Source: Desulfotalea psychrophila LSv54 (GTDB taxonomy: Bacteria; Desulfobacterota; Desulfobulbia; Desulfobulbales; Desulfocapsaceae). Taken from it: a stretch of DNA of 32,000 bases. Numbering within the stretch: position 1 is the first letter of the stretch; each line of letters starts with the position of its first letter. The stretch covers positions 2,430,001 to 2,462,000 of the forward strand of contig NC_006138.1 of NCBI RefSeq assembly GCF_000025945.1, written 5' to 3'. The translations under genes and the position numbers were made by a program. The notes under the pieces are model-generated. The model had not been told where the DNA came from. It saw only the letters and a program-made list of their open reading frames with translations, and made no database searches. Shown one piece after another: positions 1-32,000 of this stretch.

Positions 1-81
1 CTGGCTATATTGTCAAACCTGTGCCCACCTGATAAGGCAAGGTGCTGACTTTATAAAAAACAGAGAGGAAGGGGTTCTCCA

Positions 82-1425
82 ATGAAAAAAATAGCGACCA
101 TGGTTTTGCTTTTGAGCATCTTCACCTTTGCCGGGCAGAGCCGGGCTGAACTTAAGATGCTTGATAGCCAAGAGATTATAGCCATTCAGAACAATCCGGA
201 CTGGCTTATTGTCGATACTCGACTCAGTGATGCCTTTAACGGTTGGAAGCTTGATGGGGTGGAGCGTGGTGGACATATAGAGGGGGCGGTCAACTTTTCC
301 GCAAACTGGCTGCATCTTAAGAAAAAGAACCTTAAAGAGGAGTTGCTAGAGATCCTCAAGGCCAAGGGGATAAGCCCTGACAGGCATATTGTCCTCTACG
401 ACGCCAATGGCCTCGATGCCAAGGCCGTTGCTGGATTTTTGAGAGAAGAGAACTACTCTAGGCTCTATGGTTATGATATTAGGGGATGGGCGGCAGATAC
501 CAATCTGGCCATGCAGCGTTATAAAAACTATCAACGCATTGTCCCCGCTGTTATTGTCAGGGCTGCCCTGGCAGGTAAGAGCCCCGAGACCTTTACGGGG
601 AGCAAAAAGATTAAAGTTGTTGAGGCCAGCTGGGGAGAAGAAAAAACCTCATATAGCAAGGGCCATATTCCCGGTGCCTTCCATGTCAATACCGATCGGA
701 TAGAGCCTCCCACCACCAGTGAACCTGTGATGTGGCTCCTGGCCGATAGCCCGACCCTTAAGCGTTTTGCCCTTGAATTTGGCTTTCAGAAAGATGACAC
801 CATTATTGTTGCCAGTCAGGAACCCATGGCGGCCTACCGCCTGGCAACGGTCCTGCGTTATATCGGGGTAGACGATGTCCGGGTCTTAAACGGCGGCACC
901 GACTCCTGGCTTTTGGCTGGCTACCCTCTTGAGACAGAGAGTCATAGCCCTCGCCCTGTGACTGATTTTGCCGGTATTGTTCCGGGCAATTCCGATATAA
1001 TGGATAGCATGTCCGAAACCAAAGCGGGTCTTGATAGAGCCCAGGGTTTTACCCTGGTGGACAACCGCACCTGGCAGGAGCATATTGGCGAGACAAGCGG
1101 TTACTCCTATCATAAGAAGAGGGGACGTATTCCCGGGGCAATCTTCGGTTATGCCGGTACCAGTGGCGCCTATGGCTTAGAGTATTACCGAAACCCTGAT
1201 AAGACCATGCGCAGTGCAGACGAGTTTTTGGCCCTCTGGCAGGAACAGGGCATTAATACCAATAATCACCTCTCCTTTATGTGCGGAAGTGGCTGGCGGG
1301 CAGCTGAAATATACTATTATGCAGATGTCTATGGCCTAAGGGATATTGCTATCTTTAGCGATGGCTGGATCGGTTGGAGTAATGATGAAAAGAACCTCAC
1401 CGAGACAGGGATACCCACAAGATAA
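82..1425 (+). CDS. Secreted multi-domain rhodanese-family sulfurtransferase (three rhodanese-homology repeats, only the last catalytic)
   Basis: 447-aa ORF with a Sec-type signal peptide (MKKIATMVLLLSIFTFAGQSRA/E). It has three rhodanese-like repeats (..LIVDTRLSDAFNGW..GHIEGAVN.., ..VVEASWGEEKTSYSKGHIPGAFHV.., ..TLVDNRTWQEHIGE..GRIPGAIF..). Only the C-terminal repeat keeps an active-site loop Cys (SFMCGSGWRAAE). The equivalent loops of repeats 1 and 2 (LYDANGLDA, VASQEPMAA) lack Cys. Confidence 0.8.
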   Translation: MKKIATMVLLLSIFTFAGQSRAELKMLDSQEIIAIQNNPDWLIVDTRLSDAFNGWKLDGVERGGHIEGAVNFSANWLHLKKKNLKEELLEILKAKGISPDRHIVLYDANGLDAKAVAGFLREENYSRLYGYDIRGWAADTNLAMQRYKNYQRIVPAVIVRAALAGKSPETFTGSKKIKVVEASWGEEKTSYSKGHIPGAFHVNTDRIEPPTTSEPVMWLLADSPTLKRFALEFGFQKDDTIIVASQEPMAAYRLATVLRYIGVDDVRVLNGGTDSWLLAGYPLETESHSPRPVTDFAGIVPGNSDIMDSMSETKAGLDRAQGFTLVDNRTWQEHIGETSGYSYHKKRGRIPGAIFGYAGTSGAYGLEYYRNPDKTMRSADEFLALWQEQGINTNNHLSFMCGSGWRAAEIYYYADVYGLRDIAIFSDGWIGWSNDEKNLTETGIPTR

Positions 1426-1429
1426 GAAG

Positions 1430-1816
1430 ATGACGAAAAAGATTAGCATTGCCCTGATCGGTATTGAACTGCTTATGCTACTGGCCCTTGTCGTTCTGGA
1501 GTATTTCTCCAGCTATAGGGCCGGAATTATGCATCATCTCTACTATAAAAAACGCTACTATCTGACCAGCCTCTATCAACAGGGTTGGTTGAGCTCTCAT
1601 CTGCTGGCTATTCTCGCCTTCACCCTGGTAGTCACCCTCTGCACTCATGGTCGACGGTTAGAGCTGTTGAGATATGGCACCGTTCTCCTCCTGCTTCTCT
1701 TCTCCTATTTTCTGATGAGGGAGCTTAATGTCTATGCCCACCTGCTCATGGTGCTTGAAGGCTGTCTGCTTTTGGAAACCCTAAGGGTCTTATTCTTTCT
1801 GCCAAGAGAGAAATAG
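1430..1816 (+). CDS. Small polytopic membrane protein, hypothetical (128 aa), probably translationally coupled to the upstream rhodanese
   Basis: The ATG at 1430 lies 4 nt after the rhodanese stop (TAA 1423-1425). The track start at 1346 would overlap the upstream gene in another frame. The translation shows about 4 hydrophobic helices (IALIGIELLMLLALVVL, LLAILAFTLVVTL, GTVLLLLLFSYFL, LLMVLEGCLLL). I recognise no family. Confidence 0.55.
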   Translation: MTKKISIALIGIELLMLLALVVLEYFSSYRAGIMHHLYYKKRYYLTSLYQQGWLSSHLLAILAFTLVVTLCTHGRRLELLRYGTVLLLLLFSYFLMRELNVYAHLLMVLEGCLLLETLRVLFFLPREK

Positions 1817-1862
1817 GCCTCTCTTCTCAGCAGTGGAGGGGATTTGCTGTCAGAGAGGAGGC
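1817..1862. terminator. Imperfect GC-rich hairpin between convergent genes (possible terminator for the flavodiiron gene and/or the membrane-protein gene)
   Basis: GCCTCTCTTCTCAGC..GCTGTCAGAGAGGAGGC forms a roughly 14-bp stem with bulges, directly after the 1816 stop. On the - strand it is followed by a T-rich stretch (CTATTTCTCTCTT). There is no clean U-tract on the + strand. Confidence 0.3.
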
Positions 1863-1946
1863 ACCGAGTCCCAGCCCCGCGAGGTTGCAGGGAATCGGAG
1901 ATGTTAGGCTGAGCATCTAGGGCTGAGCTCAATTGAGCGGAAGCAG

Positions 1947-3128
1947 CTATAGACTCTGGACAAAGCTTTTGCCGTACTCTCTGCAGGTCTTTTTACCCTC
2001 CTCATCCGGTGACCAGGTCAGACGCAGACCCTCATCGACCAGTTCAAAACCGGAATCAGTCAGGCGCTGAGAAATATTTTTTACCGCCTCACCGCTCCAG
2101 CCATAGCTACCAAAGGCGCCTGCCTTTTTGCCCTTGAATTTGAGCCCCTTTATCTCCTCCAGCAGGCCCGCCACCGAGACCAGAATGCCATTGTTGAGTG
2201 TGGGAGAGCCCATAAGAATGGCCTTTGATCTGAAGATCTCGGTGATGACGTCGTTCTTGTCGCTCTTGGCCAGGTTGTAGAGCTTCACCGTCACCTCCTC
2301 GTCGACCTCTCTAATTCCGGCGGCAATCTGCTCGGCCATGACCCGGGTGCTCTCCCACATGGTATCGTAGAGGATGCTGATCTGGTTTTCCTGATAGTTA
2401 TCAGCCCATTGCAAATACTTTTCTACAATTTGGGATGGATTATCACGCCAGATGATCCCATGGCTGGTACAGATCATCTCCAAGGGCAGGTTCATGTCCA
2501 GAATCTCCTTGATCTTTCTGGTGACCATGGGACTGAAGGGGGTAAGGATATTGGCATAGTATTTCAGACATTCTTGAAAAAGATCAGCCTGATCTACCAG
2601 GTCGTTAAACATATGCGCTGAGGCATAATGTTGGCCAAAACCATCATTACTGAAGAGGACAGCGTCTCCTGTGAGATAGACAAACATAGTGTCTGGCCAG
2701 TGGAGCATGGGGGCTTCGATAAAGACCAGCTCTTTGGAGCCAAGACTCAACCGATCCCCGCTCTTGACCACCTGGAAGTTCCAATCCTGATGGTAGAGCC
2801 CCTTAAGAAATTTGGCGCAGTTTTTGCTGCAGTAGATGGGCACATCGGGAATATGACGCATCAACTCCGGCAGGGCCCCGCTATGATCATTCTCGGCGTG
2901 ACAGGCAACAATATAATCAATCTGGTCAAGATCGATCTCCCGCCTGAGGTTCTCGACAAACTCCTGAGCAAAGGGTCCCCAGACCGTATCGATCAGGACC
3001 ACCTTCTCCTCCTTGATCAGATAGGGGTTGTAGGAAGAACCCTTGTGAGTGGAGTACTCATCGCCGTGGAATTTTCGTAACTCCCAGTCAATTTTTCCCA
3101 CCCAGTGGATATTATTTTTCACCTTCAT
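1947..3128 (-). CDS. fprA: Class A flavodiiron protein (FprA / rubredoxin:oxygen oxidoreductase type; O2/NO reductase)
   Basis: The N-terminal metallo-beta-lactamase-like diiron domain carries the HxExDH motif (ACHAENDHSGA). The C-terminal domain is flavodoxin-like (ILMGSPTLNNG..AGAFGSYGWSGEA). I moved the start to the ATG at 3128 (MKVKNNIHWVGK..), which follows an AGGGGGA Shine-Dalgarno about 10 nt upstream. The 3221 start of the track ORF adds 31 aa with no RBS. Confidence 0.9.
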   Translation of the reverse strand: MKVKNNIHWVGKIDWELRKFHGDEYSTHKGSSYNPYLIKEEKVVLIDTVWGPFAQEFVENLRREIDLDQIDYIVACHAENDHSGALPELMRHIPDVPIYCSKNCAKFLKGLYHQDWNFQVVKSGDRLSLGSKELVFIEAPMLHWPDTMFVYLTGDAVLFSNDGFGQHYASAHMFNDLVDQADLFQECLKYYANILTPFSPMVTRKIKEILDMNLPLEMICTSHGIIWRDNPSQIVEKYLQWADNYQENQISILYDTMWESTRVMAEQIAAGIREVDEEVTVKLYNLAKSDKNDVITEIFRSKAILMGSPTLNNGILVSVAGLLEEIKGLKFKGKKAGAFGSYGWSGEAVKNISQRLTDSGFELVDEGLRLTWSPDEEGKKTCREYGKSFVQSL

Positions 3129-3502
3129 AGACAGATTTCCCCCTGTTAAAACAAAAGTCGTAGCCGGTGGAAGAGCCCCATGCCCTTCACCAATAGACAG
3201 ATGCCCAAGGGCATTCTGCAAACCATAGCCACTCCTTCAGGATAGCACCAAAGGGAGAAATGAAGAAATGCTGGTTTACTTCAAGGCTACGGGTAGAGGC
3301 CCTAGGCGAAAAACGATCTGGCAATAGATTAGTAGGGGGGATGCAATCAGGTCAGGCCTTGGGGGAATATATAGGCCCTGTTTTGGACAGGCCGGCAAGA
3401 TTCAAGGCCGAGGGTGGTTAAGTAGGGCTGACATTGATTTGGCAAGAGGGCGGCAAGATCATGGTCAGAGGAGAGACCGCCGTCTTTTGTTGCACCCATT
3501 CG

Positions 3503-4090
3503 CTAGAAACATTTTTGATTTAGCAAGCTATCCAAATGTTTAATCACATAATTTCTTGCTTTTTTATGTTTAAACTCCGACGGAACATGAAGAAGAAAGC
3601 CTTGCCACTTGAAATCACTCAATTCGCGGTGACTACTCGCAATATAGTTCCTGAGTTGAAACCAGATTCTCGATGAAAAGCACATAGTTGGTGATGTTTG
3701 TACTGTATTGAGAAGAAGGCTTCCTTGGGCCAAGCCAGTTTATGCTTTCGCATTAGATGACACTTGGAACAATTCACTGAGCCCAGGTCTAAGCCGTGAC
3801 TTTGATAAAGATACTTTGAATGGCACCAATCCTCTGGTTTATAACCTTCTGGCAGATCTCTTATGGCTGTAGCATTACCACCATGAAGCCCCGCAAGAAT
3901 CTTTAAATAATTGGTATTCAAAAAGTTCACTCTCTTGAAAAAAGGCAACATCTTTTTTGAGCTTTATACTCTTAATTTCAGCAAATTCAAATATGCTACA
4001 ACTGCCACAAGATGGACATTGAATATTCACTTTATGAGGCATTGGATTCCATTCGTATGACCAGTTATTTCTATTATCATGCTCCAACAA
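3503..4090 (-). pseudogene. Frameshifted Cys-rich (zinc-ribbon-like) hypothetical gene split over three reading frames
   Basis: Three - strand ORFs (3875..4090, 3619..3951, 3503..3733) overlap head-to-tail in different frames. Joined, they read as one protein of about 195 aa (..NIQCPSCGSCSIFEF.. / ..GGNATAIRDLPEGYKPEDW..VNCSKCHLMRK.. / ..LRNYIASSHRELSDFKWQGFLLHVPSEF..). The segment is visibly more AT-rich than its flanks. The first ORF begins with TTG and has no convincing RBS. Confidence 0.5.
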
Positions 4091-4408
4091 AGTGTTATGT
4101 GGGTTAAGGCAAGGTCAACGTCATTTATGCCAATATTGTAAACTCAGAAATAATCTTATTGCCCAAACTACGGTTGCCGCCCCACAAATGGTTGCATTCA
4201 TATCTGTGCTGTACATAATCCATATGGACAATAATTAAGAGCTATTAGGTGGGTATTGACCGTGCTACCTCTCCTCTTTCTTATTCAAACTGAAGCGCTC
4301 TTTGAGCTAGTTCACTTACTATTGTCTTTCTCTGTGAACTCGGCTGAGGTGGTTAATATTTTTGTTTTGGAGAGAGGTGTTAGGGGGGAGAGGATGGACC
4401 CCTTCTCT

Positions 4409-4470
4409 CCCTTCCCCCTTGAAAAAAGGGAGAACCCCCTCCCGGCCTCCCCCTTGCAAAAAGGGTGAGG
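4409..4470. repeat. Two adjacent copies of a short C5-TTG-A5/6-G5 hairpin repeat (CCTCCCCCTTGMAAAAAGGGKGAGG family), just downstream of the efflux operon
   Basis: The copies are CCCTTCCCCCTTGAAAAAAGGGAGA (about 4409-4433) and CCTCCCCCTTGCAAAAAGGGTGAGG (4446-4470). Each can fold as a hairpin. The second lies 9 nt past the stop of the - strand outer-membrane factor gene (4479). A third, perfect copy is at 11098-11126. Confidence 0.75.
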
Positions 4471-4478
4471 GGCTGAGA

Positions 4479-5909
4479 TCAATTGGTCTTGCCAGTGTCA
4501 CTCAGCCAACTTCCGCCCAAGGCCTTAATCAAGAGGACAGAGGTGCTCATCTGTTCGCCTCGAAGTTGGACCAGGGCCCGTTCTCTTAGCAGGGCACTAC
4601 GCTGTGTATCGACCACCTCAAGGTAGCTGACCAGGCCGGAGCGATAGCGTTTTTCCGAAATCTCCCAGGCCAGTGTGGCTGTAGTTGTTGCCCGTTGCAG
4701 GGCTTTGCCCTGCTCATGAAGAACCTGCAATCCATTAAGGCCATTCTCGACCTCCTGAAATGCGACCAGCACCTGTTGTCGATAATTGGCGATGGCCTCC
4801 TCGTATACAGCCCGTGATTTGTCCAGTTTAGCACTGTTACGGCCATAATCGAAGATTGGTAGGGAGATTGCCGGCCCCAAGCCCCAGGTACGGTTATCCC
4901 AATTAAAGAGGGAGCTTGTCTCATTACTTGCAAAGCCGGTGCTACCGGTCAGGCTGATGGCAGGGAAAAAAGCCGTTTTTGCCACCCCTATCCGTGCCGA
5001 TGCCGCTGCCATTTTTCTTTCGGCTGCTGCCACATCCGGTCGTCGTTCAAGCAAATCGGAGGGAAGGCCGGGGGCGATTGTCGGCGGACTCAGACGCAAA
5101 GATACCTGGGCCAGAGAGAAGTTGGACGCTGGCAGCCCCATGAGCACAGCAATTAAATTTTCCAGTTCCCCCCGTCGTTTTTTCAGGCCAATTGCCTCTG
5201 CCTCGACGGTGGCCAGTTCCGACTCTGCCTGTGAAAGATCAAGCTGACTGACCCGGCCGTTCTCAAACTTACTTTTAACCAAACTAAGGGTGGAGCGGCG
5301 CAGTTCAATGGTTTGCTGCAATAGTCTTGTTTCATTATCCACCGCTCGCAGGGTAAAGTAATTGCGTGCCAGCTCTGCCTGTAGGGTTAACATCAGACTC
5401 TGATAATCAGCTCTTGCACTTTCCACATCTGCTGTGGAAGCCTCTATGCTACGTCTGACCCGACCCCAGAGATCGACTTCATAACTGAGGACCAAAGGCA
5501 AATTTAATTGGGTGCTGAGCTGGTCTTGACCGGGAGAGGTTAAGCTGGCAGCTGTTCGTTGCCTGCCGCCATTGGCATTGAGATCAAGTCGGGGTAACTG
5601 GTTGGACCGGCTGATACCAAGATTTGCCTGCACCTGACTTAAGCGGGCGTAAGCTGCCCGCAGGTTTTGATTTGCCTGTAGCGCATTTTCTTCCAGCCCG
5701 TTTAAAACGGGATCATGGTAAAGCTCCCACCAATTCCCCTTGGCCACGGCATCACTGGGACGTGCCTCTTTCCAGGGAGCGCCATTTTTAAATTGAATGG
5801 GGACCAGGGTCTCCGGGCGTTGGTAGTCCTGACCCAGGGTGCAGGCGGAGAGTGCTAAAAGCAACACTCCACCGAAAAACAGATTACGAATTTTTTTTTC
5901 ACTATGCAT
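4479..5909 (-). CDS. RND efflux system outer-membrane factor lipoprotein, NodT/OprM family
   Basis: 476 aa with a lipoprotein signal and lipobox (VLLLALSAC/T). It shows the two-repeat alpha-helical/beta-barrel OMF pattern (..NLRAAYARLSQVQANL.., ..YEEAIANYRQQVLVAFQEVENGL..). AAGGA lies about 10 nt upstream of the ATG. It is the last gene of the tetR-MFP-RND-OMF operon. Confidence 0.9.
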   Translation of the reverse strand: MHSEKKIRNLFFGGVLLLALSACTLGQDYQRPETLVPIQFKNGAPWKEARPSDAVAKGNWWELYHDPVLNGLEENALQANQNLRAAYARLSQVQANLGISRSNQLPRLDLNANGGRQRTAASLTSPGQDQLSTQLNLPLVLSYEVDLWGRVRRSIEASTADVESARADYQSLMLTLQAELARNYFTLRAVDNETRLLQQTIELRRSTLSLVKSKFENGRVSQLDLSQAESELATVEAEAIGLKKRRGELENLIAVLMGLPASNFSLAQVSLRLSPPTIAPGLPSDLLERRPDVAAAERKMAAASARIGVAKTAFFPAISLTGSTGFASNETSSLFNWDNRTWGLGPAISLPIFDYGRNSAKLDKSRAVYEEAIANYRQQVLVAFQEVENGLNGLQVLHEQGKALQRATTTATLAWEISEKRYRSGLVSYLEVVDTQRSALLRERALVQLRGEQMSTSVLLIKALGGSWLSDTGKTN

Positions 5910-5978
5910 TGTTCAATTCCTTCATCAAACTGTCAATATAATCAGTCTGCCACAGATATTTCGAAGAGTTGCCCATGA

Positions 5979-8900
5979 CTATTTTTCAGCCTCGGGCTCT
6001 AGTGGTTGTCGCTTTTTGGCCAGTAACATATAGACCGATGGCACAACGAAGAGGGTAAGGGCGGTTCCGAGTGTTAAACCGCCGACGATAACCCAGCCGA
6101 TCTGTGAACGACTTTCGGCCCCTGCTCCACTGGCTAGAGCCAGCGGTACACTGCCCAGCACCATGGCTCCGGTGGTCATCAGAATCGGGCGAAGACGGAG
6201 GGTGGCTGCTTCGAGTACCGCCTCCAGCTTACTCTTTCCCTGTTCCTGAAGCTGGTTGGCAAACTCGACGATGAGGATACCATGTTTAGTAATGAGCCCA
6301 ACCAGGGTAATCAGCCCCACCTGACTATAGATGCTGAGACTATTACCTGTACAGTAAAGGGCCAATAGGGCACCAACCATGGAGAGAGGTACGGTAAAGA
6401 GGATGATCAGGGGATCAACAAATGATTCGAATTGGGCGGCCATCATCAGATAAATCATGATCAGGGCCAGGGCAAAGGTCATAATCAGACCGGAGTTGCT
6501 CTCCATAAATTCACGTGACTGCCCCTTATAATCAATTCGGGCGGTTTTAGGCAAAATTCGCTTTGCTGCATCAGATAGAAAAGCCAAGGCTTCACCCTGC
6601 GAATAACCGGGGGCCAGATTGGCACTCAGCACCGCTGCCCGACTGCGGTTAAAGTGATTAAGTGACTGGGCGGTAACACCTTCTTCAATGCTTACCAGAT
6701 TGGCTAGCGGAATCATTATCCCACTGGCGCTCCGCACATGAATCTGGTTAAGATCCTCCGGGACTACCCGCAGTTTATCCTCAATTTTAACAATAACGTC
6801 GTACTGTTCTCCGTCCATTTTAAAACGGGTTACCTCCCGTCCACCCATCATGGTTTCAATGGTCCGGCCAATGACGGCAATATTAACGCCTAAATCGGCA
6901 GCCTTATCACGATCAATCTGCAGGCGCAGTTCGGGCGAGTTGAGCTTCAGGTCGGTTCTGGCGGCAATAATTTTTGGATTTTTACGTACTTCAGCCATCA
7001 GCTGATTGATTTGCTTATTTAATTCCACATAGCTCTCGCTGGTCTTAATAACAAACTGGACCGGCTGATCCATAAATGGCTGACCAAGAGAAGGCGGTGT
7101 GATGGGAAAGCAGAGGACTCCGGGGATTCCGAATAGGCTGGGCGCCAGTTCTCCTGCGATCTGTAGCGAAGAACGTTGGCGGTCAGCCCAGTCTTTCAAC
7201 TGAACAAAGGAAATTGCCTCGGTCACCTTACCACCCATTCCTGCCACGGAAAAAACACCATTACTTTCCGGAATTGGCTGGAGCAATTTTTCAGTTTGGC
7301 GCAGATAGTGATCCGAATATTTCAAATTGGCGCCGTCGGGAGCAATGGCAAAGGTCATAAAGACCCCTCTGTCCTCCAGTGGCGACATCTCTGAAGGGAG
7401 TTGCTGCAACAGATAGTAGGAACCGGCTCCGGCTAAAACGGCAATGGTCAATCCAAATATGACGGTTTTCAAGGACCAGGCAAGAACCCTTTTATAGCCT
7501 TGCTCGATTGCGATGAAAATATTCTCCATAATGGTGAAGATCTTCATATGCTTGTCCTGATGACGGAGCATTTTTGCACACATCATTGGGGTCAGAGTCA
7601 GAGCCACGAAGCCGGAGACAATTACCGCACCGGCCAGAGTCAGGGCAAATTCGGTGAAGAGCTTACCGGTCCTTCCCTCCATCATTGCCACCGGAACAAA
7701 AACAGCGGCCAGGGTCATGGTCATTAAGACGACGGCAAAACCGATCTCCCGCATTCCCTTAATGGCAGCTTCGGCTGGTTTGAGGCCTTTTTCAACATGG
7801 CGGTGAACATTTTCCAGGACAACAATAGCATCATCGACCACCAGTCCAACCGCCAAAACCATTGCCAATAGGGTCAGGGTATTAATGGAAAAGCCAAAGG
7901 CCCACATCAGGACAAAGGAGCCGATTAGAGAGACCGGAATAGTGACCAGAGGAATCAGGGTGGAACGAACAGAACGCAGAAAGATAAAGATAATCAACAG
8001 CACCAGGGCAACCGCCTCAAAGATGGAGCTAAAAACGTTTTCAATGGAGCGCTCAATAAAAATGGAAGAGTCGTAGACGATTTTAGTTTTCATCCCCTCT
8101 GGCAGTGATGCCTTCAGTTCTGGCAGCATCTTATGGAGGGCAATGGAGATATCAAGTGGATTGGCAACCGACTGTTTGACCAGACCAAGGGCAACTGCCT
8201 GGGCCCCGTTATAACGCAGACTCGATCGCACCGATTGGGGACCGATCTCGGCCCGACCAATATCTTTTAACCGGACTAAGGTTGTACCCGACTTGCGAAC
8301 GATAATATTTTCAAACTCTTCCGTTGAGTTGAGACTGGTATCGGAGAGGACAGTAAACTCGCGGGTACTGCTTTCCAGACGACCACCCGGCACCTCTATA
8401 TTCTGGGCCCGGATCGCCTCCTCAACATCCTGTGGCGTCACCCCATGGCCAGTGAGCAGGGCCGGATCAAGCCAGATACGCATGGAGTATTTACGAGCAC
8501 CAAGGACCTGCGCTTCGGCAACACCATCGATCATTTCAATCTGGTCGGTCACATAGCGATCAACGTAATCAGTAATCTCTTCATTACTGTGCTTGTCACT
8601 GGAAAAGGCCATATAGAGGATCGGATCGGCATCGGCTTCAACCTTGGCAATGACCGGCTCCTCGACATCGAGGGGTAGATCAGCGCGCACCCGCCCAACC
8701 CGGTCACGCACCTCAGCGGCGGCATCATCGGCATTACGCTCCATCTTAAAGACAATACTGATCTGGCTCCGTTCCTGAAGACTCTCGGAAGAGATGGTTT
8801 TGATCCCCTCAATTCCCGAGAGGCTATCCTCAATGATGGTGGTAATCTCGGTTTCAATGATCTCCGGACTGGCACCTTGATAAACGGTCACCACCGAAAC

Positions 8901-9032
8901 CGTAGGCTCGTCGATATTAGGGTACTCACGAACCGTCAAACGATCATAGGCAACCAGGCCGATCAGTACGATCAGCAGACTCATCACCGTCGCCAGTACC
9001 GGACGTCTGACACTTATTTCTGATATTTTCAT
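5979..9032 (-). CDS. RND (HAE1-type) efflux transporter permease subunit, AcrB/MexB-like
   Basis: 1017 aa with a canonical N-terminus (ISEISVRRPVLATVMSLLIVLIGLVAY), 12-TM architecture with two large periplasmic loops, and a conserved TM4 region (LAVGLVVDDAIVVLENV). Confidence 0.95.
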   Translation of the reverse strand: MKISEISVRRPVLATVMSLLIVLIGLVAYDRLTVREYPNIDEPTVSVVTVYQGASPEIIETEITTIIEDSLSGIEGIKTISSESLQERSQISIVFKMERNADDAAAEVRDRVGRVRADLPLDVEEPVIAKVEADADPILYMAFSSDKHSNEEITDYVDRYVTDQIEMIDGVAEAQVLGARKYSMRIWLDPALLTGHGVTPQDVEEAIRAQNIEVPGGRLESSTREFTVLSDTSLNSTEEFENIIVRKSGTTLVRLKDIGRAEIGPQSVRSSLRYNGAQAVALGLVKQSVANPLDISIALHKMLPELKASLPEGMKTKIVYDSSIFIERSIENVFSSIFEAVALVLLIIFIFLRSVRSTLIPLVTIPVSLIGSFVLMWAFGFSINTLTLLAMVLAVGLVVDDAIVVLENVHRHVEKGLKPAEAAIKGMREIGFAVVLMTMTLAAVFVPVAMMEGRTGKLFTEFALTLAGAVIVSGFVALTLTPMMCAKMLRHQDKHMKIFTIMENIFIAIEQGYKRVLAWSLKTVIFGLTIAVLAGAGSYYLLQQLPSEMSPLEDRGVFMTFAIAPDGANLKYSDHYLRQTEKLLQPIPESNGVFSVAGMGGKVTEAISFVQLKDWADRQRSSLQIAGELAPSLFGIPGVLCFPITPPSLGQPFMDQPVQFVIKTSESYVELNKQINQLMAEVRKNPKIIAARTDLKLNSPELRLQIDRDKAADLGVNIAVIGRTIETMMGGREVTRFKMDGEQYDVIVKIEDKLRVVPEDLNQIHVRSASGIMIPLANLVSIEEGVTAQSLNHFNRSRAAVLSANLAPGYSQGEALAFLSDAAKRILPKTARIDYKGQSREFMESNSGLIMTFALALIMIYLMMAAQFESFVDPLIILFTVPLSMVGALLALYCTGNSLSIYSQVGLITLVGLITKHGILIVEFANQLQEQGKSKLEAVLEAATLRLRPILMTTGAMVLGSVPLALASGAGAESRSQIGWVIVGGLTLGTALTLFVVPSVYMLLAKKRQPLEPEAEK

Positions 9033-9125
9033 AACTTGTATCCTGTGTTCTTTCCCATCTCCCTCTACCTGTTCCCAGGTGGCGAGATACTCTTCGTCTA
9101 GCGGAAGTAGGGTAAAGGGTGTGAC

Positions 9126-10277
9126 TTAATTTTTTGCAAAGAGTGTCGGATCAGCAGGCACTGTCTGTACTGGACTACCTGGTCCAATCTTCTGATGCCC
9201 TCCGGTAACAACTATATCGCCTGCGGACAGGCCGCTGGTTATCTCGACCCAGCCTTCCATGCGCGTGCCGGTTTTTACCTCCACCATCTGCGCCTTACCG
9301 TTAACAACTTTAAAGACCAGCTTGGTTTTTGGTTGCGGGATTAAGGCCTGTTCCGGAATAAAGAGGGCATTCGCTCTGGTTCCAACACTCAACTGTATCT
9401 TAACGAATTGACCCGGTAAGAGCTGATGCTTGGAATTATTAAGGAGACCACGTACCGTCAGGCTACGACTCTGCACATTGATCTGTGGGTTGATAGCATA
9501 AATCTGGCCGATAAAGCTTTGTTGTGGATAGGCAGACGAGCGCAGTTTGATTTTCTGACCAGTTTTAACCTCGGCAAGATGTTTTCCGGAAATGGAAAAC
9601 TCGATCTTTAGCTCTTCGATCGCCTCCAAATTGACCAATGCCTGTCCCGGCATAACATAGTCCCCTAGACTAACCTGGCGCAGACCGAGAGTTCCTGCAA
9701 AAGGTGCCTGGATAATGGTTTTGGCTAGCTGTGCTTGGGCTAGGCGAACATTTGCCCTATCAAGCTGCCAACTGGCATAGGCCTCATCCCGTTCCTGCCG
9801 GGAGATAGCGTGATCTTTGAGCAGGTTATCGGCTCGTTTATAATTGGATTTACTGAGATTACGGTTGGCAACGGCTCGATCGAGCTCAGCCTGTAAGACA
9901 GCGCTGTCAAGTTTGATCAGCATCTTGCCCTCTTTGGTTTTCTTACCCTCAATAAAACCAATCTCTTTAATCCGCCCGGCAATTTCGGCAACAATCACCA
10001 CCGATTCTTTAGAATAAAGACTGCCACTGCTGGCAAGGATTTTATCACTGTCAGCGACCCTGACCTCGGCCGTTTCAACCGGCATTGGCGGCCTGGTTGG
10101 TGCTACATTTTTTGCATCCGAGGCCATTAGCTGTGGGCCGGTTATCAGGCCAAGGCCGGCACAAACAACCAGCAGGCAGGCAAAGATCAATGCTAGCATG
10201 ACAGTTTTGGGACGACGGTGAGTCACAGGTAGCAACTCCTGGGCCTTGGATTGTTGATTAGATTCTTGTCTTTCCAT
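9126..10277 (-). CDS. RND efflux periplasmic adaptor (membrane fusion protein, HlyD/AcrA family)
   Basis: An N-terminal TM anchor (VMLALIFACLLVVCAGLGLI) is followed by lipoyl/coiled-coil/beta-barrel MFP motifs (IVAEIAGRIKEI.., ..IIQAPFAGTLGLRQVSLGDYV..). I prefer the ATG at 10277 (MERQES..), which has AAGGGA 5 nt upstream. The track start at 10316 is a GTG with no SD. Confidence 0.9.
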   Translation of the reverse strand: MERQESNQQSKAQELLPVTHRRPKTVMLALIFACLLVVCAGLGLITGPQLMASDAKNVAPTRPPMPVETAEVRVADSDKILASSGSLYSKESVVIVAEIAGRIKEIGFIEGKKTKEGKMLIKLDSAVLQAELDRAVANRNLSKSNYKRADNLLKDHAISRQERDEAYASWQLDRANVRLAQAQLAKTIIQAPFAGTLGLRQVSLGDYVMPGQALVNLEAIEELKIEFSISGKHLAEVKTGQKIKLRSSAYPQQSFIGQIYAINPQINVQSRSLTVRGLLNNSKHQLLPGQFVKIQLSVGTRANALFIPEQALIPQPKTKLVFKVVNGKAQMVEVKTGTRMEGWVEITSGLSAGDIVVTGGHQKIGPGSPVQTVPADPTLFAKN

Positions 10278-10373
10278 GATATCCCTTCTCTTCCCGCTCA
10301 AAGAGTGGTTAGCCACTTCGTTTTGAAGTCGAGAAGCATTAAAACTTCACCGAGAAGTCTCTTTTTATGTTAT

Positions 10374-10391
10374 GGAGTGAATGATCCCTCC
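10374..10391. promoter_or_regulatory. Candidate TetR operator upstream of the MFP gene (imperfect 18-bp palindrome GGAGTGAATGATCCCTCC)
   Basis: It lies in the 165-nt tetR-MFP intergenic region. Its reverse complement matches 18 of 25 positions of a sequence upstream of tetR (AAGCGGAGGGATCATTCACTCCATA versus ATGCGGAGTGATCGTTCAGTCATTG). Confidence 0.3.
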
Positions 10392-10442
10392 GCTTATAGC
10401 TTAAAAAACATTAACTACTCATACTAATGCCTCTTCTTTTCT

Positions 10443-11015
10443 CTAAAGTCGTATGCTGTCCCAACAGGCATTAATCGTCGCCTCAATTAACTCATTACTC
10501 AGGGTCAAGTAGCCGGTGAGCTGATCTCGGGCCAGAAAAACAATGGGGCCAAAGCAGAGTCCAAAAAGAACATCCTCTGGTAGATCCTTGACTATCTGCT
10601 CCTTAATCCCCTTATGAAACACCTCTAATATTGGAGAATCACAGCTGTTTTCCTTTGAACGCTTCTTGGCAATGCCGTAGGGCGAGTTATAGTACATCTC
10701 AAGAAATTTAAACTCCTGAGGATTATCGAGCAGAAAATGGAAGACTCGTCTGAGAACAGCTAAAATATTTTCTCGAACCGGTGCCTTTTCATCAATGCCC
10801 CCATTTGTTGCTGGACGCAGGCGTAGGTCGATCTCTTCATATAGTGCTTCAATCAAGGCGTCTTTATTTTCGAAATAACGATAGATGGTACCGGTGCCGA
10901 CATTGGCTAACTTAGAGATCTGTGAGGTGGGTGAGCTGTGGAAGCCCCTCTCGGCAAAAATTTCTAAGGAGGCCTGAAGAATTATTTCTCTTTTATTACT
11001 CTGTTTTTTTGTCAT
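10443..11015 (-). CDS. TetR/AcrR-family transcriptional regulator (likely repressor of the downstream RND operon)
   Basis: 190 aa with an N-terminal TetR HTH (REIILQASLEIFAERGFHSSPTSQISKLANVGTGTIYRYFENKDAL). It sits immediately upstream of, and co-oriented with, the MFP-RND-OMF genes. Confidence 0.9.
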   Translation of the reverse strand: MTKKQSNKREIILQASLEIFAERGFHSSPTSQISKLANVGTGTIYRYFENKDALIEALYEEIDLRLRPATNGGIDEKAPVRENILAVLRRVFHFLLDNPQEFKFLEMYYNSPYGIAKKRSKENSCDSPILEVFHKGIKEQIVKDLPEDVLFGLCFGPIVFLARDQLTGYLTLSNELIEATINACWDSIRL

Positions 11016-11035
11016 CTACCTATGCCCTTAATGCG

Positions 11036-11086
11036 GAGTGATCGTTCAGTCATTGGCTGTATATAATATTATTGTCCTGATGTCAA
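11036..11086 (-). promoter_or_regulatory. Putative sigma70-type promoter of tetR with an overlapping candidate operator
   Basis: On the - strand: TTGACA (11086-11081), a 17-nt spacer, then TATACA (11063-11058). The imperfect palindrome GAGTGATCGTTCAGTC (11036-11051) lies just downstream of the -10 box and is related to the 10374-10391 site. Confidence 0.35.
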
Positions 11087-11097
11087 GAACCCCCTCC

Positions 11098-11126
11098 TAC
11101 CTCCCCCTTGAAAAAAGGGGGAGGTA
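11098..11126. repeat. Perfect copy of the C5-TTG-A6-G5 hairpin repeat; probable terminator of the radical SAM gene
   Basis: TACCTCCCCCTT-GAAAA-AAGGGGGAGGTA forms a 12-bp perfect stem 41 nt downstream of the - strand stop at 11167. On the - strand the hairpin contains the run CCCCCTTTTTTC. It belongs to the same family as 4409-4470. Confidence 0.7.
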
Positions 11127-11166
11127 CATTCTGCCGGTTATGGGAAGAGATGGGGCCTGGCGGAGT

Positions 11167-12438
11167 TCAACGGGACTGGCTTATCTGGGAAATTTTTTCC
11201 TGGTAGGTTCTTAACATATCTTCTTCAAATTGTTCATTGTTATCATAGCTTCGTCCGAAAACCGGCTGCCATAGATCTATATGTTCCATGCACATATAGA
11301 AGAAGACAGAGTCATGCCAAGACGCTGGGAAGGCCTGAGAGATTGTGGAAAAGAGCTCTTTTTTAATGTCAAAGGGGTAGCTCAGTTTTCCGGCACAATC
11401 TTCCATTGGCATCTGCAAAATAGAGCTGTTTGGCATCCGCTCTCGGATTCTCTTCAGCACCGGCTTAATAAAGGTGAGGGTTCCGAGGGAAACCATGACC
11501 ACCTCTTCTGGTTGGAAGGTGTTTACCAGGCGCGAAACCAGAGCTCGGTAATCCTCCTGCCAACCCTGATACCAGGTAATGGGGTGAAGATGAAAACCTA
11601 CCGGAATGCCCTGATCGGCTAGTTTTCTGGCACTTTCCAGGCGCTTATCCAGACTGGCTGTTGCCTTTTCCTCATGTTGAATGACGGTGGGAGTGTTAAG
11701 AGACCAGGTGAAAACCATATTGGAAGGTGGGGTGTTTTCTAAAAAATAATCTATTCGGGCGCTTTTAGATTTCATTTCCAGAACCACATTGGGATGTTCT
11801 GTGGCAAATTGGTAAAGCGAATCCAAAAGTCCAAAGCGATTGCCCCACATCAGGGAATCAGAAGATTGGCCAGTGCCAATATGATAGCCCTTTGTCGGGT
11901 CCAGCTCCAGGGAATTGAGATGGGAAACTAGGTCACGAATAAAGCGGACCTGATTACCATGATAAAATGATTGGATAGAACAGTAGCTACAGTCAAAACC
12001 GCACTGCTGGACAACATCCAGGGTTTTCAGTTTACAACATCTGGTTTTTTCCGAGGCAACCGGGCACTCTCCCATGATGCTGCCCTTAAGTTGGACCTCC
12101 ACCATCTGCTCTTCCGGAAATTTTTGCTCGCTGGCTGCGAACCGCTTTTCCTCGCTATAGCTCTTCTGCCCGTTTTTCAGGCTCTCGTAACCATCACGTA
12201 ACTGGTGGAAGACCTTGGCTGATGCCTGTTTTCCCTTTGCCCCCCCCACCGCATGCGGATGGTGAAATTGGGCCAATGAGCCGGTCTGCCAAGAGATCAG
12301 ATCTGCGCTGTATTCAGCCATCATCTTCAGTTGCTGAAAGGAAAAGGCATAGGTTTGCTCCATGGAGATGAGCCACTGTTGCTGCTCTGCGGGAAGCTTG
12401 TGAAAAAGTTTGTTCTGTGAAAGTTTATTTGAGGTCAT
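11167..12438 (-). CDS. Radical SAM protein of the spore-photoproduct-lyase (SplB-like) family with an N-terminal extension of about 100 aa
   Basis: The family signature is ECPVASEKTRCCKLKTLDVVQQCGFDCSYCSIQSFY: the CP..T..CC..L pre-motif followed by the CxxxCxxC radical SAM cluster site. No SD precedes the ATG at 12438, so the true start could be internal (M26 or M39/M40). Confidence 0.75.
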   Translation of the reverse strand: MTSNKLSQNKLFHKLPAEQQQWLISMEQTYAFSFQQLKMMAEYSADLISWQTGSLAQFHHPHAVGGAKGKQASAKVFHQLRDGYESLKNGQKSYSEEKRFAASEQKFPEEQMVEVQLKGSIMGECPVASEKTRCCKLKTLDVVQQCGFDCSYCSIQSFYHGNQVRFIRDLVSHLNSLELDPTKGYHIGTGQSSDSLMWGNRFGLLDSLYQFATEHPNVVLEMKSKSARIDYFLENTPPSNMVFTWSLNTPTVIQHEEKATASLDKRLESARKLADQGIPVGFHLHPITWYQGWQEDYRALVSRLVNTFQPEEVVMVSLGTLTFIKPVLKRIRERMPNSSILQMPMEDCAGKLSYPFDIKKELFSTISQAFPASWHDSVFFYMCMEHIDLWQPVFGRSYDNNEQFEEDMLRTYQEKISQISQSR

Positions 12439-12606
12439 TGCGATCTTATAGCAAACAAAAGGGGATTAGTCCAGTATCCGAATTCAGTTGTTGTGATTTT
12501 TCTATTTGATATCTGTCTTCCCTGGCTAATAAGCCTCTAAGCTGCCAATCTGAATCGATAATTATTGAAAATCAGGGGCAGGAAATGAATGGTGAGGGGG
12601 CACAAC

Positions 12607-14565
12607 CTATCCCATCTCTACCCGATTACGTCCCTTTTCCTTTGCCACATAGAGGGCAGAGTCAGCTTCATGGAGCACCTCTTCAAATGTCTGTTCAATA
12701 CCGTTCCAGGCGGTGACCCCAAAACTTACAGTGAAGGCAATTTCTTTTTCGTTTACCATGACAGGGTTTTTTTCAACAAGAGCCCTGAATCGTTCAGCTA
12801 TTTTCAAGGCCACCTTGATGTCTGTGCCGGGAAGAAGGATAATGAACTCCTCGCCGCCAATACGAGCGAAAACATCCACATCCCTTAAATACTTTCTGCC
12901 AATATCGGCAAAGGCCTTTAACACCAGGTCGCCGGCAGCGTGTCCATGGGCATCGTTTATCTTCTTGAAATAATCGATATCCAGCATGACCAGAGAGAGA
13001 TTATGCTCGGAACTATGCCTCTGACGTTCCAGCTCAGCTTCGGCAATTTCAAACAGTTGACTGCGATTACAAAGGCCAGTCAGGGAGTCTGTGGTGGCAA
13101 GTCGTTGTAATTTTTCCCGGCTCTGCCTCTTTGTTGTGATATCGTCAATCGTCCAGACCACCCCTTTTTCAAGGTCAGGGGGTGTGGATGAATCAATGGC
13201 CTTTCCTGAAAGGGTGCACCAGACGGAAGAACCGTCCTTGCGTCGAAGTTTGTACTCCACTTGAATTTGGTTGCCATCAACCAATTTTTTGAAATATTTC
13301 TCTCTGAACTCAATATAATTTTCCTCCGAGAGATGGAACTCTCTGGCAGAGCGCCCTTCCATAGACTCGGGGCTGTTGTAGGCAAAAATATCTGCTAAGC
13401 GCTGATTCCCCTTGTACATGATCTGCTCCCCTCGAAGAGCCATGACTCCCACCTGGCTGTTTTCAATGATGGCATTCAGGGTGTCTTTGGCTTCGGTGAT
13501 TTCTCTCCTCTGGCTCTCCAGTTGCATAAGCATCCGGTTCTCCTCCCTGGCCAGTGTGCCAATCTCGTCATTTTGCAGAAGGGAGATGCGGGCGGAGAGA
13601 TCCCCGGATTTTGTAATTTGCAGCACATGGTTAGTGAGTAGCATAACAGGGGCAAGAATAATTGCCTTTAAGAGATAGGTGATAAGAAGAGCCATAAACA
13701 GGCCAAAAACGGTTATCAGTATCAATGAATAGTTATAGTTTTTTCGACACCTTTGTAGAATATGCTTTGGAATCTCTGCCTGGATAAGATACCTTCCGCC
13801 GATATCCGCCAGGTGCGAATAGACTTCCAAATTATCACTGTTTTCTCGCTCGACAATGCTAATTTCCTCAACTGCAAGCTCTCCTAAAATTTTCTTCTCT
13901 TTCGCTGTCAGTTCGTCTCCACTCATATCGATAAATCTAAAGTTGAGTGCCACCCTTACCATCATCGCATCTAGAGACCCTTGATCAAGAAGACGGCCAA
14001 TGATAACTGCCCCTTGGACAGGCCCCTGTTGGTTGCTGGTTATGATAGGACGTGAACTTAACATCATCGGGCCCCTGCTACTATTATAGATTCCCACTCG
14101 CTTCATATTGGAGAGGTCATCTTTATCAGATTCCGAAGAAAAGGGTAAACTGGCCACAGAACGTAAAGAGTCCGGTAGAGTGGTTAATACAGTTTTTTCT
14201 TTTCTGTGAAGATCCCAATCCTCAGCAAAGAGGAGCTGGCCTGATCTGTCGACTATGCAGATAAAGCTGACCTCGTTGTCCAGAATCGTATCGGCATTCA
14301 AATTTATCTTTAAAAAGTCAGCATTTGGAGCCTTGATAAAGGCATGGAGATCATCCCAGGCAGCTAGGTCATGGCAATAGCGATCGACATGGTCAATCTC
14401 ATCCTTGAGCTCCCATAGGCAACGCCCCATATCTTTTTTGGCCTCCGCGATTTCAAGTTTTTTTAAACCCGGCAGGATGAGATAGTGATGGAGTCCGTAG
14501 TTCAATGAGGCAAAGATAGAAAAGGCCAAAAGAAAAATTAGCAGCATTTTTTTATTTAAAGTCAT
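12607..14565 (-). CDS. Membrane sensor diguanylate cyclase (periplasmic sensor domain - HAMP - PAS - GGDEF)
   Basis: 652 aa. TM1 (LLIFLLAFSIFASL) and TM2 (YSLILITVFGLFMALLITYLL) flank a periplasmic domain of about 250 aa, tentatively CHASE4-like. A HAMP/coiled-coil region, a PAS domain (..NAIIENSQVGVMAL..) and a GGDEF domain with an intact active site (RIGGEEF) follow. An RxxD I-site (RDVD) lies five residues upstream of the active site. Confidence 0.9.
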   Translation of the reverse strand: MTLNKKMLLIFLLAFSIFASLNYGLHHYLILPGLKKLEIAEAKKDMGRCLWELKDEIDHVDRYCHDLAAWDDLHAFIKAPNADFLKINLNADTILDNEVSFICIVDRSGQLLFAEDWDLHRKEKTVLTTLPDSLRSVASLPFSSESDKDDLSNMKRVGIYNSSRGPMMLSSRPIITSNQQGPVQGAVIIGRLLDQGSLDAMMVRVALNFRFIDMSGDELTAKEKKILGELAVEEISIVERENSDNLEVYSHLADIGGRYLIQAEIPKHILQRCRKNYNYSLILITVFGLFMALLITYLLKAIILAPVMLLTNHVLQITKSGDLSARISLLQNDEIGTLAREENRMLMQLESQRREITEAKDTLNAIIENSQVGVMALRGEQIMYKGNQRLADIFAYNSPESMEGRSAREFHLSEENYIEFREKYFKKLVDGNQIQVEYKLRRKDGSSVWCTLSGKAIDSSTPPDLEKGVVWTIDDITTKRQSREKLQRLATTDSLTGLCNRSQLFEIAEAELERQRHSSEHNLSLVMLDIDYFKKINDAHGHAAGDLVLKAFADIGRKYLRDVDVFARIGGEEFIILLPGTDIKVALKIAERFRALVEKNPVMVNEKEIAFTVSFGVTAWNGIEQTFEEVLHEADSALYVAKEKGRNRVEMG

Positions 14566-14870
14566 TGAGGGGCTTTTTGAAAATTACCTACTAAAGTAGA
14601 GGTTCCAGAGCTGTAATAAAAAATAGACCTGGAATAATATTTGCGGTTATTTCTTGCGAATTGTTGCCTTTGAAAACTCCCTGACTTTTACATTACTTAT
14701 TTGTTATAGGCAATGATTAAGTACTCTTAAGCAGGTTGGAGGGAGGAAAATGCCACCCTTCCCTGCCGGGAAATGGTAATTGGCTAGCTGGGGATGAATG
14801 GTGGGGAAGAGAGGAAGGTGGGGTGTAATTAGTTATCGATTGAGCCTAAGCAAGTTGCTCCATCAGAATG

Positions 14871-14916
14871 GCAAGGGCACTTATGGGATTTTCCCATAAG
14901 TGCCCTTGTCTTTTTC
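14871..14916 (+). terminator. Strong intrinsic terminator oriented on the + strand (17-bp perfect stem plus T-run) in a region with no annotated + strand gene
   Basis: CAAGGGCACTTATGGGA-TTT-TCCCATAAGTGCCCTTG (14872-14908) is followed by TCTTTTTCGG. In the - orientation, downstream of the autotransporter stop at 15072, the same hairpin is followed by CCATTCTGATGG with no U-tract. Confidence 0.6.
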
Positions 14917-15071
14917 GGTTAAATTTCGGTTGTGTTTGAAAAATCAAGGTTTTATTTAAAGCATACCAATCGCTATTTACCTCATCTGCATTTTTCCATA
15001 TCGATTTTCCTGCTCCACCCAAAGCCTAAACGGTTCCCCTCTTTAGAAAGCAACCGTCCAGTTTTTAGAGA

Positions 15072-18000
15072 TTAGAAACGGAAGCCGAATTTCAGGTTTG
15101 CACCCAAACTGCTAATATGCGAAGAGATCGCAGTGTTTACGCCGAAGCTACCGAAAAGCTGTCCTCTTTCGGCAATCAGGTCGACAGACAGTTTGCCGGT
15201 AACATCATCATAAACATCTGTTATTAAAGGTAAAGTCTCCGGTGTGCCAATCAGGGTACTTCTGCTGGTAAAATCGGTATCACCAAAGGCAAAATTCACC
15301 CCGGCATCAGCAGCAATGTTAAATTGCAATCCACTGTCAGCTGCGGCAAACTTATACATATACTTAACACCCATAGGGATTATCCAGGTGTCCATGCTGC
15401 TTGCATTTACGGCAAAAACATCGTTTGTATAAGCATCTTGCTTATAATATTGATAACGCATACCAGCATATGGGCTGACAACGGTATCTCCCAGCTCAAA
15501 CAGATAACTAGCCTTTACCCCCGTACCAAGTACATAGGAGTCAATGCCATCGGCCTTGAGAGTTGAATATCTTGTGTCAGAAGACATTGCTGTATAAAGA
15601 GCATCCACACTAATCTGCATAGCATTAGAGAGGTTGTAAGCTCCATACATGGTTAGGCCGTAGAAATCACTGTCTGTATCGGCAGAAGATGTAAATCCTT
15701 CACCAGATACCTTACCAGCACCATAGGTGAAGGCTCCACCGTAGAGAAAATCACCAAGCACGCTATCAGCACCTAAGGCTGCACCGTAAAGATCAATATC
15801 CATATCGGTGCTATAGTTACCTATATTCATACCGCTAATATCGCTTTTTTGATAAAGAGGTTGAAAATAGATACCTGTGCTGTAATCACCGGTTATATCC
15901 GTGTGTTTCTGGGCGAGATCAAGTACCAGAGCAGAGGCAATGGTATTTACATGGGCAATACCACCAACTCCGGCAATATTGGCAGATGCCTCCGTTGCCT
16001 GTCCGCCGCTTGTTGGGCTAGCGCCACGCAAAATACCCTTCATATAATTGGTGGATGTAACTCCAAGCACTTCATAACCACGTTCGTTGTAATTAGTCAG
16101 GAAGCTTGCAGTATTTCCCCGAGCACCATAGAGGGTGGCGGCGGTACCGGCACTTTTAGTCGTAAAACTACCGTCAACTAAAGAAGCAACTTCCTGGAGT
16201 TGGTTATAAAGATAGATATTAGCCAGTAGCCAGTTATCGCCAGTACTTGTCATGGTATATTTTTCCCCGACAAGTGCACCCTTAACACCTACAAATGCCT
16301 TGTTGGAAATAGTTACCGTATCCGCAGTAATAGCAGGTTGTCCAGCCAGATTGGTTACATCAACCACCAACAGAGAATTGTCAGCAAATGTAGCTGTTCC
16401 GCCAACTGGTACATCTGCCCCAGTTGGCGCCGTGACGCGAGAACCATCTACGGTAAGGGAGCCGGCAGCACCAACTTTATAAGGGCCATCAAGATAGACG
16501 GCAGCTGTTACCCCAGTGCGGCCCCAGGTTGTGTTATTGTCCTCTGTGATTTTTTTAACAATATTATCAACATCACCAGCATCGGTTGTACCCAGGGCAA
16601 TAATAGAATTTTGTCCAGCCACTAAATGGCCGTTAATAACATTACTATCAGCACCAGTTCCAAAATTAACAATGCTTACATGGGAGGCATCTTTAGCTTT
16701 AGCAAGTTCCGTACTATCTAACCAATTGGGATCGGCAAAGAGCATAGCTCCATTAAGAGACGCTGTTTCAAGAGCCAGCGAGCCTTGGCCCTGACTATTA
16801 CCAATATTAATAACCGTCTCTTCTGTGGCTGTTAATTCCTTGACGGAAAGAGTTCCCTTTTTAATGTTTACTTTGCCACCAAGTGATGCTGTTTCAAGGG
16901 CCAACGAGCCTTGCCCCTGCCCCTGGCTATCACCAATATTAACAGTCGTTCCACTTTGGGCTGTTAAAGCCGTGATGGAAAAATCTCCATTTCTAACATT
17001 AAGCTCGGTTTTTGGAGCCGAAGAGTCGTCAGCTGCAACCAGCTCAACCTTAGCGTCAAGCGTTCCCTGAGTCCTTTTCTCGGTTGCAACCTCACCTTTG
17101 GCGCCAAGATTAAGAACACTTCCTCCACCAACATTCACAGATTTTTCCTCTGCCCCACCTTTTAGCAGGGATTCTTCTCCACTAGAACTCCCCCTAAGGG
17201 AAAGCACTGTCCCCTTACTCACCTTAACTTCCGCAACGGTATCGGGAAGTTCATAGCTTTGCGCCCCCATCGGTGTGCCCTTAGCAAAAGAGATTTGAGT
17301 CTTGTCAACAGAGTCCTCAGGAACAGTCAGCTTTATTTCCTTTTCAGGACTGTCTATGATTTCAGCCAGCCCAAGGTCGATAGGCCCATCACCCATATCA
17401 AAGCCACTATATAAGAAACTTCCTTTAAAATCAGAATATTGGCTTTTGAAGCTAGTTTCAAAAGAAGTGATTCTCTCTTGGTCATAAACATCAGAACTAA
17501 CAAGATCAATAGTTCCCTGACCAGCAAAAGAGAATTCACTGGTATCTGCTATAGAACTCCCCGTTGCCAATAAATCGTAGGAGGTGGTTAAAACTGCACC
17601 TTTCTCCACTTCAATAGCGGAATTTGTATGATAAGGCGCAGTTACTGTCTCGACAGTCAGATGAGAGGTATCTCTTACACTGATTTTATTCTGGCCATAA
17701 AGGTTCAGATTACTAATCTTAGCCTGAGAACTGTCCTGGGTGACGATATGAGCATTGGTCAAATCAAATTTTCCAACTGAAACAGTTGCGCCGTCAGCTA
17801 CGCTGAGATGAGCATGCTGATTGTCATGCTCGGACTCAACAGCATTACCCTGTAACTGAATTCTTTTAATGGCAAAGTTTGCGGGACTGTTCAAGTACCC
17901 CCTAATCTCATTAAATTTTGAGCCTGCAAGAGCTTTTTTATCCTCTGCATCCATGCCCACATGAATCCAGGAATTAGCCGAATGACCTTCATAGGTGGCA

Positions 18001-19574
18001 TCACCTGGGTCCCTTACCTGTATTCTGGCGATAGTCTTCTCCGCCCCTTCGGGATTACCAATGAGGAGAAAATTACCACCCTCTCTGAGCTGTACCTTAT
18101 CAGCAAGATCTGCAGCATTAACCCCGACAGCACCGCCACCAGTAACCCTAAAAGACTTGGCCGGGGCAGGATCTTCTCCGACAAGGGGGGAAAATGAGCT
18201 GATTTCGCCGAGGTTAATCCCCAAGGCATCAGTCATATGGACAGGTGCATCCTCCTGGTCCTCAAAGGCATCTCTACTTACCAGCTCAAAACCGATTGCC
18301 CCCCCACCCAGTTTAATTGTGCCGGTACCGGTATTAAGAGCCATATCTAAGGCTGGATCAGACATCTCTTCACCAGCGGCAGGATAATAGACAGACTTCA
18401 TGGCACTGGAAGGCGAATGATCCACATCATCCACCGATTGAGAGACAGTGATGGTTCCCCTGTTCTCGGTATGAGTATAGGGATCACTCATCATACCTAC
18501 GGAGTAGTTGCCCTTCAGATCAATTACTCCAGAGTTGATAGTGGTTGAACCCTCACCATTACCATCAATGGCTGTGACAATGGTGTCTTCTCCACCCAGT
18601 ATGCTGCCACTGTTTACAATAAAATTCCCGCCGGTACCTCTCATCCCCCGGGTGTGATGGCCATCCAGCTTTTTCCCTGCATGGGTACCCGTAATTACGC
18701 CACCATGAACAACGCTAATTGTCCCTTTATTGAGCATTGTAATCCCGATCACCGGCTCCTCACTGTCGATACTATCCCGGTCATGTTGATCACCTAGGGG
18801 GCTGACATAGGGCGCGCCGGACCCCATGGCTATGCTATCAGAGTCACTGACAATAATCTTGCCATCTGCGGCATTGTTAAGGGTGAGAATATCCCCAGCA
18901 TGTCCAACGCCTTCAGACCACATGCCCAGTGCCTCCTGGTCAGTGGATACATCAATGGTGCCAGAATTTCTCATTACTACAGCTAAATTTTCCCCAGTAC
19001 TATCTTGTCGCTCAACCACCATACCAACATTGTGATTTGGGCTACTGCTTAGAGACTCTTTTGCAAGAATACGTCCCTTATTCTCGACAAGAATATGAGA
19101 ATCATCGGCAACACTCTCACCTACGGGCACAAAAATACCTGCCGCAATACCTTCACCGGATTCATTGTGCAGATCAAGGGTGATATTGGCATCTGAAACA
19201 ACTTCCAGATTACGCTTGGCAGAATCTCTTCCGTCAGCAAGAATTTCTACCCCAATCCCCAAGACATTGGCTTTACCCTCTTCAACCCCAAATACCTCTA
19301 TCCCCTCTTTAACCTCTTCAGCACTCCCGGCAAAAGAGATATGTACATCTTTCACATCTGCAGAGGGCGTAATACGCAGAACTTCTTTTGTATTATGTAC
19401 ATCATTATATTGATAGCCTCCACTACCACCTGTAGTGCAGGTGGTGGACTGTCCATCGACAGTAATCACAGGATCGGCAAAGACATTACTGCTGTTCATG
19501 GTTAGCAGAAAGGCACCAACGGCCAAGGCAGTTACCGCGTTATATTTTTTTTTATACGACTTTTGATGCAACAT
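15072..19574 (-). CDS. Type Va autotransporter: signal peptide, beta-helical passenger of about 1200 aa, C-terminal 12-strand beta-barrel translocator
   Basis: 1500 aa with a signal peptide (..AVGAFLLTMNSSNVFA/DP). The passenger is Gly/Thr/Asn/Val-rich, nearly Cys-free and repetitive. The C-terminal region of about 280 aa shows alternating aromatic/hydrophobic beta-strands and ends in the OMP signature ..NLKFGFRF. GAGG lies 8 nt upstream of the ATG. Confidence 0.9.
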   Translation of the reverse strand: MLHQKSYKKKYNAVTALAVGAFLLTMNSSNVFADPVITVDGQSTTCTTGGSGGYQYNDVHNTKEVLRITPSADVKDVHISFAGSAEEVKEGIEVFGVEEGKANVLGIGVEILADGRDSAKRNLEVVSDANITLDLHNESGEGIAAGIFVPVGESVADDSHILVENKGRILAKESLSSSPNHNVGMVVERQDSTGENLAVVMRNSGTIDVSTDQEALGMWSEGVGHAGDILTLNNAADGKIIVSDSDSIAMGSGAPYVSPLGDQHDRDSIDSEEPVIGITMLNKGTISVVHGGVITGTHAGKKLDGHHTRGMRGTGGNFIVNSGSILGGEDTIVTAIDGNGEGSTTINSGVIDLKGNYSVGMMSDPYTHTENRGTITVSQSVDDVDHSPSSAMKSVYYPAAGEEMSDPALDMALNTGTGTIKLGGGAIGFELVSRDAFEDQEDAPVHMTDALGINLGEISSFSPLVGEDPAPAKSFRVTGGGAVGVNAADLADKVQLREGGNFLLIGNPEGAEKTIARIQVRDPGDATYEGHSANSWIHVGMDAEDKKALAGSKFNEIRGYLNSPANFAIKRIQLQGNAVESEHDNQHAHLSVADGATVSVGKFDLTNAHIVTQDSSQAKISNLNLYGQNKISVRDTSHLTVETVTAPYHTNSAIEVEKGAVLTTSYDLLATGSSIADTSEFSFAGQGTIDLVSSDVYDQERITSFETSFKSQYSDFKGSFLYSGFDMGDGPIDLGLAEIIDSPEKEIKLTVPEDSVDKTQISFAKGTPMGAQSYELPDTVAEVKVSKGTVLSLRGSSSGEESLLKGGAEEKSVNVGGGSVLNLGAKGEVATEKRTQGTLDAKVELVAADDSSAPKTELNVRNGDFSITALTAQSGTTVNIGDSQGQGQGSLALETASLGGKVNIKKGTLSVKELTATEETVINIGNSQGQGSLALETASLNGAMLFADPNWLDSTELAKAKDASHVSIVNFGTGADSNVINGHLVAGQNSIIALGTTDAGDVDNIVKKITEDNNTTWGRTGVTAAVYLDGPYKVGAAGSLTVDGSRVTAPTGADVPVGGTATFADNSLLVVDVTNLAGQPAITADTVTISNKAFVGVKGALVGEKYTMTSTGDNWLLANIYLYNQLQEVASLVDGSFTTKSAGTAATLYGARGNTASFLTNYNERGYEVLGVTSTNYMKGILRGASPTSGGQATEASANIAGVGGIAHVNTIASALVLDLAQKHTDITGDYSTGIYFQPLYQKSDISGMNIGNYSTDMDIDLYGAALGADSVLGDFLYGGAFTYGAGKVSGEGFTSSADTDSDFYGLTMYGAYNLSNAMQISVDALYTAMSSDTRYSTLKADGIDSYVLGTGVKASYLFELGDTVVSPYAGMRYQYYKQDAYTNDVFAVNASSMDTWIIPMGVKYMYKFAAADSGLQFNIAADAGVNFAFGDTDFTSRSTLIGTPETLPLITDVYDDVTGKLSVDLIAERGQLFGSFGVNTAISSHISSLGANLKFGFRF
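16750..16990 (-). repeat. Tandem intragenic duplication (about 126 bp / 42 aa period) inside the autotransporter passenger
   Basis: The DNA blocks GCTGTTTCAAGAGCCAGCGAGCCTTGGCCCTGACTATTACCAATATTAA (from 16762) and GCTGTTTCAAGGGCCAACGAGCCTTGCCCCTGCCCCTGGCTATCACCAATATTAA (from 16888) are near-identical. At the protein level they read ..INIGNSQGQGSLALETASLNG.. and ..VNIGDSQGQGQGSLALETASLGG.. Confidence 0.65.
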
Positions 19575-20581
19575 TTTTACCTCAAATTTAAATTTGTCTT
19601 AACAAGCTATTTTACTAAAAACCATCTAAGGGTAAATTCCCTTTCCCTTCGAAACCTGCCGAACAACTGAGCTTTTCAATGGATGTATCGTTGTTCTTCT
19701 AAAAAGAATGCCTTGATATCAGCTGGCTTATAATCAACCCTCCGCAAAAAATATTAATGCCTGAGATAAGTTGGAATAATTCCACCAGTTCAAATCAATT
19801 TATTTAAGAAACGACCAAACAATCGCAGGAAAGCCAATGCCAGATATCTGCCACGGATCTTACCCCTTGCCGCCCTCCCGAAAAGGAAGGTCTGCCCTCT
19901 TTACTAAATGGCAGGATCGAAAAAGGAGACAGAACTGATCTTTTTTCCAAGAGCATCCCTTACAAGGGCTTGGCTTAAAAAACCCAATAAATCTCTACAT
20001 TATTTTTATATTATGATCAATGATTTAAATTTATTAGCTTGGTATGGTGCAATGTTATCCTGTAAGTAGCAGCTATCCATTCCTTTCGTTCAGAGGGTGT
20101 TGGCTGATGGTTAAAGGATGGCGCTAGGATTATAGGGAAAAAAGACATGGCAAAGAGGGAGGAATGGGGACATAGGTGAGGTTAGCGGGCCCACCATTCC
20201 CGTGAGAATAATGGTTGAACGCCATTGAATAAAAACTTCCAAACAGAATGTTGATAAGAAAGTCTTATTGTTTTAAATGCTTAGATCGAAAAAGTAAGGT
20301 TTTGGGATTCGTTAGTGGGGGTCGGCTTACCGATTGGAGCCTAAAAGATAAATGAGGGGGCTACCTGTTACCAACTCAATATTGGCAGTACGTCTTCTAG
20401 GCAGGTTCTAATTTTACACCAAACTATCTGGCTCTATTCCTCGCAATCTAGATCTGGCCACAGCTAGCTTGTTAGGCCGAGATCTATATGCGCAATGGAC
20501 ATATCAGTTAAAGAGTTTGCCTCCTTATAAGAACGCATTCTTTCGTATCTTTTAAACTACTTTGTAAATATCCACAAAATA

Positions 20582-20626
20582 GGTTGACGACGTCAACCAC
20601 TACGGTTAAAGTTGATGGCGTCAACC
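20582..20626. promoter_or_regulatory. Two copies of a 17-bp palindromic operator overlapping a putative marR promoter
   Basis: Site 1 is GGTTGACGACGTCAACC (20582-20598), a perfect palindrome. Site 2 is AGTTGATGGCGTCAACC (20610-20626), matching site 1 at 14/17 positions. A putative promoter reads TTGACG (20584-20589), a 17-nt spacer, then TAAAGT (20607-20612). Site 1 therefore covers the -35 box and site 2 covers the -10 box and start site. Confidence 0.65.
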
Positions 20627-20699
20627 TATTTGCATGTTGATTGGTTTATAGTTGAAACCACTTACAGCCAGAAGCTATAAGATAATCTCGGAGAACCTT

Positions 20700-21146
20700 A
20701 TGAAAAAGTTAGAAGCCATAGATCCTAAGAAATCCATCAAGCTCAGTAGAGCCCTGATAGAAATTGTCTGGCAATTTGGTCCCAAAGGGCTGGACGGTCA
20801 ATGCTGTGAGGATCTTTCAATGCCGGAATATCTTGCCTTGGAGACCTCTGCTACCACCAATGACTGTCCGGTACAGCATATAGGGAATAAGCTTAACTTT
20901 ACAAAAAGTGGCGCCACTCGCATCGTTAATCGCCTTGAGAAAAAAGGGTATATCCAAAAGATCAAATCCTATGAAGATGCTCGCGTCTGCTGTGTGGTTC
21001 CTACAGACAAGGGAAAGAGTATTCTTGAAAATGTAGCACAAGGTTATGCCGATCGCCTATCTGCTGTGCTAAGCAAGGTGCCTGCTAAACAGTCAGACAA
21101 TATAGCCAATGCCCTATTAGAGATGGCAGCGGCACTGCGCAGATAG
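20700..21146 (+). CDS. MarR-family winged-helix transcriptional regulator with two vicinal Cys-Cys pairs
   Basis: The MarR wHTH core is MPEYLALE..VQHIGNKLNFTKSGATRIVNRLEKKGYIQKIKSYEDARVCCVVPTDKGKSIL. It has five Cys, including GQCCEDL just before helix 2 and RVCCVV in the wing. I moved the start to the ATG at 20700 (MKKLEAID..), which has GGAGA 7 nt upstream. The track start at 20652 is a TTG. Confidence 0.85.
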   Translation: MKKLEAIDPKKSIKLSRALIEIVWQFGPKGLDGQCCEDLSMPEYLALETSATTNDCPVQHIGNKLNFTKSGATRIVNRLEKKGYIQKIKSYEDARVCCVVPTDKGKSILENVAQGYADRLSAVLSKVPAKQSDNIANALLEMAAALRR

Positions 21147-21240
21147 TATTTCAGATCGTTAAATTCACAGCTAGCATCAGGGTAAGAAAAGTAAGGTACG
21201 TTCTGTCCATCGATACAGGCATGGATTTATTTAACTATTT

Positions 21241-21257
21241 GGTTGACATCGTCAACC
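21241..21257. promoter_or_regulatory. Third copy of the 17-bp palindromic operator, immediately upstream of the permease gene
   Basis: GGTTGACATCGTCAACC matches site 1 at 15/17 positions and has perfect 7-bp arms. It ends 4 nt before the GGAGA Shine-Dalgarno and 17 nt before the permease ATG at 21275. Confidence 0.65.
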
Positions 21258-21274
21258 AATCGGAGACTCTCTAA

Positions 21275-22174
21275 ATGAACTCATTTACAAAAACTATTGA
21301 ATTTTTCCTTTTCATCACTGCAGAATTGACAGTTTTATTTCTTGGAATCAGCACCTTAGTCGCTTTAGCATTGATGTATATCCCCCAGGAAAAGTTAAGA
21401 GATTGGTTATCCAGACGTGGCATTTTGGGCAATGTTCTGGCGGCAACAGTCGGTTCGTTAACCCCATTTTGTGCCTGCTCCACTATTCCGATGACTTTGG
21501 GCCTACTCAAGGCTGGCGCACCATTTGGGCCGGTTATGTCCTTTGTTATCGCCTCACCACTGTTAAATCCCATAATTATAGCAATGGTGGCAGCACTCAT
21601 GGGCTTAAAGGCATGTGTGCTCTACTTTGCCATCACCTTTCTGGGATCGATCGTTTTTGGCATCGTTTTGGAAAGAGTCGGTGGAGCAGCGTGGGTCAAA
21701 AATGTGCAAATACGACCAAGCTGCTGTGGTGAGGGTAAACAGAAAGAAAACCTATCTTTTTCAGGAAAACTTAAGCGTTCATTTGCCTCTGCCTGGAAGG
21801 ATTTCAGGGCCGTACTCCCCTTTCTCCTTATTGGTGTGGCAATTGGTGCAGGCATATACGGCTATATGCCACAGGAATTTGTGATCTCACTGGCTGGGCC
21901 ACAGAATCCATTCGCTATTCCTATTGCTGCCATCATCGGTATTCCACTCTATATCAGGGCTGAAACAGCCATTCCTATTGGTATGGCCCTGGCTGAGAAG
22001 GGTATGAGTATGGGAGCGGTAATAGCATTGATTATCGGGGGAGCAGGAATGGCAATCCCTGAAATGAGCATGCTGGCCAGCATTTTCCGTAAACGCCTTG
22101 TGGCATCCATTGTGGCGGTTATTTTCGCCACGGCGGTAATTGGCGGTTTTTCCTTCAACCTCATGCTTGCCTAG
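21275..22174 (+). CDS. COG0701 / ArsP-like permease with a vicinal-thiol TPFCACS motif
   Basis: 299 aa and polytopic. It carries the signature GSLTPFCACSTIPMTLGLL..SFVIASPLLNP, typical of the DUF318/ArsP permease family. A central loop holds a further Cys pair (IRPSCCGEGKQKE). The second half is related to the first (GIPLYIRAETAIPIGMAL). Confidence 0.85.
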   Translation: MNSFTKTIEFFLFITAELTVLFLGISTLVALALMYIPQEKLRDWLSRRGILGNVLAATVGSLTPFCACSTIPMTLGLLKAGAPFGPVMSFVIASPLLNPIIIAMVAALMGLKACVLYFAITFLGSIVFGIVLERVGGAAWVKNVQIRPSCCGEGKQKENLSFSGKLKRSFASAWKDFRAVLPFLLIGVAIGAGIYGYMPQEFVISLAGPQNPFAIPIAAIIGIPLYIRAETAIPIGMALAEKGMSMGAVIALIIGGAGMAIPEMSMLASIFRKRLVASIVAVIFATAVIGGFSFNLMLA

Positions 22175-22269
22175 GAATAGCTTTGCCAGAGGGCGGTTGA
22201 TACGCATCCGGCAAGTTAACTTCGGTAGCGGACAAAAAACACAACTCACCATTACTAAAGGAAAAAACT

Positions 22270-22377
22270 ATGAAGAAGAATGGGCGCATTTTGGGGAAAC
22301 TTTTCGGAGGCTCTAAAAAAAAGGAGTGCTGTGCAATTGAACTCGAAGAGATCCCCGCAACTAAGCAGGGTTCGTAA
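22270..22377 (+). CDS. Candidate 35-aa Cys-Cys micro-protein (MKKNGRILGKLFGGSKKKECCAIELEEIPATKQGS)
   Basis: The ATG follows AAGGA about 8 nt upstream and lies in the 358-nt gap between the permease and rhodanese genes. The call is tentative: an overlapping 54-aa ORF in another frame (22280..22444, ending ..NRGCGCCN) is an alternative reading. Confidence 0.3.
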   Translation: MKKNGRILGKLFGGSKKKECCAIELEEIPATKQGS

Positions 22378-22532
22378 AAAGGGGACAACTGAAAAAGAGG
22401 CAAAGGAAGACCAGCAAAACAGGGGTTGCGGCTGTTGCAATTAAGAGGGTGGCGACCGGTGTAACAAGGTTCCAATAATAATTTGCCACGAACGGATCTG
22501 TTGCTGGCAAAGCATCCACAAGGACTAAAAGA

Positions 22533-22940
22533 GTGAATCAACTAGATAGAACACTAAGAGAAATGGATTTGCAATTCTTTGCAGAAGGTAAACATGGTGT
22601 AACGCTCAACATGGCCGCCGATTGCCTCGAAAATTCAGAAGATGCCGTCTTCCTGGATGTGCGAACAGAAGAAGAGGCAGGTTTTGTGAGGTTTAAAAAT
22701 GTGCTGCATATACCACTGAATCAGTTACCCGATCGACTGGGGGAGCTGCCCCAGAATCAACCCATTATTGTATTTTGTACTTCGGTTGTTCGGGCAAGCA
22801 TGGCTGCCTTTTATCTAAGGGCAGAGGGCATAACAGCTGTGCGGACCCTACTGGCTAGTTCAGAGGAAATGGTGAAGCTATTCTCTTCGTCCAGAGTGTT
22901 CAGCCGCAAAACGTCAACAAACCAACAGCAGTGTAACTAA
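22533..22940 (+). CDS. Single-domain rhodanese sulfurtransferase (catalytic Cys82; C-terminal ..QQQCN tail)
   Basis: The rhodanese fold is VFLDVRTEEEAGFVRFKNVLHIPLNQLPDRLGELPQNQPIIVFCTSVVRASMAAFYL, with a 6-residue active-site loop CTSVVR (TGT at 22776-22778). The GTG start at 22533 has AAGGA about 8 nt upstream. It is supported by N-terminal similarity to the downstream paralogue (LREMDLQFFAEG versus FREMDFVAFGNG). Confidence 0.85.
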   Translation: MNQLDRTLREMDLQFFAEGKHGVTLNMAADCLENSEDAVFLDVRTEEEAGFVRFKNVLHIPLNQLPDRLGELPQNQPIIVFCTSVVRASMAAFYLRAEGITAVRTLLASSEEMVKLFSSSRVFSRKTSTNQQQCN

Positions 22941-22949
22941 GGAAGCGAT

Positions 22950-23363
22950 ATGAAAAATTTACAGGGGTATTTCAGGGAGATGGATTTTGTGGCATTCGGG
23001 AATGGGGATTTTAATACACCTGCCGCGGCCCTGCCAAAGCTGATCAAAAACAATGTATTCTTGCTGGACCTGCGAACCTGGGAAGAGGTTGAGGCCTTTT
23101 CCCTGCCATTTGCCAAAAGTATACCGATAAATGAGCTTCCAGAGAGGCTCGAAGAAGTTCCTAAAAACAGGCCGGTTATTTTGTTCTCCAACGGCTCCTG
23201 GCGCTCAAGTGTGGGACTCGCCTATCTCATTGCAAAAGGTTTTGACGAGGTGTCGATTATTGCCCAGGGACTTCCTGAAATGTTGAAGACCCTAAAACCA
23301 GGCCCATTGTTTGGAGCAGGCGTACACAAGGTTCAAGCTCAAACAGACTGCAACTGTGGATAA
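22950..23363 (+). CDS. Rhodanese-homology protein with Ser in place of the catalytic Cys (C-terminal ..DCNCG tail)
   Basis: This is a paralogue of the preceding gene (VFLLDLRTWEEVEAFSLPFAKSIPINELPERLEEVPKNRPVILFSNGSWRSSVGLAYL). The aligned active-site position is Ser80 (TCC, 23187-23189). It starts 9 nt after the stop of the upstream gene. Confidence 0.85.
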   Translation: MKNLQGYFREMDFVAFGNGDFNTPAAALPKLIKNNVFLLDLRTWEEVEAFSLPFAKSIPINELPERLEEVPKNRPVILFSNGSWRSSVGLAYLIAKGFDEVSIIAQGLPEMLKTLKPGPLFGAGVHKVQAQTDCNCG

Positions 23364-23365
23364 AG

Positions 23366-24106
23366 ATGCTACTGACTATTGCCCTACTAGCATTTTGTTT
23401 GAGTTTTATCTTTGCCCTGGGTGGCGTGGGAAGTGCTGTGGCTTTAGTTCCCGCGCTTATCGCCATTGGAGTTCCTGGAGGTGTCGCCCGTCCCATCGCC
23501 TTACTTGTTAATACAGTAAGCCTCGGCGGGGGCACCATCTATAACCTCAAAACAGGTAAATTCAAACCCGGCCCATGGTGGTTATTGATACTGTTTTCCC
23601 TCCCGGCTGCCCCTCTGGGGGCATGGGTTTCCACCTTAATTCCGCATAATATTCTCTCCGGGGTATTTGCTGGATTCATGGTCTTTTCCGGTTTTTTGAT
23701 GATTGCTCCTGCACGGAAAAGTCAGCAAAAAGAGGAACGAAACACCTGTCCACCAGTAGGCGGAGCCTTGATCGGGGCAGTTTCGGGTGTGGTATCTGGC
23801 ATGCTGGGGGTAGGCGGTGGAGGTGTGATCATCCCCGCCTTATATGCCATGCGGTTTCGTTCGCATCATATTGCAATGATCACAGCGATGGCCGTCCCAT
23901 TTTCTTCTTTCACAGGCTTTATCGCCTATGCCGCCATGGGTTCGCTCAATATAACTACCGTTGTAGTGGCATCGTTAGCAGCTCTTGCTGGTGGCACCAT
24001 TGGCACAAGAGCAATGCACCGTATCGATCAGCGATTGGTGAAAATGTTTTTATCAATAACCTTAATAATTTCAGGAGGCAGAATCATATGGAAGCTTGTT
24101 GCCTGA
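23366..24106 (+). CDS. TauE/SafE (TSUP, DUF81) family anion exporter
   Basis: 246 aa and polytopic. It shows the two-repeat TSUP pattern with Gly-rich motifs (FALGGVGSAVALVPAL.. and ..GMLGVGGGGVIIPAL..). It starts 2 nt after the rhodanese-like gene. Confidence 0.9.
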   Translation: MLLTIALLAFCLSFIFALGGVGSAVALVPALIAIGVPGGVARPIALLVNTVSLGGGTIYNLKTGKFKPGPWWLLILFSLPAAPLGAWVSTLIPHNILSGVFAGFMVFSGFLMIAPARKSQQKEERNTCPPVGGALIGAVSGVVSGMLGVGGGGVIIPALYAMRFRSHHIAMITAMAVPFSSFTGFIAYAAMGSLNITTVVVASLAALAGGTIGTRAMHRIDQRLVKMFLSITLIISGGRIIWKLVA

Positions 24107-24122
24107 GAAAGCTGAAGTTTGA

Positions 24123-24389
24123 CCTTCCGAAGAAATAAATGTTGGTACCGATGGTATATGGGAAGGAAGCAACAGACATGGAGAATGTGGCAAACAGTGA
24201 TTGATGAAACTCATTCGCCAGAACAGTACAGCTAGTGCAAAAAAAATTTTAGATGAGATTTTCGAAGAACACGCTCAGTTTTCAAAGGGAAAAAATAAAA
24301 AAGACGACCTAACCCTGGTAGTTATTAAAATAGTTAAAGATAGTCTTACTGAAACTATCACCGATCCCGACACATCTCCTAATCAATAA
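24123..24389 (+). pseudogene. 5'-truncated remnant of a PP2C/SpoIIE-family phosphatase gene (C-terminal ~85 codons, with an in-frame stop)
   Basis: A single frame reads ..EEINVGTDGIWEGSNRHGECGKQ*LMKLIRQNSTASAKKILDEIFEEHAQFSKGKNKKDDLTLVVIKI.., with the stop TGA at 24198-24200. This reproduces the C-terminal SpoIIE/RsbU pattern (..TDGI.E....GE.FG..RL..L......A.E....I......F.......DD.TL.V.K.). No catalytic N-terminal part exists, because the fragment begins about 17 nt after the TauE stop. Confidence 0.6.
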
Positions 24390-24396
24390 CCAGGTA

Positions 24397-24426
24397 GCTT
24401 TCAATCGGCATGCCGATTGAAAGCTG
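24397..24426. terminator. 30-nt perfect palindrome between convergent genes (bidirectional terminator-like hairpin)
   Basis: AGCTTTCAATCGG-CATG-CCGATTGAAAGCT forms a 13-bp stem. It lies between the + strand remnant (ending 24389) and the - strand DUF445 gene (stop at 24478). Neither side has a good U-tract. Confidence 0.45.
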
Positions 24427-24477
24427 CTTGATTCCAGTCACTTAATCCAATGAGTTACTTTTTGCCCCCGCTTCGCG

Positions 24478-26100
24478 CTAGGCAAGGGCCAGAAAGAAGA
24501 GGTTGATGCAGCCGAGGATAAAACCAAGGAGGGCACCAAAGAGATTGATATACTTGAACTGTTCTTCCATGATGGAGAGGAGAAGCTGTTCGAGTTTAAG
24601 GAGGTCAAGGGAGTCAACCTTATCGGCTACAATCTGCTGCAGGTTGAAGGATTTCACCATCCCCGGCAACTCCCTGGAAACGGTCTTGGTCAGGTAGCTC
24701 TGCAGGGATTGATAGATACTGTCCCGCATATTTTCATTAAGAAAGCGGGACAGCTTACCTATTTTACAGGCCAATCCCTTTGTCAGCAGCGAATCGACGG
24801 CGGTAGAGATAACCTCGTTGATGCGCTCGGAGCGAAGGGCAGTCAGGCTTTTATCGAGGAGGCTTTCCTGTAGAAGGGCGACTTTCTCCTGCCCCAAAAG
24901 ATCGGCCAGGGCCTCTTGGATTGAGTGATCACCTGTCATATAGCCCTTAATGCTATCGGTAAATGTCTCTGTCAAAACCCCCTGCAACTGCTCATCCTGT
25001 AATTGTTTAAAGAGGCCGTGGCTAATGCCCTTGCTTAGGGCCTCTAGCTGCTGTGGTTCAATATCTCTTACCAGATCGGCCATGGGGGCGGCAAAGAGTT
25101 TTCCCAACTGGTCGTTTAAGAGAGCGGTAACTCGTTCCCCTACCACGTCTCCCTGAATCCAGGCAAGAATATCCTCCTCTTTTTCGTCCAGATAGTCGGC
25201 AATTTTAGCACGTACCGTCTCCATTTTAATAAAGTTCCCGACCATTGCCCCCATGGGTCCCATGGAAGCAATAAAGCTCTCTACTCCACCGCAGGCTCCG
25301 TCAATAATTTTTTCGCGTACATCGTCTGTGGCTAAAAGTCCGCCAACACCGGCGAGCAGAGGCTGAACCTGTTTTTCCACCAGCCCTTTCAAGAGACCGT
25401 AGGAGGCCTCTGGTAAAATGTCCGCGAGACTGCTGTTTTGCTGAAAGGCATCCTGCACCTTGGTATGGACAGCATTTTCAAGCCATTGCTCACAGGCGGG
25501 GCTGGACAAAAAGCGTCCCAGGTGTCCGGATAGGGATGTCTGCAGAGATACAAGCAGTTCGGCTTGTTGCTCCTCAGCTAGAAGGGAGGAGAGCTTTTCG
25601 GCAAGAAATTTATCGCTGATATCCTGGAGAACATCTCTTAACTGTCGGGCAAACTGATCCGAGCCGATAAAGCTACTCACCCCATCCTTTATCTTATAGG
25701 AGAGATAGTCAACGGCCAGTCCATAGTAGCAGGAGAATTGAGGAGGCAACAGGGACTGGAGGGTGCCAAGATCCCTCTGGGCCAGGGCTTCGCCCCGGGC
25801 CTGTATCTTATCGTGGACTTGTGCCTGTACGTGTTTTTGCTCTATCGCTTTTTGTACTTCTGTGCCGGTAATGAGATAATCGGCAACCATTCGTCCCATA
25901 TTTTCGGCAAGTTCATGCCGCTTTGCCGGAATGACACCGGGGGTCATGGGCACCCGCATGCCAAAGATATGCCAGGGGTTGAGGGGGCGAAAGAGCATCT
26001 TGATGGCAATCTTATTGGTAAGATAACCAATAAAGGCACCAACCATGGGTGGTGCAATATACTGGGCAATTGGGAAAATATCAGCAGGCGTTACAGGCAT
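24478..26100 (-). CDS. DUF445-family membrane-associated protein
   Basis: 540 aa with the N-terminal signature VGAFIGYLTNKIAIKMLFRPLNPW..RVPMTPGVIPAKRHELAENMG, typical of DUF445/YheB-like proteins. A long helical middle region follows, then a C-terminal TM helix (LFGALLGFILGCINLFFLALA). Confidence 0.8.
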   Translation of the reverse strand: MPVTPADIFPIAQYIAPPMVGAFIGYLTNKIAIKMLFRPLNPWHIFGMRVPMTPGVIPAKRHELAENMGRMVADYLITGTEVQKAIEQKHVQAQVHDKIQARGEALAQRDLGTLQSLLPPQFSCYYGLAVDYLSYKIKDGVSSFIGSDQFARQLRDVLQDISDKFLAEKLSSLLAEEQQAELLVSLQTSLSGHLGRFLSSPACEQWLENAVHTKVQDAFQQNSSLADILPEASYGLLKGLVEKQVQPLLAGVGGLLATDDVREKIIDGACGGVESFIASMGPMGAMVGNFIKMETVRAKIADYLDEKEEDILAWIQGDVVGERVTALLNDQLGKLFAAPMADLVRDIEPQQLEALSKGISHGLFKQLQDEQLQGVLTETFTDSIKGYMTGDHSIQEALADLLGQEKVALLQESLLDKSLTALRSERINEVISTAVDSLLTKGLACKIGKLSRFLNENMRDSIYQSLQSYLTKTVSRELPGMVKSFNLQQIVADKVDSLDLLKLEQLLLSIMEEQFKYINLFGALLGFILGCINLFFLALA

Positions 26101-26741
26101 AATTCGACAATCTCCTGTGGTGTGTTAACAATAAAATCAGCCCTGTGGGCGCGTAACTCTTTAATGGGTCGAAAACCCCAGCTGACCCCGAGACTGGTCA
26201 TGCCACTGTTCTTGCCTGTCTGCATATCAACCGAGGTATCTCCAATAAAGAGCATCTCCTGAGCCTCGATGCCCATGGTCCGGGCCGCAAGCAGGGCGCC
26301 GGCAGCATTGGGTTTTTTAGGCACATCCGCCCTCTGGCCTGATATATAGGTAAAGGGATGCTCCGGAAAAAAGAACTCCACCACCTTTTGGGTAAAGGCA
26401 TCGGGCTTATTTGAGAGAATACCGAGAGGAATTTCCGCCTCTCTCAGATCATTAATCATTTGCTTAATGCCCTTATATGGCGTACTATTTTCATGCCAGC
26501 ACTCCTGATAGTGAAGGCCGAACTCCTGACAGCAGGCAACAAGCACCTCTGCAGAAGTTCCCGGAGGGACGATCCGCTCCATAAGCACATCCAGACCGTC
26601 ACCTACGAAAAAATTATAGTCTTCTACCCTGTGCACAGGAAAATTGCGCGCCGCCAGCACCTTATTACAGGAGGCAGCCAAATCCTCTATGCTGTCCACC
26701 AGGGCGCCATCTAAATCAAAAAGTATCGCTGAGAATCTCAT
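26091..26741 (-). CDS. HAD-superfamily hydrolase, phosphoglycolate-phosphatase-like
   Basis: The HAD motifs are motif I (AILFDLDGALVDS), motif II (LGILSNK) and motifs III/IV (K..A....MLFIGDTSVDMQTGKNSG). Its stop overlaps the downstream DUF445 start by 10 nt (ATGCCTGTAA), which suggests translational coupling. Confidence 0.85.
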   Translation of the reverse strand: MRFSAILFDLDGALVDSIEDLAASCNKVLAARNFPVHRVEDYNFFVGDGLDVLMERIVPPGTSAEVLVACCQEFGLHYQECWHENSTPYKGIKQMINDLREAEIPLGILSNKPDAFTQKVVEFFFPEHPFTYISGQRADVPKKPNAAGALLAARTMGIEAQEMLFIGDTSVDMQTGKNSGMTSLGVSWGFRPIKELRAHRADFIVNTPQEIVELCL

Positions 26742-26914
26742 TATATCGTCTCTATAAAAATAGGTTTAAAAAAGAGCCTTTGTTAAAACTCAAACCCTCT
26801 ATGGGGTCAAGATATTTATACATAAAAAAAATTTATTTTTTCTATCAAAATTTTTCGGGCTAGGGTATAAGTATTTGTTTCCAAATTTCCATCATAGTAA
26901 AAAAGGAGAGTTCT

Positions 26915-27562
26915 ATGTGGTTCGTTAAGTTTGTTGCTTCATCAATTGGGAAGAAGTTTGTCATGGCCTTTACCGGTCTATTACTCATCCTCTTTCTCTG
27001 CGTACATGCGGCAGGAAATGCAATCATATTTTTTGGAAGCGAGGCCTTCCTGACATATGCACATGCCCTTCATGCTGTACCCCTTGTGGTTGTCCTCTTT
27101 AGCTCAGGACTGGCAGTCGTACTGCTGGCCCATATCTGCTTTGGACTATACCTCTTTTTTGAAAACAGGACCGAAAGCGATTCCCGCTATGCTGTGTCGG
27201 TGCGAACGGTTAAATACTCGCTCGCCTCCAAGACAATGCACTGGAGTGGCCTCTTTATCTTCCTGTTCCTCATCTTTCACCTTGCCGTTTTCACCTTCGG
27301 CGGAAAAGATATACCTATCTCAACTCTTGTTGAAGAACGTTTAGGTGACTTCTCTTTTGGTATCTTTTACCTAATCTCTTTTGCTGTTCTCGCTCTTCAT
27401 CTCTCCCACGGTTTTTGGAGTATGCTACAGACCTTTGGTGTCAACCATCCTCGCTACAATGACCTCATCCATAATCTCACATACATTGTTCCACTGTTTT
27501 TCTTTGTGATTTTTGGGGGAGTTACCCTGTATTTCCTGACTGGACTTGGCGCAAATTTCTAG
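26915..27562 (+). CDS. sdhC: Succinate dehydrogenase / fumarate reductase dihaem cytochrome b membrane subunit (type B, single 5-TM anchor)
   Basis: 215 aa with five hydrophobic helices and conserved His residues (CVHAAGNA, LAHICFG, IFHLAVF, LHLSHGFW). AAAGGAGAG lies upstream of the ATG. It is the first gene of the sdh/frd CAB operon. Confidence 0.85.
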   Translation: MWFVKFVASSIGKKFVMAFTGLLLILFLCVHAAGNAIIFFGSEAFLTYAHALHAVPLVVVLFSSGLAVVLLAHICFGLYLFFENRTESDSRYAVSVRTVKYSLASKTMHWSGLFIFLFLIFHLAVFTFGGKDIPISTLVEERLGDFSFGIFYLISFAVLALHLSHGFWSMLQTFGVNHPRYNDLIHNLTYIVPLFFFVIFGGVTLYFLTGLGANF

Positions 27563-27623
27563 CAAAAGAATCATTAAATGGATTTAGGGCCAAGGCCCTG
27601 CCATATTTTTTTGAGGTAAAACT

Positions 27624-29552
27624 ATGAAACTCGATGCATGCATTCCCGAAGGACCTCTGGCTGAAAAGTGGGATAACTGTATTTTTAAAAGCAAACTCGT
27701 TAACCCGGCAAACCGCAGAAAATTCTCTGTAATCGTTGTGGGCACAGGGCTTGCCGGAGCATCTGCTGCGGGCACCCTTGCCGAACAGGGCTATCAGGTA
27801 AAGGCCTTCTGTATTCAGGACAGTCCCCGTAGAGCACACTCCATTGCCGCCCAGGGTGGAATCAATGCCGCCAAGAACTACCAGAACGATGGTGATTCCG
27901 TCTTTCGCCTCTTTCACGATACCCTGAAGGGTGGCGATTTTAGAGCCCGTGAGGCAAATGTCTATCGTCTTGCCCAGGTAAGTAATAATATCATCGACCA
28001 GTGCGTTGCTCAGGGCGTCCCCTTTGCCCGCGAATACGGTGGAACCCTCGCCAACAGATCCTTTGGTGGTGCCCAGGTTTCACGTACATTCTATGCCCGT
28101 GGTCAAACAGGACAGCAACTCCTCCTTGGAGCCTACAGCTCTCTCTCCCGCCAGGTAGGTGCCGGAAAGATTGAGATGTTCTGCCGTCAGGAGTTGATGG
28201 ACGTTGTCATCACCGACGGCCAGGCACGCGGCATCACCACCCGTGATATCTATACCGGTGAGATAGAGACCTACTCAGCCGATGCGGTGATCCTGGCAAC
28301 GGGCGGTTATGGCAATGCCTATTTTCTCTCCACCAATGCCATGGCCTCAAACGTTACCGCTGCCTGGCGCGCCTATAAGAAGGGTGCTGGCTTTGCCAAT
28401 CCCTGCTTTGTCCAGATTCATCCCACCTGTATTCCAGTCCACGGCGACTATCAGTCGAAGCTGACCCTGATGAGTGAAAGTCTTCGTAATGACGGTCGGG
28501 TCTGGGTGCCAAAGGCCAAGGATGACAAGAGATCGCCTGCCGATATCCCCGAGGATGAGCGCGATTATTATCTCGAACGCATCTATCCAAGTTTTGGTAA
28601 TCTGGTGCCACGTGACGTTGCCTCCCGTAATGCCAAGAACCAGTGCGATGCAGGTAAGGGCGTTGGCCCAAGTGGACTTGCCGTCTACCTGGACTTTGCC
28701 GATGCGATCAAACGTGACGGTCTTGACACCATCGTCAAGAAATACGGTAACCTCTTTGAGATGTACGAGAAGATTACCGCCAGCAACCCCGTCAATGAGC
28801 CCATGCTCATCTACCCTGCTGTTCACTATACTATGGGTGGTCTCTGGGTTGATTACAACCTGCAGACAACAATTCCCGGTCTCTTCGCACTGGGTGAGTG
28901 TAACTTCTCCGATCATGGTGCCAATCGTCTGGGCGCATCTGCCCTTATGCAGGGACTTGCCGACGGTTATTTTATCATTGGCAACACCCTGGCAAACTAC
29001 TTTGGCTCTAATAGCTTTAGCAAGGTTTCTGTTGAGAACAAGGACTTCAAGCAGTCAAAGGCCGATGTCGAGGCCCGGATAGAAAAGCTCCTGGCCAACT
29101 CCGGCGGTGCGGTCACCGACCAGCATGTTACCGTGGATGAGATCCATAAGGAACTTGGTCATATCATGTGGAATTACTGTGGTATGGCTCGTAATAAAGA
29201 GGGTCTTGAAAAGGCCCTTGAGCTCCTGCCTCCTCTCAAAGAAAAATTCTGGAAGCATGTCTATATCCCTGGTAAGGGCAAGGATCTCAACCAGACTCTG
29301 GAACGCGCCGGCCGAGTGGCAGATTTTCTTGAATTTGCCGATATCATGGTTCGGGACGCCCTGGAGCGTGCGGAGTCCTGCGGCTGTCATCTCCGGGAGG
29401 AGAGTCAGACAGAGGAGAGTGAGGCCCTTCGTAACGATGAGAAGTACTCCCATGTTGCCGTTTGGGAGTGTCAAGGCGAAGATGAGCCGCTTCTCCACCG
29501 TGAAGAGCTCACCTTTGAGGCAATCCAGCCCTCTCAACGTAGCTATAAATAG
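27624..29552 (+). CDS. sdhA: Succinate dehydrogenase / fumarate reductase flavoprotein subunit
   Basis: 642 aa with an FAD Rossmann motif ([19 protein letters not shown]), the covalent-FAD histidine motif ([14 protein letters not shown]), and catalytic regions (HPT..., [17 protein letters not shown]). GAGG lies 8 nt upstream of the ATG. Confidence 0.95.
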
Positions 29553-29594
29553 GTTTCTGGTAAGAAAATCGAATAGGATTTATGAGGTAATAAA

Positions 29595-30347
29595 ATGAGT
29601 ATAGATATTACAGTAAAGATCTGGAGACAGCAGAACAGCGAGAGCGTTGGAGACTTTGAGAGCTATGACCTGCAGGGAATTGACACCGATATGTCTTTTC
29701 TGGAGATGCTCGATGTACTGAACGAGGATCTCACCAAAAAGGCCATCGAACCGGTAGCCTTTGACCATGACTGTCGCGAAGGCATCTGTGGTATGTGTGG
29801 GGCAGTAGTTAACGGTATCGCCCATGGCCCAGAGAAGAAGACCACCCTCTGTCAACTCCATATGCGTCATTTTGAAAGCGGTGACACCATCGTTATTGAG
29901 CCCTTTCGCTCCAAGGTGTTCACCATCAAGAAAGATCTCATTGTTGACCGTTCAGCACTTGATAGAATCATGCAGGCAGGTGGTTTTGTCTCCGTCAACA
30001 CCGGTGGTACACCCGATGGCAACGCCATTCCCATCGCCTCTGTAAAGGCAGAGCTGGCCATGGATGCAGCTGCCTGTATCGGTTGCGGTGCCTGTGTGGC
30101 AAGTTGTCCTAATGGGGCGGCCATGCTCTTTACCAGCGCCAAGGTATCTCAGCTGTGCCTCCTGCCCCAGGGAGAGCCGGAAAGAAAACGACGTGCCCTG
30201 TCTATGCTTGAAGCCATGGATAAGGAAGGATTTGGTAACTGTACCAATGCCCGTGAATGTGAAATGCAGTGCCCGAAGGGTATTGATATTCGCAATATTG
30301 CCCGCTTGAACCATGAGTATATTAGGGCTGCTTTCAGTCAGGGATAG
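29595..30347 (+). CDS. sdhB: Succinate dehydrogenase / fumarate reductase iron-sulfur subunit
   Basis: 250 aa with three cluster motifs: 2Fe-2S (CREGICGMCG), 4Fe-4S (CIGCGACVASCP) and a third cluster (CTNARECEMQCP). GAGG lies upstream of the ATG. Confidence 0.95.
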   Translation: MSIDITVKIWRQQNSESVGDFESYDLQGIDTDMSFLEMLDVLNEDLTKKAIEPVAFDHDCREGICGMCGAVVNGIAHGPEKKTTLCQLHMRHFESGDTIVIEPFRSKVFTIKKDLIVDRSALDRIMQAGGFVSVNTGGTPDGNAIPIASVKAELAMDAAACIGCGACVASCPNGAAMLFTSAKVSQLCLLPQGEPERKRRALSMLEAMDKEGFGNCTNARECEMQCPKGIDIRNIARLNHEYIRAAFSQG

Positions 30348-30371
30348 TTCTTTGCCCTGATTGAGTTCAAA

Positions 30372-30411
30372 AGCCATTTCAATGCTTCGGCCTTGAAATG
30401 GCTTTTTTTTT
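30372..30411 (+). terminator. Rho-independent terminator of the sdhCAB operon
   Basis: AGCCATTTCAA-(10-nt loop)-TTGAAATGGCT is followed by T9 and begins 25 nt after the sdhB stop. Confidence 0.85.
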
Positions 30412-30592
30412 GTCCCGGTCTTAGCAAAGGTTGAAAAATATCCCCTTCTTTAATTTTCTGCGTTATATTGAAAAATTCATCCAAAAAAATAGGTCTATCT
30501 GGCCAGTATTTATTACACAGACTTTATAGTTTGGACCCTGGCTGATTTTAGCAACCCTACACCTGAGTCTTTAGTGATTAGAGAGCACCAGC

Positions 30593-31651
30593 ATGGAATT
30601 TTTCGATATCGTCATAATCGGGGCAGGCCCGGCAGGACTTGCCTGTGCAAAAGAGGCAGGTAAGCGGGGCTACTCTGTCCTTGTTTTAGAGCGTAATGGC
30701 CAAATTGGTCGCAAGGTCTGTGCCGGTGGCATTACCTGGAACGGCCTTATGCGACATATGCCGGGCTTTGCCACCGAGAGAGACTTTGCCAAACAACATC
30801 TCTTCAGCCGCTACCAGTCCTGTTGCATTGAAGCAGATCATCCCATTGTTGCCACCCTTAATCGGGAACATTTGGGCAGGAGCATGGCCGAACAGGCGCA
30901 AGAGGCCGGAGCCGTTATTCGCACGGAAGAACAGGCCCTGCAGATAGGGGCTGAAAAAATAACTGTCCGGGAGAGAAAAACAGGAAGGGACTATAGCGTA
31001 GCCTTTAAATATCTGGTCGGGGCGGACGGATCTTCCTCCCTGGTGAGACGGTATTTGGGCCAGCCGGTAAAGCATATAGGCCTTGGTCTCAATTTTCAGA
31101 TCAGGGGCAGGGCCGAGAAGATGGAGTGGCATCTGCGCCCCGATCTCTTTGTTAACGGCTATGCCTGGATCTTTCCCCACCAGAATACCATCTCCATTGG
31201 CGCCTATGCAGATAGGAGTATTTTTTCGCCTACAGAGTTGAAGAGACGTTTCCTTGTCTGGGCCAAAGCTCAGGGCTATGGGCTGGAGCAGGAGAGGTGT
31301 ACGGCGGGATATATTAACTACGACTATCGGGGCTATCGCTTTGGCTCGGATAATAATATCTTCCTCACAGGAGATGCGGCGGGTCTGGCCTCGGGACTTA
31401 CCGGCGAGGGTATCTATCCGGCAATTGTCTCCGGTATTGCCGTGGCAGAAGAGATCGCTGGCTGCAAAGACCACCCCGAATTAGAGGCAGTCATTAAGAG
31501 TCAGAGGATGCAGCGCCGAATTTTGGATATCAGCGGCAGAGGTCAAGTGCTTGCCACCCTGCTCTCGGAGGCAATGACCCTTGGTATGCGCAGTAAAATT
31601 TTAAAATTTGATACAGTTGAAATGGCTGGGACATCATCCATAAAAAAGTGA
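30593..31651 (+). CDS. Geranylgeranyl-reductase-family FAD-dependent oxidoreductase
   Basis: 352 aa with an N-terminal FAD motif (DIVIIGAGPAGLACAKEAGKRGYSVLVLERN), then RKVCAGGI, LVGADGSSSLVRR and a C-terminal GDAAGL..TGEGI motif. These are characteristic of the GG reductase / FixC-like family. Confidence 0.8.
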   Translation: MEFFDIVIIGAGPAGLACAKEAGKRGYSVLVLERNGQIGRKVCAGGITWNGLMRHMPGFATERDFAKQHLFSRYQSCCIEADHPIVATLNREHLGRSMAEQAQEAGAVIRTEEQALQIGAEKITVRERKTGRDYSVAFKYLVGADGSSSLVRRYLGQPVKHIGLGLNFQIRGRAEKMEWHLRPDLFVNGYAWIFPHQNTISIGAYADRSIFSPTELKRRFLVWAKAQGYGLEQERCTAGYINYDYRGYRFGSDNNIFLTGDAAGLASGLTGEGIYPAIVSGIAVAEEIAGCKDHPELEAVIKSQRMQRRILDISGRGQVLATLLSEAMTLGMRSKILKFDTVEMAGTSSIKK

Positions 31652-31657
31652 ATATTT

Positions 31658-31942
31658 ATGAAGAATAAAACAGTTGGCAGGGGCAAGAACAGACTCCTCC
31701 TTAATATAATCTTTGGTGTTTTTTGCGCAGGCGTCCTGGCCTTTTTACTAAGCGCTCCAGAGAAGAGCACCTCTCCCCTGCCCATGGACAGCGATCACAA
31801 ACGTTTCTATAGCATGAAAAAGAAGGAGGCGGAGCAGTACTGTATGTCGTGCCATGGACCTGCCAAGGAAAATGCCCTTTCCGCTGAACATCCGTCAAAG
31901 TTCCGCTGTCTCTTCTGCCATACCCGACCGGTGCAGAAATAG
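31658..31942 (+). CDS. Small membrane-anchored dihaem c-type cytochrome
   Basis: 94 aa with an N-terminal TM anchor (LLLNIIFGVFCAGVLAFLL) and two CxxCH haem-binding motifs (CMSCH, CLFCH). It starts 6 nt after the preceding stop. Confidence 0.7.
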   Translation: MKNKTVGRGKNRLLLNIIFGVFCAGVLAFLLSAPEKSTSPLPMDSDHKRFYSMKKKEAEQYCMSCHGPAKENALSAEHPSKFRCLFCHTRPVQK

Positions 31943-32000
31943 TGAAACGACAGCTATCAGACTACAGCTATAGCAGTGGAGCGTAGTGGAATGGCGAGCT

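What the first reader, a model, noticed from the sequence alone, without database searches (positions are those of the whole stretch)
20582..24106. Operator-flanked, thiol-rich MarR / COG0701 permease / Cys micro-ORF / rhodanese pair / TSUP exporter module of unassigned function
Seen in sequence:
- Six co-directional ORFs with gaps of 128, 95, 155, 9 and 2 nt.
- The module is bracketed by about 1 kb of AT-rich non-coding DNA on the left and a truncated phosphatase remnant on the right.
- Cysteine-rich motifs recur in five of the six predicted products. The MarR regulator has two CC pairs. The permease has TPFCACS plus a loop SCCGEG. The micro-ORF has ECC (or GCGCCN in the other frame). The active rhodanese has Cys82 and a ..QQQCN tail. 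Its Ser-substituted paralogue has a ..DCNCG tail.

Established knowledge:
- ArsP-type COG0701 permeases use the vicinal-thiol TPFC(S/A)CS motif, and Campylobacter ArsP exports trivalent organoarsenicals.
- Rhodaneses carry persulfide (or perselenide) on the loop Cys.
- TauE/SafE TSUP proteins export sulfite- or sulfonate-type anions.
- A thiol-sensing repressor combined with a rhodanese and a TauE-like exporter is known from the S. aureus cst (CstR) and Xylella BigR sulfide-stress operons.

Inference:
- This combination differs from those precedents. It has a MarR scaffold instead of CsoR/ArsR, no persulfide dioxygenase or SQR, and no thioredoxin-fold partner gene next to the COG0701 permease.
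- It may therefore be a distinct thiol-relay module that moves a thiophilic substrate across the membrane. Candidates are persulfide/polysulfide sulfur, selenium, or As/Sb(III).
- I cannot confirm novelty from the sequence alone.
Basis: partly seen in the sequence, partly recalled or inferred. Interest (0 to 1): 0.75.

Follow-up and report, generated by a model that had tools for sequence, protein, structure and literature searches.

The report
Arsenic-type efflux cassette plus sulfur add-on
A cold-adapted sulfate reducer carries a cysteine-sensing repressor, a pump of the arsenic-exporter family and a tiny unnamed cysteine peptide; these three form a widespread arsenic-resistance-type unit, joined here to two sulfur-transfer proteins and an anion exporter, so most of it is a variant of something known.

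Summary
All six ORFs, the gaps, the family assignments, the cysteine motifs and three palindromic operators are present in Desulfotalea psychrophila LSv54.

The "module" is composite.

**Unit 1: MarR, ArsP_1-family permease, ~57-aa CC peptide.** Permease orthologues from about a dozen phyla are 63-88% identical.
- A MarR lies next to the permease in about 60 of 80 species.
- The operator TTGAYNNNRTCAA keeps its positions in 59 of 88 loci.
- The peptide lies directly downstream in at least 57 of 80 species.
- Canonical ars genes (ACR3, ArsC, ArsM, ArsD/A) lie within 5 kb in 34 of 80.
- The MarR shares its N-terminal CCE motif with the published As(III)/Sb(III)-sensing MarR_ars type.

Unit 1 is best read as a metalloid (arsenical) efflux cassette. 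The peptide family has no Pfam or NCBIfam model.

**Unit 2: active rhodanese, inactive rhodanese, TauE.** A rhodanese-TauE pair is conserved on its own. It is attached to unit 1 only in Desulfotalea, Desulfoluna, Halodesulfovibrio and a few metagenome-assembled genomes (MAGs) and metagenome contigs. The closest relatives lack it. Its role is inferred only.

**Verdict:** new variant of a known kind; moderate interest.

The parts
20582..20599 (.). Operator O1, palindrome GGTTGACGACGTCAACCA. It overlaps the -35-like hexamer TTGACG of the marR promoter.
   Evidence: The same TTGAYNNNRTCAA motif lies upstream of marR in orthologous loci.
20610..20627 (.). Operator O2, AGTTGATGGCGTCAACCT. It overlaps the end of the -10-like hexamer TAAAGT (20607-20612).
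   Evidence: Paired operators with the same 28-nt spacing occur in L009 and L004.
20700..21146 (+). MarR-family repressor of 148 aa from ATG 20700 (the longest ORF starts at TTG 20652). It has two conserved vicinal Cys pairs, CC35-36 and CC97-98.
   Evidence: Pfam MarR E 1.8e-11. CC35-36 is present in 62 of 62 orthologues and CC97-98 in 61 of 62. It is 31% identical (E 1e-16) to a MarR in a Pseudomonas plasmid ars island, with the CCE motif aligned.
21241..21258 (.). Operator O3, GGTTGACATCGTCAACCA, ending 16 nt before the permease ATG and just before its GGAG ribosome-binding site.
   Evidence: The motif lies 26-35 nt upstream of the permease start in most orthologous loci across phyla.
21275..22174 (+). 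ArsP_1 (COG0701/UPF0718) permease of 299 aa. It has an invariant TPFCACS motif (C66, C68) and a loop SCCGEG (C150-151).
   Evidence: Pfam PF03773 at 184 bits. C66 and C68 are present in 85 of 85 orthologues. Orthologues sit in ars islands. The AlphaFold2 model places C66/C68 at a helix break and the CC loop in a disordered segment.
22270..22444 (+). Gene for a ~57-aa CC peptide (MKKNGRILGKLFGGSKKKECCAIELEEIPATKQGS|KKGTTEKEAKEDQQNRGCGCCN). A 1-nt insertion near 22375 splits it, so the annotated frame stops at 22377.
   Evidence: Intact orthologues are. The DNA alignment shows the extra base. The family HMM hits this ORF at E 4.7e-6, and hits the same position in 57 of 80 species.
22533..22940 (+). 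Rhodanese A of 135 aa (GTG start). It has the catalytic Cys82 in a six-residue loop CTSVVR and a C-terminal ..QQQCN tail.
   Evidence: Pfam rhodanese. Loop and tail come from the alignment. The closest solved relatives are persulfide-handling rhodanese domains.
22950..23363 (+). Rhodanese B of 137 aa, a catalytically dead paralogue (Ser at the Cys position) with a Cys-rich tail ..TDCNCG.
   Evidence: Orthologues have Ser, Ala or Gly at that site. Tails of the form CxCxxCC occur in L089, L014 and L019.
23366..24106 (+). TauE/SafE (TSUP family) membrane protein of 246 aa. Its start lies 2 nt after the rhodanese B stop.
   Evidence: Pfam PF01925 E 2.9e-39. It is 64-71% identical to Desulfoluna and Desulfobacterium orthologues in the same position.
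24388..24433 (.). A 23-nt inverted repeat after the SpoIIE-like remnant. It may be a terminator that closes the region. Its membership in the unit is uncertain.
   Evidence: I1, 87% complementary, no spacer. The terminator scan did not call it.

Best explanation
The locus is a composite of two units.

**Unit 1: thiophilic-metalloid (arsenical-type) efflux cassette.**
- The parts are operators O1-O3, marR, the permease and the CC-peptide gene.
- Without inducer, the MarR dimer sits on two palindromes over its own promoter and on a third just ahead of the permease ribosome-binding site.
- As(III), Sb(III) or a trivalent organoarsenical is bound by the invariant vicinal cysteine pairs. This releases the repressor.
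- The ArsP_1-family permease then exports the metalloid using its invariant membrane-embedded Cys-x-Cys.
- The small, largely disordered, cytosolic CC peptide acts as a thiol hand-off partner (chaperone or adaptor) for the permease.
- In strain LSv54 a frameshift has removed the peptide's C-terminal CGCC tail. Alternatively this is a sequencing error.

**Unit 2: accessory trio.**
- The parts are the active rhodanese, the inactive Cys-tailed rhodanese and TauE.
- The trio is probably read through from the same promoter.
- It adds a sulfane-sulfur transfer step and an anion export step. These may deal with arsenic-sulfur species or with the thiol/sulfur side of metalloid stress in a sulfidic cell.

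**Shown here:** gene families, conserved cysteines, conserved operators, conserved gene order and the ars-island context of orthologues.

**Inferred:** the inducer, the transported substrate, the direction of transport, the peptide's role, co-transcription, and everything about the function of unit 2.
For: Orthologue distribution:
- Permease orthologues from 80 species in about a dozen phyla are 63-88% identical.
- A MarR homologue lies next to the permease in about 60 of 80 species. It is directly upstream in 53.
- The operator TTGAYNNNRTCAA keeps the same two positions in 59 of 88 loci. About 0.003 matches per locus would be expected by chance.
- The CC peptide lies directly downstream on the same strand in 57 of 80 species, and all 57 HMM hits are in that position.

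Arsenic context:
- Canonical ars genes lie within 5 kb in 34 of 80 species: ACR3 in 29, LMW-phosphatase-type ArsC in 12, ArsM in 8, ArsD in 3 and ArsA in 1.
- The ACR3 and ArsM representatives score above the NCBIfam cutoffs.
- L175 reads ArsC-MarR-ArsP_1-peptide-ArsR-ArsD-ArsA-ACR3. L177 reads ArsD-ArsA-ArsC-MarR-ArsP_1-peptide-sigma factor-methyltransferase-DUF2703.
- A Staphylococcus plasmid has arsD-arsA divergent from ArsR-permease-peptide.

Regulator:
- The window MarR aligns (E 1e-16) with a MarR located between arsQLM and arsRBCH on a Pseudomonas plasmid. The CCE motif is in register.
- A MarR with vicinal Cys36/37 has been shown to be an As(III)/Sb(III)-released repressor, and was noted next to arsV, arsN and arsP (bioRxiv 10.1101/2021.08.12.456183).

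Permease family:
- C. jejuni ArsP exports MAs(III) and Rox(III) (review PMC6205960).
- A stand-alone ArsP-domain (UPF0718) protein in Pseudomonas is induced by arsenite (PMC10138600).

Link between the two units:
- The same gene order recurs in Halodesulfovibrio, Desulfoluna, a Desulfobacterium MAG and contig L142.
- Rhodanese-TauE pairs also sit next to distant (~30% identical) ArsP_1 permeases, ArsR and ACR3 in L097, L101, L152, L154 and L163.
- The inactive rhodanese paralogue is found only beside the MarR-type permease.
Against: - No other ars gene lies in the 32-kb window.
- The permease scores far below the cutoffs of every curated equivalog. Its best NCBIfam hits are SaoE and the SO_0444 Cu/Zn exporter, each at about 99 bits.
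- Its orthology to the characterised C. jejuni ArsP was not tested.
- The MarR lacks the C-terminal third cysteine of the published MarR_ars proteins.
- The closest relatives (L009, L004) lack the rhodanese/TauE trio within 5 kb.
- No operator precedes rhodanese A, and co-transcription is unproven.
- Rhodanese A has a sulfurtransferase-type loop. Its nearest solved relatives handle persulfide, not arsenic.
- Gene neighbourhood is circumstantial evidence. No expression or transport data exist for this locus.
Confidence: 0.6

Rival explanations
1. The locus is a reactive-sulfur (persulfide/polysulfide/sulfite) homeostasis module, an anaerobic counterpart of the cst/BigR systems. In this reading the MarR cysteine pairs sense sulfane sulfur by forming polysulfide bridges. 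The rhodaneses carry persulfide, and the two membrane proteins move sulfur species.
For: - Rhodanese A has a six-residue sulfurtransferase loop.
- Its closest solved relatives are the rhodanese domains of CoA-persulfide reductases, a persulfide-dioxygenase fusion and the Sud protein.
- A rhodanese directly upstream of TauE is a conserved pair in 45 of 80 metagenome loci, mostly without ars genes in the DNA available.
- The host is a sulfate reducer.
- No ars gene lies in the window.
Against: - The regulator, its operators, the permease and the peptide travel together without rhodanese or TauE in most species, and they sit in ars islands in 34 of 80.
- The MarR shares its CCE motif with an ars-island MarR.
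- No persulfide dioxygenase, SQR or CstR/BigR-type regulator is present.
- Rhodanese-TauE pairs themselves recur beside ACR3, ArsR and ArsP_1 permeases.
Confidence: 0.15
2. The locus is an efflux system for a soft metal cation (Cu(I), Zn, Cd, Hg), like the SO_0444 or SaoE branches of the same permease superfamily. The Cys-rich tails would act as metal-binding arms.
For: - The best curated NCBIfam hits of the permease are SaoE (E 1.8e-28) and the SO_0444 Cu/Zn efflux family (E 2.8e-28).
- C-terminal CxCxxCC tails on the peptide, on rhodanese B and on DUF2703 partners resemble metal-binding tails.
- One locus (L175) also has a P-type ATPase with an HMA domain nearby.
Against: - Both hits score about 99 bits against cutoffs of 300-325, so the permease is a member of neither family.
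- None of the SAO partner genes is present.
- The neighbourhood census shows ars genes and no recurrent cop, czc or mer genes.
Confidence: 0.1
3. There are two unrelated neighbours. MarR-permease-peptide and rhodanese-rhodanese-TauE are independent transcription units that happen to be adjacent, with no shared function.
For: - The closest relatives have unit 1 without unit 2 (L009, L004).
- Desulfoluna limicola (L036) and the Desulfolunaceae MAG L034 lack the trio, while two other Desulfoluna species have it.
- No operator lies before rhodanese A.
- An 88-155 nt gap separates the units.
- Rhodanese-TauE is a self-standing pair elsewhere.
Against: - The adjacency recurs in at least four genera of different families and in metagenome contigs, with two different rhodanese orders.
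- It also recurs with a distant ArsP_1 permease subfamily.
- In Desulfoluna the trio lies between the permease operators and a convergent marR that has its own operator.
- The dead rhodanese paralogue occurs only in this context.
- No terminator-like hairpin was found between the units.
Confidence: 0.2

Closest known systems
MarR_ars, the As(III)/Sb(III)-responsive MarR subfamily (AdMarR of Achromobacter sp. As-55; Yu et al., bioRxiv 10.1101/2021.08.12.456183)
   Same: - Both are MarR winged-helix repressors with a vicinal Cys pair at about residue 35-37.
- Both have binding sites at the regulator's own promoter and at that of the adjacent resistance gene.
- The subfamily is found next to ars resistance genes including arsP.
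- The window protein aligns (31% identity, E 1e-16) with an ars-island MarR, and the CCE motif is in register.
   Different: - The window protein and its 61 orthologues lack the C-terminal third cysteine (Cys157 in AdMarR).
- They carry instead an invariant second vicinal pair (CC97-98) near the wing.
- The target gene here is a permease plus peptide, not arsV.
- The inducer has not been tested.
ArsP, the trivalent organoarsenical efflux permease of Campylobacter jejuni (TC 2.A.119; Pfam ArsP_1)
   Same: - Both belong to the same Pfam family.
- Both have the same TPFC(S/A)CS vicinal-thiol motif, which is invariant here.
- Orthologues lie in ars islands, several directly upstream of ArsM.
   Different: - Direct orthology to C. 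jejuni ArsP was not tested.
- This subgroup has a MarR rather than an ArsR regulator, an extra cytosolic CC loop in about 55-59% of members, and a conserved small CC-peptide partner. As far as I know, no such partner has been described for ArsP.
ArsD, the arsenic metallochaperone for ArsA (established knowledge, not tested here)
   Same: Like ArsD, the CC peptide is a soluble partner that carries vicinal cysteine pairs. It is encoded next to the transporter it would serve.
   Different: - There is no sequence relationship.
- The CC peptide is about 57 aa and predicted to be largely disordered.
- It would serve a secondary permease, not an ATPase.
- The chaperone role is inference only.
cst (CstR) operon of S. 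aureus and the BigR operon of Xylella/Agrobacterium
   Same: A thiol-based repressor is combined with rhodanese-domain protein(s) and a TauE-family exporter.
   Different: - The regulator family differs (MarR, not CsoR-like or ArsR-like).
- There is no persulfide dioxygenase or SQR.
- The regulator and its operators belong to the permease-peptide unit, which in other genomes sits among ars genes.
SaoE (SAO locus) and the SO_0444 Cu/Zn efflux families (Haft, bioRxiv 10.1101/2022.07.06.499078)
   Same: They belong to the same permease superfamily, share the CxC signature and have Cys-rich accessory proteins nearby.
   Different: - The scores are about 99 bits against cutoffs of 300-325.
- No SaoP, SaoA, SaoB, SaoX, SaoL or SaoT genes are present.
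- SaoC is a 158-aa lipoprotein and is unrelated to the CC peptide.

Membership tests
ArsP / Pfam ArsP_1 (TC 2.A.119) | Full-length match to PF03773 above the gathering score | tested here: met
   184.4 bits against a cutoff of 32.3, covering profile positions 6-292 of 294.
ArsP / Pfam ArsP_1 (TC 2.A.119) | Vicinal-thiol motif TPFC(S/A)CS in a membrane segment | tested here: met
   TPFCACS is present. C66 and C68 are invariant in 85 of 85 orthologues. In the AlphaFold2 model they lie at a helix break. That this motif is essential in C. jejuni ArsP is from my own knowledge.
ArsP / Pfam ArsP_1 (TC 2.A.119) | Encoded within or next to an ars operon | tested here: inconclusive
   No ars gene lies in this 32-kb window. 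In 34 of 80 orthologous loci a canonical ars gene lies within 5 kb (examples).
ArsP / Pfam ArsP_1 (TC 2.A.119) | Exports MAs(III)/Rox(III) and confers resistance | not testable with these tools
   This needs heterologous expression and transport assays.
MarR_ars subfamily | MarR winged-helix fold | tested here: met
   PF01047 at E 1.8e-11. MarR structures are the only PDB sequence matches.
MarR_ars subfamily | Conserved N-terminal vicinal cysteines (Cys36/Cys37 in AdMarR) | tested here: met
   CC35-36 is invariant in 62 of 62 orthologues. It aligns with the CC of an ars-island MarR on a Pseudomonas plasmid.
MarR_ars subfamily | Conserved C-terminal third cysteine (Cys157 in AdMarR) | tested here: not met
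   The protein ends ...EMAAALRR with no C-terminal Cys. A second vicinal pair, CC97-98, is invariant instead.
MarR_ars subfamily | Binds its own promoter and that of the adjacent resistance gene, and is released by As(III)/Sb(III) | not testable with these tools
   Palindromic sites are present at both places and are conserved across phyla. Binding and the inducer need EMSA or reporter assays.
cst / BigR sulfide-stress operons | CstR (CsoR-like) or BigR (ArsR-like) persulfide-sensing repressor | tested here: not met
   The regulator is a MarR.
cst / BigR sulfide-stress operons | Persulfide dioxygenase (CstB/Blh) and/or SQR | tested here: not met
   Neither is among the six genes or the flanking ORFs.
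cst / BigR sulfide-stress operons | Rhodanese-domain sulfurtransferase plus a TauE-family exporter | tested here: met
SaoE (SAO locus efflux transporter) | Score above the NCBIfam NF040736 cutoff, and co-occurrence with SaoP, SaoA, SaoB and SaoX | tested here: not met
   99.8 bits against a cutoff of 325. No ABC transporter genes are adjacent.
SO_0444 Cu/Zn efflux family | Score above the NCBIfam NF033936 cutoff | tested here: not met
   99.1 bits against a cutoff of 300.
Rhodanese-fold arsenate reductase (Acr2/Cdc25 type) | Seven-residue C-X5-R active-site loop | tested here: not met
   Rhodanese A has CTSVVR and its relatives have CSSVFR. These are C-X4-R, the six-residue sulfurtransferase-type loop. 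The loop-length rule is established knowledge.

The most novel reading that the evidence does not exclude
The most novel reading has two parts.

1. The ~57-aa CC peptide is a previously unrecognised ars component. It would be an obligate thiol hand-off partner for a large branch of ArsP-type permeases, present from Staphylococcus plasmids to sulfate reducers.

2. In sulfidic anaerobes the attached trio (active rhodanese, dead Cys-tailed rhodanese, TauE) extends the cassette into a pathway for thiolated arsenicals.
   - The rhodanese would strip sulfane sulfur from thioarsenate-type species, which are structural analogues of thiosulfate.
   - The resulting As(III) species would pass along vicinal-Cys carriers to the permease.
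   - TauE would move the sulfur or anionic partner.
Probability: 0.12. Interest if true: 0.8.

Novelty: new variant of a known kind. Interest (0 to 1): 0.5.

Why it matters
If the reading is right, three things follow.

1. **Extension of the MarR_ars idea.** The arsenic-sensing MarR concept would reach a four-cysteine variant that is spread through about a dozen anaerobe phyla. Its operator, TTGAYNNNRTCAA, is now defined and could be used for regulon prediction and for biosensors.

2. **A candidate new ars gene.** The small CC-peptide family is conserved but unnamed. A profile search found 259 cluster representatives, and no Pfam or NCBIfam model exists. It sits next to ArsP-type permeases even on staphylococcal plasmids, and annotation pipelines often miss or ignore it.

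3. **A genetic handle on thiolated arsenicals.** Rhodanese-TauE pairs recur beside arsenic transporters in sulfate reducers. How anaerobes cope with thiolated arsenicals is an open question for paddy soils and sediments, and these loci offer a concrete starting point.

If the reading is wrong, the locus is still a clean example of a mobile, thiol-sensing efflux cassette.

Tried and rejected
- **Exact-sequence look-up of the permease** found nothing. The homology search then identified the source.
- **My first operator regex used the wrong spacer length** and gave a false 'not conserved' result. Reading L009 and L004 directly exposed the error, and one search is the corrected scan.
- **The first metagenome scan with the single TauE protein** found no relative. 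An alignment query worked.
- **The SaoE/SaoC analogy** was considered and rejected. The scores are far below cutoff, and SaoC is a 158-aa lipoprotein.
- **A rhodanese-fold arsenate reductase** was rejected on loop length.
- **Selenium** was considered. No supporting context appeared beyond weak DUF2703 / 'DF family (seleno)protein' hits in other genomes.
- **PDB sequence searches** for the permease and TauE gave nothing.
- **Structure prediction and fold search were uninformative.** The permease AlphaFold2 model was of modest confidence (pLDDT 65). Foldseek found no significant PDB match (best E 0.09), so the fold comparison says nothing.
- **The AlphaFold2 model of the peptide** was low-confidence and mostly disordered.
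- **Rfam** found nothing in 19400-24600.
- **Literature searches** for COG0701 with MarR, and for rhodanese with TauE and arsenic, gave nothing directly relevant.
- **The original ArsP paper (PMC4681449) is not held**. Statements about its Cys65/Cys67 rest on my own knowledge and on the review.

Full report
**Source and observation**

The window is from the chromosome of Desulfotalea psychrophila LSv54. The permease is 100% identical to a protein on a 3,523,383-bp NCBI contig of that species.

- MarR, ArsP_1/COG0701 permease, two rhodaneses and TauE.
- The MarR most likely starts at ATG 20700. That codon follows a GGAG ribosome-binding site, and orthologues begin at the equivalent position.

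Three copies of the palindrome GGTTGACnnCGTCAACC are present:
- Two overlap a sigma-70-like promoter upstream of marR (20582-20599 and 20610-20627).
- One ends 16 nt before the permease ATG (21241-21258).
- No shuffle of the window reaches the observed count.

The flanks are as follows:
- The left flank is about 1.1 kb of low-GC DNA with no ORFs and no Rfam match.
- The right-hand 'phosphatase remnant' is only a weak SpoIIE match below the Pfam cutoff.

**The micro-ORF is one gene, frameshifted**

Directly downstream of orthologous permeases lies a small gene:
- In Syntrophobacter: MKYKKKTSFFKKIFGGESACCSLDIEEIDS...SCCSTL....
- In JGI contig L004: MNKKEQSGFFGKLFGGLRKENCCAIEIVEIP...YGCGCCR.

A DNA alignment with the two closest relatives shows a single extra base in the window at about 22375. 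It creates the TAA stop. In LSv54 the product is therefore truncated after 35 residues and loses its CGCC tail, unless this is a sequencing error.

**Unit 1 (MarR, operators, permease, CC peptide) is deeply conserved**

A scan of one genome per GTDB species returned 80 loci whose permeases are 63-88% identical to the query. By record title they come from Thermodesulfobacteriota, Verrucomicrobiota, Planctomycetota, Bacillota, Bacteroidota, Synergistota, Fibrobacterota, Spirochaetota, Thermotogota and others.

- A MarR homologue lies next to the permease in about 60 of the 80. It is directly upstream in 53.
- The motif TTGAYNNNRTCAA occurs within 800 nt upstream of the permease in 59 of 88 loci. 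Its typical positions are 26-35 nt before the permease start and just upstream of marR. My first scan used a wrong spacer length and missed this.
- MarR CC35-36 is present in 62 of 62 orthologues and CC97-98 in 61 of 62. Permease C66 and C68 are present in 85 of 85. The loop CC150-151 is present in about 55-59%.
- A profile HMM of the peptide hits a small ORF directly downstream of the permease, on the same strand, in 57 of 80 species. All 57 hits are in that position.

The peptide family looks like this:
- Its signature is (E)KKG[FL]F..L.G..KK.S-CC-x-Φ-E-Φ-E-E, then a Lys/Glu-rich linker, then a C-terminal (S)CC (Φ = hydrophobic residue).
- It has no Pfam or NCBIfam model. Where a source names a member, the name is 'hypothetical protein', with a single exception.
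- A profile search of 1.84 billion cluster representatives finds 259 members at E <= 0.001.
- AlphaFold2 predicts it to be largely disordered, with one short N-terminal helix.
- It also follows more distant permeases (41-48% identity) that have other Cys-bearing regulators. One example is ArsR on a Staphylococcus saprophyticus plasmid next to arsD-arsA. Another is a PadR on a Cupriavidus plasmid, where the peptide carries three CCAVRIEEV repeats.
- In one Bacillota MAG the peptide is fused to a DUF2703 thioredoxin-fold domain.

**What unit 1 most likely does**

A clustering census of ORFs within 3.5 kb of the permease, followed by tblastn over each whole locus (about 5 kb either side), shows the company these genes keep:

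| Neighbour | Loci (of 80) |
|---|---|
| ACR3 arsenite efflux | 29 |
| ArsR/SmtB regulator | 27 |
| Thioredoxin_3 | 26 |
| LMW-phosphatase-type ArsC | 12 |
| DUF2703 | 9 |
| ArsM arsenite methyltransferase | 8 |
| ArsD | 3 |
| ArsA | 1 |

- The ACR3 representative scores 388 bits against a cutoff of 283. The ArsM representative scores 349 bits against a cutoff of 263.
- In the ±3.5-kb clustering census the ArsM-like ORFs all lie downstream of the permease, six of seven on the same strand.
- At least one canonical ars gene is present in 34 of 80 loci.

Individual contigs make the same point:
- L175: ArsC-MarR-ArsP_1-peptide-ArsR-ArsD-ArsA-ACR3.
- L177: ArsD-ArsA-ArsC-MarR-ArsP_1-peptide-sigma factor-methyltransferase-DUF2703.
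- L172: MarR-ArsP_1-peptide ... Thioredoxin_3-thioredoxin-DsbD-ACR3.

The literature supports this reading:
- Yu et al. (bioRxiv 10.1101/2021.08.12.456183) showed that a MarR with vicinal Cys36/37 plus Cys157 is an As(III)/Sb(III)-released autorepressor. They noted such MarRs next to arsV, arsN and arsP.
- The window MarR aligns with a MarR that sits between arsQ-arsL-arsM and arsR-arsB-arsC-arsH on a Pseudomonas amygdali plasmid (31% identity, E 1e-16). GQCCEDLS in the window lies in register with RSCCEGLS in the plasmid protein. That protein has C-terminal cysteines which the window protein lacks.
- C. jejuni ArsP exports MAs(III) and Rox(III) (review PMC6205960).
- A stand-alone ArsP-domain (UPF0718) protein in Pseudomonas pseudoalcaligenes is arsenite-induced (PMC10138600).

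I therefore read unit 1 as a MarR_ars-like repressor controlling an ArsP-like metalloid efflux permease, with the CC peptide as its cytosolic thiol partner. The loop that holds CC150-151 is rich in Lys and Arg, so by the positive-inside rule it should face the cytoplasm, where the peptide would be (inference). The substrate, the inducer and the peptide's role are all inferred, not shown.

**Unit 2 (rhodanese A, rhodanese B, TauE) is an accessory**

Its distribution beside unit 1 is patchy:
- The closest relatives (Desulforhopalus L009 at 88% and L004 at 84% permease identity) have unit 1 but no rhodanese or TauE within 5 kb.
- The full order recurs in Halodesulfovibrio L055 and L057 and in metagenome contig L142, with the dead rhodanese placed first.
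- It recurs in Desulfoluna butyratoxydans and D. spongiiphila, where marR is moved to the far end on the opposite strand with its own operator.
- A Desulfobacterium MAG has a single truncated rhodanese with a Cys-rich tail.
- D. limicola (L036) and the Desulfolunaceae MAG L034 lack the trio.

An alignment-based metagenome scan with TauE returned 80 loci:
- A single active rhodanese (loop FCSSVFRGA) lies immediately upstream of TauE in 45. This is a lower bound, because many contigs are short.
- In 12 loci an ORF family that I take, from its sequence alone, to be FmdE-like lies next to TauE, upstream in 11 of them.
- Several loci also carry ArsR, ACR3, a distant (~30% identical) ArsP_1 permease, thioredoxins and a DsbD-like membrane protein (L097, L101, L152, L154, L163).

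Further properties of the rhodaneses:
- The catalytically dead paralogue (Ser, Ala or Gly at the Cys position) appears only beside the MarR-type permease. Its CxCxxCC tail appears only in the Desulfotalea/Desulfoluna group.
- Rhodanese A has a six-residue C-X4-R loop, so it is a sulfurtransferase type and not an Acr2-type arsenate reductase.
- Its nearest solved relatives are rhodanese domains of CoA-persulfide reductases, a persulfide-dioxygenase fusion and Sud.

Unit 2 therefore looks like a sulfane-sulfur transfer step plus an anion exporter that has been recruited repeatedly to arsenic-type transport loci. No operator precedes rhodanese A, and no terminator-like hairpin separates the units. 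Co-transcription is plausible but untested. What the trio does for the cassette is unknown. Handling of arsenic-sulfur species in a sulfidic cytoplasm is my speculative best guess.

**Comparison with known systems and verdict**

- The locus is not a cst/BigR operon. The regulator family is wrong, and there is no persulfide dioxygenase or SQR.
- It is not an SAO locus and not an SO_0444-type exporter. The scores are about 99 bits against cutoffs of 300-325.
- It works most like a MarR_ars-ArsP pair, a known kind.
- Four things are new here: the four-cysteine MarR variant with a defined operator; the conserved but unnamed CC peptide; the attachment of a rhodanese / dead rhodanese / TauE trio; and the frameshift in this strain.
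- Neither the permease nor TauE has a solved relative. The permease model gave no significant fold match.

I rate the finding a new variant of a known kind, of moderate interest. Most of its value lies in the CC-peptide family and in the recurrent link between arsenic-type transport loci and the rhodanese-TauE pair.

Noticed in passing
window 22370-22380: A single extra base (about T22375) relative to the two closest relatives creates the TAA stop that splits the CC-peptide gene. It is either a real frameshift in LSv54 or an error in the deposited sequence.
   Followed up: yes
L067 5932-6672; L063 6199-6645; L064 3224-3670; L071 6156-6605: In Bacillota a DUF2703 (thioredoxin-fold) gene with a C-terminal GCGCGC..GCC tail follows the CC peptide. 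In L067 the peptide and DUF2703 are fused into one 246-aa protein, which suggests the two act together.
   Followed up: partly
L120 422-1027 and 11 other TauE metagenome loci: A ~200-aa Cys-rich ORF family lies next to TauE in 12 loci (upstream in 11), the position where a rhodanese usually sits. From its sequence I take it to be FmdE-like (HGHKCP motif and a C-terminal CxxC...CxxC). This was not checked by a profile search.
   Followed up: no
L169 4605-6170 (Cupriavidus basilensis plasmid pRK1-4): A PadR-family regulator with a GCC motif precedes a 48%-identical permease. An 89-aa protein with three tandem CCAVRIEEV repeats follows it, and an IS1380 transposase lies next door. This is the same cassette logic with a third regulator family, on a conjugative plasmid.
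   Followed up: partly
L009-L088: The permease is 63-88% identical between Desulfotalea and members of about a dozen phyla, including Bacteroides, Alistipes and a MAG labelled Thermococci. That is unusually high for a membrane protein and suggests extensive horizontal transfer among anaerobes. Integrase/recombinase and transposase genes flank several loci.
   Followed up: no
L013, L014, L019, L034, L036, L045, L071, L083, L087 (e.g. L019 3462-4595): A ~377-aa protein with a 4Fe-4S dicluster domain recurs in nine loci, mostly upstream of the permease, including all the Desulfoluna loci. Its function is unknown.
   Followed up: no
window 15072-19574 (- strand): A 1500-aa ORF lies immediately left of the AT-rich spacer. 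It has an N-terminal signal-like segment and repetitive Gly/Thr-rich sequence, and looks like an autotransporter or adhesin. It was not analysed.
   Followed up: no
window 24201-24433: A 62-aa ORF weakly resembles the C-terminal end of SpoIIE/PP2C phosphatases (E 0.0013, below cutoff). A 23-nt inverted repeat with no spacer follows at 24388-24433. The remnant and hairpin may mark an old insertion boundary of the island.
   Followed up: no
L009-L088 (cluster C0): Nineteen additional ArsP_1-family ORFs lie within 3.5 kb of the anchor permease in these loci. Many genomes therefore carry two paralogous permeases side by side, often one with MarR and one with ArsR plus Thioredoxin_3.
   Followed up: no
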